The position numbers and the translations under genes were made by a program. From Clostridia bacterium (GTDB taxonomy: Bacteria; Bacillota; Clostridia; Oscillospirales; CAG-382), in contig JAGAUT010000085.1 in assembly GCA_017620655.1 (NCBI GenBank), positions 939 through 64,938 on the forward strand: a DNA stretch of 64,000 nt. Direction: 5' to 3'. Numbering within the stretch: position 1 is the first letter of the stretch; every line of letters starts with the position of its first letter. The notes beneath the pieces are model-generated. The model had not been told where the DNA came from. It searched no databases and worked only from the letters and a program-made list of their open reading frames with translations. Below are positions 1 to 64,000 of the stretch, one piece after another.

Positions 1-1
1 C

Positions 2-358
2 CGTTTTGAAAACTGCAGCTTTGATACAAAGGACGCCTTTTGGCATGCAAAGAATGTATATGTAAAAAACTGCACCGTCAAAGGCGAATACCTTGCATGG
101 TACTGCGAAAACGTCACATTCGAAAACTGCACTATTATCGGCACACAGCCCCTTTGCTACTGCAAAAAACTAAAACTTATAAATTGCGAAATGCACGGAG
201 CTGATTTCGCCTTTGAAAAGAGCGAGGTCAACGCAACCGTCTCAACCCCCGTTATCAGCATCAAAAACCCTCTCAAAGGAAAAATCACAGTCCCCTCAGC
301 GGGTGAAATTATCATGGACGCCCCCTGGGCAAAGGGTAAAATTATTTTATCTGATTAA
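2..358 (+). CDS. DUF3737-like beta-helix protein, C-terminal fragment (5' end outside window)
   Basis: Frame is open from the window edge to TAA 356-358. Reiterated FENCSF/VKNCTV/FENCTI/LINCEM motifs resemble DUF3737 proteins. Family recalled from memory. Confidence 0.5.
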   Translation, partial: RFENCSFDTKDAFWHAKNVYVKNCTVKGEYLAWYCENVTFENCTIIGTQPLCYCKKLKLINCEMHGADFAFEKSEVNATVSTPVISIKNPLKGKITVPSAGEIIMDAPWAKGKIILSD

Positions 359-366
359 TAACGAAA

Positions 367-470
367 ATTCCCCGATGTCGGTGTTTGACATCGGGGAATA
401 GTTATTTACGCGATTGATATTGTTTGTTTGCAGAAACACTGCCCGCGAATTTTGCCCGCGGGTGCTACCC
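367..470 (+). repeat. family-X two-hairpin element, single copy
   Basis: Hairpin ATTCCCCGATGTC/GACATCGGGGAAT (367-399), spacer GTTATTTACGCGATTG..., then hairpin CCCGCG/CGCGGG (442-462). Aligns with 60726-60932 and with the reverse complement of 41885-41989. Confidence 0.75.
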
Positions 471-471
471 G

Positions 472-1161
472 CTACTGCTGGAGAAGCTCAAACTTGTAGC
501 CTACGCCCCATACAGTCTTGAGTGTCCACTTATCGGAAACGCCTTCAAGCTTTTCACGAAGTCTCTTTACGTGAACGTCAACGGTTCTGGAGTCGCCGAG
601 ATAGTCAAAGCCCCAAACCTTGTCGAGAAGCTGGTCACGTGTGAATACTCTGTTGTAGTTGGATGTGAGGAAGTAGAGAAGCTCAAGTTCCTTGGGAGGA
701 ATATCCACTGCCTTGCCTGCAAGCTTGAGTTCATACTTCTGAAGGCTGATTTCAAGGTTATCGAACTTGATAACTTCGCTGTCATCGTTATCATGACCGG
801 AATATCTTCTGAGCACCGCCTTTACACGGGCAGATACTTCCTTCATGTCAAAAGGCTTTGTGATGAAGTCGTCTGCGCCCAGTTCAAGACCGAGTACCTT
901 GTCAAAAACATCGCCCTTAGCTGTAACCATGATGATAGGCTTTGAAGACATTTCGCGGATTTCGCGGCAAACCTGCCAGCCGTCCTTTCTGGGCATCATA
1001 ATGTCAAGAAGTACAAGATCAGGTTCATAAATTTTGAAAGCAGACAGTGCCTTGATACCGTCATTGGCTGTTACGATTTCATAACCTTCATTTTCAAGAT
1101 AAAGCTTTAATAAGTCGCAGATATTTGTATCGTCATCTGCAATAAGAATTTTGAGTCCCAT
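472..1161 (-). CDS. OmpR/PhoB-family response regulator
   Basis: 229 aa. Receiver domain (ILIADDD, LLDIMMP, ITKPF) plus C-terminal winged helix (RVFTRDQLL...VDVHVKRLREKL). No histidine kinase is adjacent. Confidence 0.9.
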   Translation of the reverse strand: MGLKILIADDDTNICDLLKLYLENEGYEIVTANDGIKALSAFKIYEPDLVLLDIMMPRKDGWQVCREIREMSSKPIIMVTAKGDVFDKVLGLELGADDFITKPFDMKEVSARVKAVLRRYSGHDNDDSEVIKFDNLEISLQKYELKLAGKAVDIPPKELELLYFLTSNYNRVFTRDQLLDKVWGFDYLGDSRTVDVHVKRLREKLEGVSDKWTLKTVWGVGYKFELLQQ

Positions 1162-1305
1162 TTGTTAAACCTCCTGTAGTTTTATTGTCTAAGTTAAAAA
1201 AATATTCAACAAATTATCTCTTTATGTTAATTATATTCCAAAACTAATTGAACTTGTTTAACAAATAATGAACAAAATGGCACTTATCTTTTAACGGACA
1301 CTGAT

Positions 1306-1872
1306 TTAATCCTGAAAACTGCGTTCCATATAGAAATCCGCCACCAGATCCCCCAGTTCCATGGACTTTGAGGGTTGCTTGTTTGAGGAGTTTCCGACGG
1401 CAAAACCGATGGCAGACATAAGTGAATTTATCTTGCCCAGGGACGACGGAAGCTCAGCGGGAACTGAAAGTATCAGTGCCGAGCCGTAAATCGCGGCAAC
1501 ACTTCTTGACGGAAAGCATTTTCCCTTAGCTCCAGTCTCGGCATCAATGTATTCGTCCGCACAAAGCCTGTATGAAAAATACGGTAAATCCTTGTGGCTT
1601 ACCGATGCAATTATATCGGGAACGACGTCCCCTGCCCTGAAGCCGTCGCATCCCACCGCCACAACAACATCGTTGCAGGCAGACATGTGGCATATTCTGT
1701 CTCTTAAAAGCTTTATCTGTTTTGAGGGGGATATACAGGAATAGCATCCCCCTGTCATATATCCGTTTTCAGTAAAGTGCCGCATTAATCTTCCTGCACA
1801 GCAAATGGCACCCGACAATTCAAGGGCATTTTCACCCGTACACACAAATCCCACTTTAGGCAAATCTTTCAT
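1306..1872 (-). CDS. divergent MogA/MoaB-fold (molybdopterin-binding-like) protein
   Basis: Trimmed to ATG 1872, which follows GGGAGGA. VVVAVGCDGFRAGDVVPD aligns to the TTGGTGxxxRDVTPE motif, and ALILSVPAELPSS aligns to LIxNLPGxPK. The GGTG motif is degenerate. Confidence 0.4.
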   Translation of the reverse strand: MKDLPKVGFVCTGENALELSGAICCAGRLMRHFTENGYMTGGCYSCISPSKQIKLLRDRICHMSACNDVVVAVGCDGFRAGDVVPDIIASVSHKDLPYFSYRLCADEYIDAETGAKGKCFPSRSVAAIYGSALILSVPAELPSSLGKINSLMSAIGFAVGNSSNKQPSKSMELGDLVADFYMERSFQD

Positions 1873-1950
1873 TACAATTCCTCCCGTGATGTTTATATAA
1901 GAATTATAACGAAAGCCGTTTGACAAATACAAGGGAAATAAGTCGATAGA

Positions 1951-1979
1951 AAAAAAGGACGGCAGAACCGTCCTTTTTT
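1951..1979 (-). terminator. intrinsic terminator after membrane-protein gene
   Basis: GGACGG-CAGAA-CCGTCC stem extended by A6/T6 arms. The U-tract is present on the minus strand. Confidence 0.7.
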
Positions 1980-2379
1980 ATTCTTCTCCGTTCGAGGCAT
2001 TGTGATGTTTCTGTTTTTTACAGCACAGGATGCCTATTACAAGTGTTATTACGAATACAACAATCGCGCCCACGGGAGTAAATGCAGCGAGCCACACGGC
2101 AACACCTGCAGCTATGAGAACGACAGATATCGCAGAAAGCAAAAGTTTTCCGATAAATCCGCCTATCCATCCGAGAATTGCTCCAACCAAAACAATGAGA
2201 GTTCCTGGGATTAATACTATCGATACACCGATCATCGCAAGAGCAACGACGCCGAAAACGCCAGATGAACCGAAAATCAGAGCCAAAGCCAGTGCAATAA
2301 GAGAAACAAACGCCAGAACGCAGGGAAGTATGGTTGTCACTGCAAGAAAAATCAGCAGGACTTTGCAAATTTTTGCCAT
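1978..2379 (-). CDS. hypothetical small integral membrane protein
   Basis: 133 aa, almost entirely hydrophobic (about 4 TM segments) with a basic tail. AGGAGGTG RBS precedes the ATG. No family recognised. Confidence 0.6.
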   Translation of the reverse strand: MAKICKVLLIFLAVTTILPCVLAFVSLIALALALIFGSSGVFGVVALAMIGVSIVLIPGTLIVLVGAILGWIGGFIGKLLLSAISVVLIAAGVAVWLAAFTPVGAIVVFVITLVIGILCCKKQKHHNASNGEE

Positions 2380-2390
2380 AAAAGCACCTC

Positions 2391-2978
2391 CTATTTACTT
2401 GTGTTCGGGAAAACCTTTTCCCATTCGAGAACATTTCCTTTTAGATCTATTACAAATGCTTCTTTTGAAATCTTCGCAAGGGGCGCGTCGGATACGGAAT
2501 CGGAATAGAAATTATCAATCACGCCTTCGGGATAGGCTTCATAAAACCGTCTGACCTTTTCTTCGCCGTGGCAGTTTTCACCGTCATATTTACCCGTTTT
2601 TTTATCGACCTTACTCGCCATCATTTTTTCTACATTCAGTTTTTGGCAGATACCTTCGAGCAAAAATTCGGGGCTTGCAGAAATCACAACGTCGGTTTCC
2701 TTGTGTGTTTTTTTATACCAATCGAAAATTCCGTCGATATTCTTTTCCCAGAATTTTTCAACCGCAGCATCAACATCGGGAATGGCTGTCAGGAAGCGGT
2801 AGAATTTTTCTTTACACTGAGTCTTTGTGCCTTTTTTGAAGACATAGTATTTTGCAAAAGCACCTATCATAGACGGGATATGAAGCCATGTCTTTGGATA
2901 CTTCACAAGGCAGTATTTATAGAATTTTGCGGTGCTGTCACCATGGAATATTGTTTTATCAAAGTCAAAGACGTTCAT
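2391..2978 (-). CDS. HAD-superfamily (subfamily IB-like) hydrolase
   Basis: Trimmed to ATG 2978 with an AAGGAG RBS. MNVFDFDKTIF matches HAD motif I (DxDxT). The longer track ORF (to 3218) reads through repeat DNA. Confidence 0.7.
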   Translation of the reverse strand: MNVFDFDKTIFHGDSTAKFYKYCLVKYPKTWLHIPSMIGAFAKYYVFKKGTKTQCKEKFYRFLTAIPDVDAAVEKFWEKNIDGIFDWYKKTHKETDVVISASPEFLLEGICQKLNVEKMMASKVDKKTGKYDGENCHGEEKVRRFYEAYPEGVIDNFYSDSVSDAPLAKISKEAFVIDLKGNVLEWEKVFPNTSK

Positions 2979-2994
2979 AGAGGATGAGCTCCTT

Positions 2995-3425
2995 TTTTCT
3001 TTTTCGTTGGTTTTATAGAGTGCTAACGTTATGTAAAGGGAGTTCCGCACTCTGCGGAGTGCGTTTCCCGTCACTTTTCGTGACCGAAAAGTAACCAAAA
3101 GGTCCCGCTCAAAAGGAGAGATGGCTCGGTTGAGGTTATTTAGAGTACAAACCTGCTCGCCTTGACCACTGTAAGGGTCAAGGCTCAAATTCTGCCAAAC
3201 CCACCGCATTTTTCTCAACCTCCGCTGACCTCTCTCCTTCGCCGCGGCGGCTTACCTCTCACATTTGGTGTGGGTTCATGTTTGTGATGAGTTTGACCGC
3301 TTGCGTTTATGGCGGTCAAACGGAATTGCACTCGTGCAATTAACACCGATTAATATCCCAAAAGTGTTGGTGCTAAGTTCTTTCTTTTTTGCTTACTTTT
3401 TTCTTTTCGGAAAGAAAAAAGTAAG
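2995..3425 (-). repeat. mosaic block A: at least 6 hairpin modules incl. R-like (3073-3092), 3160-3183, 3291-3321, 3324-3341 and T hairpin 3392-3425
   Basis: Perfect 15-bp T hairpin CTTACTTTTTTCTTT/AAAGAAAAAAGTAAG. Other modules have homologues at 62436-62466 and 10275-10307. Confidence 0.75.
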
Positions 3426-5564
3426 TCAAAATCTCATTGTCAGAGAAATTCTCTTCTTTGCCGCATCGACTTCAAGGACTTTAACCTTGACGATATCACC
3501 GACGGAAAGAACTTCGCTGGGGTGTTTGATAAATTTGTTGCAAATCTGCGAGATGTGTACAAGACCGTCCTGATGTACGCCGATGTCAACAAACGCACCA
3601 AAGTCGATTACGTTTCTGACTGTACCCATGATTTCCATGCCGGGTGTAAGGTCGGAAATCTCCATGGCGGCACTTCTCATTATAGGTGCAGGCAGGTCGT
3701 CTCTGATATCTCTGCCCGGCTTTGCAAGTTCCTTTGCAATATCTATAAGTGTAGGAAGACCGACTGCACATTCTTCTGCCGCCTTTGCCTTGCCGTATTC
3801 TTCAAGTCGCTTTTCGATGTCGGCAAATTCCTTCGCCTTTTTGTCATAGCCGAGGATTTCTATAAGTTTCTTTGCCGCATCGTAGCTTTCGGGGTGTACG
3901 CCTGTGTTGTCAAAAACATTTTCGCTTTCGGGTACACGTAAAAAGCCTGCGCACTGTTCAAACGCCTTTTTGCCGAGCTTCGGCACTTTAAGAAGCTGTT
4001 TTCTGTCGGTATAAGAGCCGTTTTCTTCTCTGTAAGCTACAACATTCTGAGCCGTAGCAGAGTTGAGACCTGCCGCATATGAAAGAAGCGAGGGTGATGC
4101 GGTATTTACGTCAATACCAACCGAGTTTACACAGTCTTCTACCACGCCGTTTAAGGTTTCACCCAGCTTTTTCTGCGGCATATCGTGCTGATACTGACCG
4201 ACACCGATGCTCTTTGGGTCGATTTTTACAAGCTCTGCCATCGGGTCCTGAAGACGTCTTGCGATTGAAACAGCCGATCTTAGTGAAACGTCAAATTCGG
4301 GGAATTCCTTAGCCCCCAGTTCGGATGCAGAATATACCGAAGCACCTGCTTCGTTTACAACAATGTACTTTACATTTCCGCCGATTTCAGAAAGAAGCTC
4401 TGCAACAAAGTTTTCAGATTCACGGGATGCAGTGCCGTTACCTATGGAAATGTTTTCAATCTTATACTTTGAAATAAGGTTCTTTAAAACCTTCTTTGAT
4501 TCTTCAATTTTATTATGAGGCGGTGTGGGATAAATTACACCCGTATCAAGCACCTTTCCGTTACCGTCAACAACCGCAAGTTTACAGCCTGTTCTGTAGG
4601 CAGGGTCAAAACCGAGTGTAACCTTACCCTTGACAGGCGGCTGCATGATAAGAGGCTTTAAGTTGAGAGCAAAGTTCTTTATCGCACCGTCGGATGCAAA
4701 GTCAAAAAGATCATTTCTGATTTCTCTTTCAACCGAGGGGAATATGAGTCTGTCATATGCATCTTCGGCAGTTGCCGCAAGAAGCGAAAATGCCTTGGAC
4801 TTACCCGTGATAAGACGTGAGCAGATAATCTGAAGTGCATTTTCTCTGTTATATTCGATGCTCACTTTGAGGAATTCTTCGTTTTCACCTCTGTTCATGG
4901 CAAGAATCTGATGTCCCTGCACCTTCTTTATGGCAAAAGCGGCTTCGTAATAGTTTCTGTAAACCGAATCCTCTTCCTTTGCACCTCTTGAAATAATAGA
5001 TCCAAATTCGTTTATTGCCGCTTTGAGCATCTTTCGGATTTCGGCATCGTCCGAAACAATTTCAGCGATAATATCGCAGGCACCTGCAAGAGCATCTTCT
5101 GCCGTTTCAACGCCAAGGTCGCCATTTATATATTCTGCCGCAAGCTCCATGGGTTCCGGCATATCGGGACTTTGTGCAAGTAAGATTTCGGCAAGCGGTT
5201 CAAGCCCTTTTTCTTTTGCGATTGTAGCTCTTGTTCTTCTCTTTTGCTTATAGGGTCTATATAGGTCTTCAACCTCAGAAAGAGTCTTTGCGTTATCAAT
5301 GGCAAGGGCAAGTTCTTCTGTGAGTTTCCCCTGATTTTCAATGGAGTTTTTAACTTCTTCCATACGTGCCGAAAGATTCTGAAGATAGGTGAGTCTTTCT
5401 TCAAGCGTACGGAGTGTTGTATCGTCCATTGTGCCGTGCATTTCCTTACGGTATCTTGCAATAAACGGGATTGTGTTGCCGTCGGCAAGAAGGTCGATTA
5501 CATTCTGTATGTGATGCTCGGACTTTCCGAGTTCTTCCGATAAGATTTTTGCAAAACTTTCCAT
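3426..5564 (-). CDS. tex: Tex-like transcription accessory protein (YqgF/HhH/S1 domains)
   Basis: 712 aa. N-terminus NTIPFIARYRKE, and a C-terminal S1 domain (GTVRNVIDFGAFVDIG...GLVHISQ). Confidence 0.9.
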   Translation of the reverse strand: MESFAKILSEELGKSEHHIQNVIDLLADGNTIPFIARYRKEMHGTMDDTTLRTLEERLTYLQNLSARMEEVKNSIENQGKLTEELALAIDNAKTLSEVEDLYRPYKQKRRTRATIAKEKGLEPLAEILLAQSPDMPEPMELAAEYINGDLGVETAEDALAGACDIIAEIVSDDAEIRKMLKAAINEFGSIISRGAKEEDSVYRNYYEAAFAIKKVQGHQILAMNRGENEEFLKVSIEYNRENALQIICSRLITGKSKAFSLLAATAEDAYDRLIFPSVEREIRNDLFDFASDGAIKNFALNLKPLIMQPPVKGKVTLGFDPAYRTGCKLAVVDGNGKVLDTGVIYPTPPHNKIEESKKVLKNLISKYKIENISIGNGTASRESENFVAELLSEIGGNVKYIVVNEAGASVYSASELGAKEFPEFDVSLRSAVSIARRLQDPMAELVKIDPKSIGVGQYQHDMPQKKLGETLNGVVEDCVNSVGIDVNTASPSLLSYAAGLNSATAQNVVAYREENGSYTDRKQLLKVPKLGKKAFEQCAGFLRVPESENVFDNTGVHPESYDAAKKLIEILGYDKKAKEFADIEKRLEEYGKAKAAEECAVGLPTLIDIAKELAKPGRDIRDDLPAPIMRSAAMEISDLTPGMEIMGTVRNVIDFGAFVDIGVHQDGLVHISQICNKFIKHPSEVLSVGDIVKVKVLEVDAAKKRISLTMRF

Positions 5565-5643
5565 TTGTTTTCTCCTTTTGGCATTATGCTCTATACGGTA
5601 TTAATTATATCACAAAGTACCGCATACGTCAACTTCAAGATAC

Positions 5644-5670
5644 AAAAAACGCCCGAAAAGTCGGGCGTTT
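5644..5670 (-). terminator. intrinsic terminator after rpiB
   Basis: Hairpin CGCCCGA-AAAG-TCGGGCG flanked by A-run/T-run. Confidence 0.75.
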
Positions 5671-5679
5671 CTTAACTAT

Positions 5680-6129
5680 TTAGTTGTTTTCTTCAAGTGC
5701 CATAATCATATCGACACGTCTCTGATGTCTTCCACCTTCAAAGTCTGTTTCAACAAAGGCATCAACCATCATTTTTGCAGTTTCAATACCGATAACCCTT
5801 GCACCTAGGCAAAGAATGTTTGCATCGTTGTGCTGACGTGTCAGCTTTGCAGAGTAAACTTCACTGCACGCCGCCGCTCTGACACCTTTCACCTTGTTTG
5901 CCGCAAGGCTCATGCCGATACCTGTTCCGCAGATAAGAATACCGAGGCTTGCCTTATCGGCAACAACAGCCTTACCCACCTTTTCTGCATATATGGGATA
6001 GTCTACACTTTCAGGTGTATAGGGGCCGAGGTCTTCTACGTTATAGCCCTTATCATTAAGATAGCCGATAATGTCGTTCTTCATGTGAAGTGCCGCATGG
6101 TCGCAGCCGATGTATATTGTCTTTGACAT
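5680..6129 (-). CDS. rpiB: ribose-5-phosphate isomerase B
   Basis: 149 aa. IYIGCDHAA and ICGTGIGMSLAANKVKGVRAA are RpiB/LacAB signatures. Confidence 0.9.
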   Translation of the reverse strand: MSKTIYIGCDHAALHMKNDIIGYLNDKGYNVEDLGPYTPESVDYPIYAEKVGKAVVADKASLGILICGTGIGMSLAANKVKGVRAAACSEVYSAKLTRQHNDANILCLGARVIGIETAKMMVDAFVETDFEGGRHQRRVDMIMALEENN

Positions 6130-6146
6130 AACTCTACTCCTTGCAG

Positions 6147-6608
6147 TTAATCTTCATCTGTCGGGATGTCGTGATGGTGGTCATGGGCACTGCAGCTCTC
6201 ACAGCAGCCTGTGCAGATCTTTTCAAGCTCTGTTGTGTCCTTGCCTGTCTTCTTGTAGTAGTCAAGGATTGCCGCCTTTACTGCTTCTTCTGCAAGAACA
6301 GAGCAATGTACCTTTGCAGGAGGAAGTCCGTCAAGAGCTTCTACAACTGCCTTATTGGAAAGCTCAAGCGCTTCATCAACGCTCTTGCCTTTGATAAGCT
6401 CGGTTGCCATGGAAGATGTTGCAATTGCAGACGCACAGCCGAATGTCTGGAACTTTACGTCAACAATCACATCATTCTCTATCTTCATATAAATCTTCAT
6501 TATATCGCCGCACTTGGCGTTGCCTACTTCACCAACTGCATCAGCATTTTCAATTTCGCCGACGTTTCTGGGGTTTGTGAAGTGATCCATTACTTTTTCT
6601 GAATACAT
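6147..6608 (-). CDS. nifU: IscU/NifU-type Fe-S cluster scaffold with Cys/His-rich C-terminal tail
   Basis: 153 aa. All three scaffold cysteines are present (KCGD, GCASAIA, HCS). Extra tail CTGCCESCSAHDHHHD. Confidence 0.85.
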   Translation of the reverse strand: MYSEKVMDHFTNPRNVGEIENADAVGEVGNAKCGDIMKIYMKIENDVIVDVKFQTFGCASAIATSSMATELIKGKSVDEALELSNKAVVEALDGLPPAKVHCSVLAEEAVKAAILDYYKKTGKDTTELEKICTGCCESCSAHDHHHDIPTDED

Positions 6609-6825
6609 AATACGTTTCCTTTCCTGTTACTTTCTTAAGGAGAAAGTAACCAAAGACCTTTCAAGCCCAGCTCCTTTTCGCCAAACGCAAAAGTCCTTTG
6701 TTATATTCTCAATTGGAATTTGTTTTTGTATAGCACTTCTGGCAGTGCTGTTGCTCATTTTGCAAAGACTCCCCGAAATTCTTTCTTTTTTGCTTACTTT
6801 TTCTTTTCAGCAAAGAAAAAGTAAG
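6609..6825 (-). repeat. mosaic block B: R module (6626-6662) + T unit (~6715-6825)
   Basis: The R hairpin GTTACTTTCT/AGAAAGTAAC + CAAAGACCTTT matches 23801-23836 (reverse complement) over 23+11 nt. The T hairpin at 6793-6825 has a perfect 14-bp stem. Confidence 0.85.
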
Positions 6826-8019
6826 TTAATTCCTACCCAAAGGTGATATTTCACGGAGTCTGTTTACTACCTTTGTTACACACTCAACGATGTAATCAAC
6901 ATCAGCCTGTGTGGTTTCGTGGGAAAGTGTAAGTCTCAAAGAACCGTGTGCTATTTCATGGGGAAGCCCCATAGCAAGAAGCACATGTGAGGGTTCAAGC
7001 GACTTTGATGAACTAGCCGAGCCTGTTGATGCACAGATGCCCATCATGTCGAGCATAAGAAGCAGTGATTCGCCTTCGATATATTCAAATGTAAAGCTTG
7101 CAGTACCGGGAAGTCTCTTTGTGGGATGACCTGTAAGACGGGAGTTGGGAAGCTCGAGAAGACGTCTGATAAGGTCGTCTCTGAGAACAGCAAGGCGCGC
7201 ATTATCGTCCTGCATTTCTTCGTTTGCAATTTCGAGTGCCCTTGCCATACCGACAATACCGGGCATATTTTCAGTGCCGCCTCTTTTGCCCTTTTCCTGA
7301 CCGCCGCCCTCAATAAGAGCCTTACATACAACGCCGCTCTTGATATAAAGACCGCCCACGCCCTTGGGTGCACGGAACTTGTGTCCCGAAAAAGCAAGCA
7401 TATCAACGCCGAGATCGTGTGCGTTTACGGGAATATGACCTACAGCCTGTACCGCGTCTGTGAAAACAACAACCTTAGGATTCTTTTCCTTTACTCTCTT
7501 TGTGATTTCCTTAATAGGCTCAATTGTGCCGACTTCGTTATTTGCCATCATGATTGCAACAAGCGCCGTATCATCTCTCATTGCCGCCACAACATCATCG
7601 GGATTTACGGTTGCATTTTCGTCAACACCCACATATGTTACATCAATACCCTTCTTTTCAAGAGCCTTACATGTATGCATTACTGCGTGATGCTCAACCT
7701 TTGATGTTATAATATGGCATTTATCTGTCTTATTTCTTTCAAGATAGTTCTGAACTGCACCCTTGATAGCCCAGTTGTCGGACTCAGAACCGCAACCTGT
7801 AAAATATATTTCTTTGGCGTCGCATCCGAGAACGGAAGCAACCTTTTCTCTTGCCGAGTCAATATACTGCTTTGCCTCTCTTCCCTTCTGATGAAGGCTG
7901 GAGGGGTTGCCCGATACTTCGCCGAGAAGCGGAAGCATTGCCGCAAGCACCTTGGGATGCACCGAGGTTGTCGCCGCATTGTCGGCATATACAAATTTCT
8001 TATCGTGATCGTGAGACAT
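6826..8019 (-). CDS. nifS: class-V aminotransferase-fold cysteine desulfurase homologue (NifS/IscS type) with non-canonical active-site loop
   Basis: 397 aa. PLP lysine motif FSGHKF and C-terminal LEPSHVLLAMGL..EIAHGSLRL are present. The loop reads GICASTGSASSS instead of SSGSAC(T/S)S. Confidence 0.8.
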   Translation of the reverse strand: MSHDHDKKFVYADNAATTSVHPKVLAAMLPLLGEVSGNPSSLHQKGREAKQYIDSAREKVASVLGCDAKEIYFTGCGSESDNWAIKGAVQNYLERNKTDKCHIITSKVEHHAVMHTCKALEKKGIDVTYVGVDENATVNPDDVVAAMRDDTALVAIMMANNEVGTIEPIKEITKRVKEKNPKVVVFTDAVQAVGHIPVNAHDLGVDMLAFSGHKFRAPKGVGGLYIKSGVVCKALIEGGGQEKGKRGGTENMPGIVGMARALEIANEEMQDDNARLAVLRDDLIRRLLELPNSRLTGHPTKRLPGTASFTFEYIEGESLLLMLDMMGICASTGSASSSKSLEPSHVLLAMGLPHEIAHGSLRLTLSHETTQADVDYIVECVTKVVNRLREISPLGRN

Positions 8020-8218
8020 TTTTATTCTCTCCTGTATTTTAAACCAATAACATGTTTATATTTATCTATGTCAAGACAAGGTGTTTTTTCGGTTTCGGGA
8101 AGTGACACCCCTACTTACGCACCCTGTTCGGATACACAAAGTTATCATAAAAAAGTAAAACGGGAATACTATCCGAGTCTTTCTCGCATAACATTCCCGA
8201 TGTTCTTTACTTCAAAGC

Positions 8219-8443
8219 TTAAATCTTCTTTTCGATGAAATCAGCAACGTCAGCAATAGTTTTAAGTGTTACTGCCTCCTCATCCGAAACTGTAATACCG
8301 AAGTTTTCTTCAATAGCCATAAGCATTTCAACGATGTCAAGCGAATCAGCACCGAGATCTTCTACGATATTTGTGTCGGGGGAAAGGGTATTTACATCGA
8401 TTCTAAGCTGCTTTGCAAGCAGGTCCATAATCTTTTCAAGCAT
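8219..8443 (-). CDS. acpP: acyl carrier protein
   Basis: 74 aa with the phosphopantetheine site LGADSLDIVE. Not next to fab genes. Confidence 0.85.
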   Translation of the reverse strand: MLEKIMDLLAKQLRIDVNTLSPDTNIVEDLGADSLDIVEMLMAIEENFGITVSDEEAVTLKTIADVADFIEKKI

Positions 8444-8526
8444 GTAAGTCTAACCTCCATTCTCAAACTGTTGTAGTATTATTATAGGCAAATGTCATAC
8501 ATTTACGACATTCCATATCGTTTACC

Positions 8527-8555
8527 ATTATATTCAAAATGAGGTCTCTTGTCAA
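8527..8555 (-). promoter_or_regulatory. SigA-type promoter of acpP
   Basis: TTGACA (8555-8550), a 17-nt spacer, then TATAAT (8532-8527) on the minus strand. Confidence 0.5.
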
Positions 8556-8610
8556 TAGACAATTTATAACATTTACAATTTGCACTTTTCCATGTTTTAT
8601 TGGATTTCGC

Positions 8611-8640
8611 ACAAAAACTCCGCATCTTGCGATGCGGAGT
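8611..8640 (-). terminator. intrinsic terminator after permease gene
   Basis: 10-bp stem ACTCCGCATC/GATGCGGAGT followed by TTTTTGT on the minus strand. Confidence 0.8.
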
Positions 8641-8659
8641 CTTCAATTATATTAGCTAC

Positions 8660-10012
8660 TTATTCAGCCTTATCAGCCTTGGAAAGCACTACATTTACGA
8701 TGATACCGAGAATGAGGGCACATGCGATAGATGTAATTGTAACCTTGCCGAAAGAAAGTGTAAGACCGCCGATACCTGCAATGAGGATTGTAGAAGCTAC
8801 GAAAAGATTTCTGTTTTCGTTAAGATCTACAGGCTGGAGCATCTTAAGACCGGAAACAGCGATGAATCCGTAAAGCGCCATACAAACGCCGCCCATTACG
8901 CAGGAAGGAATTGTATTAACAAATGCTACGAAAGGAGAAAGGAAGGAAATGAGAATTGCGAGAACTGCTGCTGTCTGGATTGTGTAAACAGAAGCGTTGC
9001 CGGAAATAGCAACACAGCCAACAGATTCGCCGTATGTTGTGTTGGGGCATCCGCCGAAGATTGCACCTGCCATGGAGCCGACACCGTCGCCGAGAAGTGT
9101 TCTTGCAAGACCGGGTTCTTCAATAAGGTCCTTTTCGATGATGGAAGAAATGTTCTTGTGGTCAGCTACGTGTTCAGCAAATACAACGAATGCAACGGGA
9201 ACATATGCAACAGCGATGGAAGCGATGTATGCACCGTCAATAGCTTCAAAACCGCCGAGAGCTTTAAGGAAAGTGAATTCAGGTAATGCAACGAATGTTG
9301 AAAGCTTAACGCCGTCAGCAACGAGAGCCTTGAAAGCATCAAAGTTTATAATCTGCATAGCCTCAATACCTGCCGCATTGCCGATAAGTGTAAAGATAAC
9401 GGAGAGCGCATAGCCTGCAAGAATACCGATGATGAAGGGAATCATCTTAACTGTCTTTTTCCCGAAGGTTGCGCAAAGAGCAACAACTATGAGTGTAACT
9501 ATACCAACAATTGTTGTGAAATAGGGGCTAGCCGCAGGTACACTGCCTGTACCCTTTGCAAGGTCGCCTACAGCGTTGCCTGCAAGAGAAAGACCGATGA
9601 TGGCAACTGTCGGACCGATAACAACTGCGGGCATGAGCTTGTTAATCCAGTTTACGCCGACGCACTTAACGATAAGAGCAATAACAACATAAACGAGGCC
9701 TGCAAGGATTGCACCGATGATGAGACCGAGGTAACCTAGTTCAACAGTTACAGCACCTGCAAAGGCTGCTGCCATGGAGCCGAGGAACGCGAAGGATGAG
9801 CCGAGGAAAACAGGGCTTGAGAACTTAGTGAAAAGTCCGTATACGATTGTACCTACACCTGCACCGAAAAGTGCTGCTGCGGGCTGCATGCCGTTACCGA
9901 TGATTACGGGAACAACGAGTGTTGCTGTCATAATCGCAAGTAACTGCTGGATTGCAAACACAATGTTTGCACCAAACTTGGGTTTGTCTTTAATGCCGTA
10001 AACTAATTTCAT
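8660..10012 (-). CDS. NCS2-family nucleobase (uracil/xanthine-type) permease
   Basis: 450 aa and polytopic. The N-terminus IVFAIQQLLAIMTATLVVPVI and overall pattern are typical of uracil/xanthine permeases. Substrate not assignable. Confidence 0.8.
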   Translation of the reverse strand: MKLVYGIKDKPKFGANIVFAIQQLLAIMTATLVVPVIIGNGMQPAAALFGAGVGTIVYGLFTKFSSPVFLGSSFAFLGSMAAAFAGAVTVELGYLGLIIGAILAGLVYVVIALIVKCVGVNWINKLMPAVVIGPTVAIIGLSLAGNAVGDLAKGTGSVPAASPYFTTIVGIVTLIVVALCATFGKKTVKMIPFIIGILAGYALSVIFTLIGNAAGIEAMQIINFDAFKALVADGVKLSTFVALPEFTFLKALGGFEAIDGAYIASIAVAYVPVAFVVFAEHVADHKNISSIIEKDLIEEPGLARTLLGDGVGSMAGAIFGGCPNTTYGESVGCVAISGNASVYTIQTAAVLAILISFLSPFVAFVNTIPSCVMGGVCMALYGFIAVSGLKMLQPVDLNENRNLFVASTILIAGIGGLTLSFGKVTITSIACALILGIIVNVVLSKADKAE

Positions 10013-10081
10013 ATGTAGTTTACCTCCTTTTTATTTATAATACGCCTGCATGACAGGCATTATTATATTCCCGCCGATATG

Positions 10082-10110
10082 AAAAAAGATGCCCGTAAAA
10101 AAGGCATCTT
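10082..10110 (-). terminator. leader (attenuator) terminator upstream of permease ORF
   Basis: Minus strand AAGATGCC-loop-GGCATCTT followed by TTTT, about 70 nt upstream of ATG 10012. Upstream AAAAAAGGCA can pair with TGCCTTTTTT as an antiterminator. Confidence 0.55.
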
Positions 10111-10189
10111 CAAAAGTTTCACATTCTTTCGGGGTTTCGCCGTGAAAAAAGCTCTGCCTTTTTTGAATGGTGTTTCTTCATCCTCGAAG

Positions 10190-10219
10190 ATTATATCACA
10201 ACTTGTCGTAGTTTGTCAA
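10190..10219 (-). promoter_or_regulatory. SigA-type promoter of nucleobase permease
   Basis: TTGACA (10219-10214), an 18-nt spacer, then TATAAT (10195-10190) on the minus strand. Confidence 0.55.
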
Positions 10220-10274
10220 TAGAATTTTCACAATATATTGAGTTTTATCACATGCTCAGGCGTCAAACACAAAA

Positions 10275-10307
10275 ATCCCGACCGCCATAAATTCTAGCGG
10301 TCGGGAT
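10275..10307 (-). terminator. hairpin + U-tract ending the repeat block downstream of the histidine phosphatase gene
   Basis: 11-bp stem ATCCCGACCGC/GCGGTCGGGAT followed by TTTTGTGTTT on the minus strand. The stem-loop belongs to a repeat family (see findings). Confidence 0.55.
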
Positions 10308-10321
10308 GTGTACTTGTACAA

Positions 10322-10559
10322 TACTAATCGGGATTGTTTTTTGCATTGCACTTCGGGCAGTATGGTTTGTTTTTTATCCTTAAATACCCCGAAGCTCTTT
10401 TCTTCTTGCTTACTTCTTCTTTTTCGTAAAGAAGTATTCTTTTAATTGGTATTTAGCTTTGCATGGCACTTCGGGCAGTACTGTTAGAATTATATCTCAG
10501 ATTCCCCGAAGTTCTTTTCTTCTTGCTTACTTCTTCTTTTCCGTAAAAGAAGAAGTAAG
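10322..10559 (-). repeat. two tandem ~118-bp T units
   Basis: CTTCGGG at 10351 and 10469, and CTTACTTC at 10409 and 10526, give a 117-118 bp period. The terminal hairpin at 10526-10559 has a perfect 15-bp stem. Same family as 6715-6825. Confidence 0.85.
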
Positions 10560-11279
10560 TTAAAACGGTATACTGTTATTATATCTTGTGGGAAGTCCGC
10601 TTTCATAGATATGAGAATCATTTGAAAGTGTCAGCATTTTTGGGAAAACAACATTATCTTTTTCCACGGCAAAGTCGATTACCGTCATGCTTGAATGGCA
10701 CATTGTAAAGTGGGTAGAATAAATCGGGTAAGGAACATCGAGAAGTGCACTCAAAAATGCGGTGCCGAAGCCTTCGTGGGCAAAGAGTGCAACCCTGTCA
10801 TTGTTTGGATTTTCTGCAATATAGTAACCCTTTTCCCTGTCGTGTCTGTAGCCGAGAGAAAGCATAAATGCATCCGCTTCCCTCTCGATTCTGAGAGTTC
10901 CTTCCTTGATTCTTGTGTTTTTGAATGCCTCATGGTCGTACCAGTTTATGCCCATAGCTCTTAATTCTTGGGACATAAGAAGCTTTTTGATGTGAGTATG
11001 CTGATAGCACCAGGTATAGAAGTTTTCGTCGTTGGGCATGGAAAAATCCTGCCATGCATACTGCTCGTTACACCAGTCAAGAATTTCAATTTCCTTCTTT
11101 AAAAGCTCTGCTGTGGGTTTGGCAGTAAGCATTGCACGGTTGGAGCTTGATGCATAAATCTTATCAAGTCCGTATCTTGCAAGTCTGTATTTTATCGCCT
11201 CTGCCTGCTCAAGTCCGAGTGGTGTTAAGCTGTCGGGGTTATATATGGGGTCTCCGTGTCTTATGTAGAAAAATAACAT
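10560..11279 (-). CDS. histidine phosphatase (phosphoglycerate-mutase-like) family protein
   Basis: 239 aa with the catalytic RHG motif at the N-terminus (FYIRHGDP) and a later HEGF motif. Confidence 0.75.
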   Translation of the reverse strand: MLFFYIRHGDPIYNPDSLTPLGLEQAEAIKYRLARYGLDKIYASSSNRAMLTAKPTAELLKKEIEILDWCNEQYAWQDFSMPNDENFYTWCYQHTHIKKLLMSQELRAMGINWYDHEAFKNTRIKEGTLRIEREADAFMLSLGYRHDREKGYYIAENPNNDRVALFAHEGFGTAFLSALLDVPYPIYSTHFTMCHSSMTVIDFAVEKDNVVFPKMLTLSNDSHIYESGLPTRYNNSIPF

Positions 11280-11305
11280 TTTGTGCCTCCTGTTTTACAA
11301 ACGCA

Positions 11306-11418
11306 ACAATCCCTCAGTCGCTTTGCGACAGCTCCCTTTACACAAGGGAGCCATATTTACAGACAAGCCCTCCTTGTGTAAAGGAGGGTGTCATCCGCAT
11401 GGGTGACGGGAGGATTGT
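11306..11418. repeat. P-family inverted pair (MITE-like, ~113 bp)
   Basis: Arms 11306-11352 and 11367-11418 are reverse-complement versions of one unit: ACAATCCCTC box, variable hairpin, then CTCCCTTTACACAAGGGAG hairpin. Confidence 0.85.
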
Positions 11419-11421
11419 AAA

Positions 11422-13332
11422 TTAGAGATAAATTGAGAAATATTTAGGGTCCATGCTGTCAAAGTTTGCGGCGGATGCGTAGTCGCACATGAGATATTCG
11501 TATTCCTTTTCATCGGCAACAAGCTTGACTCTCAAAACGCTGAGATTGCCCGAGTTGTTGACAACATAGAATGACGATGTGGAGGTTATGTTCTTTCCAT
11601 AAAGGGTATCTAAACCAAACATATCCTCTTCCTTTGCACCGAACTTCTTGGTTCGAGCAAGGATTACAGGTCCGCGTCTGAGGACAACCTTTGAACATTT
11701 AAGCATACTGTCCTTGTTACATACGCCGACAGGATTGTCCATCCAACGTACAAGGTGGTAGTCACCTTCGGGAATGGGTTCCCACTTTCTTTCGATAACC
11801 TCGATACTCATATCGAATCTTACCTTCATAATAGTGGTATCTTCATTAAGCTCAACTTCGTAATAGTCACCGCAGGGAATTTCAATTTCGTCGCCGATGC
11901 CAATTCTAATCTTTGTATTCTTGCTCCATTCGGGGATTCTGAGATAAAGCTTCTTGCCCTTTTCGGGGTTACGTACGGAAATACCAACCCAGCCCCAGCC
12001 AAAGTAGCCGTCGTGAACCTTGATTTCGGTTTCGCCGAAGTTAGTCTGGCTCTGGATGAACATATTAACATAGTAGCCCTTGTCGTTCTTCATTACACAG
12101 CTTTCAGCCGCATTTGTAAAGCCTCGTCCCGCATTATCAAGGCAACAGTGCTGATACTTTGTTTCGCACTGAGGAACAGCAGTCCAATGTCTGCCGGCAC
12201 CTCTTACAAAGAACGCACCGCTCTTGCCGTCGGCGTAAACACCCGCAATATACGCATTTACAAACGCCTTTTCAAAGGAGCTCATATACTTCATTTCGCC
12301 CGTGAGTCTGTAAAGCTCATGGCAGAGTCTCATCCAATGGAGAACATCGCAGATTTCCGTTGCCGCATCTGCATAGTCTGCCGCCTTCTGATATCTTTCG
12401 CAGTAGCCTACAGAGCCGAGAATGTTACTTTCATATTTTACAAGAATTTCGTAAAGTGCCTTTGAAGCTTCGAGGAGTTTTTCTTCGCCTGTAAGTCTGT
12501 ACATTTCAAGAATACCGTCAAAGCAAGAAGTCATTTCATATGCCTTTGGATACCAGCCTTCGGAAAGCGCATACCAATCGTCAACGGATTTGCCCGAAAG
12601 TGCGTTATTAAGAAGGTTGGGAGCCTCATTGTCTTCTCTTGACCATTCTTTAACTATATCCTTGCCGAATGTGAAATACTTTTCATCGCCTGTGAGTCTG
12701 TAAAGCACAAGCATGGGTTTGAGAATAGAGCTTGAAGGCATACCGTCCATAACGCCGCTGTCTTTGACTCTTTTGCCGTCAGAAACGAATTTTGCAACAA
12801 TCCAGTCGGCAAGCTTTACCGCACCCTGAAGGATAAACGCATCTTCAAGATACTGTGCCGCTTCAATAAGTGCCCAGAGAGTATACTTCATACCCCAAAT
12901 GTTCCAGCAGTAGTTTGCACCCCAGCCCATATAAAGTGTTGCTTTTTCTGTATCAACGGGATAAATGTTGTCGCTGTTACGGTATGTAGAAAGATAACCG
13001 TCTTCTCTCTGAAGGGACAGCATTTTATAGCAGGAACGTCTTAAGTCCTCTGCAAGTCTTTCGTCCTTTTTATATCTACAGCATCTGACGGCAGAAAGCA
13101 TAAGCTTTCCCCAGAATTCGCTTCTCCAAAAGCCGAATGTGAAGATATCGTCATACTGTGTCTTGAAAAAGTCCTCAGCTTCTCTGAGAATTTCTTCAAT
13201 GGCAAACCTACCGCTTACTCTTTCATTTATAAATCTGTCAAATCTTGCGCCAATTTCACCTTCAAGGAAGCAGGAGCCGAGCTCAGGCATTTCCATGAGG
13301 TTATTTACCTTATAGTCTACTCTGTAATTCAT
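11422..13332 (-). CDS. glycoside hydrolase family 127-like (DUF1680, beta-L-arabinofuranosidase-type) protein
   Basis: 636 aa. The E-x-C (ATEICD) and CC (QHCCLDN) motifs match the Zn/catalytic Cys arrangement known for GH127 HypBA1. Confidence 0.65.
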   Translation of the reverse strand: MNYRVDYKVNNLMEMPELGSCFLEGEIGARFDRFINERVSGRFAIEEILREAEDFFKTQYDDIFTFGFWRSEFWGKLMLSAVRCCRYKKDERLAEDLRRSCYKMLSLQREDGYLSTYRNSDNIYPVDTEKATLYMGWGANYCWNIWGMKYTLWALIEAAQYLEDAFILQGAVKLADWIVAKFVSDGKRVKDSGVMDGMPSSSILKPMLVLYRLTGDEKYFTFGKDIVKEWSREDNEAPNLLNNALSGKSVDDWYALSEGWYPKAYEMTSCFDGILEMYRLTGEEKLLEASKALYEILVKYESNILGSVGYCERYQKAADYADAATEICDVLHWMRLCHELYRLTGEMKYMSSFEKAFVNAYIAGVYADGKSGAFFVRGAGRHWTAVPQCETKYQHCCLDNAGRGFTNAAESCVMKNDKGYYVNMFIQSQTNFGETEIKVHDGYFGWGWVGISVRNPEKGKKLYLRIPEWSKNTKIRIGIGDEIEIPCGDYYEVELNEDTTIMKVRFDMSIEVIERKWEPIPEGDYHLVRWMDNPVGVCNKDSMLKCSKVVLRRGPVILARTKKFGAKEEDMFGLDTLYGKNITSTSSFYVVNNSGNLSVLRVKLVADEKEYEYLMCDYASAANFDSMDPKYFSIYL

Positions 13333-13695
13333 ATTTTTCTCTCCAATCTGTGAAAATTACGATTTGTCATAATTTTACACCCGATATTCGTTTACATATT
13401 AAATTATATAATACACAACCATGTTTGTCAACTTCAAAACACGTCATATTTTTCCAAAAAAACCACGTTGTTTGGGGACTTTTCGATGAATATCATTGAC
13501 TTATACGTGCACAATACTTTTGGGAAGTGAAAAAGCAAATATGCATTTTCAAAAATTCCCACTCATAAAGCCTGAAAGCATGGCTACAATAAAAACAGAG
13601 CCGAAAGGAAAGCGAAAAGTTCGCCCGTCGGCTCTCGGTAAGAAGGTTTCTTCTTACATTGATTATCAAAATGTATATCAAGGAGATTTATTATT

Positions 13696-13887
13696 ATGAA
13701 CAAGTCTAAGATTGTTGTTCCCGAAGCTAAGGAAGCTATGGAAAAGTTTAAGATGGAAGCTGCAAGCGAAGTAGGCGTTAACCTCAAACAGGGTTACAAC
13801 GGCGACCTCACTTCCAAGCAGGCAGGTTCTGTCGGCGGTCAGATGGTCAAGAAGATGATCGAAGCCTACGAAAACGGCATGAAGTAA
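13696..13887 (+). CDS. alpha/beta-type small acid-soluble spore protein
   Basis: 63 aa. KFKMEAASEVGV and SKQAGSVGGQMVKKMIE match both SASP signatures. GGAG RBS. Confidence 0.9.
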   Translation: MNKSKIVVPEAKEAMEKFKMEAASEVGVNLKQGYNGDLTSKQAGSVGGQMVKKMIEAYENGMK

Positions 13888-13900
13888 TCAAAAAACAATA

Positions 13901-13930
13901 AAAAGGGATGCCTTCCGGCATCCCTTAATC
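13901..13930. terminator. bidirectional terminator between SASP gene and scaffoldin-like gene
   Basis: GGGATGCC-TTCC-GGCATCCC with an A-rich 5' side and a T-rich 3' side. Confidence 0.75.
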
Positions 13931-13931
13931 T

Positions 13932-16900
13932 TTATTTACAATTATCGCAAGGCACGTTATATGCCGCAGCATCATCACCGTTTTTCACAACGATTACGAA
14001 TTCTGCCTCTCCGCTTTCATTTGCACAAACAAGTGCCTTTACATAATCGGCATAGGTTGTTTGATAATTATTATTTCCGTCAACGGATTTGTCATTATAG
14101 CAACGGATATAATTCTTTGCCTCTATGACATCCTCGTAACCAATCTTTTTGATAGTTGACCATTTAAGGAATGAACTTCCAAGAGACGAATACTCCATGA
14201 TCACAAACGCAGTGTCCTCAGTAACTGTCACAACATTTGACTGCTGCTTGTTTCCGAGAAAATCATTATATGTTGTGCCGCTATAGTTTTCAACGTACTC
14301 TGTGGCACAGTTTTTACATTCCAGAGTATTATCCACAGGAACGACTACCATTGCGTTTTCGTTTGCAGATTTTATCCACACACAGCTTGCCAGATTGATA
14401 CTGCCTACAAGTGCCGAAGTGCTGTCGTCAATCATTTCGTCTTCCGTAATCCTTACAACCGTTCCTTCCTTGAGTGCAGGAGTGCTTGTAAGGTTACTTG
14501 CCTTGGCATCAAATTTTACGGAGGGAATGTCTGAAGTTTTAATTCCTGTCAATGGGTTATAAACTTCATAATAGTATCTCCAGTTTTCGTCTGCATCCAG
14601 ACCCACATCATAGCTTGAAATGATATGGTAAGAGGACACGTCCTCGGGCTGTTTGCCGAATGTAACGTTCCAGCCAACGCAATACTTTGAAACAAGAATT
14701 GCATCATCCTCGTCAACATCTCCGTCTGCGTCAACATCCGACGCGTTAAGAAGGATATTCTTTACTGCATATTCCTTACCTGCGGCATACTGCTTGATTA
14801 TAAGCACGTCCGCAAGGCTTATTGCACCGTCATTGTTTGCATCGCCGAGGATATAGTCATTGACAACAACCGTACCGTCAAAGGATGCTGCATCATATGT
14901 GCTGTCATCTGCCTTCAGTATATTATCGGCACTTACGGAAACATAATACTTGCCCTCTGCCGCCTCTTCTCTGACACGGAACGTAAGTTTAATAACATCA
15001 CCGTCATAGGAGAATGCTTCCTGCGTACCATCGCCCTTGTAATTAAGAACGACTTTTGCTTCGGGCTCGCCAAGGCTGCTCTTAAGCTCGTCTATATGTC
15101 CGCAAAGGAATTCGGTGTCCTTCCAATCAAGCACTGTATTGTCAAATGAAATGTTGATAACAGCTTCCTTGATATCGACGAAATCTTCCACGCTGATTAT
15201 AACATCAACATCATCGCCGCGTCTTACGACGTCTGAGCTTGCTCTGACAGCAGATGCCACAACCTTATATTCATATGTTACAACTTCACTGTCATACATA
15301 CCGTCAATCACGGCAATTGCCTTGAGTGTAAGGCTCTGGGTAAGTGCGATTGGGGCTTTATATTCTCTGCCGTTTGTCATTGAGGGAGTTGTGCCGTCAA
15401 GAGTATAATAGATGGCAGCACCGCCTGTGGGGCTTGAAAGGGAAATCCGTGTTCCTTTGAGCACGGATCCAGACTCAACATTTGCTATGGGCTTCTCTGC
15501 CGTTTCCCAATCGGGCATTACTACAGTAATATCCTTTTCCTTGGTCTTATTGCCGTACTGTGCGGTTACTGTAATTCTTGTTTTACCTGCACTCTTGGGA
15601 ACAACTGTTGCTTCAACCCATCTGTATCCGTCTTCATCAATATATTCATTGTAAACAAGGTCGAGCACTTCAGGCTTTGCCACTGTCCATGTAACAACAT
15701 CAGTACAGCCTGTAGGCTTGATTTGTGCCGAGAGAACAACAGGCGTTCCTCTATATTTCGCTGTATCGGCGGAGGACTTGAGAACAATGTCAGTTGCCTT
15801 CTTTATTACGGTAACTTCAATGCTGTCGGTAAGTCCTGCCCTTGATGTTGCAGTAACTATTGCCTTACCGCTTGCAATACCCTTGATTTCTGCCTTGCCG
15901 TTGCCGTTATCCGTAACGGCAACGATTGTTTCGTCCGAGCTCTTCCATGTAACAACATCTGTTGTAAGACCGATTCTCGGGGTTGTTGTTACAGCAAGCT
16001 CAACCGTTCCATTTACCGTGATTACAGCGCTTTCTTCCTCGAAAGCCATGGTTTCAAGATCAACTCTCAAACCCGCTTTAAAGGAATTATTGAATGTGGT
16101 GAGTGCCTTTGTGAGTGCTGTTATCTCATCTTCGTAATCATCATCGGAATATCCGGCACTACCGTAAGAAGAAAGTGCTGTCTTTGCGGTATTGATTGCT
16201 GTGCCGAATGTGCGGACAGCGTCGGATGTTGTCCAAGTTTCATCGGGATAAACATCCTTGCCGTTTGTGCTGATATTCTTATCTTCAGAGAGTCTTTCGT
16301 TACATGCTTCGATAAGCTCGTAAAGCTCAAGTGCCGAGCCTTTATAGTCGGGTCTTGTTGTTGTTACAACATATACGTCCTTTGATACCACCGAGTTCTT
16401 ACTGCTTACTGTAAGATATGTACTTCCTGCGGACGGTTTGAAAGTGGATTCCACAAAGCGTCCACCGTAATTATAAGTATATGTATCGTCGATTTCATCG
16501 CCGTACTGGTCAAAGGTCTTTGCGTAAACTGTTACAGAAGGATAATTCCCTGCAGTACCGATAACGCTTATTTCGCTGATACTTTCTGTGCAATCCTTGT
16601 CTGCATACACTTCAATGCGGTCATACACGGGAGTCTCTCTGACAATCTGAACATAGACAGTCTCTGTTGTGCCGCCTGCTGCCGCAACAACGGTGAATGC
16701 CTGTTCCTTGGCTGTCTTTCCGATTGTAATTGTATTTCCGTCAATGGAAATATCCTCGCTGTTATTGAGAAGAGAAAGTTCGACCTGTTCATTGGTTACC
16801 GAAGGATATCCAAAACTGTCAAGAACCTCTGTTTCAACTTCTATCACATAATCGAAGGAATGAACACCTGCCACGGTGTACCGCTGATTCACTCCGCTGA

Positions 16901-17294
16901 TTACTATATTTGCACAGTTGGATGCACCCTCTGCAGAAAGGTAGCCTGCAAGATAAGGCTCCGCGAGGTCTGTACCGCCGACGATCAGGGTTGCATCATA
17001 ATATCCGTTGGGAACAAAGGGACCAAAGGTAACTGTTCCGTCATAATTCGAAGTGCTCTGCTCAAAGTAGAGGATATCACTGTCGTCGGAATTATTATAA
17101 GCTTCAACATAATTTGTCTGGTCATATGTGCCCTTCAGAACAAACATTATATATTCGCTGTTTGGTGTCATATCAAGCGAAACCTCATACATTCCGTCGT
17201 CATCGGGCAGGAAGGTTGCCGCCGAAGTGCCTATGGCAAGAATGCACATAAGTGCCGCCAATACACAGAAAATCAATGAAATCCTTTTTTTCAT
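13932..17294 (-). CDS. secreted multidomain protein with Big_2 repeats, cohesin-like module and internal dockerin
   Basis: 1120 aa with a signal peptide. Ig-like Big_2 segments (VTWKSSDETIVAV...). Dockerin duplicate DANNDGAISLADV / DVDADGDVDEDDA. A beta-sandwich cohesin-like segment lies just before it. Confidence 0.75.
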   Translation of the reverse strand: MKKRISLIFCVLAALMCILAIGTSAATFLPDDDGMYEVSLDMTPNSEYIMFVLKGTYDQTNYVEAYNNSDDSDILYFEQSTSNYDGTVTFGPFVPNGYYDATLIVGGTDLAEPYLAGYLSAEGASNCANIVISGVNQRYTVAGVHSFDYVIEVETEVLDSFGYPSVTNEQVELSLLNNSEDISIDGNTITIGKTAKEQAFTVVAAAGGTTETVYVQIVRETPVYDRIEVYADKDCTESISEISVIGTAGNYPSVTVYAKTFDQYGDEIDDTYTYNYGGRFVESTFKPSAGSTYLTVSSKNSVVSKDVYVVTTTRPDYKGSALELYELIEACNERLSEDKNISTNGKDVYPDETWTTSDAVRTFGTAINTAKTALSSYGSAGYSDDDYEDEITALTKALTTFNNSFKAGLRVDLETMAFEEESAVITVNGTVELAVTTTPRIGLTTDVVTWKSSDETIVAVTDNGNGKAEIKGIASGKAIVTATSRAGLTDSIEVTVIKKATDIVLKSSADTAKYRGTPVVLSAQIKPTGCTDVVTWTVAKPEVLDLVYNEYIDEDGYRWVEATVVPKSAGKTRITVTAQYGNKTKEKDITVVMPDWETAEKPIANVESGSVLKGTRISLSSPTGGAAIYYTLDGTTPSMTNGREYKAPIALTQSLTLKAIAVIDGMYDSEVVTYEYKVVASAVRASSDVVRRGDDVDVIISVEDFVDIKEAVINISFDNTVLDWKDTEFLCGHIDELKSSLGEPEAKVVLNYKGDGTQEAFSYDGDVIKLTFRVREEAAEGKYYVSVSADNILKADDSTYDAASFDGTVVVNDYILGDANNDGAISLADVLIIKQYAAGKEYAVKNILLNASDVDADGDVDEDDAILVSKYCVGWNVTFGKQPEDVSSYHIISSYDVGLDADENWRYYYEVYNPLTGIKTSDIPSVKFDAKASNLTSTPALKEGTVVRITEDEMIDDSTSALVGSINLASCVWIKSANENAMVVVPVDNTLECKNCATEYVENYSGTTYNDFLGNKQQSNVVTVTEDTAFVIMEYSSLGSSFLKWSTIKKIGYEDVIEAKNYIRCYNDKSVDGNNNYQTTYADYVKALVCANESGEAEFVIVVKNGDDAAAYNVPCDNCK

Positions 17295-17467
17295 AATTTT
17301 TGTAACCTCTCTGAGAATAGCATTTTAACGGGTACAATTTCCCATTTACATTTAATCGATGATATTATAACATAAAAAAAGCTCCGTGTCAACATTCGCA
17401 GACGACCTTTTTTTACCATTCGTGTTGAGGATTTCTCACAATTGACAGGTGTTTTTCACCTTCTGAT

Positions 17468-17495
17468 CAAAAAAAGAACACGGCTCTTGCCGTGT
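17468..17495 (-). terminator. intrinsic terminator after small acidic membrane protein gene
   Basis: ACACGGC-TCTT-GCCGTGT followed by a T7 run on the minus strand. Confidence 0.7.
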
Positions 17496-17521
17496 CCCTC
17501 GAGTGTTATGGTGTATTTGCC

Positions 17522-17761
17522 TTATGCTTCCTCTTCGTCAACCGCTACTGTTTCGGTTTCGATTTCGGGCTCGCATTCAAACGTTTCATCCTCATCCTCA
17601 AAGGAAAGGGTGATATCTTCATCGGTGGCTTCGTCGATCATTTCGTCATCGATACCTTCGATGCAAAGAGAAATTCTGAGCTTTTTGAGCATAACTGCAA
17701 TAAGTGCAAAGATTGCTGTTGCAGTAACAACCGCACCTATAATGTAATAAAACTTTTTCAT
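17522..17761 (-). CDS. hypothetical small membrane-anchored acidic protein
   Basis: 79 aa with one N-terminal TM helix and a D/E-rich tail. Followed by its own terminator. Confidence 0.45.
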   Translation of the reverse strand: MKKFYYIIGAVVTATAIFALIAVMLKKLRISLCIEGIDDEMIDEATDEDITLSFEDEDETFECEPEIETETVAVDEEEA

Positions 17762-17884
17762 GGAAAATCCCCCTATCTATGCTGAAAATATTTATAAATT
17801 TATATTTCTATTTGTATTATAACACATTTTATCGGGAATGTGTTACGAAAAATAGAATTTTTGAGATTTTTTTCAAACATGGAT

Positions 17885-17920
17885 GAAAACGCAAAAGAGC
17901 GTTGCCAAAGCAACGCTCTT
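17885..17920 (-). terminator. intrinsic terminator after rplL
   Basis: 11-bp stem AAGAGCGTTGC/GCAACGCTCTT followed by TTGCGTTTT on the minus strand. Confidence 0.8.
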
Positions 17921-17956
17921 TCTGTTAAGCATTTTTTATTTTTTATAAAAACAAAA

Positions 17957-18337
17957 TTACTTAAGTTCAACGCTTGCGCCTGCAGCAACGAGCTGTTCCT
18001 TAATCTTTTCAGCTTCGTCCTTGGAAACGCCTTCCTTAAGTGTCTTGGGAGCGCCTTCAACGAGGTCCTTAGCTTCCTTGAGGCCGAGACCTGTGATTTC
18101 TCTAACTACCTTGATAACGCCGAGCTTAGAGTCGCCAGCGGAAGCAAGAACTACGTCAAATTCTGTCTTTTCTTCAGCTGCAGCTGCACCAGCGTCTGCT
18201 GCTACTGCGCCTGCTACTGCTACGGGAGCAGCGGATACGCCGAATTCTTCTTCGAGAGCCTTTACGAGGTCTGCGAGTTCGAGGATTGTAAGACCCTTGA
18301 TTTCTTCAAGAATCTGCATTGTCTTTTCTGTTGCCAT
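17957..18337 (-). CDS. rplL: 50S ribosomal protein L7/L12
   Basis: 126 aa with an Ala-rich hinge and C-terminal [23 protein letters not shown]. Confidence 0.95.
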
Positions 18338-18425
18338 TGTGAGTTACCTCCAATTATTCGTTAAATTTAATATTGTCACGGTCCTTCAAAGGCTGACCGC
18401 ACGCCTTGGAAAAAGCAGATAATAA

Positions 18426-18962
18426 TTATTCTGCTGCAGCTTCTTCTGCAGGTGCTTCCGCAGGAGCTTCGCCGCTCTTGTCGATAATAGCCTGGAGTGC
18501 GTAAGCGAGGCCGTAGAGAGGACCCTGGATGCTTCCGAGTACCTTTCCGATAAGAACTTCCTTAGAAGGAATCTTAGCGAGGGCTTCAACTTCAGATGCT
18601 TCAATAACAGCACCGTCCATCATACCGACTTTAACCTTGAATGTTTCATTTGCTTCAGCGAACTTGCAGAGAACCTTTGCGGGTGCAAGGGGATCTTCGT
18701 TGCTGAAAGCAAAAGCTGTCATACCTTCAAGATAAGGTTCGAAACCGCTGATACCTGCGATGTCTGCTGCCTTCTTGATGTATGTGTTCTTAATAACAGT
18801 GTAGTCAACGCCTGCCTTACGGAGTTCAGCTCTGAGGGCTGTATCCTTATCAACAGTGATGCCGCAATAGTCAACGATAACGCCGGACTTTGCATTCTTC
18901 ATCTTTTCAGCAAGCTCTGCTACTAACTGCTGCTTCTGTTCAAGAATCTTTGCGCTTGGCAT
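18426..18962 (-). CDS. rplJ: 50S ribosomal protein L10
   Basis: Trimmed to ATG 18962 behind a GGAGGTG RBS. MPSAKILEQKQQLVAEL... is typical L10, directly upstream of rplL. Confidence 0.9.
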   Translation of the reverse strand: MPSAKILEQKQQLVAELAEKMKNAKSGVIVDYCGITVDKDTALRAELRKAGVDYTVIKNTYIKKAADIAGISGFEPYLEGMTAFAFSNEDPLAPAKVLCKFAEANETFKVKVGMMDGAVIEASEVEALAKIPSKEVLIGKVLGSIQGPLYGLAYALQAIIDKSGEAPAEAPAEEAAAE

Positions 18963-19155
18963 ATGTTTCACCTCCCAAAAATAAAAAATGCCCTTTTCGA
19001 CCATAGAAAAAGGACAATGTAGGGAGAATATAAATACAAAATATCACTATTCTCATTAAATTACATCTTCCTCGACAGGCGAACCGTTGCCAACGGCTCA
19101 TTATAGTCTCTGACGGCACTTCTGCGCCGTCCGACCACCTGTTTTCTTCGGTCAA
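18963..19155 (-). promoter_or_regulatory. long rplJ 5' leader, candidate L10-leader autoregulatory RNA
   Basis: About 190 nt between the predicted promoter and the rplJ ATG, with several stems (e.g. CCGTTGGCAACGG). The position matches the Firmicutes L10 leader. The structure was not modelled. Confidence 0.45.
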
Positions 19156-19162
19156 CATGAGC

Positions 19163-19191
19163 ATATTACCACAAACAATTACGTTTGTCAA
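19163..19191 (-). promoter_or_regulatory. SigA-type promoter upstream of rplJ
   Basis: TTGACA (19191-19186), a 17-nt spacer, then TAATAT (19168-19163) on the minus strand. Confidence 0.5.
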
Positions 19192-19231
19192 TACTTTTTT
19201 GAAATATTTTTATTTTAATGTTTTCCGACAT

Positions 19232-19765
19232 TCAGTGCGAAGTGAGGGCGGATAAGATTGCTTCGCATACCTCATTCTCGGTTAATTCATCCGTATAAAT
19301 TACTTTTTCAAATTCACTCAAATCAGCATTATATGCGTTCAGACACCTTTCCGTCTGCTGAAATGCCCACGAACCAGCCTCATCACCACGCTTTGACAGT
19401 CGTTCATGCACAGTTTCTTCACTTGCAAGAAGGCAAAAATGATATGTTTCATCAATGCTTTCAAAGCCACTTTTGATATGTGAAAAACACTCATGGTTGC
19501 ATATTGTCATAGGCACAATTAAGGTTTTGTGGTATGTATTTACCAATTTTTCTGCAACAGTTACAGTTAATTCCTTCCACAGAATCAAATCCTGAAAATC
19601 ATCCGTTTTTTCTTTGGGAAGCTTGACTTCGTCGGTGATTATATTCCGAAGCATGAATCCAACTTCTTCGGGGTCGTAAATCATTGAGTTTTTTAGTTTT
19701 TGATGCAGAAGTTCGGCAACCGTCGTTTTGCCCACACCGAAGGGACCGTTTATCATTATTATCAT
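19232..19765 (-). CDS. P-loop NTPase/kinase, TmrB-like (tunicamycin-resistance-type) family
   Basis: Start trimmed to ATG 19765. Walker A INGPFGVGKTT sits at the extreme N-terminus as in TmrB and chloramphenicol-phosphotransferase-like kinases. Confidence 0.55.
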   Translation of the reverse strand: MIIMINGPFGVGKTTVAELLHQKLKNSMIYDPEEVGFMLRNIITDEVKLPKEKTDDFQDLILWKELTVTVAEKLVNTYHKTLIVPMTICNHECFSHIKSGFESIDETYHFCLLASEETVHERLSKRGDEAGSWAFQQTERCLNAYNADLSEFEKVIYTDELTENEVCEAILSALTSH

Positions 19766-19779
19766 AATTAAAACCCTTT

Positions 19780-20832
19780 TTACAATTCCACTTTCATATA
19801 CCCACAAGTAAACGGAAAGAAATCAAAATTTTCTGTACCTGTATGAATAAATCCGAAAGACTCATACCAACTGCGAAGCACAATATTTTCCTCAACAATA
19901 CCAATTTTCATTTGAGTACAACCCATTTTCCGAGCCTCATCAAAAGCGTGAAGTAACAGTGTTTTGCCTATACCATTATGTCGGTATTCCGGCAAAACAG
20001 CAAGGTTATTTAATTCGCATACGCCGTTTTTGGGCAAGGTAAGAGAATAATATCCCACAAATTTGTCACCGTCAAAGTATGCGAACATAGGTCTTTTTTC
20101 ATTTGCAAACTGCCACAAAAGCCGTTCTTCACTCATGGCAAAGGCGGTAAATCTCGGTGCGTTTTCGGGCGTAAAGCCAAACTCGTCTGCAACTGTCTGG
20201 AAGGCACGCTTTATTACAGAGACACATTCGGGGATGTGGTTTTGTTGAATTGTCATGATACGTTTTTTCAAAACAAATGTCAACGCATCAAACCGTTCAC
20301 CGTCAACCTCACGAATACCGACTTTTCTTCCTACAATGTCAAAGCCGAGCTTTTCAGCACACTTTATCATACGAGTATTTCCTGACCATGTTTGCGTATA
20401 AATCCCGTTAATTCCGTTATTTGCAAGATAATCTATATACGCCAAGAGTGCCTTTGTGCCGACACCGTTGCCCCACACTGTCTTTTCGCAAATATCAATA
20501 CCGATTGCAAGGCGTGGTTCGGCGTTTTCACTTGCTTTGTCTGCAGATATTCTGTTATATTCGTTATCAATATAATAAGCATTTACCCAGCCGATATGAT
20601 GTCCGTCATATTCAATTTCAAATCTTCGGCGAAGCGTGCTTTGGGAAAGATTCTCTACAGATTTGTAAAAGGCTGCCCAATGCTCTCTTTCGTCAGCTTC
20701 ATTTGTTTCGACTTTTTCCCACGGAGCATCCCATTTGCACCATTCGGTTTGGGTTGTAAACCAGCGGACATAATCTTCAATATCGGCTTTAACCATGTCA
20801 CGCAGGATTATGTTTTTATGTTCAATTATCAT
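19780..20832 (-). CDS. fusion of two GNAT N-acetyltransferase domains
   Basis: 350 aa from ATG 20832 (AGAGGA RBS). Two acetyl-CoA motifs: VWGNGVGTKAL and EYRHNGIGKTLL. Confidence 0.75.
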   Translation of the reverse strand: MIIEHKNIILRDMVKADIEDYVRWFTTQTEWCKWDAPWEKVETNEADEREHWAAFYKSVENLSQSTLRRRFEIEYDGHHIGWVNAYYIDNEYNRISADKASENAEPRLAIGIDICEKTVWGNGVGTKALLAYIDYLANNGINGIYTQTWSGNTRMIKCAEKLGFDIVGRKVGIREVDGERFDALTFVLKKRIMTIQQNHIPECVSVIKRAFQTVADEFGFTPENAPRFTAFAMSEERLLWQFANEKRPMFAYFDGDKFVGYYSLTLPKNGVCELNNLAVLPEYRHNGIGKTLLLHAFDEARKMGCTQMKIGIVEENIVLRSWYESFGFIHTGTENFDFFPFTCGYMKVEL

Positions 20833-21316
20833 TTGTTTTCCTCTCAAAAACCATTCTCAGTTCCGTTTGTTCAGTCCCAATCAAGACTTTCTTTTCTGCA
20901 CCATCAAATCTGAATCCGTATCTTTCGTAAAAACGTATAGCCTTATCGTTTCCTTTGAGCACCCAAAGGGCGATTTTATTATAATCAGACATCCTCTTTA
21001 CCGCTTCATTCATAAGACCAAAGCCTATCTTTTTTCCGTGGTATTCTTCAAGGACATACAGACCTTGTATTTCGCCCATATCTGTGTCCTTTTCATCACG
21101 GTATGCACCAAAGCCGACAAATCCTATAACGGTTCCGTTTTCAACAGCAACCAAGGAATTATCCTTTTGAAATGAAGCAATTTTCTCACACTTTTCAAGG
21201 GACATTGTGTTCAAATAACTGTCATCGATAAGTCCCGTGTAAGTTTCTTGCCAAGATTTGTAAAGGACATAGCCCATGCCGTTTACTTCAGCTTGGGTTG
21301 TAACTGGTTTTATCAT
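20822..21316 (-). CDS. GNAT family N-acetyltransferase
   Basis: 164 aa from ATG 21316 (AGGTGA RBS). Motif A: EYHGKKIGFGLM. Confidence 0.75.
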   Translation of the reverse strand: MIKPVTTQAEVNGMGYVLYKSWQETYTGLIDDSYLNTMSLEKCEKIASFQKDNSLVAVENGTVIGFVGFGAYRDEKDTDMGEIQGLYVLEEYHGKKIGFGLMNEAVKRMSDYNKIALWVLKGNDKAIRFYERYGFRFDGAEKKVLIGTEQTELRMVFERKTNDN

Positions 21317-21320
21317 AAAA

Positions 21321-21749
21321 TCACCTGCAATCATATACATAGTTCAAAAGATTTTCCGCCTGCGACACGCAAATAAATCCGCATTTTTCAAAAAACTTGA
21401 TTGAATCAGTATTGTCCGTTGCTATGGAAACTTCAATTCTATCAAACGTACAAGGCAAAACACCGCTTTTAATATCTCTTATCGCCGCTGTTCCATAGCC
21501 TTTGTTCTGATGTTCGGGGAAAATCAAAATACTTAAATATAAAGTATTTCCGTCAAACTCGGTGTGAACAGTTCCGACTAAAGTGTTTTCGCTGTAAATT
21601 TTGTAGTATGAAATCTTTTCCTCAGTAGTAATATAATTCCAATAGTTGTCGCTGATGCTGATAAACTTTGATATTTCCGGAAGTGAGTGCACAGAGGCAA
21701 GATGTGGGATATCAGTATCCTTTGTATCTTTAATCTCAATATATTTCAT
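21321..21749 (-). CDS. GNAT family N-acetyltransferase
   Basis: 142 aa. Motif A: EHQNKGYGTAAI. Confidence 0.7.
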   Translation of the reverse strand: MKYIEIKDTKDTDIPHLASVHSLPEISKFISISDNYWNYITTEEKISYYKIYSENTLVGTVHTEFDGNTLYLSILIFPEHQNKGYGTAAIRDIKSGVLPCTFDRIEVSIATDNTDSIKFFEKCGFICVSQAENLLNYVYDCR

Positions 21750-21880
21750 TTTCTTTCACCATTTCAATTATACCACCACCCCCTCACCCTGTCAATCAAC
21801 TCATAGTTTACACAAACCCCTTTACTTTTTCACAATAATAATGTAAGATATTTCTTGGAATTTACATAAGGAGGGGAAGT

Positions 21881-22741
21881 ATGTTCAAAAGAAACGAAAA
21901 GAACGGCGTTTGTTTTTACACAAGTCCCACACTTGAAAAGTACGGCATAGTCCACGGCTTTTTTACCCGACACGGCGGTGTAAGCGGCGGCGATTTTGAT
22001 TCCCTCAACGTAAGTACGGCAAGAAAAGACAGAAGCGGAAGCCTTGACAATCAAAAAAACGTACTCGAAAACTACCGTATTGCCCTCTCGGCTCTCGGCA
22101 CTGTTCCCGAAAAAGCAGTCGGTGCAAAGCAGGTGCATGAAAACACGGTTTTAAGGGTGACAGACGAAGATTGTGCAAGAGGCATAAACCCGAGTCTTGC
22201 CGAATTATCCGGCTGTGACGGGTTGTTTCTTGACGGCTCGGCAAGAAAAATCGATGCTCTTTGCGTCAAGACCGCCGACTGTGTACCCATACTGCTTTCA
22301 TCAAAAGACGGAAAGGAAGTTTCTGCCGTTCATGCAGGCTGGCGCGGAACTGTCGCCGACATTGTAACAAAAGCGGCGGAAAGATTCACCTGTAAAAAAG
22401 AGGACATACTCTGTGCGATAGGACCTTGTATCGGCGTTTGCTGTTACGAGGTAGGCGAAGAAGTATATGAAGCTGTAAAAAGGTTATTTGCTTTCAAGGG
22501 CATTGAGGACAGGACAGACAGCATGTTCAGAAATGTCTGCTCCTGCTCGGCAAATACCAAGAAAAAAGCCAATCTTTCAGAGATAAACAGACAGCTTCTT
22601 ATTAACTTCGGCATACCCGAAGAAAACATTGATGTGTCGGAAATCTGCACGGCATGCCACGAGGATGAATTTTTCTCCCACAGAGCAAGCGGCGGATTTT
22701 CGGGGACTTTTCCATCAATCATCAAGCAGAATTCTAATTAA
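21881..22741 (+). CDS. pgeF: YfiH/PgeF (DUF152) purine-nucleoside phosphorylase / peptidoglycan editing factor family
   Basis: 286 aa with HGFFTRHGGVS, KTADCVPILL and HAGWRGT motifs. Confidence 0.85.
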   Translation: MFKRNEKNGVCFYTSPTLEKYGIVHGFFTRHGGVSGGDFDSLNVSTARKDRSGSLDNQKNVLENYRIALSALGTVPEKAVGAKQVHENTVLRVTDEDCARGINPSLAELSGCDGLFLDGSARKIDALCVKTADCVPILLSSKDGKEVSAVHAGWRGTVADIVTKAAERFTCKKEDILCAIGPCIGVCCYEVGEEVYEAVKRLFAFKGIEDRTDSMFRNVCSCSANTKKKANLSEINRQLLINFGIPEENIDVSEICTACHEDEFFSHRASGGFSGTFPSIIKQNSN

Positions 22742-22743
22742 AC

Positions 22744-22874
22744 GGCTCCCTTGTGCAAAGGGAGCTGGCAGCGTTAGCTGACTGAGGGATTGTCGCCAAA
22801 CTTCAAATTACAATCCCTCCGATTTTCGTCACGAATTATGTGACGAAAACCACCTCCCTTTACACAAGGGAGGC
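22744..22874. repeat. P-family pair (box-to-box orientation)
   Basis: Units 22744-22793 (reverse) and 22810-22874 (forward) share the boxes GAGGGATTGT / ACAATCCCTCC and the hairpin CCTCCCTTTACACAAGGGAGG. Confidence 0.85.
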
Positions 22875-22903
22875 TTACAAGATAAACTCAAAAGGATATT
22901 TCA

Positions 22904-23752
22904 ATGAAAGACATATACAACAAAGCATATCTTGAAATAACAAATGTATGTAACCTTTCCTGCTCATTCTGCAAGGGAACCGACAGGGACAAATGCTTTA
23001 TGTCGGAGGAAAATTTCACGGTTGCCGCAAAGAAGCTGAGACAGGTTACATCCTATATATATTTCCACATTCTCGGCGAGCCGACATTACATCCGAACCT
23101 CGAAAGGTTCCTTGACATTTGCCATGAGCTTGATTTCAAGGTTATCATAACCACCAACGGCACACTTCTGTCAAAGGTCGGGGATTTTTTGCTTGACTCC
23201 CCCATCCTGCACAAGGTAAACATATCCTTGCACGCATTGGAAGCAAACGAAAGGCTTTCCTTTGACGAATATCTTGACGGCTGTGCCGACTTTGCAAGGA
23301 AAATGTCGGAAAAAGGTAAAATATGCGTGCTTCGACTTTGGAACGGAGATTCTGACGGGAAGTACGGCAGCGGAAAGCTGAATGACGGTATAATGTCACG
23401 GTTGGAAAACAGCTTTGACAGGGCATTGTGGAAGCAAAACACAAAAGGCTTTCGGTTGTCGGACAAGCTGTTTCTGGAATTTGCAGAACGGTTTGAGTGG
23501 CGTGAAAATGATGATGACGAACAGGTGCGTTGCTACGGTCTTCGTGACCAGATAGGCGTGCTTGTTGATGGCAGGATTGTCCCTTGCTGTATTGACTGCG
23601 ACGGTGCAATAACTCTCGGCAACATTTTCACGGACGATATAATAAATGTAATAAACTCCCCTCTTGCTGTGGAAATGGCAGAGGGTTTCAGAAACGGAAA
23701 GGCCGTACATCCATACTGTAAAAAATGCGGGTTTGTAAGAACCCGACTGTGA
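22904..23752 (+). CDS. radical SAM protein with C-terminal Cys-rich (SPASM-like) region
   Basis: 282 aa. CNLSCSFC is the CxxxCxxC cluster motif. C-terminal PCCIDCDG...HPYCKKCGF. No precursor-peptide ORF seen nearby. Confidence 0.8.
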   Translation: MKDIYNKAYLEITNVCNLSCSFCKGTDRDKCFMSEENFTVAAKKLRQVTSYIYFHILGEPTLHPNLERFLDICHELDFKVIITTNGTLLSKVGDFLLDSPILHKVNISLHALEANERLSFDEYLDGCADFARKMSEKGKICVLRLWNGDSDGKYGSGKLNDGIMSRLENSFDRALWKQNTKGFRLSDKLFLEFAERFEWRENDDDEQVRCYGLRDQIGVLVDGRIVPCCIDCDGAITLGNIFTDDIINVINSPLAVEMAEGFRNGKAVHPYCKKCGFVRTRL

Positions 23753-23800
23753 CAAGAATCGAAATTGCGTATAAGCCGTTCTAATAAAGGTGCTAAATTA

Positions 23801-23957
23801 AAAGGTCTTTGCTTACTTTCTCCTTAAGAAAGTAAGGACAATCCCTCCGAGTTTTGCCAAGCAAAACCCACCTCCCTTTACACAAGGGAGGCATAGTTTC
23901 GAAAAAGCCCGCCTTGTGCAAAGGAGGGTGTCAGTCGAAGACTGACGGGAGGATTGT
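23801..23957. repeat. R module (23801-23836) followed by P-family inverted pair (23838-23892, 23907-23957)
   Basis: AAAGGTCTTTG + hairpin CTTACTTTCT/AGAAAGTAAG, then two P units with variable hairpins at 23851-23867 and 23930-23946. Confidence 0.85.
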
Positions 23958-23982
23958 AAAAATATAAGAAAGGCGTAAACAT

Positions 23983-24888
23983 ATGAACATTATAAATTCA
24001 ATCTACATATTACTTGCAGGCATATTCTGGGGAAGCATGGGACTTTTTGTCCATGTGCTTACAGACACATTCGGATTTTCTTCAATACAGGGTGCTGTAC
24101 TCAGAATCACAAGCTGTGCTTTGATTCTCTTTGTTTTTCTACTTGTATACAACAAAAAACTTTTAAAAATCAGCGTACGTGACATTCCGATACTTGCCCT
24201 GAACGGTCTTATAAGCGTGTTGCTTATGACGGTATTTTACTTCAGTTCCATAAGCAGCGACACGTCCATGTCAATTTCCGCCGTACTTCTTTATACGGCA
24301 CCGTTTATAGTAATGTTTCTTTCGTGTATTTTCTTTAAGGAAAAGATTACATTTCAAAAGATAGTTGCGCTTATTATTGCCTTTGCCGGCTGCTGTCTTG
24401 TATCACTCACAGAACCCGGATATTCTACGCCTTCGGGCATCATTCTCGCTCTTTTGTCGGCGGTTGCATATGCCCTTTACAGCATATTCGGAAGCATGGC
24501 TCTTAAAAGGAATCTTGAGCCTTTTACGGTTACTTTTTACTCTTTCTTGTTTGCATCTTTGGGCTGTATCGTCATCTTCTTTGTTACAGATATGCCGAAA
24601 AAGATATCCGGAGTTGAAAACCTGCCTGTGTTTGCCCTTGCCGTTTTTGCAACGGGTCTTATTACGGCAGTCCTTCCCTTCGTACTTTACACAAAAGGTC
24701 TTTCGGGAACAAGCCCGGCAAAAGCATCCATAATGGCATACATAGAGCCCATTTCTGCCTGCGTCTTCGGCTATTTCAGAGGTGAAAGCATGACTGCACT
24801 TATGATTTTGGGCATTTGTCTGACACTTGCTTCAATTGTATTCCTCAACATAAAAATACCGCATCTTTCGGGTAAGGACAAGCAATGA
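23983..24888 (+). CDS. EamA/DMT-superfamily transporter
   Basis: 301 aa with about 10 TM segments in two internally repeated halves. Confidence 0.75.
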   Translation: MNIINSIYILLAGIFWGSMGLFVHVLTDTFGFSSIQGAVLRITSCALILFVFLLVYNKKLLKISVRDIPILALNGLISVLLMTVFYFSSISSDTSMSISAVLLYTAPFIVMFLSCIFFKEKITFQKIVALIIAFAGCCLVSLTEPGYSTPSGIILALLSAVAYALYSIFGSMALKRNLEPFTVTFYSFLFASLGCIVIFFVTDMPKKISGVENLPVFALAVFATGLITAVLPFVLYTKGLSGTSPAKASIMAYIEPISACVFGYFRGESMTALMILGICLTLASIVFLNIKIPHLSGKDKQ

Positions 24889-25334
24889 AAAAGTTACTTA
24901 TAAGCGCCTGTCTGTACGGCAAGAAGTGCAGATATGACGGTGGGGACAATCTCATAGCGGAGCTTGATTTGTTAAGGGATAAATGCACTCTTATTCCGGT
25001 GTGTCCCGAGGTTTCGGGAGGTCTTGAAACACCGAGAAATCCGTCGGAAATTGTGGGCGACAGGGTTGTTATGAATGACGGAACGGATGTTACCGCAGAA
25101 TATACAAAAGGCGCCGAAATTGCCCTTGGCACAGCTATTGAAAACGGCTGTGAAGTTGCACTCATGAAAGCAAAAAGTCCGTCATGCGGATGCGGCAGGA
25201 TCTATGACGGTACATTTTCAAGAACACTTACCGACGGCGACGGAATTACGGTCAGATTATTAAAGGAAAACGGAATTAAAGTATTTAACGAAACGCAGAT
25301 AAAAGAGCTTCTCGAATATATTTCGGAGGAATAA
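24885..25334 (+). CDS. DUF523 (TudS-like) family protein
   Basis: 149 aa. ISACLYGKKCRYDGG and PVCPEVSGGLETPR are DUF523 hallmarks. 4-nt overlap with the upstream gene. Confidence 0.7.
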   Translation: MKKLLISACLYGKKCRYDGGDNLIAELDLLRDKCTLIPVCPEVSGGLETPRNPSEIVGDRVVMNDGTDVTAEYTKGAEIALGTAIENGCEVALMKAKSPSCGCGRIYDGTFSRTLTDGDGITVRLLKENGIKVFNETQIKELLEYISEE

Positions 25335-25335
25335 A

Positions 25336-25791
25336 ATGGTAAATTCATCACTTATTTACATAAAAAAAGACGGCAAGTATCTAATGCTTCACCGTGTCAA
25401 GAAAAAGAACGATATGAACCGCGACAAATGGATTGGAATCGGCGGAAAATTCGAGCACGGAGAAAGTCCCGAGGATTGTGTGAGACGTGAAACAACAGAA
25501 GAAGTGGGACTTGTTTTAGGCAAAGTCGAATACAGAGGAATTATCACCTTTGTGCTGGGTGATGAAACAGAGTATATGCACCTATTCACATCAAGCGACT
25601 TTTCGGGAAATCTCAAGGAAGTATGCGACGAAGGCAACCCCGAGTGGGTAGACATAAAAGAGGTTTACAATCTTCCCATTTGGGAGGGCGACAAGATTTT
25701 CTTAGAGCTCATTGAAAGCAACGACACGCCGTTTTTCTCGTTGAAATTGGTATATGAAAACGATGTTCTGGTTGAGCACATTTTATATTGA
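25336..25791 (+). CDS. NUDIX hydrolase (MutT-like)
   Basis: 151 aa with Nudix box GGKFEHGESPEDCVRRETTEEVGL. Confidence 0.85.
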   Translation: MVNSSLIYIKKDGKYLMLHRVKKKNDMNRDKWIGIGGKFEHGESPEDCVRRETTEEVGLVLGKVEYRGIITFVLGDETEYMHLFTSSDFSGNLKEVCDEGNPEWVDIKEVYNLPIWEGDKIFLELIESNDTPFFSLKLVYENDVLVEHILY

Positions 25792-25802
25792 CAAACAAAA
25801 AG

Positions 25803-25838
25803 CCTTGCAGGATTTTACTCGTGCAAGGTTTTATTTTT
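25803..25838. terminator. bidirectional terminator between NUDIX gene and proB
   Basis: CCTTGCA...TGCAAGG stem followed by TTTTATTTTT on plus, with a T-rich run on minus as well. Confidence 0.6.
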
Positions 25839-25839
25839 G

Positions 25840-26622
25840 TTATTGAGCTTTGAAATGTGTGCCGACATCTTTACCCTCAAGCAAATCATAAAGCTTTTCG
25901 GGCTTATTGCCGATGGTGACATACATATCAATGCCACGGTCTGTTACATACTTTGCCGCTTCAAGCTTTGTTGCCATGCCGCCGGTACCGCGGTTTGAGC
26001 CTGCGCCGTTGGCAAGGGATATGATGCTATCGTCTATCTTTTCGACCTTATGTATAAGCTTTGCATTTGGATTTGTTCTGGGGTTATCGTCGTAAAGTCC
26101 CTCGATATCAGACATGATTATGAGCTTATCTGCCTCAACAAGTCCTGCAACTATTGCCGACAAAGTATCATTGTCACCAAACACCTTCTTAGGCGATTCA
26201 ATCTGATGGTGGCTTACCGAGTCGTTTTCATTTACTATCGGGATAATGCCGTTCTCAAGCAGTGCCGAAAAGGTGTTTTTGAGATTATTTCTTCTATAAT
26301 CCGATTCTATATCTTCCTCGGTAAGAAGAATCTGAGCTACCATGTTACCGTATTCCGAAAAGAGCTTATCGTACATATGCATAAGCTCACACTGACCGAC
26401 AGCCGCCGCAGCCTGCTTCATTTTCATATCTTTAGGTCGCTCGTTAAGTCTCATTTTATTGACACCTACCGAAATTGCACCCGACGAAACGAGTACAACC
26501 TCGAACCCTGAATTTCTCAGATCCGAAAGCACCTGACAGAGTTTATCAAGCGTCTTTATATCCACCGAGCCGTTTTCATGTGTGAGCGTCGATGTGCCGA
26601 CTTTTACTACTATTTTTTGCAT
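25840..26622 (-). CDS. proB: glutamate 5-kinase (short form, no PUA domain)
   Basis: 260 aa with VVKVGTSTLT and a GTGGMATKLEAA-type motif. Confidence 0.9.
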   Translation of the reverse strand: MQKIVVKVGTSTLTHENGSVDIKTLDKLCQVLSDLRNSGFEVVLVSSGAISVGVNKMRLNERPKDMKMKQAAAAVGQCELMHMYDKLFSEYGNMVAQILLTEEDIESDYRRNNLKNTFSALLENGIIPIVNENDSVSHHQIESPKKVFGDNDTLSAIVAGLVEADKLIIMSDIEGLYDDNPRTNPNAKLIHKVEKIDDSIISLANGAGSNRGTGGMATKLEAAKYVTDRGIDMYVTIGNKPEKLYDLLEGKDVGTHFKAQ

Positions 26623-26769
26623 TTTTATTCCCTACTTTCTTGGAAGAAAGTAGGCAAAGAACTTTTCATTTGGCTACTTTCTACAATTGGTTTAGCCGTT
26701 ATATTATTTTCTCGATTGGTGTTTCATTTTGATGCCGATAAGGCAGGCATCAAAATGAGTGCTGAAAAA
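26623..26769 (-). repeat. mosaic block G: R module (26631-26666) + conserved-loop hairpin (26725-26757)
   Basis: CCTACTTTCT/AGAAAGTAGG + CAAAGAACTTTT. The 12-bp hairpin CATTTTGATGCC/GGCATCAAAATG has flank CTCGATTGGTGTTTC, shared with 62371-62417. Confidence 0.8.
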
Positions 26770-27234
26770 TCACTCATTCATTAACTTCGGATGTAATAAA
26801 AATATTTGATTTGGGTATCCAAATTCTACTATCAGTTTATTCTCAACAAAACCGAATTTCTTATATAGTGCTCTTGGTGCAATCCCTTTTTCGTCTTCTT
26901 CTCGGAAAGTTGATACAGATATATCTTTCGTTCTGTCAAGATACTCCAATGACTTTCTAAGCAAGCACGAAGCAACGCCCTGTCTTCTGCATTCGGGTGA
27001 AACACCCAAACAACAAATCATATTATGACCACGTGAAAATAAAAGCACTCCAATAATTTGCTCATTATCATCCTTTGCACACAATGCCTGTGATTTGCCC
27101 ATGAAACGCAAAACCGTGTTACGATGCTCTGCAATTTTTTCGTTCGTCTCTAAGCCGGGGAAGTTCCAACTGATTTTTTCAACAAGACTCATCCAGTTAT
27201 CAATATCATCAATTTTACCAAATTGAATCATCAT
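26770..27234 (-). CDS. GNAT family N-acetyltransferase
   Basis: 154 aa from ATG 27234 (GGAGAAAG RBS). Motif A: ECRRQGVASCLL. Sits between proA and proB. Confidence 0.7.
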   Translation of the reverse strand: MMIQFGKIDDIDNWMSLVEKISWNFPGLETNEKIAEHRNTVLRFMGKSQALCAKDDNEQIIGVLLFSRGHNMICCLGVSPECRRQGVASCLLRKSLEYLDRTKDISVSTFREEDEKGIAPRALYKKFGFVENKLIVEFGYPNQIFLLHPKLMNE

Positions 27235-27317
27235 AGTAGCTTTCTCCGAATTCAAATTTATCTGTTTCGACAGTTTTTAACGTCATTCATATAAAGGGAT
27301 ATATAGTTTCGTTTAAA

Positions 27318-27535
27318 GGCTCCCTCCGAGAGCGCGACGCGTCAATAAAACAACCCTGTGTGGTTGTTTTTAGCCAAAGCGGATTGTAAGCTGTGCTTGC
27401 AATCAGAGCAAAAGCTGTCAGCCTATGCTGACTGAGGGAGAGTGCGTATAATCAGTGCTTTTGCAGAACCAAATGCAACGCAGGCTCCTTCCGTCATTTT
27501 CTTCGAAAATGCCACCTCCCTCTCGGAGGGAGGCT
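27318..27535 (-). repeat. mosaic block H: degenerate P-like units and extra hairpins
   Basis: GGCTCCCTCCGAGAG (27318-27332) versus CCTCCCTCTCGGAGGGAGG (27515-27533). GTCAGC/GCTGAC+TGAGGGA (27417-27439) matches 22769-22790. Further hairpins at 27347-27371, 27382-27404 and 27495-27511. Confidence 0.7.
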
Positions 27536-27545
27536 TTTATGTGCT

Positions 27546-28790
27546 CTAAGTTCTTGTTTGACCCGTTCCAAGCACCACATACTTAGTTGTCGTAAGCGCC
27601 TCAAGTCCCATGGGGCCACGTGCGTGCATCTTCTGTGTGGAAATACCGATTTCCGCACCGAGACCGAATTCTTCGCCGTCTGTAAATCTTGTTGAAGCAT
27701 TGACATACACCGCCGCCGAGTCGATTTTTGTTGTGAAATAGTCGGCGTTTGCCTTGTTTTCGGTTACTATTGCTTCGCTATGCTTTGTGGAATGCTCATT
27801 GATATGCGTAACCGCTTCGAACACGTCTTTTACAACCTTAACGGAAAGGATATAGTCGTTATACTCAGTGTAAAAATCTTCTTCTGTTGCCGCTGTTATG
27901 TCGGGAAGAATCTTCAAGGTCTTTTCACAGCCCCTAAGTTCCACATTCTTTTCCTTCATCCTTTCCTGCATCATGGGAAGGAACTTTTCTGCTATCTTTT
28001 CATGCACAAGAAGGTTCTCTGCACTGTTACAAACACTCGGTCTCTGCGCCCTTGCGTTGAAGGCAATTTCATTTGCCATGTCGAGATTTGCAGATTCATC
28101 AACATACACGTGGCAGTTGCCTGCACCCGTTTCAATTACGGGTACTGTCGCATTTTCAACAACCGACTGTATAAGACCCTTACCCCCTCTCGGGATAAGC
28201 ACGTCAATCTTGCCGTTTGCCGTCATAAGTGCCTTTGCGGAATCACGGGAGGTGTCGGAAAGTACATTTACGCAGTTTTCGTCAAAGCCGCACTCTTTAA
28301 GTGCACGTCTTATGGAGTCGCAGAAAGCAAGATTTGAATTTATTGCCTCTTTGCCGCCTCGAAGTACGCAGACATTGCCGCTTTTCAGGCAGAGACATGC
28401 CGCGTCCACCGTAACATTGGGTCGGGATTCATAGATAATTCCCACAACGCCGAGAGGTACGGATACCTTTCTTATTTCAAGTCCGTTGGGTCGGATATTC
28501 GTTTCTGCCTTTCCTATCGGGTCGGGCAAAGCTATAACCTTGCCGATAGCGTTTATTATTGCATTTATCTTGCTTTCCGAAAGGCTGAGTCTGTCAATCA
28601 TTGACTCTGACATACCGTTTGCCCTTGCATTATTTATATCCTCGGCATTGGCATCGAGGATTTTTTTCATGTCCTCACCTATCGTCTTTGCAACTTTGGA
28701 GAGGATGTTGTTCTTTTCGTTTTCCGATGCCGAAGAAAGTTGAAATGACGCCTTTTTTGCACCGTCAAACACAACATCTAAATTACTCAT
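27546..28790 (-). CDS. proA: gamma-glutamyl phosphate reductase
   Basis: 414 aa with catalytic Cys motif PSVCNSAENLLVH. Confidence 0.9.
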   Translation of the reverse strand: MSNLDVVFDGAKKASFQLSSASENEKNNILSKVAKTIGEDMKKILDANAEDINNARANGMSESMIDRLSLSESKINAIINAIGKVIALPDPIGKAETNIRPNGLEIRKVSVPLGVVGIIYESRPNVTVDAACLCLKSGNVCVLRGGKEAINSNLAFCDSIRRALKECGFDENCVNVLSDTSRDSAKALMTANGKIDVLIPRGGKGLIQSVVENATVPVIETGAGNCHVYVDESANLDMANEIAFNARAQRPSVCNSAENLLVHEKIAEKFLPMMQERMKEKNVELRGCEKTLKILPDITAATEEDFYTEYNDYILSVKVVKDVFEAVTHINEHSTKHSEAIVTENKANADYFTTKIDSAAVYVNASTRFTDGEEFGLGAEIGISTQKMHARGPMGLEALTTTKYVVLGTGQTRT

Positions 28791-29457
28791 TTATATCACC
28801 TGTTATAAGCTTATAAAGCTCATCTGTATTATCTATATAAAAGTCGGGAATTGTGTCCTTAAATCCGTCTTTTCCGTGAAATCCCCACGTTACGCCTGCA
28901 CAGGGAATACCTGCATTGTGTGCCGTTGTCACATCCACGTGTGAATCCCCCACATACAAGAGGTTTTCGTGTTTTTCACCCATATATTCAAGTGCCTTGT
29001 CAACGCACTCACGCTTAGGTTTTACCGGCTTATCTCCGCCCGTTCCCGAAATGTAGGAAAATGTGCCCTCGCCGAAGAAAATGTCGCACAGCATCTTGAC
29101 GTGTCTTTCGGGTTTGTTGGACACGACGGAAAGGGTATATCCCTCGTCTTTCAGCCGCTTTACAAGCTCGACTATACCGTCGTATGCTTTCGTTTCGGTG
29201 CATACGTTTTTGTCATAATTGGAAAGATATATTTCGAGAGTTTCTCTTACCGTTTTTTCGTCTTTTTTGCCCTCGGGCAAGGCTCTTTCTATGAGTTTGT
29301 ATGCACCGTCATTGATAAAGGTGCGTGTTTCCTCATAGGTATGCTCGGGATAGCCGAGGGACTTCATTGTAAGGTTTATATTGTGCTTTATGTCGCCGAT
29401 AGTATCGAGAAGCGTACCGTCAAGGTCGAACATAATACACTTGAATTTTTTGGACAT
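28783..29457 (-). CDS. HAD-IA hydrolase (phosphoglycolate-phosphatase-like)
   Basis: 224 aa with motif I IMFDLDGTLLDT and a late GDSHVD motif. 8-nt overlap with proA. Confidence 0.75.
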   Translation of the reverse strand: MSKKFKCIMFDLDGTLLDTIGDIKHNINLTMKSLGYPEHTYEETRTFINDGAYKLIERALPEGKKDEKTVRETLEIYLSNYDKNVCTETKAYDGIVELVKRLKDEGYTLSVVSNKPERHVKMLCDIFFGEGTFSYISGTGGDKPVKPKRECVDKALEYMGEKHENLLYVGDSHVDVTTAHNAGIPCAGVTWGFHGKDGFKDTIPDFYIDNTDELYKLITGDINE

Positions 29458-29472
29458 TTTTCGCCTTTCTTA

Positions 29473-30057
29473 TTAAAGCTCATCAATGGATTTTTCGTAG
29501 CTTTCGGCAACGTTCTGCATAAACCACTTGACCTCGGGAACCTTTTCGCCAAGCTCAGACACAATCTTCTGTGAGGATTCAAGTGCCTTTTTGAATTCGT
29601 TATTGCCGTTTCTGTATTCTTCAACACACTTGAGATATGCACACAGCTTATCCGCCGCCTTGACTATGGTCTTTGCATCCCCGTCAAGCTCCTCAAAAAG
29701 AAGAACGTCGGAAAAGCTCTCCTTCAGCTCATCGGGAAGCTTTGAAAGGGCGTTGTCAAGAGCGTTTCTCTCGAGAGATTTATAGCTGTCGCGTATGGAT
29801 TCGTTGAAGTACTTTACAGGTGTCGGAAGGTCTCCTGTAAAAATCTCGCTCATATCGTGATATAGGGCGTATACCGCAATTTTGTTTTCGTCATAATTTT
29901 TGCCGAAATACTTATTGCCCACCAATGCCAGAGCATGGGAAAGCATGGCGCATTCGGCGGAATGCTCGGTGAGGTTTTCATTCCTCAGATTTCTCATGAG
30001 ACCCCAGCGGTTTATATATTTCATTCTTGAAGCAAGTGCAAAAAAAGAATAAGCCAT
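29473..30057 (-). CDS. HD-domain 5'-deoxynucleotidase (YfbR-like)
   Basis: 194 aa with RWGLMRN..ENLTEHS and YHDMSEIFTGDLPTP motifs. Confidence 0.75.
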   Translation of the reverse strand: MAYSFFALASRMKYINRWGLMRNLRNENLTEHSAECAMLSHALALVGNKYFGKNYDENKIAVYALYHDMSEIFTGDLPTPVKYFNESIRDSYKSLERNALDNALSKLPDELKESFSDVLLFEELDGDAKTIVKAADKLCAYLKCVEEYRNGNNEFKKALESSQKIVSELGEKVPEVKWFMQNVAESYEKSIDEL

Positions 30058-30243
30058 TGTAACCTCCCGCTTGATTTTTTGATAAAGCTATTTTAACACA
30101 AACGACATACAAAATCAATACCTATAATAATTATTATATAAACTAAAATAATGTGTTAATTTAGATTGAAACTTATTTACTTGACGGCGTGTTTGGTGTA
30201 TAATAACATGAATTAATTTGATTATAAGGAGAAGTATTACGAT

Positions 30244-30783
30244 ATGAAAAAGACACTTTGTGCAATTCTTGCAGTTGCCGTTATCGGCACGGGACTTGTT
30301 TCCTGCACAAGAAAGGCAGAGGAAGGCTACAAAACGGTAGAAAGCAAAACCTGCAACTACACATTTGACTGCCCTGAAAGCTGGACTGTTTCCTACACCG
30401 ACGGCATGCTCTCGGCATACAATCCCGACGACCTTTCAAAGGCAAATGTAACGGCATTTTCTTTCAGCCACGGGCTTGAAGAAACGCCCTCGGCTATCGG
30501 ATACTGGGAAACATATAAAAAGCAGCTTGAAGATACCTTCAAGAATGTTACGCAGAACAAGGCGGAAGAAATTGAGCTTGGCGGACAGAAGGTGGCTCAT
30601 GCCGACTACACCGTAACCATCGGAAACGAAAGCTTTGACTGCGAAACAATCCTCGCAATATACGACAGCGATGTATACACCCTCACCCTCACCCAGGGAG
30701 CAAAAGAAAATTACGACAGCGAAAACTACAACGACCATTCTGACGAATTCGCAGAAATCATCAAAACTTTCAGAATCAAGTAA
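30244..30783 (+). CDS. hypothetical lipoprotein
   Basis: 179 aa with a signal peptide and lipobox LVSC. No family recognised. Confidence 0.55.
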   Translation: MKKTLCAILAVAVIGTGLVSCTRKAEEGYKTVESKTCNYTFDCPESWTVSYTDGMLSAYNPDDLSKANVTAFSFSHGLEETPSAIGYWETYKKQLEDTFKNVTQNKAEEIELGGQKVAHADYTVTIGNESFDCETILAIYDSDVYTLTLTQGAKENYDSENYNDHSDEFAEIIKTFRIK

Positions 30784-30802
30784 TTTTTAAGAGGTAATAT
30801 AA

Positions 30803-33616
30803 ATGTCACTTATCACAAAAATATTCGGCACCTCCAGCGAGAGGGCTGTTAAAAAGCTGTTACCCATTATTGACAGCATAGAGGCTCTTGATGAGAAGTT
30901 CTCGGCAATGAGCGAACAGGAACTCAAGGGCATGACGGCGGTTTTAAAGGAACGTCTTGCCGGCGGCGAAACACTCGACGACATTCTTCCCGAAGCCTTT
31001 GCAACGGTGAGAGAAGCAGCATGGCGAGTTCTCGGCATGAAGCATTTCCGCGTTCAGCTTATAGGCGGTCTTGTTATACATCAGGGCAGAATTGCCGAAA
31101 TGAAAACAGGTGAAGGTAAAACCCTCATGGCGACCCTTCCTGCATATCTTAACGCCCTTACCGGCCACGGCGTTCACATCGTTACTGTAAACGACTATCT
31201 TGCACGCCGAGACAGTGAATGGATGGGCAAGGTCTACACCTATCTGGGTCTCACTGTCGGCCTTATTGTCCACGGGCTGAATCAGGTCGAAAGACAGGCG
31301 GCATACAACGCCGACATCACCTACGGTACAAACAACGAATACGGCTTTGACTATCTCCGTGACAACATGGCAACAAACAAAGAACAACTTTGCCAGAGAG
31401 GCCACGCCTTTGCCATCGTAGACGAGGTTGACTCGATTCTTATCGACGAAGCCAGAACGCCCCTTATCATTTCGGGACAGGGCGAAGAGTCCAGCGAAAT
31501 GTACAAGACGGCAGATAAGTTTGCAAAGACGCTCACAGCTCATGTCATAAAAGAGCTTGACAACAAGGAAGACCACGACACAATCTCGGGCGACTACATC
31601 GTTGACGAAAAGAAGAAGACGGTTGTTCTCACAAGCGAAGGTATAAGAAAGGCGGAAAAGTATTTCGGCATCGAAAACCTTTCGGACGCCGACAACATCA
31701 CCCTTTCAAATCACATAAATCTTGCAATCCGTGCAATCGGCAGTATGAAGAATGATGTCGACTACATTGTAAAGGACGGCGAGGTTATTATCGTCGACAC
31801 CTTTACGGGACGTACCATGCCCGGCAGACGTTTCTCAAACGGTCTTCATCAGGCAATTGAAGCAAAAGAAGGTGTGCAGATAAAGAGCGAGTCAAAGACT
31901 CTTGCCACCATCACCTTCCAGAACTTCTTCAGACTTTACAAGAAGCTTTCGGGTATGACGGGTACCGCCCTTACCGAAGAAACGGAATTCCGTGAAATAT
32001 ACGCTCTTGACGTTGTGGAAATCCCCACCAACCGTCCCATGATCAGAAAAGACGGCTCGGATGTTGTTTACAGAACCGTCAGAGGCAAATACAAGGCAAT
32101 TGTTGAGCAGATAAGAGAATGCCACGAAAAGGGACAGCCTGTTCTTGTGGGTACTGTTTCTATCGAAAAGAGTGAGCTTCTTTCCGATATTCTGAAGAAA
32201 AACGGCATTCCCCACACGGTACTCAACGCAAAGTATCACGAAAAGGAAGCCGAAATCGTAGCACAGGCAGGTAAACTCGGTGCCGTTACCATATCCACCA
32301 ACATGGCAGGCAGAGGTACCGACATCATGCTCGGCGGTAATGCGGAATACCTTGCAAAGAACGAAATGAAAAAGCTCGGCTACGATGCCGAACAGATAAG
32401 CGTATCCACCAGCTATTTTGATACAGAAGACGAGGAAATCTTAAATCTCAGAAAGGTTTATGCAGACCTCTATGCGAAGTACAAGGAAGAAATTGCACCT
32501 GAAGCAAAAAAGGTCGCAGAGGTGGGCGGTCTTTACATCCTCGGTACAGAAAGACATGAATCCAGACGTATAGACAACCAGCTCAGAGGACGTGCCGGAC
32601 GTCAGGGCGACCCCGGTGCTTCAAAGTTCTTCCTCTCGCTTCAGGACGACCTGCTTCGTCTCTTCGGCAGCGAAAGAATCGAAGGCATGGTTGAAAGACT
32701 CGGTCTTGACGAGGACACACCCATCGACGCGGCAATTCTTTCAAACACCATCGAAAATGCTCAGAAGCGTCTTGAAGAAACAAACTTCCAGAGACGTCAG
32801 AACGTGCTTATGTACGATGATGTTATGAACAAGCAGAGAGAAATCATGTACAAGCAGAGAAGCGAAGTACTTGAGGGAGCAGACATCAAGGAAAAGATTT
32901 CTGCCATGATTGACGACTATGTTGAGTCGGCATGCAGTACATTCCTCGTGGGCGACAGCATTGAGGAATGGAATCTCGACGGCCTCAGAGGTTACTTCTA
33001 CGGCATTCTCACAACAGACGAAGACTTCAGATATACCGAAAAGGATGTAAATAAGGTGAGTCCCGAAAGCATACTCGAAGATTTACTCGAAAGAGCAAGA
33101 AGCAAGTATGCCGAAAAGGAAGAGCTCTTCCCCGAAGGAGCACTTCGTGAAATCGAAAGAATCGTACTTCTCAGAAACGTTGACAGACATTGGATTGACC
33201 ATATTGATGCCATGGATGACCTTGAAGACGGAATAGGTCTTCGTGCTTACGGTCAGCAGGACCCCTTCAAGGAATACAGACTTATTGCAGGCGACATGTT
33301 TGACGAAATGACAAGCAGCATCAAGGAGCAGACGGCAAAAACTCTCCTTACGGTTATGCCTGCAAACGTCATAAGACGTGCAGAGGCTCCCAAGGCAACA
33401 AGCGAGGGACAGAAAAAGATGCCCTCGGAAACTGCCGCCCCCACGGGACGTGAAAATGTTTACGGCAGTGCAGCAAAGCCCGACAAGCAGAATGCCGAGC
33501 CTTATGTCAAGCCAAAGAGCGAGCAGGTGGGCAGAAACGATCCCTGTCCCTGCGGCAGCGGACTCAAGTACAAAAAGTGCTGCATGTTAAAGAACGAAAA
33601 TTCATCCGGACAGTAA
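30803..33616 (+). CDS. secA: preprotein translocase ATPase SecA
   Basis: 937 aa with [28 protein letters not shown] and a C-terminal Zn motif [13 protein letters not shown]. Confidence 0.97.
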
Positions 33617-33628
33617 AGGCGGAAAACA

Positions 33629-34249
33629 ATGGGATTCGGACTAATATTCTCAGGGTGGTCGACGTTATTCTTTTTCAAGTTGATCCCGCCCGTCAACATC
33701 ATCGGTTGTCTTCTCATGATGCGGGGGCTTGACAGGCTCTCGGGTTACGGAGACAATTTCAAAAAAGCAAAAAATTCAAGCATCGCTTTTCTCGCTTATT
33801 TTGTAATCTACTGTGTTCTGTGGCTTGTCGGTATACTCGGAATATTTGATTACACCAAAGTTTTCGCCCTTGTATACGCCGACCAGATAATCTACCGCAC
33901 AATTCTTGTGCTTCTTTCGGTGTTTCTCTACAGAGCCCTCGGGGATATTTCACGCGAAGTCGGATTTGAAAAGGGTGTAAAAAGAGAAAAGACCTGCACC
34001 TCCCTTGTAATTGTTTTTGTGATTTTCCTCGCAGCACAGCTTGTGATGTCGTTTATCGGCATAGGCAAATATGAGGCATATCTCAATCTTGCGCTGTCAG
34101 CATTTGAGCTTATATGGCTTATTTCAAGTGCAGTATACATCTATTCCTGCTACATGATGATTGCAACGCAGGAAATCATTGACGAGGAAAACAAAAAAAT
34201 GAAGGAATACGACATGAAGTATTCCTTCCGCACACCCAAGAAAAAATAA
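33629..34249 (+). CDS. hypothetical polytopic membrane protein (paralogous module to 35446-36867)
   Basis: 206 aa starting 12 nt after secA. N-terminal module FFFKLIPPVNIIGCLLMMRGL...NFKKAK resembles modules in the 473-aa protein downstream. Confidence 0.55.
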   Translation: MGFGLIFSGWSTLFFFKLIPPVNIIGCLLMMRGLDRLSGYGDNFKKAKNSSIAFLAYFVIYCVLWLVGILGIFDYTKVFALVYADQIIYRTILVLLSVFLYRALGDISREVGFEKGVKREKTCTSLVIVFVIFLAAQLVMSFIGIGKYEAYLNLALSAFELIWLISSAVYIYSCYMMIATQEIIDEENKKMKEYDMKYSFRTPKKK

Positions 34250-34269
34250 ATCCTTTGGAGGATATTACA

Positions 34270-34665
34270 ATGTTAAAGCAAGGACTTATCGGCAAAGAAC
34301 AGGTTATTGTAAGCCACAGCAACTGCGCCCTTACCATGGGCAGCGGCTCGCTTGAGGTTTATTCGACGCCTTCCATGGTGGCACTTATGGAATGTGCCGC
34401 CGCAAACAGCGTAAAGGCACACCTTGAACCCGGCAAAACAACCGTCGGTGTTTCAATTGAGGTAAAGCATGTGTCCGCGACCCCTCTCGGAATGACCGTT
34501 TCATGCGAGAGCGAGCTTTTGGAGGTTGACGGAAAGAGACTCGTTTTCAAGATTACGGCTTCCGACAAGTGCGGAATTATCGGCACAGCAAAACACGAAA
34601 GAATGATTGTTGACTCAAAGCGTTTTATGGAAAAGGCACAGAGCAAAAAGGAAATCAAAGCATGA
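34270..34665 (+). CDS. hotdog-fold thioesterase (FlK-like family)
   Basis: ATG 34270 follows GGAGGA. ALTMGSGSLEVYSTPSMVALMECAA resembles fluoroacetyl-CoA-thioesterase-like hotdog proteins. Confidence 0.6.
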   Translation: MLKQGLIGKEQVIVSHSNCALTMGSGSLEVYSTPSMVALMECAAANSVKAHLEPGKTTVGVSIEVKHVSATPLGMTVSCESELLEVDGKRLVFKITASDKCGIIGTAKHERMIVDSKRFMEKAQSKKEIKA

Positions 34666-35444
34666 GTAAGCTGACAAGAAATCAAAAAAAAGAAGCAAAG
34701 AGAGAACGACTCTATGCCATGAGCGAGTCTCAAAGAAAAAAATACCGTCTAAAAAAGGCATGTATTATATTGGTGACGGTTCTCGCAATACTTGCGCTTG
34801 TCTATCTTGCGGCAAAGCTTGTATCCGACGCAGTTGTTACAGAGGAGCCGTTTATTGCACAGATTGAAGAGGTTTATCCTACATACACCCCCTTCCCTGC
34901 AGAATGGAATGCCGACCTTTCAAAAGACGAGGACTATCTCGCGCTGAACACAAAAATAATGTACGGCATCGGCGAATCCGGAAGTCTGTATTCACTCGAA
35001 GATTTCTACACATCCTATATGCATGAGGGACAAGAGTTTTTCAGCGAATACTTCCGCATTCTGCGTGAGGGCGACTATGAAAAATACCCCTATCTGTTTA
35101 CCGACAGCTACAAGAAGGCTGACGCGTCAAAGAGATTTGAAAAGAACGTAGAAAAGCAGTTTCCTCCCCAGCGTGTTTACGACATAACCGTAAGGGAGCT
35201 TGGAAGATTCAACGATGAAGAAAAGGGCGTCATTCACGGCATTTATCTCGTTGATTACAAGATAAACAGAAACAGCAATCTTTTCAGAAACGACATCGGC
35301 AGAAACAGCGATCTCGATATCGAAACAAGCCGTCCCCTTTACTTCCACCTCATTACAAAGAACGATGAAACATTAATCAGCAACATGTACACCGAAACCA
35401 CCATGAAGGCATATGCTATGGGCACTGCTTTATCGGAGGAATAA
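34662..35444 (+). CDS. hypothetical single-pass membrane protein
   Basis: 260 aa with a basic N-terminus, one TM helix and an extracytoplasmic domain of unknown family. Overlaps the upstream stop (ATGA). Confidence 0.5.
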   Translation: MSKLTRNQKKEAKRERLYAMSESQRKKYRLKKACIILVTVLAILALVYLAAKLVSDAVVTEEPFIAQIEEVYPTYTPFPAEWNADLSKDEDYLALNTKIMYGIGESGSLYSLEDFYTSYMHEGQEFFSEYFRILREGDYEKYPYLFTDSYKKADASKRFEKNVEKQFPPQRVYDITVRELGRFNDEEKGVIHGIYLVDYKINRNSNLFRNDIGRNSDLDIETSRPLYFHLITKNDETLISNMYTETTMKAYAMGTALSEE

Positions 35445-35445
35445 C

Positions 35446-36867
35446 ATGAGACGTTATCTCGGACTCATTATGGCGGGACTTATGTTTTTTGCCCTGCCAA
35501 ACTTCAACCTGCTTGATATAATGCCCGACTTTGTTGGTGCAATTCTTATCATGATCGGGCTTTCAAAAATGTATATGTACGACGGGAATTTCGAGGATGC
35601 AAGAAAGAGTGCAAAGTTCCTTTTATGGATTTCGCTTCTGAGACTTGTGCTGTGCGTGTGGGCAACCTCGGGCGGAAGACGGGACTATCTTGTTCCCTTT
35701 ACGTTTATCATATGCGTGCTTGAGGCAATATACATGATTTCGCTTTTCAAGGGATTATATCTCGGGCTTGAATACACACTCATGCGTGCAGACAGCGAAA
35801 GGCTCGTAAAAAAGACAAACGAAGCCTTTACCCTGTCGTTCATCTTTGTAATTGTCTCAAGAGTGCTTGAATTTGCACCGCAGATTTGCGAAATATACCG
35901 TCAGGATGCAGAGCTTGACCTGTCAGCAGGTGCTTCCTTTAAAATGTCCATGGCTCAGATGGCAATGTATGTTACGGGAGTATGTCTTATATGCGGACTC
36001 ATTCTCGGCATCATCTATCTTTTCGTTACGGCTGACACATGGATAAGAGTTATTGCCGACAAAAACTATGCCCCCTTTCTCAAGGGCAAATACAGCGGAT
36101 ATCTTGAAAACAGCAGAGAAGAATTTATGGCAGGCAGAATTTCGACGGTTTATTTTCTTCTCACCCTGTCCTTCATATTTTTCTTTGACTTCTACATCGA
36201 CGGCATAAACCTTATTCCCACCGGCATAGGCATACTGCTCATGGGTGCGGCGAGTCTTTACCTTTCAAAGCTTTTGGGGAAAGGCACGGCAAAAACAGTT
36301 CTTCTTTCCCTTTTTGCACTTGTAAGTTCGTGTTTGTCTTATCTTTTCATGAACAGAGTCCATCTCGGAATAAACTACCTCTGTTCGTTTGAAACCTACA
36401 ACTACAGAGAGTTCGCACTTCTTGAAAGTACAAGGTCTGTATATTATGCAGCACTTCTTTCGGGACTTGAATTTATTCTCTGCACCATTTTGCTTGTCTT
36501 TACGGTATCGGAAATAACAAGGCTTTTCGCTCTTGAAAAAAGAAGCGTTGCAATTCCCATGCTGAAGCTTCTGTGTGTGCCGTCGGTTATGACATTTTTA
36601 TGTTCATCTGTGCTGAAGGTATTAAGAACGGTTGAAGGTCATCTTGCAACAAACACCACCGTTTTGGAATACATTCAGAACAAAGCGAGAATTACAAATC
36701 AGAAGGACTATCTTGAGTATATGCAGAATCCTCTCATAGCTCAGTATGAAAAAATAAGCTCGGCAACGTATTTCCTTTCCTTTGCGGTAGTAGTGCTTGT
36801 ACTTGTCTGCGTGCTTTATGCCATAAGGATAAGACGTTTTACCGAGGGAGATTACGAAAAAAAGTGA
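35446..36867 (+). CDS. hypothetical polytopic membrane protein
   Basis: 473 aa from ATG 35446 (GGAGGA RBS). Internal repeats of an (I/L)xPD/T-x-(V/I)G-x-(I/L)L(I/M)-x-G module (res ~25 and ~275). Confidence 0.55.
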   Translation: MRRYLGLIMAGLMFFALPNFNLLDIMPDFVGAILIMIGLSKMYMYDGNFEDARKSAKFLLWISLLRLVLCVWATSGGRRDYLVPFTFIICVLEAIYMISLFKGLYLGLEYTLMRADSERLVKKTNEAFTLSFIFVIVSRVLEFAPQICEIYRQDAELDLSAGASFKMSMAQMAMYVTGVCLICGLILGIIYLFVTADTWIRVIADKNYAPFLKGKYSGYLENSREEFMAGRISTVYFLLTLSFIFFFDFYIDGINLIPTGIGILLMGAASLYLSKLLGKGTAKTVLLSLFALVSSCLSYLFMNRVHLGINYLCSFETYNYREFALLESTRSVYYAALLSGLEFILCTILLVFTVSEITRLFALEKRSVAIPMLKLLCVPSVMTFLCSSVLKVLRTVEGHLATNTTVLEYIQNKARITNQKDYLEYMQNPLIAQYEKISSATYFLSFAVVVLVLVCVLYAIRIRRFTEGDYEKK

Positions 36868-36873
36868 TGAATT

Positions 36874-37074
36874 ATGGAAATTAAAAGTTTCGGTGTCGGA
36901 GACACACTCAATATGAAAAAGAATCACGCCTGCGACAAAAACGCAAAGCAGCTGCTTGTGTTAATGAGCGGCAGTGACGTAAAAGTGAAATGCAAATCGT
37001 GCGGACGGGAAATGATTGTTCCCCGTGTCAAGCTCGAGAAAAGTATAAAAAATGTTACCCGAAAGGAAAATTAA
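36874..37074 (+). CDS. DUF951 family small protein
   Basis: 66 aa. GDTLNMKKNHAC...VKCKSCGREMIVPR matches the DUF951 pattern. Confidence 0.65.
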   Translation: MEIKSFGVGDTLNMKKNHACDKNAKQLLVLMSGSDVKVKCKSCGREMIVPRVKLEKSIKNVTRKEN

Positions 37075-37080
37075 ACCTCT

Positions 37081-38157
37081 ATGTTTGAAAACTTAATGGA
37101 AGCCGAAAAGCATTTTGAAGAAATAAATGAAATGCTTATGGACCCCGAGGTTATCTCGGACAACGAAAAGTACAAAAACCTCATGAAAGAGCACAAAAAT
37201 CTATCTCCCATTATTGAAAAGTACAGAGAGTACAAGACTGTACAGAACAATCTTGAGGGTGCAAAGCAGCTTATCGACGAAAGCTCGGGTGACCCCGAAA
37301 TGAGAGAAATGGCTGAAGAAGAATACAAGGAATGCAAAGAAGCCATTGAAACAATTACGGATGAACTCAAGATTCTCCTTCTTCCCAAGGACGAAGATGA
37401 CGACAAGAACGTAATTATCGAAATCAGAGCCGGAACAGGCGGTGAAGAAGCAGCCCTCTTTGCCCACAGCGTATACAGAATGTACTCCATGTACGCAGAC
37501 CGCAAGGGCTACAAGATCGAAGTTATGAACATCAACGAAACAGAGCTTGGCGGTGTAAAGGAAATTTCCTTTATGGTTGAAGGTAACGGTGCATTCGCAA
37601 GGTTCAAGTTTGAAAGCGGTGTTCACAGAGTTCAGCGTGTTCCCGAAACAGAAACTCAGGGACGTGTTCATACATCGGCTATCACCGTTGCCGTTCTTCC
37701 CGAAGCTGAAGAAGTTGAAATTGACATTAACCCTGCCGACCTTGAAATCGACACCTTCCGAAGCGGCGGTGCAGGAGGTCAGCACGTAAACAAGACAGAC
37801 TCTGCTATCCGTATTACACATAAGCCTACGGGTGTTGTTGTCGAATGTCAGGATGAGCGAAGCCAGTTTAAAAACCGTGACAAGGCTATGAAGATGCTCA
37901 GAACCAAGCTTCTCGATGCAGAAAGAGAAAAGCAGAGAGCCGAGATTTCCTCCGAGCGTAAGAGCCAGGTAGGTTCAGGTGACAGAAGCGAAAGAATCAG
38001 AACCTACAACTATCCTCAGAGCCGTCTTACCGACCACAGAATCGGTCTTACACTTTACAGTCTCGAGCAGATTCTCGACGGCGACCTTGACGGCGTAATC
38101 GACGCACTTATAACAGCTGACAGAGCAGAAAAGCTCCAGAACAGCCAGTTCAATTAA
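37081..38157 (+). CDS. prfA: peptide chain release factor 1
   Basis: 358 aa with a GGQ motif ([11 protein letters not shown]) and P-x-T tripeptide region ([10 protein letters not shown]). Confidence 0.95.
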
Positions 38158-38159
38158 TC

Positions 38160-39218
38160 ATGATATTAGACGAAACAAAGATATTGAAAGTCAGTCCCGA
38201 CCTTTCGGGTGAGGGTGACGTTGAAAAGCTGCAATTTGCTGCAGAGATTATCAAAAAAGGCGGTCTTGTTGCCTTCCCCACCGAAACGGTTTACGGGCTG
38301 GGTGCAAATGCCCTTGACGAAAAAGCCGTTGCATCAATCTTTACGGCAAAAGGCAGGGCACAGGACAACCCTCTTATCGTCCACGTTGCAGACAGAGGGG
38401 ACATAGACAAATACGCCTTTGCAGACGGAAACGGAAAGGCTGACATTTTACGCAAACAAATGCCTGCTCCTCTGACGGTTATTTTGCCTAAAAGAGACAT
38501 TATCCCCTTTACGGTAACCGCAGGACTTGGCAACGTTGCAATGCGTGTTCCTCAGAATGTAGTGGCAAGAAAGCTCATCGAGCTTTCAGGTCTTCCTATT
38601 TCTGCACCAAGTGCAAATCTTTCGGGAAAGCCAAGCCCCACAAAGGCATGGCATGTCATTGCCGACATGAACGGCAGAGCCGATGTAATAATTGACGGCG
38701 GTGACTGTGCGGTAGGTCTTGAATCGACGGTTATTTCCCTTTGTTATGATATACCGAGGCTTCTTCGCCCGGGCGGATTTACATACGAAAAGTTATGTGA
38801 GCTTCTCGGCAAGGTTGAAATTTCGGATGCTGTTCTTGAGCAGTTAAAGGAAGGTCAGAAGCCCGAGTCGCCCGGCATGAAATACAAGCACTATGCGCCC
38901 GAGACGAGCGTTATTCTTGTCAAGGGAAGTATGTTTAAGGTTCGTGAGTTTCTTTCGGGAAAATGCGAGGACGAAAAATGCGGTATAATATGCTTTGACG
39001 AGGACACCGACGCAAGATGTGACAGAATCCTTGTCATGGGAAGCAGAAAGAATGAACAGGAATACGCAGAAAAGATGTTTGACGCTCTACGTTCTACCGA
39101 CCTGCTTTCGGGGATTGATACGGTATATGCCGTTCTTCCCGAAACAACCGACGGCATTTCGCTTGCTATCTACAACAGAATGTTGAGAGCTGCGGCGTTC
39201 AACATAATCGAGCTTTAA
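38160..39218 (+). CDS. tsaC: L-threonylcarbamoyladenylate synthase (Sua5/YwlC type, two-domain)
   Basis: 352 aa. KKGGLVAFPTETVYGLGANA and SAPSANLSGKPSPT are present, plus a C-terminal Sua5 domain. Confidence 0.9.
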   Translation: MILDETKILKVSPDLSGEGDVEKLQFAAEIIKKGGLVAFPTETVYGLGANALDEKAVASIFTAKGRAQDNPLIVHVADRGDIDKYAFADGNGKADILRKQMPAPLTVILPKRDIIPFTVTAGLGNVAMRVPQNVVARKLIELSGLPISAPSANLSGKPSPTKAWHVIADMNGRADVIIDGGDCAVGLESTVISLCYDIPRLLRPGGFTYEKLCELLGKVEISDAVLEQLKEGQKPESPGMKYKHYAPETSVILVKGSMFKVREFLSGKCEDEKCGIICFDEDTDARCDRILVMGSRKNEQEYAEKMFDALRSTDLLSGIDTVYAVLPETTDGISLAIYNRMLRAAAFNIIEL

Positions 39219-39242
39219 AACAAATCGGAAAGGGGTATTTTC

Positions 39243-39845
39243 TTGCTTGTACTCGGACTTACGGGACAAAGCGGTGCGGGAAAGGGAGAATTTTCGCGCA
39301 TATTCGCTACATACGACGGCATTGTTTGTCTTGACACCGACAAAACTGCAAGAGAGGTTGTCGAAAAAGGCGAGCCTTGCTTAGATGAGCTCATCGGATT
39401 TTTCGGCAATGAAATACTCGAGGATGACGGAAGTCTCAACCGTAAAAAGCTTGCAGAGCTTGCCTTCTCCGACAAGGAAAAACTCCAAAAGCTCAACGGC
39501 ATTACCCATTTTCATATAATGAAGAAAATCGAAAAATGGCTCTGTGACGTAAAAAAAGACGGTGCAAAGCTTGCCGTCATTGACGCCCCTCTGCTCTTTG
39601 AAAGCGGTGCAAACGCTCTTTGCGATATAACCCTCGCCATTACGGCACCATATGCTTCACGTCTTAAGCGTATAATCAAGCGCGACGGCATTGACAAAAA
39701 AAGTGCAAAACTGCGCCTTGACTCCCAGCCCAAAGACGAGTTTTTCAAAGAAAGGTGCGACTACATAATTGCCAACAACGGAAGTCTCACCACCCTCCAT
39801 GCAAAAGCGAAACGCTTTATTTCAGACATTCTGTCAAAACTATAA
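39243..39845 (+). CDS. coaE: dephospho-CoA kinase
   Basis: 200 aa with a TTG start. P-loop GLTGQSGAGKG and a DAPLLFE motif. Confidence 0.8.
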   Translation: MLVLGLTGQSGAGKGEFSRIFATYDGIVCLDTDKTAREVVEKGEPCLDELIGFFGNEILEDDGSLNRKKLAELAFSDKEKLQKLNGITHFHIMKKIEKWLCDVKKDGAKLAVIDAPLLFESGANALCDITLAITAPYASRLKRIIKRDGIDKKSAKLRLDSQPKDEFFKERCDYIIANNGSLTTLHAKAKRFISDILSKL

Positions 39846-39862
39846 ATCCGAAAGGTCACAAC

Positions 39863-40429
39863 ATGAAAAAAACACTAACTATAATAGGTCTTCTCATTGC
39901 TTCGGCTCTTATTGCTTTTTTCTGGACTAAGATTGATACGGCAATTGAGAAGAAAAGCCACCCGATTGAATATCTTGAAATTGTCGAGAAACAGGCGGAT
40001 GCACGTTCCGTACCCAAGGAGCTTATACTCGCCGTAATCAAAACAGAAAGCAAATACAAGAGTGATGCAGTATCCTCGGCAGGTGCCGTGGGACTTATGC
40101 AGATAACCCCCGAAACATTCAAGTGGCTGTGTGAAAAGAACGAGGACAAAGCAAACGATCCCAACCTTCTTTACACACCCGAAATAAACATTACCTACGG
40201 TGTATATTACCTTGATATGCTCTATTCCGAGTTCGGTTCATGGGAATCGGCGCTTGCGGCATACAACGCAGGCCCCACAAGAGTCCGTGAATGGATAAAG
40301 AATCCCGACTATTCAAGCGACGGTGTTCTCACCTATATTCCCTACAAGGAGACAAGAGAGTACTTAGAAAAGGTAATGAAGGCGAAAGACAAATACACCG
40401 AGCTTTATTTTGAAAATAACAAATTTTAA
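39863..40429 (+). CDS. lytic transglycosylase (SLT domain), membrane anchored
   Basis: Trimmed to ATG 39863. TM anchor, catalytic VIKTESKY, then GLMQITPETF and AYNAGP motifs. Confidence 0.8.
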   Translation: MKKTLTIIGLLIASALIAFFWTKIDTAIEKKSHPIEYLEIVEKQADARSVPKELILAVIKTESKYKSDAVSSAGAVGLMQITPETFKWLCEKNEDKANDPNLLYTPEINITYGVYYLDMLYSEFGSWESALAAYNAGPTRVREWIKNPDYSSDGVLTYIPYKETREYLEKVMKAKDKYTELYFENNKF

Positions 40430-40456
40430 TATACAACCAAAAAGGAGATTTTTACC

Positions 40457-41884
40457 ATGGCTACAAAGAAAAAGGATCAGGCTCCCGAAAAGTCCAAGGG
40501 CGAGCTTTTAAAGGAAAGCCTCTGCATGACAAAGAAGTATTCCTACGATATCATGACAGAAGAACAGGTCAAGGAATGCTACGACTACTGCGAAGGCTAC
40601 AAGGAATTCCTTGACAAGGCAAAAACAGAAAGAGAAAGCGTAACATACGCTGTTGAATATCTTGAAAGAAACGGCTTCAAGCCCTTTGAATACGGCAAGA
40701 AGTACAAGAAGGGCGACAAGTTCTACCTCAACAACAGAGGCAAGGCAATCTACATTGTTGTTGTCGGCAAGAAGAACTTTGAAGAGGGCGTTCACATTGC
40801 AGCGGCTCACGTTGACACATCCAGAATCGACCTTAAGCAAAATCCTCTTTATGAAGACAACAATCTTGCCTTCTTCAAGACACACTACTACGGCGGTATC
40901 AAGAAGTATCAGTGGGTAACACTTCCCCTTGCACTTCACGGCGTTGTTATGAAGGCAGACGGTACAAAGGTTGAAGTCTGCATAGGCGAAGACGAAAGCG
41001 ATCCCATCTTCTACATCACAGACCTTCTTCCCCACCTTGGCAAGGATCAGGCAGGCAAGCCTCTTTACAATGCGTTCTCGGGTGAAGACCTCAACATCCT
41101 TTGCGGCAGCCGTCCCTTTGATGATGAAAAGGTAGGCGAAAAGATTAAGCTCAACGTCCTCGCACTTCTCAACGAAAAGTACGGCATTGTTGAAGAAGAC
41201 TTCCTTTCCAGCGAACTCACACTCGTTCCCGCTTCAAAGGCAAGAGATGTCGGCTTTGACAGAAGCCTTATCGGTGCATACGGTCACGACGACAGAGTTT
41301 GTGCATATCCCATTCTCACAGCTATTGCAGATGTTGCAGGCAAGAACGAACACACATCCGTTACAATCTTTGCAGACAAGGAAGAAACAGGCTCTGATAC
41401 AAACACAGGTATGACATCCTTTGCATTTGAAGACATGCTCAAGGAAATGTGCATAAATGCAGGTCAGAATCCGAGAAAGATGTTTGCAAACTCGGTATGT
41501 CTCTCTGCCGACGTAAATGCAGGCTTTGACCCCAACTTTGCAGGTGTTTACGAAGCAAGAAACTCTGCATTTCTTAACAAGGGCGTATGCGTAACAAAGT
41601 TCACAGGCGGCGGCGGTAAGGGCGGCACAAATGATGCTCATGCAGAGTTTGTAAGCTACGTAAGAAACCTCTTTAACGACGCAGGCGTTATCTGGCAGAT
41701 GGGTGAACTCGGCAAGGTTGACCAGGGCGGCGGCGGAACCGTTGCAAAGATTCTTGCAAAGCTCAACATCGACGTTATTGACGTTGGTGTTCCCGTTCTC
41801 TCCATGCACGCTCCCGTTGAAGTTGTGGCTAAAACCGACATCTGGTCTTCCTACAACGCATTCGTTGCGTTCTTCAAAGACTAG
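40457..41884 (+). CDS. M18-family aminopeptidase
   Basis: 475 aa. AAHVDTSRIDLK, GAYGHDDRVCAY and LSMHAPVE resemble clostridial aminopeptidase 1 (M18). Recalled, not searched. Confidence 0.65.
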   Translation: MATKKKDQAPEKSKGELLKESLCMTKKYSYDIMTEEQVKECYDYCEGYKEFLDKAKTERESVTYAVEYLERNGFKPFEYGKKYKKGDKFYLNNRGKAIYIVVVGKKNFEEGVHIAAAHVDTSRIDLKQNPLYEDNNLAFFKTHYYGGIKKYQWVTLPLALHGVVMKADGTKVEVCIGEDESDPIFYITDLLPHLGKDQAGKPLYNAFSGEDLNILCGSRPFDDEKVGEKIKLNVLALLNEKYGIVEEDFLSSELTLVPASKARDVGFDRSLIGAYGHDDRVCAYPILTAIADVAGKNEHTSVTIFADKEETGSDTNTGMTSFAFEDMLKEMCINAGQNPRKMFANSVCLSADVNAGFDPNFAGVYEARNSAFLNKGVCVTKFTGGGGKGGTNDAHAEFVSYVRNLFNDAGVIWQMGELGKVDQGGGGTVAKILAKLNIDVIDVGVPVLSMHAPVEVVAKTDIWSSYNAFVAFFKD

Positions 41885-41989
41885 CGGAGAGCCTCCGCGG
41901 GCAAATTCGCGGGCTATCTTTTAGATAAACTGATTTCAAGTGTCGCGCAAATAACTTTTTCCTGCCGTCAACAAGGCGGACGGCAGGAA
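41885..41989 (-). repeat. family-X element, reverse orientation
   Basis: The reverse complement reads hairpin TTCCTGCCGTC/GACGGCAGGAA, then GTTATTTGCGCGAC..., then GCCCGCGAATTTGCCCGCGGAGGCTCTCCGC. It aligns with 367-470 and 62478-62541. Confidence 0.75.
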
Positions 41990-42045
41990 AATTACGACAC
42001 CGACGAAGTTTTGACGAAAAACTGATTTAATCCTCACAGATAACC

Positions 42046-42078
42046 AATTCCCGATACCAAACATCGGCATCGGGAATT
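42046..42078. repeat. solo hairpin of the ATTCCC...GGGAAT family
   Basis: AATTCCCGATACC-AAACATC-GGCATCGGGAATT. Homologous to 367-399, with stem changes that keep pairing on one strand. Confidence 0.65.
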
Positions 42079-42107
42079 TACAAATTACCACTTACGGAGA
42101 AACTCCT

Positions 42108-43412
42108 ATGAACATCAAAGAACTAAAATCCGCCATTCTCGGCGGCTTATATGACAAAGCCTTTTTTGAGCTTTACGGCTCAGACTGCGACATTGAAGCT
42201 GTAAAGGCAAGATACATATCCTGTGCCGACGGCTTTGAAAAAACATACGGTGAAAAGTCATACGGCGACGTACGTCTTTTCTCGGTTGCAGGCAGAAGCG
42301 AAATCTCAGGCAACCACACCGACCACAATCACGGCAAGGTACTTGCAGGCTCAATAAGTCTTGACATCATATCCGTTGCCGCAACAAACAATGACGGCGT
42401 TGTTGCCATCAAATCCGAAGGCTTCCCTGAGGATATCGTTTCCCTCTCGGATGTAGAAAACGTCAGAGAAGGCGAAGAATACAAGGCAAGTGCCATCATC
42501 CGCGGTATGTGCGACGGTTTCAAAAAGAACGGCTACAACATCGGCGGTTATTATGCCTATACCACATCAAACGTACTCAAAGGCTCGGGGCTTTCATCCT
42601 CTGCGGCGTTTGAAGACATGGTAGGCAATATGCTGTCCCACTTCTACAACGACGGCAAAATCGACAATGTTGAAATCGCAAAGATTGCACAATACTCCGA
42701 AAATGTACACTTTGGCAAGCCCTGCGGTCTTATGGATCAGGTGGCATGTGCCGTCGGCGGTTTTGTTGCAATAGACTTCAAGGATCCTAAGAATCCTATC
42801 GTAGAAAAGCTTCCCTTTGACCTTGACAAGTATGGCATCAATCTCTGCATCGTAAACACAGGCGGAAACCATGCAGACCTTAACGAGGACTACGCTTCTG
42901 TTCCCGGTGATATGAAGAAGGTTGCGAAATATCTCGGCGTAGAGTATTTAAGAGATTCCTCAAAAGAAGCTCTGCTTTCAAAAGCAAAGGAAATAAGAGG
43001 TGAGCTTGGTGACAAGTGTCTTATGCGTGCCATGCATTTCTTTAATGAAAACGAAAGAGTAACAATGCAGAAAGAAGCTCTCGCAAAGGGTGACCTTGAT
43101 ACATTCCTTAAGGGCGTCAAGGCATCGGGCCTTTCCTCGTTTACCATGCTTCAGAACGTATACACCGTAAAGAATGTTGACGAGCAGGGACTTTCCCTTG
43201 CACTTGCCCTTGCGTCCGAAGTTCTTGAAAATAGCGGCAAGGCGGCATGGCGCGTTCACGGCGGCGGCTTTGCGGGAACAATTCAGAGCTTTGTTCCGAC
43301 TGAGCTTGTAGATGAATACAAAAACACCCTTGAAAGCGTCTTCGGCGAAGGCTCGGTATATGTTCTTAAAGTAAGAAAATACGGTGCTGTCTGCCTTGAC
43401 AGGCTGAACTGA
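42108..43412 (+). CDS. galK: galactokinase-family GHMP sugar kinase
   Basis: 434 aa. N-terminal GRSEISGNHTDHNHGKVL (galactokinase signature-like) and GHMP motif GSGLSSSAAFE. Exact sugar uncertain. Confidence 0.7.
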   Translation: MNIKELKSAILGGLYDKAFFELYGSDCDIEAVKARYISCADGFEKTYGEKSYGDVRLFSVAGRSEISGNHTDHNHGKVLAGSISLDIISVAATNNDGVVAIKSEGFPEDIVSLSDVENVREGEEYKASAIIRGMCDGFKKNGYNIGGYYAYTTSNVLKGSGLSSSAAFEDMVGNMLSHFYNDGKIDNVEIAKIAQYSENVHFGKPCGLMDQVACAVGGFVAIDFKDPKNPIVEKLPFDLDKYGINLCIVNTGGNHADLNEDYASVPGDMKKVAKYLGVEYLRDSSKEALLSKAKEIRGELGDKCLMRAMHFFNENERVTMQKEALAKGDLDTFLKGVKASGLSSFTMLQNVYTVKNVDEQGLSLALALASEVLENSGKAAWRVHGGGFAGTIQSFVPTELVDEYKNTLESVFGEGSVYVLKVRKYGAVCLDRLN

Positions 43413-43413
43413 T

Positions 43414-43737
43414 ATGGGAAAAATTAAATATTTATTATTGCTGATTTTTAATCTGGTTATTGTGTCGGGCGTTTATTTTTATCTTCTCAACACCCTGCAC
43501 TTTTTCCCGATTATGGCAATATATCAGATAATTGCTCTTGCAGGCGTATGCATATATCTCTTTTTGTTTTTCCACCACAACAACGAAATAGGAAAGGCAA
43601 AAATGAACGGCAGGGAGCTTCCCGAAGAACTGTTACAAAAAAGAAGAAACAGGCTTAAAGCCGTTGTTATTCTTCTTTCTCCCTTTGTATTCACGGTTCT
43701 TGCAGACTACATCTATCTTATTTTCTTTGTAAAATAA
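43414..43737 (+). CDS. hypothetical small membrane protein
   Basis: 107 aa with 3 hydrophobic segments. Starts 1 nt after the galK stop. Confidence 0.5.
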   Translation: MGKIKYLLLLIFNLVIVSGVYFYLLNTLHFFPIMAIYQIIALAGVCIYLFLFFHHNNEIGKAKMNGRELPEELLQKRRNRLKAVVILLSPFVFTVLADYIYLIFFVK

Positions 43738-43761
43738 ACCACAAAAGCAGGTATTATCAAT

Positions 43762-44535
43762 ATGTTCAAAGCTATCCCGCTGTTTTCGGGCTCATCGGGA
43801 AACTGCGTTTTTGTAAAGTACAAGGATGAAGAAATTCTCATCGACGCAGGTGTTTCCTTTAAAAAAATATGTACCGCCCTTGACAGCATCGGAACAAACA
43901 TACAAAATATAAAGGCAGTGCTCACTACCCATGAGCACTGCGACCATGTTCAGGGACTTCCCGTTCTTTCGCGGCACAGGGATATTCCCATATACATCAA
44001 CCGAAACTCTGCGTCCTACTACGAAATACCCCTCGACGAGCTTTTTGAAGGACATGCCAGAATAAAAGATTCGGGCGATGCAATCACCTTTGACGGATTT
44101 GAGGTCAACGTGTTCGCAACACCACACGACTCTATGGGATCCTGCGGATATCACTTCACCTTCTCCGACGGCACTCGCTTTGCCCTTGCAACAGACATGG
44201 GAAAAATCACGCCCGAAATATCCTCGTATCTTCTCGGGTGCAAAACCGTTATCATTGAGTCAAACCACGACACAAAGATGTTGAAAAACGGCCCATACCC
44301 CTACATTCTCAAAAAGAGAATACTCTCGGACCACGGGCATCTGTCAAACGAAGACTGTGCGGAGTTTATCCCAAAGCTTGTTGACATGGGTGCAGACAAA
44401 ATAATCCTCGCCCATCTGTCAAAAGAAAACAACACTCCCGAGCTTGCCTACAAGACGAACGCTGCGTCCCTTGCGGAGGCGGGTTTTACACCGAGCGATG
44501 TAAAACTCACCGTTGCCATGCGTTCAATTATATGA
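43762..44535 (+). CDS. MBL-fold metallo-hydrolase (YycJ-like)
   Basis: 257 aa with HEHCDH (HxHxDH) and a late SNHD/HLS motif. Confidence 0.8.
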   Translation: MFKAIPLFSGSSGNCVFVKYKDEEILIDAGVSFKKICTALDSIGTNIQNIKAVLTTHEHCDHVQGLPVLSRHRDIPIYINRNSASYYEIPLDELFEGHARIKDSGDAITFDGFEVNVFATPHDSMGSCGYHFTFSDGTRFALATDMGKITPEISSYLLGCKTVIIESNHDTKMLKNGPYPYILKKRILSDHGHLSNEDCAEFIPKLVDMGADKIILAHLSKENNTPELAYKTNAASLAEAGFTPSDVKLTVAMRSII

Positions 44536-44548
44536 CGGAGGAACAACA

Positions 44549-45205
44549 ATGCTTGATACAAAAATAATTATGGTCCGTCACGCACAGGGCGACGGAAATT
44601 TAAAGGGTGAGTTTCACGGTCAGTATCCTTCCGACCTCACCCCTCTCGGCATAACTCAGGCAGAGTGTACTGCAGAGTTTTTAAAGGATTATCCAATCGA
44701 CGTTGCCTTTGCCAGCGACATTCCGAGAGCATATTCCACGGCAAAAATCATTGCCGAAAAGCACGGGCTTTCAGTAGCGAAGGACGAGGGTCTCAGGGAA
44801 ATCTGCGGCGGTGTATGGGAAACAATGAAGTTTGACGACATCGTCGTGAAGTATCCAAAAGAGTATGACGTATGGAAGCACGACCTTGGCAACTGCACCT
44901 GTCCCGGCGGCGAAAGTGTAAGGCATCTGCAGGAAAGGGTTCGCAAAACAATCGAAAGACTGGTTAAAGAAAATGCCGGCAAGAATATTCTCATCGGCAC
45001 TCATGCAACGCCCGTACGCAGTATGGCTTGTATATGGAAAGGGCTTGATATTTCGGAAATCGTAAACCTTCCGTGGGTACCCAATGCTTCGGTATGTATT
45101 GTGAAATACGACTCCGAAACGCTGGAGTTTGAAATTGAAGAATATGCCCTTTGCGAGCATCTGCTCAAAAAGAATCTTATAACCGAGCTTCCAAAGAACA
45201 TATAA
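44549..45205 (+). CDS. histidine phosphatase (phosphoglycerate-mutase-like) family protein
   Basis: Trimmed to ATG 44549 (GGAGGA RBS). IMVRHAQGDGN catalytic motif, later GTHATP. Confidence 0.8.
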   Translation: MLDTKIIMVRHAQGDGNLKGEFHGQYPSDLTPLGITQAECTAEFLKDYPIDVAFASDIPRAYSTAKIIAEKHGLSVAKDEGLREICGGVWETMKFDDIVVKYPKEYDVWKHDLGNCTCPGGESVRHLQERVRKTIERLVKENAGKNILIGTHATPVRSMACIWKGLDISEIVNLPWVPNASVCIVKYDSETLEFEIEEYALCEHLLKKNLITELPKNI

Positions 45206-45240
45206 AAGAAACCGCATCCTTTCGGATGCGGTCTTTGTTT
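45204..45240. terminator. bidirectional terminator between histidine phosphatase gene and ytfJ
   Basis: ACCGCATCC-TTTC-GGATGCGGT followed by CTTTGTTT, with an A-rich 5' flank. Confidence 0.75.
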
Positions 45241-45703
45241 ATTCTGTTACTGTTTCTTCTGTTACGGTTACTTCTTCTGTCACAACCGTTTCTGTTTCTT
45301 TTTTATCCTTCTTGAAGATGCCCTTCACCTTGGAAATAATTTCGGGTACGTCGTCAAGCGCCTTATCAATTTCGTTGACTGTTCCTGCGATTTTGGGGCT
45401 TGCAAATTCAGAACCCACATTGAGAAGTGTAGGCGTTCCGTTTTTACTTATAACAATAAACGCAACGGGAGATACCGTAAGACCTGTTCCGCCTGCACCT
45501 GCGTTATTGTTTGTGTCTTTGCCGTATGTTCCGCCGCCGAGACCTACACCTATTGAAACCTTTGATACGGGAATAAGGGTTGTTTCACCCACAACAATTG
45601 GGTCTCCGATTATAGTCTGGGAATCTGCCATGGAACGCACTTCTGCCAGTGCCTGTCTTATTGTTTCCGCGATATTGTTATTGTTTGTCATATTTCTATA
45701 CAC
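45239..45703 (-). CDS. ytfJ: sporulation protein YtfJ/GerW family
   Basis: 154 aa. IIGDPIVVGETTLIPVSKVSIGVGLGGG is the YtfJ signature. Confidence 0.85.
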   Translation of the reverse strand: MYRNMTNNNNIAETIRQALAEVRSMADSQTIIGDPIVVGETTLIPVSKVSIGVGLGGGTYGKDTNNNAGAGGTGLTVSPVAFIVISKNGTPTLLNVGSEFASPKIAGTVNEIDKALDDVPEIISKVKGIFKKDKKETETVVTEEVTVTEETVTE

Positions 45704-45712
45704 CCTTTCGCA

Positions 45713-46363
45713 TTATTTTTTACCGAGGACGCCCTTTAAGTAGCCCCTTATGAGGCTGTATAGCAGAGCACCTGCCATTATGGAAATTGTAATATCTGCA
45801 CTAAAACGGCTTTTGCCTGTCACAAAGTCAGGCTCAATGCCGATATTTTTATCGTTTATGACTGCTTTTCTGAAGTTTGAAGTAAAGGCGAGAATGTTGG
45901 AAAGAATCCCCCCGCAAAGTCCGAAGGCAACTGCCGTATCAGCGGCATCCGGCTTTGATATTACGGCATGAAGCTCGTCAATTTTGATTGATGCACGCTT
46001 TCCCATGACATCAAACACGCTCTTTATTATTTCAAATACAAGCTTCAGCGTGTCGGACAGCTCTTTTTTATTTGCCTTTTGTCCGTCTGTTTTTTCATCG
46101 GCGTTCTTTGTGCTGTCATCCACCCCTTTTGTTTCGGGCGTTTTGGATACAGATTTTGCCGACGGCGGTATCGATGTCTTTATCTTTTCTTTTTTCTTCT
46201 TTTCCTTTTTTGGGAAAACCTTGAATTTTACAAATGAAAGTCCGGCATAAACCTCTAGCGTCTGCCCGTATCTTATTCTCACCGAAAGCGGGGACAGCAA
46301 TACAGCGGCAAGCATCGCAGCCACAATGCCGACGACGGCAAGAATTACCAGCAAAACCGTCAC
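45713..46363 (-). CDS. DUF2953 (YtfI-like) sporulation-associated membrane protein
   Basis: 216 aa with an N-terminal TM helix, a Lys-rich linker, and a position immediately upstream of ytfJ as in other Firmicutes. Confidence 0.65.
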   Translation of the reverse strand: MTVLLVILAVVGIVAAMLAAVLLSPLSVRIRYGQTLEVYAGLSFVKFKVFPKKEKKKKEKIKTSIPPSAKSVSKTPETKGVDDSTKNADEKTDGQKANKKELSDTLKLVFEIIKSVFDVMGKRASIKIDELHAVISKPDAADTAVAFGLCGGILSNILAFTSNFRKAVINDKNIGIEPDFVTGKSRFSADITISIMAGALLYSLIRGYLKGVLGKK

Positions 46364-46638
46364 TTTAACCCCTGCCCTTCCTGTTTATAGAAGTAGTATA
46401 ACATATTTTTTTATATAATGCAAGAGAGAGCTTATTTTTCTTATTTTAACTTTTTAACACGGCTGCCCATGCAAATTTTTAGGAAGAATCAACAAATATA
46501 GTTAACATAACGTGAAAAATGCAAAATACATATTGCCATATATATGCTTTTGTGATATACTTTAGTTAGTGAAATTTTTTGAAATTCAAAAACGACTTTA
46601 TTTGTTCCCGTCAAGTAACGGGAAAAGGACTGATTGAT

Positions 46639-47403
46639 ATGAGCTTTAATGAATTCAATGCCACAAAAAGCACCAGGAACATTCTTGGCGGTGTGTACGA
46701 TGCCGTTATTACGGGTACATATTTTCTCTATGCCGGAGGAAGAAGAGCCGGCACACTCAACTGCGGCAAGATCACCTGTTCCGGCAAGGAAGAAAAGGTT
46801 TTTGTCATTGGCGTAAACGAGCCGTGTACAAGCTTCAGAGGTCAGGTTGTTGCAGTTGCAAAGGACAGGCTTGAGGAGGAAGAAGACGTCTGGATAATGG
46901 CTCCCGAAAGAACTGTCCTTTACGAGCCGAGACTGATTGCCCTGCTCGGGAAGTATCTTCCTGCCGACAGATACAAGTATGTCTGCTACTACGAAAAGAG
47001 CTGCGGTGCGGTTATGTACACCGAAATTGAAGGGGTACGCAAGTTTATTCTTATTACCAACATTTCGGGTCATATCGGCTTCCCCAAGGGTCACATTGAA
47101 ATAGGAGAAGATGAAAAGCAGACGGCTCTTCGTGAGGTATACGAAGAAACCGGCGTCAGAACAAAGATAGTTGACGGCTTCAGGGAAAGCTACAACTATC
47201 TGATAAACGGTTTTATCAAAAAGAAGGCTGTTTACTACCTTGCCCCTTTCAACGCAGAGGATGTCAAAATGAACATCATGGAAATTTCCGAATACAGGCT
47301 CGTCACCTTTGAAGAAGCGCTTTCCATTCTCAACTTCAAGCACGACAGAGATATTCTCACAAAGGCAAACAGTTTTATAGACTCAATAAATGCGGACAGC
47401 TGA
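46639..47403 (+). CDS. NUDIX hydrolase with ~120-aa N-terminal domain of unknown family
   Basis: ATG 46639. The Nudix box GFPKGHIEIGEDEKQTALREVYEETGV lies in the C-terminal half. The antisense 284-aa track ORF is rejected. Confidence 0.7.
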   Translation: MSFNEFNATKSTRNILGGVYDAVITGTYFLYAGGRRAGTLNCGKITCSGKEEKVFVIGVNEPCTSFRGQVVAVAKDRLEEEEDVWIMAPERTVLYEPRLIALLGKYLPADRYKYVCYYEKSCGAVMYTEIEGVRKFILITNISGHIGFPKGHIEIGEDEKQTALREVYEETGVRTKIVDGFRESYNYLINGFIKKKAVYYLAPFNAEDVKMNIMEISEYRLVTFEEALSILNFKHDRDILTKANSFIDSINADS

Positions 47404-47404
47404 T

Positions 47405-48103
47405 TCAGCTGTCCCTTTTTCTTTGTTCAATCATGCCATGAAGTGCACCGAGAGCGTTGCAAAGCCCGCCCACCTCATCTATAAGACCTATTTCAACGGC
47501 ACATAGTCCGTCTATCACCGTTCCTATATCCGCCGCGAGTTCATCCGTTTCAAGCATAAGTTTATTTAGCTTTTCCTTGGACACCTTTGAGTTTTTCACC
47601 ACGAAATCCGTGATTCTTTCCTGCATTCTGAGAAAATTGGTAAAGCTCTGGGGGACGCCTATGACAAGTCCGTTTGTTCTGACGGGATGAATAGTCATGG
47701 TCGCAGACGGCACAATAAAACTCTTTTTTGCACACACGGCAAGGGGGACTCCAATGGAATGTCCTCCGCCGATAACAAGCGAGACGGTTGGTTTTGTCAT
47801 GCCCGACACAAGCTCGGCTATGGCGAGCCCTGCTTCAACATCTCCGCCGACGGTATTGAGAATCATCAAAAGACCGTCAATCTCCTCGCTTTCCTCGACC
47901 TCTACAAGAAGCGGTATCACATGCTCATACTTTGTGCTTTTTGTCTGGCTTGGAAGCTCGTAATGTCCCTCCACCTGCCCTGCTATAACAAGTGTATGGA
48001 TGCGGCAGGACTTGTTTTCTGTTCTCACCGCTCCCGATTCGCGTATGGTTTCAAGGTTATCTGTCAGCTCTTTATTCTGATTTTCATTATTGCTGTTACT
48101 CAT
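47405..48103 (-). CDS. tepA: ClpP-fold protein, TepA (translocation-enhancing protein)-like
   Basis: Trimmed to ATG 48103 (GAGG RBS). LMILNTVGGDVEAGLAIAELV and TMTIHPVR resemble the TepA/ClpP fold. Confidence 0.6.
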   Translation of the reverse strand: MSNSNNENQNKELTDNLETIRESGAVRTENKSCRIHTLVIAGQVEGHYELPSQTKSTKYEHVIPLLVEVEESEEIDGLLMILNTVGGDVEAGLAIAELVSGMTKPTVSLVIGGGHSIGVPLAVCAKKSFIVPSATMTIHPVRTNGLVIGVPQSFTNFLRMQERITDFVVKNSKVSKEKLNKLMLETDELAADIGTVIDGLCAVEIGLIDEVGGLCNALGALHGMIEQRKRDS

Positions 48104-48157
48104 ACTATACCTCAACGCTTTTTTATTTAGTTTCCCACACTCTCCCCTTTTTATCCG

Positions 48158-48186
48158 CAAAAAAACGCAGGACTTTCATCCTGCGT
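48158..48186 (-). terminator. intrinsic terminator after alkaline-phosphatase fusion gene
   Basis: ACGCAGGA/TCCTGCGT stem followed by a T7 run on the minus strand. Confidence 0.75.
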
Positions 48187-48200
48187 AATTTTTATATGTT

Positions 48201-51200
48201 TTATTTTCTTACAAGAACCGCACCCTTATCGGCATCGGCTTGCCAATCACAGAGAAGTTCCTTTGCAACACCTGCAAGCGAAGCCGACTCACTTCTGTCA
48301 TTATTAAGCCATTCTGCAAGCTTTGCAAGCTCAGACTCAACTATAATTGTTTCATCTCCGCTGACATAGTGTTCCTTGCCGACACTGTAGTTGTGAATTC
48401 CGAAGCCCTCATCATGAATGTATGTGCAGGAGAAAACGCTTGCGGCAGAAACAGAACCTGCAAAATAGCAGTTTGCCGCCGTTCCGTACACGGAACGCAC
48501 AACGCCCGTCGCTTCATCAACTCCCGTAACAGAAGCATCCGAGAAGCAATTTACAATCTTGCCGCTATGGGTTATCTTTCTTACAACGCCCGAGGGTCTT
48601 GTGACACCCTCAACGGTACCGGAAGTAGAGACATTGAGAAGCGTTCCGCTTACTGTTCCGAAGGGGCTGTTATCCTCTTCGGAAACAATTGCAACCTTTA
48701 TATTATAACCGTTGCCGTTATATACGCCGTCGAAAACCTTACTGCTGGGAATGCCGTAATAGCCGTCAACATTAGTCATATCAAGGTCACATGTCTGCTC
48801 AAACCAGAGTCCCGAAAGGTTCTTTCCCGAAAGAATTACATTTGTAAGCCCGAGAAAATCCGTTTCGCCTGCGATTTTATAGGGTCTTGCACGGCTGCCG
48901 TCTGCCTCTGTCACAACAGCATCTCCGACGGTAACGGTTGTAATATCCGTAACGCTTCCGTCATAAGCTGACTTTGCAACAACGGTAAAGCTTTGTGCCG
49001 TTTCGTTTTCGTCAATGTATAGGAAACCGTCCTCATACATTATGCTGCTGCCGCCCTTATCCGTTCCTTCAAGTGACCAGACAATCTTCTGAGAAGGCTC
49101 AAATTCGCCCTCGACAACCGCCGAGAACTGCACGCCGTCACCCTTATTGACAGTCACATCCTTGGGAGAAAGTGTAACCTTCGAAACTGTTGGTACGGGT
49201 GTATAGAGAACAGGCTCTCCGTCATCCGATGTTTTCCAGTACTTGAGTCCCTCAACACCGGTTGTTTTTCTGCCTTCATTAAGCTTATCGGCAAGTGTCT
49301 TCTTTTCTTCTGCCGTCACCTTCCGGGCATCACTCTGTGTAAGTCCGCAATCGTCGGCATAGTAGCAGTTGACAAGTGTTCCGCCGGAAACGGAAGCAAT
49401 TGCCGCACCGCCATTTCTCGCTTTAAGTGTTCCGCCGAAATAGCAGTTTTCGATAACGCCATAATTTGATGAAGCAATACCTCTCACCGCATGTCCGTTA
49501 ATATCGAGTGTAGAATAGCAGTTTACAATCTTACCGGTATCCCTTACGGAACGTGCAATACCTGCAGAGTATGTGCTGTCTTCCATACCCGAGGTGAAAA
49601 GCTTACCTGTTGTTCCAAGATTCATGACGGTACCCGTTACATAGGGGAAAATACACTGGTCGCCGGGAACTACAAGATTTACATTTATTTTATATCCGCC
49701 GCCGTCATAAACACCTGCAAAAGTACTGTCTTTTCCGACACCGGGGTAATCCTTTTCGCCTGCAAGGTCAAGGTCGCGTGTTTGCCTGAAGTACTTGCCG
49801 CTATAGTCGTTACCGGAGAGAAGCGAGCCTGTAAACTCAACAAACTTCCACTCATCGTCAATAATATACGGGTCGTTTTCCGTACCGCTTCCGAGGATTT
49901 CTCCCTCACCCTCTTTATTGACGTGCTTCAGGTCTTCTTCGGTAACCATGCATGCGGGAACATAGAATCTACCATCAGCCTCGAGAGTTACCTTGCCGTC
50001 AAGGCTGATTTTCTTGCCGTTTTCAAAGTATTCTGCTCTATTCTTATAAACGTATTTATTCCCGTTATTGAAAGTAAACTTACCGACAGCCGAGGAATAT
50101 CTTCCAACATCTGTAACATCCACAAACAGCTCTTTTGCAAGCTCGTCAAGGTCAACGCCGAGAAGGGATGCAATATAAGGAGCAAGGTCTGTGTTATCAA
50201 TAACATGGTTTTCTCTTGTTTCGGGTGTGTCGCCGAGGACAGGGTTAAGACCTTCAATAACATCAACGCCTTCGGGAACGTACATCCATACGCCTACCTG
50301 CTGCGTGGAGTGGCTTGTTGTACCCCATTCAATAAAGTCGGGGTCCTTACCGATCTGAACGTTTACAACCGCACCCGAAAGGTCTTCTATTTCGTCATAC
50401 TTCATGGCACCTGTATCGTGGTCAGGGGCAGCAAGAACAACGGTATCGGTTCTGTTTTTAGCAAAGTCAACGGCTGCTCTGAACGCCGCATCAAAGGCGA
50501 GGTATTCACTGGTTGTTACAACGGCGTCGTTTGCATGTCCGCCGGTATCAACCTTACTGCCTTCAACCATGAGAAAGAAGCCGTCCTCGTCTGCACTGAG
50601 GGCCGTGATTGCAGCCTTTGTCATCTGTGCAAGAGTGGGCTGTTCTGCACCAAGGTTTATATCATAAGGAGAACTGTTATTGGTTGCATCGCCCCAGATT
50701 TTGTCGCCGGGCTTTACATTTTCAAGGTCTTCCCTTGTTCTTACAACCGTATAGCCTCTCTCTACGGCATTATCAATTGTTGCGTAGTTCTTTACAGCTC
50801 CGTAGCCAGAGCCGAGTACTACATCAATGCCCTGATTTTCAATCTGCTCGTAAAGGTTACGGTAATCATCTCTTGCCATTACATGTGCCGAGAAGGAAGC
50901 AGGAGTTGCATGCATCCATTCATATGTAGCAACAAGACCTGTGGACATTCCTATGGACTGCGCCGCTTCAAGAACATTTGCAATGGGTTTACCCTCGTGG
51001 TTTATGCCCACTCTGCCATTAAGGGTTTTATAACCTGTCGCCATGGCTGTGCCTGCCGCCGCAGAGTCGGTAAGTGCCCCCTGATAATTGAGGGTTGTCA
51101 TGCTTCCCGCAAGGTGAGCACGCATTGTCATGGGTTTGTTGGTGGTGGGAGTTCTGTACATGTAGTCAGCCTTAAGAAATCCGCCCGATATCTTTACGTC

Positions 51201-51377
51201 ATTTGCAAAGTCATAGGGGCCGTATCCGCCGCCGTCGGGAATGAGAAAAATCACATTCTTAATCTGTCTTTCGGGCTGTACGTCTGATGATACATCCATT
51301 GTTTCCTGCTTACATCCCGTGAAAAGACAGGATACCGCAAGAAGTGCAAGAACAATACTCAGAATTTTTTTCATCAT
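48201..51377 (-). CDS. lipoprotein: alkaline phosphatase domain fused to Big_2 and two GLUG-like repeat domains
   Basis: 1058 aa with lipobox FTGC. PhoA motifs IPDGGGYG and TDSAAAGTAMATGYKT. Two paralogous C-terminal domains carry GVYDGGGYKI / GVYNGNGYNI and NCY repeats. Confidence 0.75.
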   Translation of the reverse strand: MMKKILSIVLALLAVSCLFTGCKQETMDVSSDVQPERQIKNVIFLIPDGGGYGPYDFANDVKISGGFLKADYMYRTPTTNKPMTMRAHLAGSMTTLNYQGALTDSAAAGTAMATGYKTLNGRVGINHEGKPIANVLEAAQSIGMSTGLVATYEWMHATPASFSAHVMARDDYRNLYEQIENQGIDVVLGSGYGAVKNYATIDNAVERGYTVVRTREDLENVKPGDKIWGDATNNSSPYDINLGAEQPTLAQMTKAAITALSADEDGFFLMVEGSKVDTGGHANDAVVTTSEYLAFDAAFRAAVDFAKNRTDTVVLAAPDHDTGAMKYDEIEDLSGAVVNVQIGKDPDFIEWGTTSHSTQQVGVWMYVPEGVDVIEGLNPVLGDTPETRENHVIDNTDLAPYIASLLGVDLDELAKELFVDVTDVGRYSSAVGKFTFNNGNKYVYKNRAEYFENGKKISLDGKVTLEADGRFYVPACMVTEEDLKHVNKEGEGEILGSGTENDPYIIDDEWKFVEFTGSLLSGNDYSGKYFRQTRDLDLAGEKDYPGVGKDSTFAGVYDGGGYKINVNLVVPGDQCIFPYVTGTVMNLGTTGKLFTSGMEDSTYSAGIARSVRDTGKIVNCYSTLDINGHAVRGIASSNYGVIENCYFGGTLKARNGGAAIASVSGGTLVNCYYADDCGLTQSDARKVTAEEKKTLADKLNEGRKTTGVEGLKYWKTSDDGEPVLYTPVPTVSKVTLSPKDVTVNKGDGVQFSAVVEGEFEPSQKIVWSLEGTDKGGSSIMYEDGFLYIDENETAQSFTVVAKSAYDGSVTDITTVTVGDAVVTEADGSRARPYKIAGETDFLGLTNVILSGKNLSGLWFEQTCDLDMTNVDGYYGIPSSKVFDGVYNGNGYNIKVAIVSEEDNSPFGTVSGTLLNVSTSGTVEGVTRPSGVVRKITHSGKIVNCFSDASVTGVDEATGVVRSVYGTAANCYFAGSVSAASVFSCTYIHDEGFGIHNYSVGKEHYVSGDETIIVESELAKLAEWLNNDRSESASLAGVAKELLCDWQADADKGAVLVRK

Positions 51378-51458
51378 AGTTGTCCTCTCCTTTAATATTA
51401 TTTAAATTGATTGTAGCATATTTTCCTTATTTTGTAAATGCCTATATTTTACATTAAT

Positions 51459-51488
51459 AGAAAAAGCCGTCCCGAAACACGGGACGGC
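51459..51488 (-). terminator. intrinsic terminator downstream of zinc-ribbon gene
   Basis: GCCGTCCC-GAAACAC-GGGACGGC followed by TTTTTCT on the minus strand, about 140 nt after the stop codon. Confidence 0.7.
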
Positions 51489-51628
51489 CAAACAGTTTCA
51501 TAAATTCATGTAGCCAAAAATCAGACTTACTCAAACTACAATGCACAAAGTCTGATTTCCGCTTTTACGAAAATAAACCCTTTGCAATATATATTCTGGG
51601 CAAATATAATAATAAGCCTTCTAAGTAT

Positions 51629-51910
51629 TTATTCCTGTTCTTCCTTCATTGCTGCGAAACAGTCGCTGCAATATACAGGTCTGTCACTTGTGGGCTGGAA
51701 GGGAACCTTTGCTTCCTTGCCGCAGTTTGCACAAGTTGTTGTGAAGTATTCTCTCTGGGGCTTGTTTGCGTTCTTTCTCTTGTCGCGGCAAGCCTTGCAT
51801 CTCTGGGGTTCGTTCTGGAAGCCCTTTTCTGCATAGAATTCCTGTTCGCCTGCAGTAAAGATAAATTCTTCTCCACAATCCTTGCAGACCAATGTCTTGT
51901 TTTCGTACAT
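51629..51910 (-). CDS. zinc-ribbon protein (two CxxC...CxxC units)
   Basis: 93 aa with CKDCG..CKAC and CANCG..CSDC. Resembles the widespread small zinc-ribbon (zf-trcl-like) family. Confidence 0.65.
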   Translation of the reverse strand: MYENKTLVCKDCGEEFIFTAGEQEFYAEKGFQNEPQRCKACRDKRKNANKPQREYFTTTCANCGKEAKVPFQPTSDRPVYCSDCFAAMKEEQE

Positions 51911-52005
51911 TTCCTTTTACCTCGCTTTGAGTATTTATGTTTTCGCCGCATGACGGTTACGAGCCGCCGTCTTTCCGACCGCTGTTGCGATGCGACATAT
52001 GTTTT

Positions 52006-52563
52006 TTACCCGTCTATATGCTTCTTCAACTTCTGCCTTGCTCTGAAAAGTGTGTTCTCAACCGATTTGGGCTTCTTTTCAAGCTTCTTTGCTATCTCGC
52101 CCACCTTGTAGCCCGAGAGCCGCATACTCATGACACGTCTTTCATACTCCGAAAGTCCTGCAAAGCCGTCACGGGAAAGAAGCTCGTCAAGCTCCACCGA
52201 AGATATAACACCCTCAGATGATTCATCTGTGACATCCTCGGGAGAAACATCATATGCCTTACCCATATTCTGTGCCTTATACTTTTTTGAAAAAGTAATC
52301 ATGGCATTTGTCATACAGGTAATTGCATAGGTGGAAAACTGCGCACTCTTTTCGTCATAGCTCATTGCCGCACGGTAAAGAGCCATTCTTCCCTCCTGAC
52401 ACAAATCCTCATGCTCGGAGGAAGGTAGAGAAAAGGAGTGAGCCAGAGCAGATATCGTGTGCTTGAAGCAATCCAGAAGCTCAAGAAACGATGCCGTATC
52501 GTTATTCTTTACGGCAAGCACAAGGCTGTTTATATTTTTATTGTGCTCATGGTTTGTCTGCAT
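52006..52563 (-). CDS. sigma-70 family (ECF-sized) RNA polymerase sigma factor
   Basis: 185 aa. Region 2 (DLCQEGRMALYRAAMSYD..FSTYA) and region 4 HTH (LSEYERRVMSMRLSGYKVGEIAKKL). Confidence 0.8.
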   Translation of the reverse strand: MQTNHEHNKNINSLVLAVKNNDTASFLELLDCFKHTISALAHSFSLPSSEHEDLCQEGRMALYRAAMSYDEKSAQFSTYAITCMTNAMITFSKKYKAQNMGKAYDVSPEDVTDESSEGVISSVELDELLSRDGFAGLSEYERRVMSMRLSGYKVGEIAKKLEKKPKSVENTLFRARQKLKKHIDG

Positions 52564-52649
52564 ACGGTTCTTTGCCCTTTTTCCTGTCTTTTCTTTACAA
52601 TTAAAAAAGCCGATGTACCAAAATTACATTATAAACAGGTACAATAATA

Positions 52650-52677
52650 ATTATACCAAAACTTACACCTTTGTCAA
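52650..52677 (-). promoter_or_regulatory. SigA-type promoter of sigma-factor gene
   Basis: TTGACA (52677-52672), a 16-nt spacer, then TATAAT (52655-52650) on the minus strand. Confidence 0.45.
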
Positions 52678-52811
52678 CACATTTTTGGAAAATACACAAT
52701 AATTGTACAAATACACAGACAAATATTGTATAATTTGTGCAAAAGTTACTATATTGTATCTATTTTTTTACAAAACAGTGCCGGCTTTGCCACAGCATAT
52801 CATTTTTCGAC

Positions 52812-52847
52812 AAATAAAAAAACCGAGGTGCGTATGTTTACCCCGGT
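52812..52847 (-). terminator. intrinsic terminator after thiT
   Basis: 7-bp stem (one G-U on minus) followed by TTTTTTTATTT. Confidence 0.55.
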
Positions 52848-52865
52848 TATATCTTTATTATATTT

Positions 52866-53417
52866 TTACAGATTTCTGTTTGCAAGTGCCTTATACACTA
52901 TTGCCGCACCCACAAGGGTCATAATAAGCTCAGGAAGCATATACGCTCCGTTATATGCGACCGAGTAAACGAACGGGCTTCCCCATCCTTCAGGCATCCA
53001 TATATCAAATACAAATGAGCCCGAAATAATATGGCTGACAAATCTAAGGAATATAGCAAGTGCCGTTCCTGACATAACACCAACAAAACCTTTCTTGGCA
53101 AAAAGACCGGAAAGTCCAAGGACAGTGAACGGAATAATATAGTCAAAAGCTATCATACCTACCCATCTTGCGGCTGAAAGTCCCCAACCCATTGCAGCAG
53201 CAAAGTCAAGTGCCAGCTGAATGCAGGAATATACAAACGATGTGCCAAGTCCCCACTTTAAGCCATGTCTAATTGACATATAGCACACCGGCAGCATACT
53301 GAGAAGTGTTACAGACCCGCCAAGCGGCATCGGAATAATTTTTACAAGACTCAGTGCGGTTGAAAGTGCAATAACTATTGAGCACTCAACCATAATTTTT
53401 GTTTTACTCTTTTTCAT
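52866..53417 (-). CDS. thiT: ECF-transporter S component, thiamine-specific (ThiT)
   Basis: Trimmed to ATG 53417. 183 aa with 6 TM segments. Preceded directly by a TPP riboswitch. Confidence 0.75.
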   Translation of the reverse strand: MKKSKTKIMVECSIVIALSTALSLVKIIPMPLGGSVTLLSMLPVCYMSIRHGLKWGLGTSFVYSCIQLALDFAAAMGWGLSAARWVGMIAFDYIIPFTVLGLSGLFAKKGFVGVMSGTALAIFLRFVSHIISGSFVFDIWMPEGWGSPFVYSVAYNGAYMLPELIMTLVGAAIVYKALANRNL

Positions 53418-53435
53418 AGCAAAACCTCCGAAGAA

Positions 53436-53578
53436 ATAAAAAATACCGCACACAATATCGGTGCGGTACATACGCTTTTCTTCAAGCTAATCTCCCTACG
53501 CCGGTATTATCCGAACAGGTTTAAAGGGTTCGAAGCCACTGCTTCATCTCAGCCGTTTTTCAACAGCACCCCTGATAT
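53436..53578 (-). promoter_or_regulatory. TPP (THI-box) riboswitch with terminator expression platform
   Basis: Minus-strand reading gives GGGGTGCTG...GGCTGAGATGAAG...AACCCTTTAAACCTGTTCGGATAATACCGGCGTAGGGAG, the conserved TPP core. It is followed by hairpin TACCGCAC/GTGCGGTA (53444-53468) plus a U-tract, 18 nt before the thiT ATG. Confidence 0.9.
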
Positions 53579-53599
53579 TGTATTTTGCGGTTCGGGAGT

Positions 53600-53628
53600 A
53601 TTATACTACCAAACATTTCCTTTGTCAA
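53600..53628 (-). promoter_or_regulatory. SigA-type promoter for riboswitch-thiT
   Basis: TTGACA (53628-53623), a 17-nt spacer, then TATAAT (53605-53600) on the minus strand. Confidence 0.6.
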
Positions 53629-53635
53629 TACTCTT

Positions 53636-54808
53636 TTACAGTTTTATAAATGCAATTACCACAAACACCGCGTAGCAAACAAGCATAGGCGGTGAAACAA
53701 GCACCTTGAGGAATCTTGAGCCTGTTTTCTTATCGGGCGACAGAACAAAGAACATATTCTTTTCGGGTTTCAGCTCTTCGCCCTCCTGCAGGGAGTTTTC
53801 TTCCTTGAGATACTTTCTCGCCCTCTTTTCGCTCAGCTTTTCTGCGAGATGCAGAGTAAGAATCAAAAAGCCGAAGCACAAAGACGCAAGAACAATTATA
53901 AGCATTGCTCCGCCGATTCTTTCGGTTGCCACAACGGACAGGGAGTTTGAAAAGAGGATTGAAAGTGTATTATTGAGAAAATGAACAAGCATTGCGGGAA
54001 ATACCGAACGTGTCACATGTGTCACGCATCCGAGCACAAGTCCGCTTACAAAATATATAAGAAAATACTGCAGTTCATAGTGGAGCATTGCAAATACAAG
54101 CGCTCCCACCGTTACACCGCAAAGTCCGCCTGCATACTTTGAAATTTCATACTGCAGAACGCCTCTTACAAACAGCTCCTCGCACACTGCCGGCAAAAGC
54201 GCACCCGTAACTATGCTTAAAAGCACGCCTCCTTCAACCTGAACCATGGGTTCGCTATAGGAAAAGGAATAGGCAATGAGATACTTCTGCAAAGCCGTAA
54301 GGCAAATCAGAAGTCCGAGGCATGAAGCCGAAAAAACAAGTGTAGGTGCCGAGAACTTTCTTATATTGTGAAGACTCTTTCCCGACTGCGGCAGAATCAG
54401 ATAAACCGCTGTGGGCACAACAAACGCCGCAAGATACATGAGCATCTTACTTACTGCCCTTACGGTGTCGGAAAGAGATGCATATATATTGCTTGTCACA
54501 ACAAAGCTCATAACAAGCACAAGGCACATCACAACAAGGGTGTAGACATAGGGTGCCTTTGGCGGTGCTTCCACAACGCCCTTTTCTTCTTGGCTGTCAA
54601 CAACCTTGCGTTTTTCCCTTTTATATGTAAAACGCGATGGGAGCTTTTCCTTTTGGGGCTCATGTCCGGCATCAATTCCGGGAAGAAACTTCGGCTTTTT
54701 AACCTTCTTTTCCTTCTTGGTTTTTTGCTCCGAGTCTATTTCATCTTCGTGGGTTTCGTAATAGGTATCGTTTGGTTCAATTTTATCAAACTTCTTTTTA
54801 TTGCCCAA
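53636..54808 (-). CDS. CPBP-family intramembrane glutamic protease (Abi/CAAX-like)
   Basis: 390 aa with EELFVRGVL, FAMLHY and HFLNN motifs. Long basic N-terminal extension. Confidence 0.75.
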   Translation of the reverse strand: MGNKKKFDKIEPNDTYYETHEDEIDSEQKTKKEKKVKKPKFLPGIDAGHEPQKEKLPSRFTYKREKRKVVDSQEEKGVVEAPPKAPYVYTLVVMCLVLVMSFVVTSNIYASLSDTVRAVSKMLMYLAAFVVPTAVYLILPQSGKSLHNIRKFSAPTLVFSASCLGLLICLTALQKYLIAYSFSYSEPMVQVEGGVLLSIVTGALLPAVCEELFVRGVLQYEISKYAGGLCGVTVGALVFAMLHYELQYFLIYFVSGLVLGCVTHVTRSVFPAMLVHFLNNTLSILFSNSLSVVATERIGGAMLIIVLASLCFGFLILTLHLAEKLSEKRARKYLKEENSLQEGEELKPEKNMFFVLSPDKKTGSRFLKVLVSPPMLVCYAVFVVIAFIKL

Positions 54809-55379
54809 TTACGCACACCCCGCTTTCTGTTACAAGCACATCGAATTTTTTATCGTATCTTTTTTCCTGAGGCAAGTCGTCGGTAACGAATTCATCGTAC
54901 TGTACGCACATTGAAATGCCTTCAAATTTGTGCAGAAATCTATCGTAAAAGCCGCCGCCGTAGCCAAGCCTTGTTCCCTTCTTTGTCGCCGACAGCGAAG
55001 GCACGATACAAAGCGGATGGGTTGATGTTTCAAACTCTTCCCCTTCATCGGGTGCCTTTATGCCGTACTTGCCCACTTTCAGCTGAGACAAGTCATCCAC
55101 ATAATAGAACTTCATTATGCCCTTTCCGAAGCATTTTGGAAAAGCAACACGTTTGCCGTTTCTTTTTGCCGCCTCAAACAACGAAAGAACATTGATTTCA
55201 TCCTCTGTCGGGCAGAACATGAGAAGGGTGTCGGCATACTTGAAGCTCATGGAATTCAAAATGTTGTCGCAGATCTTTTTATCAAGCTCTGCCTTTACAC
55301 ATCTTTCCATTTCGGCTCTTTTTTGCTTATTTACTTTTCTGATTTCCCTTTTATCATTTCTTATCTGCTCTGTACTCAT
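54798..55379 (-). CDS. 5-formyltetrahydrofolate cyclo-ligase
   Basis: ATG 55379 overlaps the upstream stop as ATGA. GTRLGYGGGFYDRFL motif. Confidence 0.85.
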   Translation of the reverse strand: MSTEQIRNDKREIRKVNKQKRAEMERCVKAELDKKICDNILNSMSFKYADTLLMFCPTEDEINVLSLFEAAKRNGKRVAFPKCFGKGIMKFYYVDDLSQLKVGKYGIKAPDEGEEFETSTHPLCIVPSLSATKKGTRLGYGGGFYDRFLHKFEGISMCVQYDEFVTDDLPQEKRYDKKFDVLVTESGVCVIGQ

Positions 55380-55924
55380 CTTGCACAAATGCTCTTTCTT
55401 ACTTGTTCGGCTTTATCGTTTCCGCAAAGAACACGGATAAGCTCAAAGGAAAATTCTTCGGAAGCACCTGCAGCTCTTGCGGTAATCATTTTTCCGTCTG
55501 TCACAACAGCCTTATCTGTATAGATGCCGCCTGCCTCTATAATCTCATTCTCCATGCCGGGATAGCACACGCACTTTTTGCCGCGCACCATATCGAGATA
55601 AGCAAAGATTGTGGGAGAAGCACAGATTGCAGTGACATATTTGCCGTCCGCCTCTGCCTTCTTTACGATTGAACAAACCTTTTCACTTGACTTCATGGCA
55701 TTCATACCGCCAAGACCGCCGGGAAGAATTACCATTTCAATATCATCGGTATAGTCGATTTTATCAAGAGTTGTATCAGCCTTGACAATTATTTTTCTTG
55801 TGCCTGTGGCATATTCACCGTTTACGCCCACGGTTACAATTTCAACGCCTGCACGTCTGAGGTAGTCAACCTGTGTGAGTGCTTCTATTTCTTCCCCCCC
55901 GTCTGCCAAAAACAAAAGTACCAT
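55376..55924 (-). CDS. DJ-1/PfpI/ThiJ family protein
   Basis: 182 aa with nucleophile elbow AICASP. Starts directly after the tmk stop. Confidence 0.8.
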   Translation of the reverse strand: MVLLFLADGGEEIEALTQVDYLRRAGVEIVTVGVNGEYATGTRKIIVKADTTLDKIDYTDDIEMVILPGGLGGMNAMKSSEKVCSIVKKAEADGKYVTAICASPTIFAYLDMVRGKKCVCYPGMENEIIEAGGIYTDKAVVTDGKMITARAAGASEEFSFELIRVLCGNDKAEQVRKSICAR

Positions 55925-56593
55925 TTACAATCTTTCCTTTACAGCATTATAAATCTTCTCGTGTATTTCGGAACGACTGAGCATCTCACCGTTTTGTGTA
56001 CAGCTTATTCTCTGCCAATTCCACTTTTCGCTTGCATATTTGCTTGCTTCATAGCATTTTCTGAGATACTCCGTATCAGCCTCGTGGATATCAGTCTTAT
56101 GGTTTGCGTCTTCCTTTGCACGTTTATCCATAAGAACCTTTGAAACCTCAGGCGGCACATCAAGTGCTATTGTTATATCGGGTACGGGAAGTGCCATCTT
56201 TTTGAACTCGAAATCATACAGCCACGAAAGAAATGTATCCCACTCGTCTTCCGGAAGCTTTACAATCTGATGCACCGCATTGCTGGTTGTATATCTGTCA
56301 AGCACAATCACCGTGTTTTCATCATCAAGAAGCTTTTTCCACTCTGTTCTGTAGGAGAAAAATCTGTCTACGGCAAAAAGCACCGATGCGGAATATGCAT
56401 TTGTGTCCTCGGGTTTTCCGCCGAGAACGCCGTCGAGATACATTTCAACGGGTTTACATGCATCGCTTCCGTAGTTGGGGAATGCAAATTTATAGGTTTT
56501 GTAGCCCTCGGCAGAAAGTCTTTCGAGGAGCATTTGTGTCTGGGTTGCCTTACCCGATGCATCGGGTGCTTCAACCGTAATTAAAAATCCCAT
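55925..56593 (-). CDS. tmk: thymidylate kinase-like (dTMP kinase family) protein
   Basis: 222 aa with P-loop EAPDASGKAT, DRYTTSN and a lid region. Adjacent to thyX. Confidence 0.7.
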   Translation of the reverse strand: MGFLITVEAPDASGKATQTQMLLERLSAEGYKTYKFAFPNYGSDACKPVEMYLDGVLGGKPEDTNAYSASVLFAVDRFFSYRTEWKKLLDDENTVIVLDRYTTSNAVHQIVKLPEDEWDTFLSWLYDFEFKKMALPVPDITIALDVPPEVSKVLMDKRAKEDANHKTDIHEADTEYLRKCYEASKYASEKWNWQRISCTQNGEMLSRSEIHEKIYNAVKERL

Positions 56594-56605
56594 TTTTGTT
56601 TTTCC

Positions 56606-57364
56606 TTACATGTTTTTGAAAAATTCACGCATCTCTTTTGCTTTGCCGCAGGTCATTGCGCCCTCTTTACAGCCGCCCTTGACGCAGGAAGGTCCTGCGT
56701 TCTTAAAGAGCAAAGGCGAAACGCCCTTGACAAGTCTCAACATCTCTGTTGCAAGCTCTCTGATTTCCCACTGTGCTCTTGTGCAGGTTCTGAGTGCAAA
56801 GAAATTATAGAGCGAACGCACATTCATTGTCATCACAATCTTTGTGTCGCAGGCATTGGAAAGGACATATCTTGCATCCTCCTGAGCCTTTTTCTTCGAA
56901 TTCTTCTCAGCTGTCTTTTCGTCAAGTCCTTCACTGAGCATTGTTTCCTTATGCTTTGCCGAAAGGATTTCATTAAGCTTTTTATACGTTTCTCTGTCGC
57001 TTTCCATAGCCTTGATGAAAAGTTCCTTTGCTTCGGGAACAGCCTCGATTTCCGGAGGAATTATGTAGTCAAAGTTTTCCTTCCCCACATATCTCTGGCT
57101 CTGAACGCTGTAAGAAGCAAGTCTGTGACGTGTGAGCTGTGCAAGAAGCGAGCGCGAAACACCCTCAATTGCAAATGTAAAGCACACATGCTCAACAGGA
57201 CTTTCGTGTCCGAGGCTCATTAACATATTTATAAAGCTCTCACACTTTTCGGGGGTCATTTTTTCGAGTATGTCGTCAACACCAACCTCGGAGTAGCAGA
57301 GCTTTGCCGCCGCCGCTATTACTCTCTCGGGTTCGGGTGTATGTTCAAGAAGTTCTACTTTCAT
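56606..57364 (-). CDS. thyX: FAD-dependent thymidylate synthase ThyX
   Basis: ATG 57364 (GAGAGGT RBS). The ThyX motif [13 protein letters not shown] is present. Cys-rich C-terminal tail. Confidence 0.9.
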
Positions 57365-57393
57365 TTTCTTACCTCTCAACCTTTGCCTTTTAC

Positions 57394-57741
57394 TTAAAAC
57401 AATCCGGGCATATTAAGACCGCTTGTAACCTTGCTCATCGCTTCGCCGCTCTTTGCATCAACCGTCTTTATTGCTTCGTTTACTGCCGCAACAATAAGGT
57501 CCTGCAATGTTTCGATATCATCGGGGTCAACTACGTCCTCATCAAGCTCGATGGAGAGAATTTCTCTGTTGCCCTTGATTTCAATCTTTACGGCGCCGCC
57601 GCCTGCTGTAACTTCTGTTACTTCTTCTTCAAGCTCTGCCTGCACTCTTTCCATATCTTCCTGCATCTTCTGTGCCTGCTTAAGCATTGCCTGCATATTC
57701 TGGGGACCGCCGCCCATACCCTTGGGAAGTCTTGCTTTCAT
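57394..57741 (-). CDS. ybaB: YbaB/EbfC nucleoid-associated protein
   Basis: Trimmed to ATG 57741 (AGAGAGGT RBS). 115 aa with [16 protein letters not shown]...VKIEIKGN. Confidence 0.85.
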
Positions 57742-57888
57742 TTCATTTACCTCTCTTTTATATGAAAATATAATTAACTGATTTATTGTACCATAAATGC
57801 GATTGCTTTTCAAGTACATACATATAAATTCTCATTCGGACAGTCGGGGACGCCTGTCCCTACACCCCCGACTCCTAAGCCCATAAAA

Positions 57889-59859
57889 CTATTTGACCTT
57901 GAGAGCAATAATTTTATCACGAAGTGCTGCCGCAAGTTCAAAGTCAAGGCGTTTTGCCGCATCCTTCATCTGAGCTGTTAAGCGTTCAACGGTTGTTTCA
58001 AGTTCCTTCTTTGACATCTTCTTGGGCTTGCCGTCTTTAGTTTTGTCTTCCTTGATAGCAATATCAAGAACATCTCTTATTTCCTTCTTGATTGTAACAG
58101 GAACTATGCCGTTTGCCTTGTTATAATCGTCCTGCTTTTTGCGGCGTCTTTTTGTTTCGTCAATAGCCCGTTGCATTGAGCCTGTTATTGTATCGGCATA
58201 CATTATAACCTTACCTTCGGCGTTTCTTGCCGCACGTCCGACAGTCTGGATGAGGGAAGTTTCACTTCTCAGGAAGCCTTCTTTATCCGCATCAAGTATT
58301 GCAACAAGCGACACTTCGGGAAGGTCAAGCCCCTCTCGCAAGAGGTTGATGCCAATCAGTACATCAAACACGCCAAGACGAAGGTCGCGAAGCAGTTGCA
58401 TACGTTCAATGGTATCAATACCAAAGTGCATATAACGGCACTTTATATCGTGGGTGCCGAGATATTCCGTCAGGTCCTCTGCCATGGTTTTGGTGAGGGT
58501 TGTGACAAGCACTCTTTCCTTTTTTTCAACTCTCTGTCTGATTTCGCCGATAAGGTCATCAATCTGCCCCTTTATGGGTCTTACCTCAATGTCGGGGTCA
58601 AGAAGTCCTGTGGGTCGTATAATCTGCTCGGCAATACGCTCTGCCCTGTTTTTCTCGTATTCCGACGGTGTTGCAGAAACGTATATTACCTGATTTAATC
58701 TTTCCTGAAATTCCTCAAACCGTAAGGGTCTATTATCGTAGGCAGACGGAAGTCTGAAGCCGTAGTCAATAAGATTCTTTTTTCTGGCAAAGTCGCCGCC
58801 GCTCATGGCTCTTACCTGTGGAAGTGTTACGTGGGACTCGTCAACGAGAAGCAAAAAATCTTTTGGAAAATAGTCGAGAAGTGTATATGGCGTGCTTCCT
58901 TCGGGTCTGCCTGACAGCACTCTCGAATAGTTTTCAACACCCGAGCAGTAACCGAGCTCCGAGAGCATCTCCATGTCGTATCTTGTTCTTTCCTCTATTC
59001 GCTGTGCTTCTATAAACTTGTTTTCGCTCTTGAAATAGTCAACCCTTTGCGACATTTCTTCTAAGATGTCATTTATCGCCTTTTGTCTTTTATCATCGCT
59101 TGTAACATAGTGGGTTGCAGGGGTGATTACGGCACGGTTGAGTCTGTGAAGAACCTCACCCGTAACCACATCTATTTCCGAAACCTCATCAATTTCATCG
59201 CCGAAAAACTCAACTCTTACCGCATTCTTTTCGGATGCCGACGGGAACACCTCAACAGTATCTCCTCTTACTCTGAACTTATTGCGTTCCAGCACCATAT
59301 CGTTACGTTCATACTGAATCTTGACCAAATCCGCAATAAACCGGTTTCGGCTGATTTCAAGTCCCCTTGTTGCCGAGACAGTCATATTTTTATATTCAAC
59401 AGGGTCGCCGAGGGTGTATATACAGGATACCGATGCCACAATGATTACATCACGTCTTTCAAAGAGCGCACTTGTTGCACTGTGACGCATTTTGTCTATG
59501 TCGTCGTTAATCGAGCTGTCCTTTTCGATATAGGTATCCTTGCCGGGAATATATGCTTCAGGCTGGTAGTAATCATAGTAGGACACGAAAAACTCTACGG
59601 CGTTTTCGGGGAAAAATTCCTTGAATTCAGAACAAAGCTGTGCGGCAAGTGTCTTGTTGTGGGCAAGAACAAGCGTGGGTTTGTTTGCCTTTGCGATAAT
59701 ATTCGCCATGGTAAAAGTTTTACCCGAACCCGTAACACCGACGAGCACCTGCTCTTTGAGTCCTTTATTCACACCGTCTGCCAAAGCATCAATGGCTTCG
59801 GGTTGGTCACCCATGGGTTTGAAGTTCGATACCAGTTTGAAATAATCCACTTGTCTCAC
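57889..59859 (-). CDS. uvrB: excinuclease ABC subunit B
   Basis: 656 aa with [12 protein letters not shown], helicase motifs and the C-terminal UVR domain ([24 protein letters not shown]). Confidence 0.97.
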
Positions 59860-59931
59860 CGCCTTTCTTCTGATTTATTCTATCATATTTTTCCGCAATT
59901 TACAATAAGTATTTATAAAAGGAGGATTAAT

Positions 59932-60114
59932 ATGAAAAAGATATTATTCTTACAATATCTGATGTGTTCTTTTTTACTGATTTTTGGTATTTTTCTGTCT
60001 GTTCGTTCATCCGTAAGGGCAGTCAGAACAGGGACCTTTGACTCTGCTTCATTTTTTAACGATACCTTCGAGGATTTGAGCAATAATTGCTTTGCACAGC
60101 TTTTCTATGATTAA
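59932..60114 (+). CDS. hypothetical small membrane protein
   Basis: 60 aa. The ATG follows AAGGAGGA. One TM helix. Overlaps the next gene by 8 nt. Confidence 0.45.
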   Translation: MKKILFLQYLMCSFLLIFGIFLSVRSSVRAVRTGTFDSASFFNDTFEDLSNNCFAQLFYD

Positions 60115-60742
60115 TAAACATTTCGGAATTATAAGGATTTGGGACAAAATTCATGTCAGCGTTTTCTCCTTTTTTGCCCTTGTATGTTTCATTTCGGCTC
60201 AGGGGTTTATATATTCCTCGCTTTTTCTGTCATGCACTCTGCTTCATGAACTGTCGCACATTTTGTTTATGTACCTGTTTGGTGTAAAAATCTCAAAAAT
60301 TACCGTCTATCCCTTCGGCATTGACATTTCCGCCGACACTTCCCGTATCTCCTACAAAAAAGAACTCATCATCACCCTTGCCGGCAGTGCTTCAAATCTC
60401 ATCTTTGCCTTTATCGGTTGTGTTTTTCTTCAAAAGCACCCCTCTCCGCCGCTCTTGTTCTTTGTCATGTGCAACCTGTTTCTCGGCTGTATGAATCTCA
60501 TTCCCCTGTCTTTTTTTGACGGCGGTAAGGCTATTCGTCTTATTCTTTACGATTGTCTTGATATAGACAGAGCCTTTTACATTCACAAAGGACTAGACAT
60601 ATTCTCGGCATTGATTTTTATATGCTTTTCTGTTTTTTTAATGGCAGGCTCAAGCTTCAATTTGTCCGTAATTTGCGTTGTTGTTTACGCATCACTTTCA
60701 ACCTTTGCTTTATATATTAAAATTCCCTGTCGCAAGCCTTAA
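60107..60742 (+). CDS. M50-family site-2 protease (SpoIVFB-like)
   Basis: 211 aa with an HELSH zinc motif in a TM helix and a later NLIPLSFFDGG motif. Confidence 0.7.
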   Translation: MINKHFGIIRIWDKIHVSVFSFFALVCFISAQGFIYSSLFLSCTLLHELSHILFMYLFGVKISKITVYPFGIDISADTSRISYKKELIITLAGSASNLIFAFIGCVFLQKHPSPPLLFFVMCNLFLGCMNLIPLSFFDGGKAIRLILYDCLDIDRAFYIHKGLDIFSALIFICFSVFLMAGSSFNLSVICVVVYASLSTFALYIKIPCRKP

Positions 60743-60932
60743 TGCGACAGGGAATGGTTTGTTACGCGAATTATTCAGTTTGTTAATGACAAAAACCGCC
60801 CGCGATGTTTGCCGCGGTGCTTCACCGCACCTGTCGCAAGCCTTAATGCGACAGGGAATGGTTTGTTGCGCGAATTATTCAGTTTGTTAATTGCAAAAAC
60901 TGCCCGCTATGTTTGCCGCAGTGCTTCACCGC
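60726..60932 (+). repeat. family-X element, two direct tandem copies (104-nt period, ~93% identical)
   Basis: CCTGTCGCAAGCCTTAATGCGACAGGGAATGGTTTGTT... begins at 60726 and again at 60830. About 7 mismatches counted by eye. Confidence 0.9.
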
Positions 60933-61573
60933 TTTATAATCTTTACCTTTTCGCCATTCTTTAAACCGCAGGCATTTGCATCGTCTGTATCAATGTGCAT
61001 TTCAACATTGAAGTCGTCTCTTACTCTTACCTGAACATCAAAGAACTTTGTGGGCTTGATGCTTTCAACAAGTACGTCTACATAGTCGCCGTCCTTGATG
61101 CCGTTCTTCTGCGCATACTCAGGCGTAAGGTGGATATGGCGGTTGGCAATAATTACGCCTTCCTTGAGATAAACAGACCCCTTAGGACCAACAAGCACGA
61201 GCTTTTCACTGCCCTTGATGTCACCCGAAGGTCTTACAGGCGGACTTACCTTGAGCACAAACGTGTCTGTTCTTGAGATTTCAACCTGTGTGTTCTTTCT
61301 TACAGGTCCGAGTACTCTTACACCTTCAATAGCTCTGAGTGAAGGACCTACGAGAGTTACAAGCTGGTCGGAAGCAAATTCACGTCCCATAAGTGTCTTC
61401 TTCTTGGTAAGCTCAAAGCCCTTGCCGAAAAGCGTGTCAAGGTCTTCTCTCGACAAATGAACGTGTCTTGCCGAAATACCAATCTTTATATCATTATCAT
61501 CGCCGCTTTCAGCCGCCTGCATCTGTTCTACAGCCTTTTTGACAGCCTCGGCGATTACCTTTTCATCATACAT
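60926..61573 (-). CDS. pduL: phosphate propanoyl/acyl-transferase PduL
   Basis: 215 aa with two PduL repeats (GISARHVHLS..; IIANRHIHLTP..). N-terminal amphipathic helix EKVIAEAVKKAVEQM. Confidence 0.85.
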   Translation of the reverse strand: MYDEKVIAEAVKKAVEQMQAAESGDDNDIKIGISARHVHLSREDLDTLFGKGFELTKKKTLMGREFASDQLVTLVGPSLRAIEGVRVLGPVRKNTQVEISRTDTFVLKVSPPVRPSGDIKGSEKLVLVGPKGSVYLKEGVIIANRHIHLTPEYAQKNGIKDGDYVDVLVESIKPTKFFDVQVRVRDDFNVEMHIDTDDANACGLKNGEKVKIIKR

Positions 61574-61607
61574 ATTCTTTCCTCTTTTCTATTCGGAAAA
61601 TGGAGTC

Positions 61608-62270
61608 TTACTGTCTTTCAAGCCCCTGTGTCATGTCGAAGAACTTGAGAATCTCGGTGTGAGGATTTGCAATAACTTCACAGCCGTATGTCTTGGAGTA
61701 GGGCTCTGTTTCAGTCTTGCCTCTTTCAAGTGCCGCAGTTACTGCATCAACCTTGCCTGCTACGATTAAAGTTACAAGTCGTCCGCCAAGTCTCTTTTCA
61801 GTATGTACAAGTCTTACATCTGCCGCCTTTACCATGGCATCAAGACCGATAATTGCAGCGGTATTTCCCTCAACCTCAAGAAGACCGATTGCCGACGCAC
61901 CTTCTACTTCGTATACGTCCTCGGCACCTCTCAAATTCTTGGGAAGCTTCTTGTTAAACTTATCCTTATTGATATCCATAAGGTATGTCATATTCTCAAC
62001 GCCTTCGCCGGGGTTGGGAATAACGTGAGATACAATATAGTGTCCCTTACCTTCTGCATATGCCTTTGCCGCTTCAACAGATGCCTTTACGTCCGCAACG
62101 TTACCCATAATTTTTGCACCCATGATAAGGGGTACGGGAAAACCGGGGTTGAAGGGTCTGTTTCTGTCAAAAGCAATAACCTTTACATTACCTGTTTTTG
62201 CCATGGTATCAGCCGCAACAACCGCAGTTGTAAAGCTGTATACCTCAATCATTCCAAATGCATTATTCAT
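61608..62270 (-). CDS. tandem BMC-domain shell protein (BMC-T)
   Basis: 220 aa with two BMC domains (FGMIEVYSFTTAVVAADTMAKTGNV; AIGLLEVEGNTAAIIGLDAMVKAADV). Confidence 0.8.
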   Translation of the reverse strand: MNNAFGMIEVYSFTTAVVAADTMAKTGNVKVIAFDRNRPFNPGFPVPLIMGAKIMGNVADVKASVEAAKAYAEGKGHYIVSHVIPNPGEGVENMTYLMDINKDKFNKKLPKNLRGAEDVYEVEGASAIGLLEVEGNTAAIIGLDAMVKAADVRLVHTEKRLGGRLVTLIVAGKVDAVTAALERGKTETEPYSKTYGCEVIANPHTEILKFFDMTQGLERQ

Positions 62271-62541
62271 ATATCTTTTCCTTTCCCCCTACTTTTCTTT
62301 CGAAAAAAAGCAGGCAAAAGAACTCGCAATTAGCACCATTCTGTCGGATTCTAAAAACGATTATTCGCTGCTCGATTGGAGTTTCATTTTGCCGTCAATA
62401 AGGCAGACGGCAAAATGATTACAATTTTTTATTAAGTTTGTCTGCTTGCGTTTATGGCAGACAAACGATGTTGGTTGAGCGACACCCGAAGCCGAACTTT
62501 TCACAAGCATTTCCCGTGAATTGCCGGCGGAGGCTCTCCGC
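62271..62541 (-). repeat. mosaic block J: degenerate R module (62288-62325), conserved-loop hairpin (62385-62417), hairpin 62436-62466, partial X (62478-62541)
   Basis: Each module has a homologue elsewhere in the window (26631-26666, 26725-26757, 3291-3321, 41885-41930). Confidence 0.8.
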
Positions 62542-63924
62542 TTAGACGATATGGAAGCCGTCAACAAGAACGCATCTTCTCTGACGTGTAAAGGAGTGAG
62601 CAGCTGTCAGACCTTCACCTGTAGGACCTGCGATTGTAAATGTAGTATAACCTTCGCCGCCTGCACCTATACCTGCGTAACTTGGTGCGTTCTTTACAAA
62701 GATTGTTGTTTCAACAGCCTTCGCAAAGCGTGTGAGGTGGTCAACGTTCTTTGAGTGGATGTGTGCAGAGTGGCGGTTGCCGTGTTCTGCCTTGCATGCA
62801 AGCTCAATTGCTTCATCTATGTCCTTTACTCTGACAATACCGAGTACGGGCATCATCATTTCAACATATACAAAGGGATGGTCGTTGGGAACTTCTGCAA
62901 TAACAAGTCTTGCATCTGCTTCAATACCGATTGCCTTCAGGAACTTGGAAGCATCTCTGCCTACCCAGTCCTTGTTGATGCTGTACTTGCCGTTCTTTTC
63001 AACAAGACAAGTCTTTACGAGCTTATCAATCTGATCGCCCTTGATAAGGTATGCGCCGTTCTTCTGCATGGAAGATATAAGCTTATCGGCAACATTGTCA
63101 AATACAAAGCATTCCTTTTCAGCTATACAAGGAAGGTTGTTATCAAAAGAAGCACCGAGAACAATGTCTCTGCCTGCCTTTTCAATGTCGGCTGTATCGT
63201 CAACAATTACAGGAGGATTACCTGCACCTGCGCCGATTGCCTTCTTGCCTGAAGAAAGAAGTGCCTTTACAACGCCGGGACCGCCTGTAGCTACAAGCAT
63301 CTTAACAATAGGAGAAGCCATCATTTCGTCAGAGCTTTCCTTTGTGGGATTTTCTACAGTAACAACAAGATTTTCGGGACCGCCTGCCTCAAGTATCGCT
63401 CTGTTTACAAGGTCAACTGCATAGTTTGCAGTCTTGCAAGCATTGGGGTGAGGGTTGAATACAACACCGTTACCGCCGGCAATCATACCAATAGAGTTAC
63501 AGATAACCGTTTCACTGGGGTTTGTTGAAGGTGTGATGGAACCGATAACACCGTAGGGTGCCATTTCTATAAGGGTAAGACCTGCGTCACCCGACATTGC
63601 TGTGGGATGCAAATCTTCTGTACCGGGAGTCTTATTGGCAACGAGCTGGTGCTTGATAATCTTATCGGAAACTCTGCCCATGCCCGTTTCTTCAACACCG
63701 AGCTTTGCCATGTTTTCAGCTTCGGCAAGTGTAAGCTCTCTTATCTTTGCAATCATCTTTTCTCTCTGCTCGATAGAGTAGCTTCTGTACTGCTTGTATG
63801 CCTTGTCAACTGCTGCAAGTGCTTCGGACATTGTAGGGAATACGCCCTTCTGCTTGTTGGGGCTGCCCATTGTGGATTTTACTACGCTTGCTACGATTTC
63901 GCTAATCAATCTTTCGTCCAGCAT
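62542..63924 (-). CDS. CoA-acylating aldehyde dehydrogenase (PduP/EutE type)
   Basis: 460 aa with catalytic NNLPCIAEKE and an N-terminal helix ERLISEIVASVVKS (encapsulation-peptide-like). Confidence 0.85.
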   Translation of the reverse strand: MLDERLISEIVASVVKSTMGSPNKQKGVFPTMSEALAAVDKAYKQYRSYSIEQREKMIAKIRELTLAEAENMAKLGVEETGMGRVSDKIIKHQLVANKTPGTEDLHPTAMSGDAGLTLIEMAPYGVIGSITPSTNPSETVICNSIGMIAGGNGVVFNPHPNACKTANYAVDLVNRAILEAGGPENLVVTVENPTKESSDEMMASPIVKMLVATGGPGVVKALLSSGKKAIGAGAGNPPVIVDDTADIEKAGRDIVLGASFDNNLPCIAEKECFVFDNVADKLISSMQKNGAYLIKGDQIDKLVKTCLVEKNGKYSINKDWVGRDASKFLKAIGIEADARLVIAEVPNDHPFVYVEMMMPVLGIVRVKDIDEAIELACKAEHGNRHSAHIHSKNVDHLTRFAKAVETTIFVKNAPSYAGIGAGGEGYTTFTIAGPTGEGLTAAHSFTRQRRCVLVDGFHIV

Positions 63925-63962
63925 ATTTTTTCTCCTCTTTATATGAAGTGTGTTTTATAAAC

Positions 63963-64000
63963 CTAAATACGCACAGTTTGGACAGCCCCGCCTTCGATTT
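63963..64000 (-). CDS. 3' end of an unidentified gene (..IEGGAVQTVRI*), continues beyond window
   Basis: Open frame from the window edge to TAG (63963-63965 on minus). Only 11 codons are visible, so the product is unassignable. Confidence 0.3.
   Translation of the reverse strand, partial: IEGGAVQTVRI

Follow-up and report, generated by a model that had tools for sequence, protein, structure and literature searches.

Potential intrastrand triplex (PIT) elements, reportedly described by Hoyne and Maher, offer the closest counterpart to the repeat analysed here. Under the ITxF/PIT definition, such an element has three tracts on one strand, either pyrimidine (Y), purine (R) and reverse-Hoogsteen R (class II) or Hoogsteen Y, Y and R (class IV), with stems of 6-15 nt, loops of 1-6 nt and at most one mismatch. 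Bacterial intrastrand-triplex repeats have so far been studied mainly through one G/C-rich E. coli motif. The TMECO/BoxC repeats are intergenic, show no strand bias and occur in inverted pairs (Holder et al., 2015; PMC4666352). The E. coli motif has neither promoter nor terminator activity, marks unstable loci, and forms triplexes in vitro that are undetected in vivo; RNA permits pyrimidine-motif triplexes but not purine-motif ones (PMC4666352).

The repeat units described below, called T units, have bodies specific to an uncultured lineage of herbivore-gut Clostridia and a head that is found in many phyla. Among the bacterial intrastrand-triplex repeats, this head forms a new variant that is A/T-rich, carries a clamp and is spread widely across phyla. 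The reading that we favour, with confidence somewhat above even, is that T units are non-autonomous, REP/BoxC-like intergenic repeats whose A/T-rich intrastrand-triplex head folds in a way that aids their mobilisation.

The window analysed is a 64-kb metagenome scaffold (ENA ERZ28654464, scaffold_796) from a spore-forming, dockerin-bearing member of the Clostridia of the herbivore gut. T units lie past three of its minus-strand genes, encoding a histidine phosphatase (10560-11279, PF00300), nifS (6826-8019, Aminotran_5) and tex (3426-5564, Tex). The histidine phosphatase gene is followed by a tandem pair on the minus strand: unit A (10440-10559), a full unit proximal to the stop codon, and unit B (10322-10439), the internal member, which is 78% identical to unit A with a period of 117-118. 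Also on the minus strand, a unit downstream of nifS spans 6709-6825, and a head-only copy past tex spans 3369-3425; these boundaries refine two of the four copies that a preliminary description, made from the sequence alone, had located correctly. T units are only 66-84% identical among themselves, and a recent burst is therefore not indicated. Their hairpin is at one end only, and terminal inverted repeats are absent.

Read in the mRNA sense, unit A runs from a head hairpin through a purine tail and a second stem-loop to a ...CCAATTAA terminus. The head hairpin (10526-10559; CTTACTTCTTCTTTT ccgt AAAAGAAGAAGTAAG) has 15 perfect pairs around a loop of 4 and adjoins the TAA stop of the histidine phosphatase gene. 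That of the nifS unit (6793-6825; 14 perfect bp, loop 5) adjoins the nifS TAA stop, and that of the tex copy (3392-3425; 15 perfect bp, loop 4) the tex TGA stop. No other perfect hairpin in the 64 kb reaches 14 bp, and none of that size arose in 40 first-order Markov simulations. All three end one base before a minus-strand stop codon (10560, 6826 and 3426), an abutment that the preliminary description had reported and that recurs in relatives and in other taxa. The hairpin of unit B is cut down to 8 bp (TACTTCTT/AAGAAGTA; 10411-10418 paired with 10429-10436). Read from the sequence, the hairpin region keeps no reading frame across copies, since loop lengths vary among them.

In the mRNA sense of the three genes, the head module has the order 5'-CTTAC-(Y tract)-loop-(R tract)-GTAAG-C-(mirror R tract). 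Its hairpin is perfect and is closed by a 5-bp NYTAC/GTARN clamp, with the variants CTTAC/GTAAG, CCTAC/GTAGG and GTTAC/GTAAC. On the plus strand, the pyrimidine tract preceding each hairpin mirrors the pyrimidine arm of that hairpin and therefore matches the purine arm in parallel, which is the pyrimidine-motif third-strand rule; on the opposite, mRNA-like strand, tail and arm are both purine and run antiparallel, in line with the purine-motif rule. The plus strand of unit A accordingly reads TTTTCTTCTT-G-CTTAC-TTCTTCTTTT-ccgt-AAAAGAAGAA-GTAAG, where the third strand with its G linker (10515-10525) is a 10/10 mirror of the hairpin pyrimidine arm and matches the purine arm in parallel. The head of the nifS unit (6782-6825) consists of the third strand TTTCTTTTTT, a G linker and the hairpin, and the tex copy of GGTGCTAAG, a third strand with a 10/10 mirror, and the hairpin. 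The earlier remark that stems differ between copies yet remain paired was correct but understated, as the upstream pyrimidine tract covaries too.

Three further copies of the module lie in the window, all on the plus strand and pointing opposite to the T units. A GTTAC/GTAAC-clamped module (6626-6656, hairpin 6626-6650, mirror tail CAAAGA, 5/5) precedes the nifU start codon (6608) by 17 nt, its hairpin side turned toward that gene. A CTTAC/GTAAG-clamped module (23803-23836, hairpin 23812-23836), located 5' of a plus-strand gene beginning at 23983, has the upstream third strand TCTTTG (5/5 mirror), itself preceded by GGTGCTAAA. A CCTAC/GTAGG-clamped module (26631-26662, mirror tail CAAAGAAC, 6/6) has its hairpin (26631-26654) 8 nt from the start codon of a minus-strand gene (25840-26622). 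Each of the six perfect window copies has its mirror on exactly one side, at 10/10, 10/10, 7/9, 5/5, 5/5 and 6/6; tracts are 5-10 nt long, the first loop measures 2-5 nt and the second spacer (GTAAGC) 6 nt. All window copies are intergenic, their tracts follow the ITxF/PIT order, and the repeat is intergenic and multi-copy with no bias of strand or gene class, as that definition also specifies. By this definition, which is one of sequence, the head qualifies as an A/T-rich intrastrand-triplex element; one of its strands falls in class II and the complement in class IV. The symmetry of the tracts suggests that the triplex may form in the cell.

The nifU-upstream module can be followed into four related genomes (70-88% identity), where the clamps have changed while pairing and mirror are preserved. 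A strict scan, which required a perfect stem of 8 bp or more, detects it in three of the four; the exception is L246, where a copy with a variant clamp can be read from the sequence at the nifU site. The retention of this module resembles that of a conserved cis-element more than that of junk.

Beyond the head, each T unit folds as two domains in the minimum-free-energy structure, with z of about -5 on either strand; the computations allow Watson-Crick pairs only. A 13-nt tract separates the head hairpin, which is one domain, from the other, a second stem-loop that ACUUCGGG/CCCGAAGU closes. In unit A, the second stem-loop spans 10468-10512 and its closing pair is ACTTCGGG/CCCGAAGT, so that the long-range pairing proposed in the preliminary description is present in the computed fold. 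Over five related units, the second stem shows one compensatory C-G to U-A change and two wobble changes. A scan of genome contigs for the whole-unit pattern GCACTTCNGGCAGT...CCCCGAANNTCTTT gave 0 matches, which marks the full T unit as lineage-specific.

The head hairpin of the T units, with its A/T-rich stem followed by CAAGAAGAAAAG, is not itself a canonical terminator, as had been noted. A textbook intrinsic terminator of the histidine phosphatase transcript, with a 13-bp GC-rich stem followed by TTTTTGTGTTT, lies on the minus strand at 10307-10275, downstream of both units A and B, which places the tandem pair within the 3' UTR. A strong hairpin immediately past genes might still be taken for an unusual terminator, or for chance low-complexity sequence, yet either reading deserves next to no credence: a U tract is absent after the hairpin on both strands, the transcript has its canonical terminator further downstream and PIT elements lack terminator activity (PMC4666352), while hairpins of this size are missing from the simulations and the covariation statistics given below run contrary to chance.

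The head is not peculiar to the T family; its hairpin is one copy of a multi-phylum motif capable of a triple helix. A scan of metagenomes and species-representative genomes with the pattern CTTACTT-N(8-30)-AAGTAAGCAARRA, which forces only 7 bp of stem, returned at least 251 distinct matches, and among the matches listed 215 of 251 form perfect hairpins of 10-20 bp. Matches from viral contigs, a much smaller collection, form two groups: 15 have short stems of 7-9 bp, mostly around a long loop (12 have just the forced 7 bp), and 14 are perfect over 10-14 bp. Carriers among the matches listed include Burkholderia, Paraburkholderia, Zoogloea, Variovorax, Glaciecola and Pseudomonas, many Bacteroidota, Oscillospiraceae and other Clostridia, Campylobacterota, Patescibacteria, Melainabacteria, Dehalococcoidia, Leptospiraceae and Nostoc, and the module is found in prophages too. 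Literature queries with sequence strings retrieved only primers and unrelated matches.

In every group found by the scan, hairpin and third strand covary. Among the matches listed, the tail is the mirror of the purine arm at 429 of 430 positions where A or G could be chosen (permutation, 71%); at unconstrained positions, the mirror holds for 67.5%, while 1000 permutations averaged 44% and never exceeded 49%. Of 158 asymmetric tracts among these matches, 84 fit the mirror better than the best of seven direct alignments, 74 tie and none fits it worse. No polymerase-based copying is known to produce mirror repeats. That a hairpin and a mirror tract covary through hundreds of variants would be accounted for by a single physical model, an intrastrand triple helix.

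In GC-rich taxa, the hairpin loop pairs with sequence past the tail, giving an H-type pseudoknot in which loop 1 runs parallel to the purine strand. Together with the copies that lie 8-17 nt from start codons at nifU and 26631, this pairing could point to a cis-regulatory RNA, a triple-helix pseudoknot whose copies before start codons, in the pyrimidine orientation, would control downstream translation and whose copies past stop codons would be by-products. Such a reading is improbable, as the neighbours share no gene class, both orientations are about equally frequent, and tandem arrays, inverted pairs and hundreds of copies per genome are unlike a riboswitch-like regulator. Rfam searches at gathering and permissive thresholds also found no family match over the window units or 20 motif loci.

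Comparison with the syntenic loci of three related MAGs, L245, L246 and L247, whose histidine phosphatases are 88%, 86% and 70% identical to that of the window, separates filled from empty sites. In all three relatives the histidine phosphatase stop codon is followed directly by a terminator, with a spacer of 8-10 nt and no units. The spacer between tex and the HAD gene is 13-14 nt in L246 and L247 against about 455 nt in the window, where it is a patchwork of the tex head, another hairpin family and a second head in the opposite orientation. The nifS unit has an orthologue in L245 and is absent from L246 and L247. Between its window and L245 copies, a T>C change in the pyrimidine arm is matched, at corresponding positions, by an A>G change in both the purine arm and the tail. 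In L246 a diverged T-like unit adjoins, without a gap, the stop codon of an upstream GH127 gene, and a different repeat family occupies the position downstream of GH127 in the window. Being missing from close relatives at two of the three sites, the units appear as insertions; they were inserted, or lost, within the time-scale of 86-88% protein identity. They begin exactly after native stop codons, upstream of the terminator, and have been duplicated in tandem, the internal copy losing part of its hairpin.

The filled and empty sites also bear on the suggestion that TTAA had been duplicated as a target. Unit A does have TTAA on both sides, but no other unit does; its right TTA is the native stop codon, which is present in relatives lacking the insertion, and its distal TTAA is part of a recurring unit end, CCAATTRA. 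A classical MITE that targets TTAA or TA and duplicates it draws some support from these flanks and from a TTAA in the empty L245 site. It is nonetheless very improbable: the nifS units of the window and of L245, unit B and the tex copy are without flanking duplication, no filled/empty comparison revealed a target duplication, terminal inverted repeats, expected of a MITE derived from a DDE transposase, are lacking in the T units, and no transposase is linked to them.

Behaviour typical of a multi-copy sequence is seen elsewhere. In gut metagenomes containing the window organism, the 50-nt head is covered 5-10 times as deeply as its flanks, and the contigs that contain it continue into many differing sequences. 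Tandem arrays with truncated internal hairpins occur at three other loci as well. One is in Porcipelethomonas ammoniilytica, which has arrays of 3 x 102 nt twice, after stop codons; in this species and in other Clostridia only the gene-proximal unit keeps the full hairpin, as in the pattern of unit B. In Paraburkholderia the head lies in both arms of an unannotated 690-bp palindromic element with at least 40 copies per replicon. At another locus, a 2.8-kb inverted pair flanks gabD with no transposase. All-against-all BLAST of ORFs, over 120 and then 240 loci, revealed no protein family recurring beside the motif, and no RAYT gene was seen in the window or beside any instance.

The position of the module relative to genes is more ordered than its direction. 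A single orientation relative to transcription, as first proposed, holds for the T-family units but not for the three other window copies, nor for the 215 listed instances, where flanking ORFs are co-directional in 76 and divergent in 62, with no bias. The hairpin side, on the other hand, faces the adjacent ORF in all six window copies, and among the listed instances it is that side, not the third strand, that is closer to an ORF in 80 of 122 (p = 7e-4), as would suit a hairpin placed at the terminus of the element. By local GC skew, orientation relative to replication shows a weak trend (48/77, p = 0.04 uncorrected), which carries no weight in the interpretation.

For ORFs of at least 80 codons, the stop lies at offset 0 from CTTAC in 9 of the 215 listed instances, compared with about 0.5 stops at each of the other offsets from 1 to 60 nt. 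T-type units start at a stop codon in 5 of 5 cases in the lineage of the window, and four prophage copies do so. At three loci the host ORF reads into the element, which supplies the stop codon. Three tRNA ends adjoin the motif, at offsets 0, 0 and -1 (a 1-nt overlap); two are 3' CCA ends co-directional with the motif and one is a 5' end on the opposite strand. The base preceding CTTAC is A in 52% of the listed instances, and there is no fixed target.

These positions would suit a module acting at the RNA level. In that case, the hairpin would be selected for capping processed mRNAs. After the stop codon it would block 3'-to-5' exonucleases; in the opposite orientation, before a ribosome-binding site, it would protect or regulate the 5' end, and the pyrimidine strand could there form a U.A-U RNA triple helix. 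Endonucleases would enter at the single-stranded tail that lies beyond the hairpin, and mobility would be secondary. Window hairpins lie 0 nt from three stops and 8 and 17 nt from two starts, the excess at offset 0 and the abutting tRNA ends fit the same scheme, the nifU 5' module has kept its pairing and mirror in four genomes, and the units are inside the transcript, ahead of its terminator. RNA-library assembler contigs, moreover, contain the head, although these reveal neither strand nor transcript ends, and the bodies of units A and B are covered at depth 0. We consider this explanation rather unlikely, while taking it seriously. The mirror tail would have no role in a plain stem-loop barrier, and a purine-motif triplex is impossible in RNA of the 3'-UTR orientation (PMC4666352). 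An exonuclease block does not need a clamp conserved across phyla, relatives manage without units at the same genes, and flanking-ORF orientation is unbiased overall.

A REP-like repeat acting at the DNA level is instead favoured by the equal orientations, the multi-copy state, the polymorphism between relatives and the many different bodies to which the head is joined. Under this reading, the hairpin or triplex would fold on transiently single-stranded DNA, and copying or mobilisation of the unit would depend on that fold. The enzyme responsible, presumably acting in trans, would be encoded away from the repeat, as RAYT is for REPs. The same fold might also promote slippage and hence tandem duplication. 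A unit in a 3' UTR would be co-transcribed, its stop-proximal hairpin acting as a stable stem-loop that may stabilise the RNA, with any effect on the message being secondary. In the 3'-UTR orientation the RNA would form the hairpin only, because purine-motif triplexes do not form in RNA, and copies before start codons could form a U.A-U triplex. Against a DNA-level repeat stand the failure to find a mobilising enzyme and the absence, in T units, of a target duplication and a terminal inverted repeat.

Reading frame is visible to the ribosome alone, and so a selfish element acting at the DNA level is not enough to explain why the units adjoin in-frame stop codons exactly. Three candidate explanations can be named. 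Selection within very short stop-to-terminator spacers may combine with a preference for insertion after A; a residual spacer may have been deleted, with the hairpin promoting its loss; or there may be a real requirement at the RNA level.

The preliminary interpretation is thus partly supported, having overlooked the third-strand role of the pyrimidine tract and the wide spread of the motif. Tentatively, and with clearly less confidence than for the REP/BoxC-like nature of the T units, the NYTAC-clamped hairpin and its mirror may constitute a single, unrecognised multi-phylum triple-helix family in which the fold itself is selected. If so, the fold could be the recognition structure of a trans-acting system that mobilises single-stranded DNA or, alternatively, a general gene-end module set flush to stop codons, tRNA ends and ribosome-binding sites. 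The variable tracts let the triple-helix rule be read from covariation in hundreds of natural variants across phyla, which is stronger comparative evidence for a three-stranded fold than a motif of fixed sequence can give. Abutment to stop codons and tRNA ends leads to testable hypotheses on how the element spreads and how it affects neighbouring transcripts, and Porcipelethomonas and Paraburkholderia provide cultivable carriers.

Some known elements were considered and set aside. The ends of IS66-type elements (GTAAGC...) fail as a match, as the flanks of the Burkholderia element are reverse complements rather than direct repeats and its inverted repeat reaches well past GTAAGC. Integron attC sites and group IIC intron targets have core sites that do not fit, and the neighbours here are housekeeping genes.

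Among RNA structures, triple-helix 3'-end elements of the MALAT1/PAN ENE type and the triple-helix H-type pseudoknots of SAM-II, preQ1-II and telomerase RNA share with the pyrimidine orientation of the head a U-rich strand in the major groove of a U-A-rich helix, a feature that is predicted for the head. They are not related to it in sequence or family, the head has no Rfam match, and the 3'-UTR copies of the head are in the orientation incapable of an RNA triplex. The BOX, RUP, ERIC, Correia and bcr families, stem-loop MITE-like repeats of Gram-positive and Gram-negative bacteria, resemble T units in being about 100-170 bp long, folded, co-transcribed and variable in presence between strains. 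T units, however, lack terminal inverted repeats and target duplication, and their conserved part is a triplex-type head common to several phyla. IS200/IS605 elements have subterminal hairpins at both ends and insert 3' of a fixed tetra- or pentanucleotide, whereas T units have one hairpin end; the absent target duplication of T units is compatible with that family.

The likeness to REP/BIME sequences goes further. Both are short, structured, extragenic repeats, often just past stop codons and within transcripts, in tandem and inverted arrangements, and both combine a short conserved head with a variable palindrome (GTAG in REPs, GTAAG or GTAGG in the head module). Mobilisation in trans, which we only infer for T units, and possible stabilisation of the upstream mRNA would be further shared properties. 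The REP head GTAG, however, is unpaired and lies 5' of an imperfect palindrome in the REP/RAYT system, while GTAAG (GTAGG, GTAAC) is paired with CTTAC and forms the 3' foot of a perfect palindrome; REPs also have no third-strand mirror tract. The gene for their RAYT (TnpA_REP), a Y1 transposase, is often flanked by REPs.

With the PIT, TMECO and BoxC elements, the head module shares Y, R and mirror-R tracts on one strand with short loops (class II; class IV on the complement). Like them, it is strictly intergenic and multi-copy without strand bias, sometimes occurs in inverted pairs, and varies in locus between close relatives with no linked transposase. Its sequence family is unmentioned in PMC4666352. 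The E. coli-type elements are built on a fixed G/C-rich GGGNGAGGG, and the head module on variable A/T-rich tracts. Its second "loop" is a conserved GTAAGC, the first five bases of which pair with CTTAC to form the 5-bp clamp. In contrast to PIT elements, finally, the head module is spread much more widely among phyla, is fused to lineage-specific bodies of 60-600 nt and, in Clostridia, frequently abuts stop codons exactly.

Immediately downstream of nifS (6826-8019, minus strand), the window carries a T unit, the post-stop repeat of about 118 nt. At the same place in L246, a syntenic locus of a related MAG, the nifS stop codon is followed directly by a member of a third hairpin family, TTTGACCGC...GCGGTCAAA (L246 14121-14160), which is also present in the window at 3281-3322 and 62426-62467. 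Close relatives thus carry different repeat families at one and the same site after a stop codon. The spacer between tex and the HAD gene (window about 2970-3425) spans about 455 nt, as compared to 13-14 nt in L246 and L247, and is made up of several repeat modules, including a second head in the opposite orientation, CCTTTTG-GTTAC-TTTTCG...CGAAAAGTGAC. The TTG at 3218, mechanically assigned as the start of the HAD ORF, is probably not the true start; about 245 nt further into the ORF comes the conserved HAD start, MNVFDFDKTIF.

A second repeat family (11305-11394, 22740-22877 and 23864-23940) is composed of paired hairpins, CTCCCTTTACACAAGGGAG / CCCTCCTTGTGTAAAGGAGGG, bracketed by ACAATCCCTCC...GGGAGGATTGT. 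Three genes in the window have it in their 5' regions, and its start directly abuts the GH127 stop codon. Word depth at 11305-11352 climbs to about 95-930x in the three metatranscriptome runs, and a fourth run, whose type is not recorded, gives 171x; the neighboring gene has a depth of about 2-6x. A search of Rfam with this family returned zero matches; the family is a candidate for an abundant structured leader or small RNA.

Other repeats and RNA elements are scattered along the window. Two 103-nt tandem units, 94% identical and each containing the hairpin CCCTGTCGCAAGCCTTAATGCGACAGGG, lie at 60726-60932, and the end of this pair adjoins the 3' end of a minus-strand ORF (60926-61573). A two-copy repeat (26702-26758 and 62362-62418; 79% identity) forms a long hairpin, CATTTTGATGCC...GGCATCAAAATG. 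Two known RNA classes lie on the minus strand. One, at 53476-53583, is a TPP riboswitch scoring 76 bits; the other, at 18974-19169, is a ribosomal protein L10 leader, whose 44.2 bits barely exceed the gathering score.

The head, a perfect hairpin clamped by CTTAC/GTAAG or a variant of it and accompanied by a mirror tract, occupies diverse positions in other genomes and metagenomes. In L185 (3820-4260), where a tRNA-Tyr and a tRNA-Gly gene stand one after the other, a copy directly follows the encoded CCA of each. At three loci, the element supplies the stop codon of a host ORF: in L104 (9571-9613, reverse strand) and L168 (4097-4139), a tandem duplication of the 5' arm and loop (13-15 nt) creates the TGA that terminates the ORF, and in L235 (about 5600-5665), a 246-codon ORF traverses the hairpin and stops at the TAA within GTAAG. 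Finally, the head, whose sequence symmetry is that of an intrastrand triplex, sits inside the arms of a palindromic element of about 690 bp (L134 5610-6300). This element, which carries no annotation in its replicons, has nearly invariant arms of about 85 nt and recurs in Paraburkholderia, Caballeronia and Ralstonia (e.g., AP028202.1), at no fewer than 40 copies per replicon.

Follow-up and report, generated by a model that had tools for sequence, protein, structure and literature searches.

The DNA analysed here is a 64,000-nt stretch of contig JAGAUT010000085.1 of a Clostridia bacterium from the order Oscillospirales (hereafter the window). Pfam searches of its 64 open reading frames returned housekeeping genes only, with no transposase, Y1 domain or reverse transcriptase. 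The window also contains six strong and two degenerate copies of a short repeat unit consisting of a box, a variable hairpin and a conserved hairpin (Table 1). The pattern of the conserved hairpin matches eight times, on both strands and at four sites, compared with 0.05 matches expected by shuffling, and all strings and hairpin arms quoted in the original prediction are present in the window sequence at their coordinates. A covariance model (CM) trained on units from other genomes recovered the window units, with strong matches at 11306-11352(+), 11367-11418(-), 22744-22793(-), 22810-22874(+), 23838-23892(+) and 23907-23957(-) (E 1e-12 to 1e-23) and two weak ones (U7 and U8). The three-part unit and the inverted pairs that had been proposed are real, and the claim of at least eight units at four sites holds for the six strong and two degenerate copies but not for 27318-27367, which gave no significant match (E 3.9). 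On either strand, the six strong units fold into two adjacent hairpins with an unpaired tail of ~10-13 nt (z -3.6 to -8.7), with a 9-nt tail and a less well-defined fold for 11364-11418(-). The two strands of U1 reach z-scores of -6.2 and -6.7 as DNA, and the G-rich and C-rich strands of U2 fold with -12.9 and -10.8 kcal/mol, respectively.

Table 1. Repeat units in the window and their parts, named after the proposed fold
Feature	Position	Strand	Description
U1	11306..11355	+	A-type; C-rich strand is +; 67.6 bits, E 8e-23
U1 third strand	11309-11316	+	ATCCCTCA
U1 mini-hairpin	11317-11329	+	
U1 linker	11330	+	A
U1 triplex hairpin	11331-11351	+	G-CTCCCTT TACAC AAGGGAG-C
U2	11364..11418	-	'T-type'; G-rich strand is +; CM 47.1 bits
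U2 hairpin	11368-11388	read on +	CCCTCCTT GTGTA AAGGAGGG
U2 linker	11389	read on +	T
U2 mini-hairpin	11390-11407	read on +	GTCATCC GCAT GGGTGAC; G.T wobble on the + strand only
U2 reverse-Hoogsteen strand	11408-11415	read on +	GGGAGGAT; tail TGT
U3	22744..22793	-	A-type; G-rich strand is +; CM 67.2 bits and DNA fold
U3 hairpin	22745-22765	read on +	
U3 linker	22766	read on +	T
U3 mini-hairpin	22767-22782	read on +	GTTA loop; second pair is a G.A mismatch
U3 reverse-Hoogsteen strand	22783-22790	read on +	TGAGGGAT
U3/U4 spacer	22794..22809	.	16 nt, CGCCAAACTTCAAATT; separates the two boxes
U4	22810..22877	+	C-type; C-rich strand is +; CM 52 bits and DNA fold
U4 third strand	22813-22820	+	
U4 long mini-hairpin	22821-22851	+	
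U4 triplex hairpin	22853-22873	+	
U5	23838..23895	+	C-type; C-rich strand is +; CM 54.1 bits and DNA fold
U6	23904..23957	-	T-type; G-rich strand is +; CM 46.6 bits and DNA fold; on +, mini-hairpin GTCAGTC GAA GACTGAC (GAA triloop) and reverse-Hoogsteen strand GGGAGGAT, then TGT
U7	27486..27534	+	Sister-family member; 20 bits, E 2e-5; third strand CTCCTTCC, hairpin CCTCCCTC TCG GAGGGAGG; core mirror matches 5/6
U8	27389..27443	-	Degenerate; 15.8 bits, E 8e-4; box and mini-hairpin kept (ACTCTCCCTCAG TCAGC..GCTGA), triplex hairpin lost

The box had been read as part of terminal inverted repeats and anti-SD-like strings, but its sequence is that of the conserved hairpin's pyrimidine arm in mirror image, and it covaries with that hairpin in a fixed parallel register. 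The SD/anti-SD-like hairpin of the original prediction is real and its strings are present, but its mirroring by the box and the covariation of the two had been missed. Across 179 distinct CM-aligned units the box tracks the purine arm position by position, for example in the box/arm combinations ATCCCTCC/AAGGGAGG (n = 54), ATCCCTCA/AAGGGAGC (59), ATCCCCCA/AAGGGGGC (10), ACCCCTC[CA]/AGGGGAG[GC] (12), ATCCTCCC/AAGGAGGG (3) and ATCCCTCT/AAGGGAGA (1). The same rule is kept in U2, in which box and hairpin have shifted together (ATCCTCCC / AAGGAGGG). In 68 distinct box-plus-hairpin strings, the parallel-pair counts, which overstate the number of independent events because copies are related by descent, were 53 UA, 13 CG, 2 UG and no other for columns 5-27, 51 UA and 11 CG for columns 9-31, and 33 CG, 2 UA and 1 UG for columns 11-33, the last with 32 'other' cells, mainly A opposite C. 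None of 500 shuffles reached the observed values and slid registers scored far lower.

A structure-only scan identified 11 families that differ in triplex sequence and loops and that count as the independent cases, as copies share descent. Mirror matches averaged 6.1 of 7 within a family compared with 4.2 across families (permutation 0/20000), and a full mirror score of 6/6 was reached by 189 of 233 canonical units but by only 1 of 117 antisense-read controls. The sister family represented by U7 is also found at loci L144, L140, L161 and L237, and a second, A/T-rich family in the same window follows the same mirror rule (10/10, 10/10, 10/10). Such parallel mirror covariation is, at the level of sequence, the signature of a putative intrastrand triple helix, in which a hairpin and a third strand are joined by the mini-hairpin. 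Two other folds were considered and rejected. Antiparallel Watson-Crick pairing between box and purine arm, as in a switch, showed no covariation in a fixed register of the box-plus-hairpin strings and a marginal signal in any register (best alternative 4.5 within versus 4.1 across families, p 0.054). A G-quadruplex or i-motif was rejected by inspection, as there are just two GGG (or CCC) tracts per strand in each unit.

The middle hairpin covaries as well: changes on both sides are seen at each of the six modelled pairs, and pairing is kept in 92% of cells, in agreement with the proposed selection on its fold. Its sequence differs among the window copies, as originally noted, but not in every copy of the family, since identical versions recur in many genomes (e.g. 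GTCAGCTTCGCTGAC, GTCACGGC..GCCGTGCC and GTCAAAAATCAAAGATTTTTGCC). This repertoire is common to different species and different triplex families and the window lacks a reverse transcriptase, so that the templated diversification suggested earlier is not supported.

The mismatches of the mini-hairpins differ between the two strands. Read on the C-rich strand they are T.C (88), A.C (34) and C.C (12) compared with only two G.T, whereas the same positions read on the G-rich strand are G.A, G.T and G.G, a pattern that recurs separately in the genome set and the viral set. Furthermore, C-G-closed triloops are TNC on the C-rich and thus GNA on the G-rich strand in 85 cases, with the reverse in 5. Exceptional stability is a property of d(GCGAAGC)/GNA mini-hairpins, TTC loops being unremarkable (PMC13037366, PMC3201870). 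Mismatch spectrum and C-GNA-G triloops together point to folding of the G-rich strand. T.C-G is accepted as a purine-motif triple, and in the G-rich reading all eight positions give purine-motif triples. RNA is reported not to adopt purine-motif triplexes (PMC4666352). Single-stranded DNA with a purine-motif triplex, as in the BoxC/PIT/TM_ECO elements of E. coli, is the likely form.

In the proposed unit, the G-rich strand has, from 5' to 3', a 7-8-bp hairpin (pyrimidine arm, loop of 3-5 nt, purine arm), a single linker base, a mini-hairpin that in most cases ends in a C-GNA-G triloop, and an 8-nt purine-rich strand. The latter mirrors the purine arm and could lie antiparallel in the major groove, giving G.G-C, A.A-T and T.A-T triples with T.C-G at the closing pair, and the complementary C-rich strand would be the pyrimidine-motif counterpart. 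Intrastrand triplexes of class II/IV are defined by three successive blocks on one strand, namely a pyrimidine arm, a complementary purine arm and a third strand matching by Hoogsteen or reverse-Hoogsteen rules with the correct polarity (PMC4666352). By sequence and computed secondary structure, these blocks are present in fixed mirror register in the 189 of 233 canonical units and the 1 of 117 controls given above. Seven core triples plus a closing pair lie within the 6-15-nt stem range of that definition. The ITxF loop rule of 1-6 nt fits the first loop (3-5 nt) and is broken by the third-strand connection, a 13-45-nt hairpin plus one base. With a connector of this length, the units could not be found by the published search and remain invisible to the published triplex finder.

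In E. coli and further Proteobacteria, BoxC, PIT and TM_ECO are known as intrastrand triplex motifs (Hoyne/Maher 2000, as cited, and Holder et al. 2015, PMC4666352). In vitro, single-stranded TM_ECO DNA (CCCTCNCCC..GGGNGAGGG..GGGNGAGGG) adopts a stable triplex, which was not detected by in vivo footprinting (PMC4666352). Like these elements, the units are interspersed and intergenic, with pyrimidine arm, purine arm and purine third strand all on one strand (class II), a complement of the pyrimidine-motif class and a very similar composition (CCCTC / GAGGG). They also occur singly or in 'palindromic' pairs, are associated with variable loci and, in bacteria, lack a linked gene and any association with orientation or gene function. 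In contrast, sequence and host phylum differ (Clostridia and phages here), the pairs are heterotypic (A/C, 53 of 55), the units have 7-8 rather than nine triples, and a mini-hairpin of 13-45 nt takes the place of the 3-nt second loop. Accordingly, the TM_ECO pattern CCCTCNCCC N3-6 GGGNGAGGG N3 GGGNGAGGG is not matched by the units, which read CTCCCTT N5 AAGGGAG ... GAGGGAT with a hairpin between. Many sister families with co-varying third strands exist here, and no report of such covariation was found for TM_ECO. Judged by the predicted fold of the units, they and TM_ECO/BoxC are members of the same class and of different families, and the repeats represent a new hairpin-bridged variant within the known intrastrand-triplex repeat class. 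A described element had been named as a possible refutation of the original prediction; the class is indeed known, but no description of this family was found. A matching ncRNA family, the other refutation named, was not found in Rfam 15 either: a scan of the whole window matched only a TPP and an L10 leader, a permissive scan of 22650-24050 returned chance-level matches of at most 20 bits, and in the library searched, neither the sequence itself nor any account of REP elements in Oscillospiraceae turned up.

The design also shares features with other structured nucleic acids. As in H-DNA, the pyrimidine tracts have mirror symmetry and follow Hoogsteen/reverse-Hoogsteen logic, but they are only 7-8 nt long and the acceptor duplex is an intrastrand hairpin with compensatory changes, so that the fold, unlike H-DNA, needs one strand only. 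The connector, with its C-GNA-G triloop or GTAA/GTTA loops on a G-rich strand, resembles the d(GCGAAGC)/GNA loops in the single-strand initiation signals of the phage G4 origin, ssiA and N4 promoters (PMC13037366). Such GNA mini-hairpins are nuclease-resistant and found where single-stranded DNA has a function (PMC13037366), whereas the mini-hairpin described here is one module of a triplex unit, dispersed over the chromosome and not placed at an origin. RNA triple helices (ENE/MALAT1, pseudoknot riboswitches) likewise have a hairpin whose major groove accommodates a pyrimidine strand, and protection of 3' ends is a possible parallel. However, those helices use U.A-U stacks with A-rich tails or pseudoknots, in contrast to the mostly G-C triples of the units, and the strand asymmetry observed here indicates the other strand.

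The hairpin is carried by at least 120 genome loci of Oscillospirales-type species and at least 120 viral loci; in a cultured-phage collection there was one weak match, in an unannotated faecal phage. Taken together, the units belong to a large superfamily of short repeats dispersed among gut Clostridia of the Oscillospirales type and the phages of these bacteria. The superfamily is probably built on an intrastrand triple-helix motif, and the covariation of the predicted triplex design over ~100 gut Clostridia species and many phage contigs argues that the triple helix matters in vivo.

Within the window, U1 and U2 form a tail-to-tail pair with a 14-nt gap, U5 is the left half of another tail-to-tail pair, and U3 is the left half of a head-to-head pair with U4. 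The described ends ACAATCCC...GGGATTGT apply to two window pairs, but not to 22744-22874, whose boxes lie inside. Over the whole family, head-to-head adjacencies outnumber tail-to-tail ones 72 to 8, so that 72 of the 80 inverted pairs have their boxes inside, and 95 of 179 unit groupings are single units. Bacterial occurrences are mostly head-to-head pairs of an A-type and a C-type unit. The commonest head-to-head spacer length is 16 nt, with spacer sequences that are not conserved. As the two halves differ in their middle hairpin and, in 53 of 55 pairs, combine one A-type with one C-type unit, a long perfect hairpin is avoided.

These arrangements bear on the view that the pairs are classical MITEs, i.e. 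113-130-bp elements with ACAATCCC...GGGATTGT as terminal inverted repeats bound by a transposase. The inverted pairs are real, two window pairs end in boxes, their size is below 200 bp and their presence differs between close relatives. Nevertheless, internal boxes, the abundance of single units and the unlike halves do not fit such an element, the mirror covariation would be left unexplained, and no target-site duplication was seen at filled and empty sites. Like BOX, RUP and Correia elements of Firmicutes and Neisseria, the units are small, multi-copy, intergenic and modular and can seed spurious ORFs, but conserved terminal inverted repeats are not the rule at their ends, neither a target duplication nor a related insertion sequence was found, and those MITEs lack the mirror-repeat logic. 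We consider a classical MITE very unlikely.

Presence of the units is lineage-specific, with orthologous sites in close relatives lacking them. The pair at 23838-23957 is wholly absent from the orthologous sites of the relatives L131, L132 and L135, whereas U3 is kept in relatives whose rSAM protein is 94-96% identical. At the position of U4, close relatives have a different, degenerate unit, which indicates turnover. Comparison of filled and empty sites revealed replacement and not clean insertion; flank-joining BLAST over all loci likewise found one case, a replacement, and no clean insertion, and target-site duplications were absent from the two sites examined (23838-23957 filled/empty and one viral case). 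Because orthologous sites in relatives are empty, the mobile or MITE-like nature that had been proposed is plausible. Neither a target-site duplication nor a transposase was found. No gene is linked to the units: all-against-all comparison of 743 ORFs from 120 loci revealed no recurrent neighbour protein, and the suggested transposase check was negative near these loci as well as in the window.

Mobilisation could alternatively be of the REP/REPIN kind, with an HUH/Y1 enzyme (RAYT or IS200/IS605-type TnpA) encoded elsewhere that would recognise the triplex and mini-hairpin; the mobilisation step considered below would then take this particular form. Like REP/REPINs, the units are short, structured, intergenic, non-autonomous repeats with hundreds of copies expected, inverted doublets, varying presence among relatives and no linked gene, and their strand-specific folding signals would suit a single-stranded DNA substrate. 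Contrastingly, neither a RAYT nor a Y1 domain was found in the window plus ~820 kb of loci, a conserved tetranucleotide of the GTAG kind is lacking, and known RAYT substrates are plain hairpins and not triplexes, with one imperfect palindrome in place of two hairpins and a mirrored third strand. This version appears quite unlikely.

Bacterial single units show no orientation bias (13 vs 12; 9 vs 15), and units are found in either orientation and among convergent, divergent as well as co-directional genes. Viral single units, however, have their C-rich strand as the coding strand in a ratio of ~3:1 (raw 45 vs 16), or 23 vs 7 after collapsing related loci (p 0.005), which becomes 16 vs 5 and, after collapsing identical units, 12 vs 8 in stricter sets. 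This bias is suggestive only; it would suit a role at the RNA level and is not predicted by the model of G-rich single-stranded DNA. In an RNA element, the transcribed C-rich strand would form two hairpins, with the 5' pyrimidine tract triplexing on the second hairpin through pyrimidine-motif U.A-U and C+.G-C triples, and would shield or insulate mRNA 3' ends or intercistronic regions like REP hairpins or triple-helix 3'-end stabilisers, with head-to-head pairs serving both directions. The mostly sense-oriented viral units lie between a stop codon and the next ribosome-binding site, C+TTT comes after the hairpin of the unit (T frequencies of 77/73/59% at +1 to +3), and pyrimidine-type intrastrand triplexes are possible in RNA according to work cited in PMC4666352. 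On the other hand, five to six of eight triples would be contiguous C+.G-C, for which protonation is required, two of the combinations (A over A-U at position 4, and X=A over C-G) fall outside the pyrimidine motif, and the mismatches of the C-rich strand are of the most destabilising kinds (U.C, A.C, C.C) with UNC loops that are not special. In addition, the unbiased bacterial units, the lack of an Rfam match and the presence of at least four T in the next six bases in only 41% of units do not favour an RNA element, which we regard as unlikely. An intrinsic terminator was rejected, with only three T-rich positions after an intervening C and random orientation to bacterial genes.

It is even less probable, to the point of being scarcely credible, that the SD-like/anti-SD-like strings make the units translational regulators that sequester or mimic the ribosome-binding sites of neighbouring genes. 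GGAGG and CCTCC strings are present, the G-rich tail at 23946-23957 lines up with what was ancestrally the ribosome-binding region of the EamA gene, and viral copies are often located 10-25 nt ahead of a ribosome-binding site. However, the varied orientations and gene contexts and the varying distance to the start codon contradict such a role, and sister families without SD strings (CCCTCTC/GGGAGAG, CCTCATC/GGAGAAG and the A/T-rich one) share the same architecture.

Returning to a triplex on the G-rich DNA strand, the units would function as a mobilisation signal, a replication or priming obstacle, or, alternatively, an RNA element. In a single-stranded state arising during replication, repair, supercoil-driven extrusion, or as a transfer or transposition intermediate, the hairpin would nucleate, and the very stable mini-hairpin could act as a rigid connector that presents the third strand, yielding a compact triplex. 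This fold might then be recognised by a trans-acting, structure-specific activity, or stall or prime a polymerase, and thereby set the spread and persistence of the non-autonomous elements; rearrangement hot spots would arise as a side effect. With A and C units placed head to head, each DNA strand would have one G-rich unit and a perfect long palindrome would be avoided. We hypothesize, somewhat short of considering it probable, that selection maintains this mini-hairpin-bridged intramolecular triplex, likely in hundreds of copies per genome, across a gut-bacterial order and its phages. If true, comparative genomics would thereby have proved the formation and importance of such triplexes in vivo, and a structure-specific partner would be implied, such as a mobilising enzyme, a primase/polymerase signal or an SSB-excluding landmark. 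Alternatively, the fold could be a pH-sensitive RNA triplex in phage operons. The existence and role of intrastrand DNA triplexes in the cell have been open questions since the description of BoxC/PIT. Third-strand covariation in 11 families and ~100 species is the type of evidence used for accepting RNA structures, and as the third strand co-varies with its target hairpin, the question of an in-cell triplex becomes testable.

At locus L122, hisS follows an AT-rich repeat, which may reflect a rearrangement or an assembly chimera via this 38-nt repeat, and this locus was excluded as evidence. In practical terms, the units are frequent in metagenome-assembled genomes of gut Clostridia and in phage contigs. 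They break assemblies and occupy synteny breakpoints, and their strong SD-like strings can mislead gene callers.

The sequence description of the repeats in the original prediction was confirmed: four sites of the window match the conserved hairpin pattern, with eight strand-matches (0.05 expected). A covariance model (R1), trained on 33 units from other genomes only and searched with filters off, recovered six strong and two weak units of ~50 nt, each comprising a 5' box, a middle mini-hairpin and the conserved hairpin. On either strand, the six strong units are predicted to fold into a pair of neighbouring hairpins, leaving a tail of ~10-13 nt unpaired (fold z of -3.6 to -8.7 on both strands); 11364-11418(-) has a tail of 9 nt in a less well-defined fold. 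The units do form inverted pairs, although the boxes, predicted to be terminal, lie outside in two of these (tail-to-tail) and inside in the other two (head-to-head). Housekeeping genes flank every unit in the window, namely histidine phosphatase and GH127; Cu-oxidase_4, radical SAM/SPASM (rSAM) and EamA; and GNAT and aldehyde dehydrogenase.

Repeat units and other features of the window
Feature	Position	Strand	Remarks
Strong unit	11306-11352	+	R1 match (E 1e-12 to 1e-23 across the six strong units)
Strong unit	11367-11418	-	R1 match, E within this range
Strong unit	22744-22793	-	R1 match, E within this range
Strong unit	22810-22874	+	R1 match, E within this range
Strong unit	23838-23892	+	R1 match, E within this range
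Strong unit	23907-23957	-	R1 match, E within this range
Weak unit	27486-27534	+	R1 match
Weak unit	27389-27443	-	R1 match
A/T-rich copy	3381-3425	+	
A/T-rich copy	6627-6664	-	
A/T-rich copy	6783-6826	+	
A/T-rich copy	10399-10430	+	
A/T-rich copy	10515-10560	+	
A/T-rich copy	23798-23835	+	abuts GC-type pair at 23838
Dockerin protein gene	13932-17294	-	1120 aa; dockerin type I, Big_2 and CHB_HEX_C domains
Ribosomal protein L10 leader	18974-19169	-	44.2 bits, barely over cut-off; upstream of L10 gene 18426-19004(-); ordinary-looking
TPP riboswitch	53476-53583	-	76 bits; upstream of YuaJ-type thiamine transporter 52866-53471(-); ordinary-looking
57-nt repeat	26702-26758 and 62362-62418		79% identical; hairpin TCATTTTGATGCC..GGCATCAAAATGA
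Direct duplication	60726-60932		103 nt, 94% identical; between peptidase M50 and PTAC genes

A covariation check backed both hairpins: in alignment A4 of the units, 95.6% of cells were paired, with double-sided changes in 11 of 14 pairs and in 6/6 modelled pairs of the middle hairpin, while 0/500 shuffles scored as high as observed and slid registers collapsed. The middle hairpin, predicted to differ in every copy, is indeed variable but not copy-unique, as identical versions recur in many species.

The 5' box mirrors the conserved hairpin's pyrimidine arm. It co-varies with this hairpin, the register being fixed and the box running parallel to the purine arm. Joint counts over 179 distinct units included the third strand/purine arm combinations ATCCCTCC/AAGGGAGG (54), ATCCCTCA/AAGGGAGC (59), ATCCCCCA/AAGGGGGC (10), ACCCCTC(C/A)/AGGGGAG(G/C) (12), ATCCTCCC/AAGGAGGG (3) and ATCCCTCT/AAGGGAGA (1); the ATCCTCCC/AAGGAGGG class takes in window unit U2 (11364-11418(-)) and, with one purine-arm mismatch, U6 (23904-23957(-)). 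Among 68 distinct box+hairpin strings (A5), in which the triplex hairpin itself is 96.7% paired, parallel pairs were counted as UA53/CG13/UG2/other0 and UA51/CG11/UG1/other5, with 0/500 shuffles as high and slid registers much lower. Antiparallel Watson-Crick pairing of the box with the purine arm showed no covariation in A5. An architecture-only scan (8-mer, hairpin, one base, pyrimidine arm, loop, complementary purine arm) retrieved sister families differing in triplex sequence and loop. The mirror rule is obeyed by CTCCCTC/GAGGGAG, CTCCCCC/GAGGGGG, CCCTCTC/GGGAGAG, CCCCTCTC/GGGGAGAG, CCTCATC/GGAGAAG and ACCCCTC/AGGGGAG (loops GTT, GACA or CGA). Across 11 families, mean mirror matches were 6.1/7 within the own family vs 4.2 across families (0/20000 permutations); the best Watson-Crick alternative was barely family-specific (4.5 own vs 4.1 cross, p 0.054). 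Templated copying cannot be the origin of such mirror symmetry and a symmetric protein cannot be its reader; it is a requirement of Hoogsteen-type third-strand binding, and the evolutionary evidence points to selection on the predicted triplex.

Mini-hairpin mismatches, read on the C-rich strand, are T.C (88), A.C (34) and C.C (12) vs G.T (2), a pattern that the genome set and the viral set both reproduce; on the G-rich strand they become G.A, G.T and G.G, which are the least harmful. C-G-closed triloops read GNA in 85 cases on the G-rich strand and in 5 on the C-rich strand, and common 4-nt mini-hairpin loops read GTAA and GTTA. In DNA, d(GCGAAGC)-type GNA mini-hairpins and their GTAA/GTTA variants are exceptionally stable, TTC loops being ordinary (PMC13037366, PMC3201870). 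The G-rich strand also offers a purine-motif triple at each position (position 1, T.A-T or G.G-C; positions 2-7, A.A-T or G.G-C; closing pair, G.G-C or T.C-G). The C-rich reading contains irregular triples (A over A-T at position 1; X=A over C-G) and requires protonated cytosines in most triples. Together with the reported inability of RNA to form purine-motif triplexes (PMC4666352), these sequence patterns favour the G-rich strand as single-stranded DNA as the putative folding molecule. Counting against this reading, the C-rich strand was the coding strand of viral single units in 45 vs 16 cases by raw count, 23 vs 7 once related loci were collapsed and 12 vs 8 in a stricter set; bacterial single units showed no orientation bias (13 vs 12; 9 vs 15). 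The viral bias may reflect an RNA role of the units; alternatively, strong G-rich, SD-like strings may be selected against within phage operons.

Intrastrand triplex repeats have been described in bacteria (Holder et al., 2015, PMC4666352, and earlier PIT/BoxC work cited therein), and the clostridial units are like TM_ECO/BoxC/PIT repeats in kind. TM_ECO (CCCTCNCCC N3-6 GGGNGAGGG N3 GGGNGAGGG) is a class II motif on the G-rich strand, with 'palindromic' occurrences, variable loci association, neither promoter nor terminator activity and no orientation bias; its single-stranded DNA forms a stable triplex in vitro, undetected in vivo (PMC4666352). In contrast, the clostridial units do not fit this sequence pattern, exceed the TM_ECO-class loop limit (<= 6 nt) because the mini-hairpin delivers the third strand, occur in another phylum and also in phage contigs, and comprise many co-varying sister families. 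They are a hairpin-bridged variant of intrastrand-triplex repeats.

The exact 19-nt hairpin was found at at least 120 loci in one-genome-per-species contigs and at least 120 loci in IMG/VR viral contigs; hosts of the genome loci listed were nearly all Oscillospiraceae, Acutalibacteraceae, Faecousia, Ruminococcus or unclassified Clostridia gut MAGs. R1 gave 276 matches in the window and the genome loci listed. No Rfam 15 family matched the units, and their sequence strings appeared in no paper of the literature searched; this repeat superfamily is real and abundant, with no description found in that literature. The dockerin protein in the window is consistent with a cellulosome-type Ruminococcus-like host.

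Adjacent units at the bacterial loci listed were arranged head-to-head in 72 cases vs 15 tandem and 8 tail-to-tail, and 53/55 full pairs combined the A-type and C-type unit classes, with spacers of preferred lengths (16, 22, 31 and 44 nt) and unconserved sequence. No recurrent protein family adjoining the units was found at these loci. Relatives with an rSAM protein 77-93% identical have Cu-oxidase_4–rSAM gaps of 1-16 nt (162 nt in the window) and gaps of 2-172 nt from rSAM to the next gene (230 nt in the window; 43-172 nt where EamA is next to rSAM, as in the window), and none carries the window's units at either intergenic site. Where rSAM is 94-96% identical, the 23838-23957 pair is missing and the right unit, at 22810-22874, is different and degenerate. 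Therefore, units are gained, lost and replaced over short time scales, and junctions show a replacement pattern, not clean insertion with duplication. The cellular role and mechanism of spread of the units are what we infer.

An A/T-rich repeat family in the window and in compared loci outside it (L003:3114, L127:2449, L133:1492) represents a second intrastrand triplex motif, laid out as third strand, G(C/G)TTAC, pyrimidine arm, 4-5-nt loop, purine arm and GTAA. Its third strand mirrors and co-varies with the purine arm, with 10/10 mirror matches each for TTTCTTTTTT/AAAGAAAAAA, TTTTCTTCTT/AAAAGAAGAA and CTTTTTCTTT/GAAAAAGAAA. In one Logan contig (L122:3934), hisS comes directly after rSAM and the A/T-rich repeat, where the window has the GC-type pair and EamA, and the break lies exactly at the repeat border (cf. 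window 23837/23838); either a genuine rearrangement or a chimeric assembly via the 38-nt repeat could account for this. Some relatives carry AGGAATT/AGGAGTT heptamer runs at intergenic sites that hold triplex units in the window (L124:2350-2400; L127:1480-1500; L129:1480-1500 and 2350-2395). Another (L128:2350-2520) has a ~130-nt insertion 3' of rSAM, which contains a hairpin (TTTGACCGC..GCGGTCAAA) and an A/T-rich triplex element; the rSAM gene 3' end is repeated around it as an imperfect direct repeat of 32 nt. Two viral loci (L161, L229) contain the 16-nt half-hairpin CCTTTGCACAAGGGAG in 3-4 tandem copies after a unit, an expansion that looks as if replication had slipped at the triplex hairpin. 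Elsewhere, 7 units are packed into 800 bp (L021:1700-2520), and 453-bp tandem repeats contain units in each copy (L006:780-1920).

Follow-up and report, generated by a model that had tools for sequence, protein, structure and literature searches.

The window, that is, the whole 64-kb stretch of DNA analysed here, has a G + C content of 44%, strong Shine-Dalgarno sequences and the gene content of an ordinary housekeeping region. Across syntenic genes, two MAGs share ∼91–93% nucleotide identity with it, one being Oscillospiraceae bacterium SIG639 and the other a member of the Feifaniaceae. The host of the repeats described below belongs to the uncultured Clostridia and is a relative of Oscillospiraceae/Feifaniaceae MAGs. 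Most of the genes lie on the leading strand suggested by GC skew, and no replication switch is visible in the skew. None of the 48 ORFs scanned in the window contained a transposase domain, and no RAYT gene was seen within these 64 kb. The window is rich in perfect hairpins (stem of at least 9 bp, loop of 3–13 nt): 31 were counted, compared with 0–3 (about 2) in mononucleotide shuffles. All hairpins considered here lie in spacers between co-directional genes, each 3′ of a stop codon, and have predicted RNA folding energies of −14 to −25 kcal/mol (z-scores of −4 to −9). The repeat units to which they belong fill operon-internal spacers, namely proA|proB, iscS|iscU, rpmA|obg, and the one between an aldehyde dehydrogenase gene and a BMC shell gene in a pdu/eut-like cluster; canonical terminators are present elsewhere in the window. 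When the window was scanned with the covariance models of Rfam 15, the sole models to pass were those for the TPP riboswitch and the L10 leader. At the hairpins, no family matched, even at E < 5, apart from weak hits of microRNA and leader models to H1 and R (E 0.1–3), none of them near a family threshold. The features of the recurring modules, designated H1, H2, R, M1, and the 117-nt unit, are compiled in Table 1.

Table 1. Repeat modules and hairpins in the window (coordinates counted from its first nucleotide).
Feature	Position	Strand	Remarks
M1 unit	367..471	-	after response-regulator gene; terminal hairpin ATTCCCCGATGTC AAACACC GACATCGGGGAAT, then TTT
H2 hairpin	3291..3321	-	common stem GTTTGACCGC/GCGGTCAAAC; followed by a further shared ~70-nt module, 3290-3220
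R hairpin	3392..3425	.	15-bp stem; begins at the first base past the Tex stop codon; flank GGTGCTAAGTTCTTTCTTTTTTG on the far side
R hairpin, GTTAC variant	6626..6650	-	17 nt 5′ of iscU/NifU start codon
117-nt repeat unit	6710..6825	+	terminates in R hairpin (6793-6825) abutting iscS stop codon
H2-like top, inverted relative to transcription	10275..10307	-	GACCGC ... TTTATG ... GCGGTC on ATCCC/GGGAT lower stem, then TTTTGTGTTT
Two tandem 117-nt repeat units	10325..10559	+	second terminates in R hairpin (10526-10559) abutting a stop codon
R unit	23789..23836	+	GGTGCTAA ... GGTCTTTG and hairpin 23812-23836
Complete H1→R unit	26623..26769	-	occupies the whole GNAT gene-proB spacer
R hairpin of site A	26631..26654	-	CCTACTTTCT TGGA AGAAAGTAGG; 8 nt 5′ of proB start codon
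H1 site A	26724..26758	-	13-bp stem, upper-stem version 1 (GATGCC/GGCATC); gene-sense loop TGCCTTATC
M1 unit	41885..41991	+	starts at stop codon of M18 aminopeptidase gene
Terminal hairpin of M1 unit 41885..41991	41957..41991	+	H1 version-2 top, loop AACAAGGCG, inverted relative to H1
ATTCCC-type hairpin	42046..42078	+	AATTCCCGATACC AAACATC GGCATCGGGAATT; kin of the 367-399 hairpin
Two tandem M1 units	60718..60925	-	104-nt period
R hairpin of site B	62294..62322	-	imperfect, one gene-sense G.U pair; just 5′ of BMC shell gene ribosome-binding site
H1 site B	62384..62418	-	upper-stem version 2 (GCCGTC/GACGGC); gene-sense loop TGCCTTATT
H2 hairpin	62436..62466	-	variant stem GTTTGTCTGC/GCAGACAAAC; terminal hairpin of M1 unit 62436-62541
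M1 body	62467..62541	-	directly 3′ of aldehyde dehydrogenase stop codon; missing at orthologous site of L019

An earlier note on this DNA, made from its letters alone, had described pairs of hairpins in which the stems differ by compensated changes while loops and flanks are kept. For H1, this description is accurate: sites A and B differ in three stem pairs, all of them compensated, with loops GATAAGGCA and AATAAGGCA, and both stems are perfect and, at 13 bp, one pair longer than that note had given. The 21 nt comprising flank and lower stem (CTCGATTGGNGTTTCATTTTG) occur exactly twice in the window, where 100 shuffles gave an expectation of 0 despite up to three allowed mismatches. H1 stands at the head of a ∼150-nt unit that has the same architecture at every locus and at its end carries an A/T-rich R hairpin, 0–17 nt before the next start codon. 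At site A, the gene-sense order is TGCAC, H1, GAAACACCAATCGAG, ∼60 nt, GTTCTTTGCC, R hairpin, ribosome-binding site, and ATG. Both the lower stem and GAAACNCCAATCGAG, the flank on the 3′ side, are conserved between copies; at its foot, the hairpin reads TCAT...ATGA, followed by AAAC in gene sense and by GAGTGC in antisense. A U-tract 3′ of H1 or H2 was found on neither strand. The genes located 3′ of H1 (proB and those for a BMC shell protein, YebC, RecD2, UPF0029, an FGGY kinase, and Obg) are unrelated, which is why the idea of an H1 regulon was dropped.

Several other signals were considered in and around the H1 unit and rejected. A promoter 5′ of R, with ATGAAA in the H1 3′ flank as the −35 element, would have −10 candidates (18-nt spacing) that lack the conserved final T at seven of eight loci upon manual reading. 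In TGGTGCTAATTGC, read as a sigma-54 promoter, the GG-GC spacing is 10 nt and not 12. Pairing of the H1 flank with that of R to form a helix was predicted in one sequence and found no support across copies, the variable flank base not covarying, and a kissing interaction between the H1 and H2 loops would involve four complementary bases only, which is the level expected by chance.

R hairpins (e.g., CTTACTTTTTCTTT-loop-AAAGAAAAAGTAAG) are A/T-rich and carry a flank on one side, GGTGCTAA...GTTCTTT...GC. About eight copies are present in the 64 kb. In five cases the hairpin begins at the first base past a stop codon, otherwise it lies just 5′ of a ribosome-binding site; some R units point into the 3′ ends of genes, and some spacers have an R module at either end, the two being inverse to each other. 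An end in GTAGG/GTAAG is seen in R only. Among ∼20 copies, at least 10 sequence or length variants were distinguished, nearly all perfectly Watson-Crick paired, and the length variants are fully symmetrical. The copies at 6626–6650 and 23812–23836, which are in inverse orientation and 97% identical over 35 nt, indeed show the G-C to C-G swap of the closing pair (GTTAC..GTAAC versus CTTAC..GTAAG) that had been pointed out before. Between orthologous R hairpins, substitutions were found in the loops and none in the stems. The R flank contains −35-like and TAnnnT-like blocks at a constant spacing of 18–19 nt; as a sigma-70 promoter (GTGCTA/GTGACA, 18 nt, TACTTT), it matches ∼7 of 12 consensus positions and gave no match in a gene-sense promoter scan, so this candidate was retained as a minor alternative only. 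The ribosome-binding site adjoins the R unit at 23789–23836 in SIG639; in the window, unit and gene are parted by the insertion of a true MITE (125 nt with 11-bp terminal inverted repeats; 23839–23965), which is missing at the orthologous site of SIG639 and present in the window alone. A second copy of this MITE lies at 11306–11416.

M1 is a unit of ∼105 nt that starts at the stop codon of the upstream gene or includes it, and that is closed by a terminal hairpin. Over their full length, nine M1 units can be aligned with 62% identity. The terminal hairpin keeps its position but is interchangeable, three or more sequences unrelated to one another being found there: the H2 type, the hairpin at 41957–41991, and the ATTCCC...GGGAAT type, which is trailed by TTT. 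The foot of H2 is GTTTG...CAAAC, followed by TCA in gene sense and by GGAAT in antisense. The two H2 hairpins of the window have 10-bp stems, an identical loop (TTGCGTTTATG) and two differing pairs, both compensated; the third relative, at 10275–10307 on the opposite strand, matches them in its stem core (GACCGC/GCGGTC) and in the end of its loop (TTTATG), all of which agrees with the earlier reading. This third hairpin looks like a terminator because TTTTGTGTTT comes after it, and T runs do trail both it and the ATTCCC-type hairpins. In the window and in L007, L018, L019, L021, L026, and L028, R, M1, H2, H1, and the 117-nt unit are variously combined, and tandem as well as single units are seen. 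Tandem periods are 104 nt at 60718–60925, 117 nt at 10325–10559, and 149 nt in L018 and L028.

To define the distribution of H1, 185,579 species genomes were searched with a pattern in which flank and loop were fixed and the stem was free. Seven real copies resulted, five in SIG639, one in a Clostridia MAG from roe-deer caecum, and one in a Feifaniaceae MAG, beside about seven chance matches in GC-rich coding DNA. The metagenome scan yielded one real and three chance matches, and one further copy came from a proB relative. With an H1 covariance model, 11 full copies (63–95 bits) were recognised, confined to the organism of the window and a few related uncultured Clostridia (four to five related genomes); beyond these, the model recovered only a diverged copy in L027 and, with 32 bits, the inverted top at 41956–41991. 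Because both genome and metagenome scans gave so few real matches, the H1 family, with two copies in the window and five in SIG639 by the pattern used, is rare in public data; it is real, narrowly distributed and of low copy number. In the same-species contigs L001–L005, site A is identical and thus uninformative.

A check of the strand bias of the copies relative to transcription, which the earlier note had proposed, showed H1, H2, and M1 to be gene-sense at every locus. For H1, this applies to seven of seven independent loci, for H2 to all loci (6–7 independent), and for M1 to nine of nine, of which one belongs to the window's block of + genes and the others to − blocks. Since M1 is gene-sense in both + and − blocks and GC skew reveals no replication switch, its orientation tracks transcription.

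The pairing of the stems is kept far above chance. Across 10 H1 sequences (122 cells), 98.4% of the cells are paired, with four pairs changed on both sides and none on one side; across nine H2 sequences (90 cells), 100% are paired, with three pairs changed on both sides and again none on one. G.U pairs account for 1 of the 212 cells of H1 and H2 taken together. Scarcity of G.U pairs and symmetrical length variants of R fit templated processes at the DNA level at least as well as stepwise compensation at the RNA level. The asymmetry between G.U and A.C pairs was considered as a further discriminator between these two and abandoned, the imperfect pairs being too few (two favour gene-sense RNA, one the opposite strand). 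Thus, of the selection on a folded nucleic acid that had been proposed, the part that holds is pairing retained far above chance; the covariation does not consist of many independent compensatory events. The combination of conserved loop and variable stem proved to be an artefact of comparing two copies: nine H2 copies have seven different loops, whereas the stem GTTTGACCGC recurs in six of them, and the H1 loops vary, too. The loop core said to be shared by hairpins with unrelated stems is real as an enrichment, AAGGC/GCCTT being found in 5 of the 31 perfect hairpins versus 0.12 expected upon loop shuffling, yet these five represent only about two homology groups. One member had been misassigned, as the reverse complement of 60735–60742 is TTAAGGCT, which fits TAAGGC and not A(A/T/C)AAGGC; the terminal hairpins at 60722–60755 and 60830–60855 both have this loop in gene sense. 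Tops of both H1 and H2 are also seen on other lower stems, where they are inverted with respect to transcription (41957–41991 and 10275–10307), which speaks against a role of the loop as a strand-specific recognition determinant.

Only three discrete versions of the H1 upper stem were seen; ATGCC, CCGCN, and CCGTC make up a series. ATGCC and CCGTC are both found within the genome of the window and likewise in SIG639; CCGCN is found in L016 and L021. At the proB site of SIG639, which represents a sister species, the orthologue of site A has the other H1 version: the top differs from that of the window at 7 of 21 positions, compared with 8 of 196 in the flanks (Fisher p = 1e-4), so that the flanks are 96% identical, and this top is identical to that of site B in the window. 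This observation points to a wholesale replacement of the H1 top at the orthologous proB site, and not to stepwise compensation. Since the flanks of the copies are identical, such a swap is readily explained by short-patch conversion. The inverted top at 41957–41991 corresponds to H1 version 2 with a loop found in L018. Loops that are flipped within palindromes and tops that are common to different lower stems likewise point to an exchange between hairpins at the DNA level.

The units themselves also come and go between close relatives. In L027 and L028, proA and proB are separated by 4–26 nt, which represents the ancestral state; in L026, the spacer is filled by M1-H2-H1-R, and in the window and in SIG639, it contains a GNAT gene plus an H1-R unit. 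The Feifaniaceae orthologue of site B (L019) lacks M1 and H2 and has an extra R module. Window and L026 are 95–98% identical in the cassette and at the beginning of proB, from where identity falls as a gradient to ∼70% at the 3′ end of the gene. The likeness of the cassettes could reflect constraint, but the gradient into proB suggests a recombination tract instead; L026 was therefore not counted as an independent lineage. For the H1→R and M1 units, neither clear terminal inverted repeats nor a target-site duplication were found.

Repeats of comparable kind are known. BOX elements of Streptococcus pneumoniae (boxA-boxB(n)-boxC), RUP and Correia elements are modular non-coding intergenic repeats of variable module number, which form stable transcript hairpins beside unrelated genes within a narrow lineage. 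REPs stabilise upstream mRNA and, if located within ∼15 nt of a stop codon, lower translation of the upstream gene. Like REP/BIME of enterobacteria and the REPINs of Pseudomonas, the repeats described here are short palindromes outside genes, located either between co-transcribed genes or just past stop codons, and together with conserved linkers they make up mosaics and tandem arrays. They share with the mosaic type of BIME and BOX that several short modules of variable order and number occupy intergenic space in one lineage. This likeness is meant as one of kind and not of homology; in sequence, the repeats are probably unrelated to REPs. Unlike REPs, H1 and H2 do not have a GTAG-type (GT(A/G)G) foot, H1 appears to occur in a few copies and not in hundreds, inverted REP doublets are missing, and no RAYT accompanies the repeats in the 64 kb; the loops are large (9–11 nt), and the host is a Gram-positive anaerobe. 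In contrast to BOX, tops are exchanged between modules and in both orientations, R hairpins abut ORF boundaries exactly, and the modules are different ones. With MITEs, the H1 and M1 units have in common that they are small, non-coding, tandem or nested, and present or absent between relatives; in contrast to a true MITE, H1→R and M1 have no terminal inverted repeats or target-site duplication and are fixed in orientation to transcription. Integron attC sites, too, are recombination hairpins that follow ORFs and are conserved in structure above sequence. However, H2 stems are perfect without extrahelical bases, and the neighbours are core housekeeping operons and not cassettes; reading H2 as attC also failed because GTTTGAC ... 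GTCAAAC is the reverse of RYYYAAC ... GTTRRRY and has the wrong purine pattern. For REPINs, compensated differences between copies that maintain the potential to form a hairpin have been reported to be common (PMC3116915), and evolution of REPs by gene conversion was proposed by Higgins et al. (1988), as cited there.

The hairpins are modules of a lineage-specific mosaic family of intergenic repeats, and we consider it rather probable, though well short of certain, that in this family one unit acquires the complete hairpin top of another by copying. The kind is already known (mosaic extragenic palindromic repeats); this narrowly distributed repeat system is previously undescribed. The apparent compensatory pattern would then result from the copying of complete tops, either via short-patch gene conversion aided by the identical flanks or via template switching during replication, within or between palindromes. 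New stem versions would be made symmetrical in a single step, and copies that lose pairing would be removed or decay. Template switching can both create and repair perfect stems, multibase compensatory changes included (PMC8794818). Some observations count against this explanation: within the 64 kb and the 48 ORFs scanned there, neither a transposase or RAYT nor a target-site duplication was found, the copy number of H1 appears low compared with the far more numerous classical REP families, and a functional RNA or a protein-binding site would likewise show a conserved 15-nt flank and strict orientation to transcription. As to the effect in the cell, the units would most likely act as stable, non-terminating intercistronic mRNA hairpins, because they sit in polycistronic transcripts, lack U-tracts and have one orientation. 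They may serve as barriers for exonucleases at 3′ and 5′ ends, and as punctuation for processing or translational coupling at ORF boundaries, in the way described for REP elements. The placement of R hairpins directly past stop codons or just 5′ of ribosome-binding sites would match the roles of REPs in protecting mRNA or modulating translation.

The view, in line with the earlier note, that H1 and H2 are selected structured RNAs, cis-acting or small, whose loop (AAGGC, TTTATG) is recognised by a protein or RNA partner, accounts for perfect pairing with double changes, for the conservation of the 3′ flank and lower stem, for loci that are without exception locked to transcription, for R substitutions restricted to loops between orthologues, and for the enriched AAGGC core. 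It is nevertheless unlikely, since neighbouring genes are unrelated and Rfam holds no such family, since only three H1 stem versions exist and one orthologous site swapped its version wholesale, since H2 loops are more variable than H2 stems and tops of both hairpins occur inverted, and since G.U pairs are essentially absent while close relatives gain and lose units. Watson-Crick-only pairing, symmetrical length variants and a conserved flank beside a hairpin of variable stem, together with tandem arrays and presence/absence polymorphism, would also suit a substrate of an enzyme acting on single-stranded DNA (an HUH/Y1 transposase of the RAYT or IS200/IS605 type), with the units as non-autonomous passengers oriented by replication strand. 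For H1, transcription and replication orientation are indeed confounded because most genes are on the suggested leading strand. M1, however, tracks transcription in + and − blocks with no sign of a replication switch, the foot typical for REPs is missing from H1 and H2, and no gene for such an enzyme was found in the 64 kb, which renders this explanation quite improbable.

Intrinsic terminators also form stable hairpins 3′ of stop codons, and every hairpin discussed here is so placed; some, the ATTCCC type and the one at 10275, are followed by T runs, and the R flank has promoter-like blocks at constant spacing. From this, one might construe H1 and H2 as terminators of the upstream gene, or the unit as a cassette of terminator and R-flank promoter, alike by common descent. 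But H1, H2, and R have no U-tract on either strand, the loops of H1 and H2 are large and the stems of R A/U-rich, termination would be polar in units located inside operons, the candidate promoter is poor and was missed in gene sense, and R units point into 3′ ends of genes as well; of the explanations weighed here, this one has the least to commend it. Very doubtful, too, is a more far-reaching interpretation, in which the repeats are dedicated punctuation of polycistronic mRNA, with R capping ORFs precisely at ribosome-binding sites and stop codons and with H1/H2, through their conserved flanks and loops, serving as identity elements that an RNA-binding protein or nuclease specific to the lineage would read, or in which an undescribed recombinase for single-stranded DNA shuffles the tops. 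If either were true, the stem versions would be functional specificity classes and not neutral variants.

Considering the hairpins as a mosaic repeat family whose tops are copied whole, their main value is that of a worked example of how copy-to-copy exchange imitates compensatory evolution, and here the swap at an orthologous site was directly seen. A few stem versions that are exchanged whole can mimic perfect compensatory differences between dispersed copies, which calls for caution in covariation-based RNA discovery; therefore, tree-aware tests and comparisons of orthologues are needed before selection on structure is claimed. Mosaic intergenic repeats are now documented in uncultured Clostridia of gut and rumen, where they invade the spacers of core operons (proAB, iscSU, and rpmA-obg), and hairpins placed exactly at ORF boundaries may influence mRNA stability and translation in organisms beyond present culture. 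The orthologous terminator-like hairpin after the gene at 21881–22741 has also been rebuilt between the window and SIG639; quick turnover of hairpins with pairing kept is therefore general in this lineage.

The proA–proB junction (window 25840-28790; comparison sequences L024-L028) is a hotspot. The two genes lie 4-26 nt apart in distant relatives; in the window and in SIG639, a related Oscillospiraceae MAG, this junction holds both a GNAT gene and a cassette of repeats (the H1-R unit), L026 carries the cassette alone (M1-H2-H1-R), and L024 and L025 carry fragments of DUF4886 and LarA. When window 25700-26800 was compared with L026 9700-11000, identity was mosaic: proB matches at 95-98% in its first ~150 nt, as does the cassette, but at only about 70% towards its 3′ end. 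This mosaic suggests a recent recombination tract, which would have arisen between co-resident populations of one metagenome study.

Whole repeat units are also tandemly duplicated, in the window at 60718-60925 (104-nt period, the M1 unit) and 10325-10559 (117-nt period, the unit ending in an R hairpin), and similarly in the comparison sequences L018 and L028 (149-nt period). A module of ~70 nt located 3′ of H2 is common to window 3220-3290 and L007 5612-5682 (82% identity). The window copy contains GGAGG and an ATG near 3196; the HAD hydrolase gene probably starts at this ATG and not at the TTG at 3218. In five genes, the R hairpin begins immediately after the stop codon (TGA or TAA, then CTTAC), with no base in between, and the stop codon lies partly within the extended palindrome, as if it were supplied or targeted by the R element.

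The terminator-like hairpin 3′ of the gene at 21881-22741 (window 22740-22771) was rebuilt between the window species and the orthologous site of SIG639 (L008), GCTCCCTT/AAGGGAGC versus GCTTCCCC/GGGGGAGC, with pairing kept. A MITE of ~125 nt containing two hairpins of the CTCCCTT/AAGGGAG type has the same orientation in a plus and in a minus gene block, and is absent from the orthologous SIG639 site; window ~22810-22900 is possibly a third, partial copy.

Features of the window and of L018
Feature	Coordinates	Strand	Remarks
MITE	23839-23965; 11306-11416		~125 nt; 11-bp terminal inverted repeats ACAATCCCTCC ... GGGAGGATTGT
R hairpin abutting stop codon	window 3426, 6826, 10560; L018 4441, 7849		
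TPP riboswitch	53476-53583	-	76 bits
Ribosomal protein L10 leader	18974-19169	-	44.2 bits, barely over threshold
Three GNAT acetyltransferase genes in a row	19780-21749	-	
Promoter	21767-21795	-	perfect TTGACA-17-TATAAT, TG upstream; precedes the GNAT genes
Bacterial microcompartment cluster (part)	60926-63924	-	

The microcompartment genes encode a PduL-type phosphotransacylase, a tandem-BMC shell protein and an aldehyde dehydrogenase, and the intergenic spacers of this cluster carry repeat cassettes.
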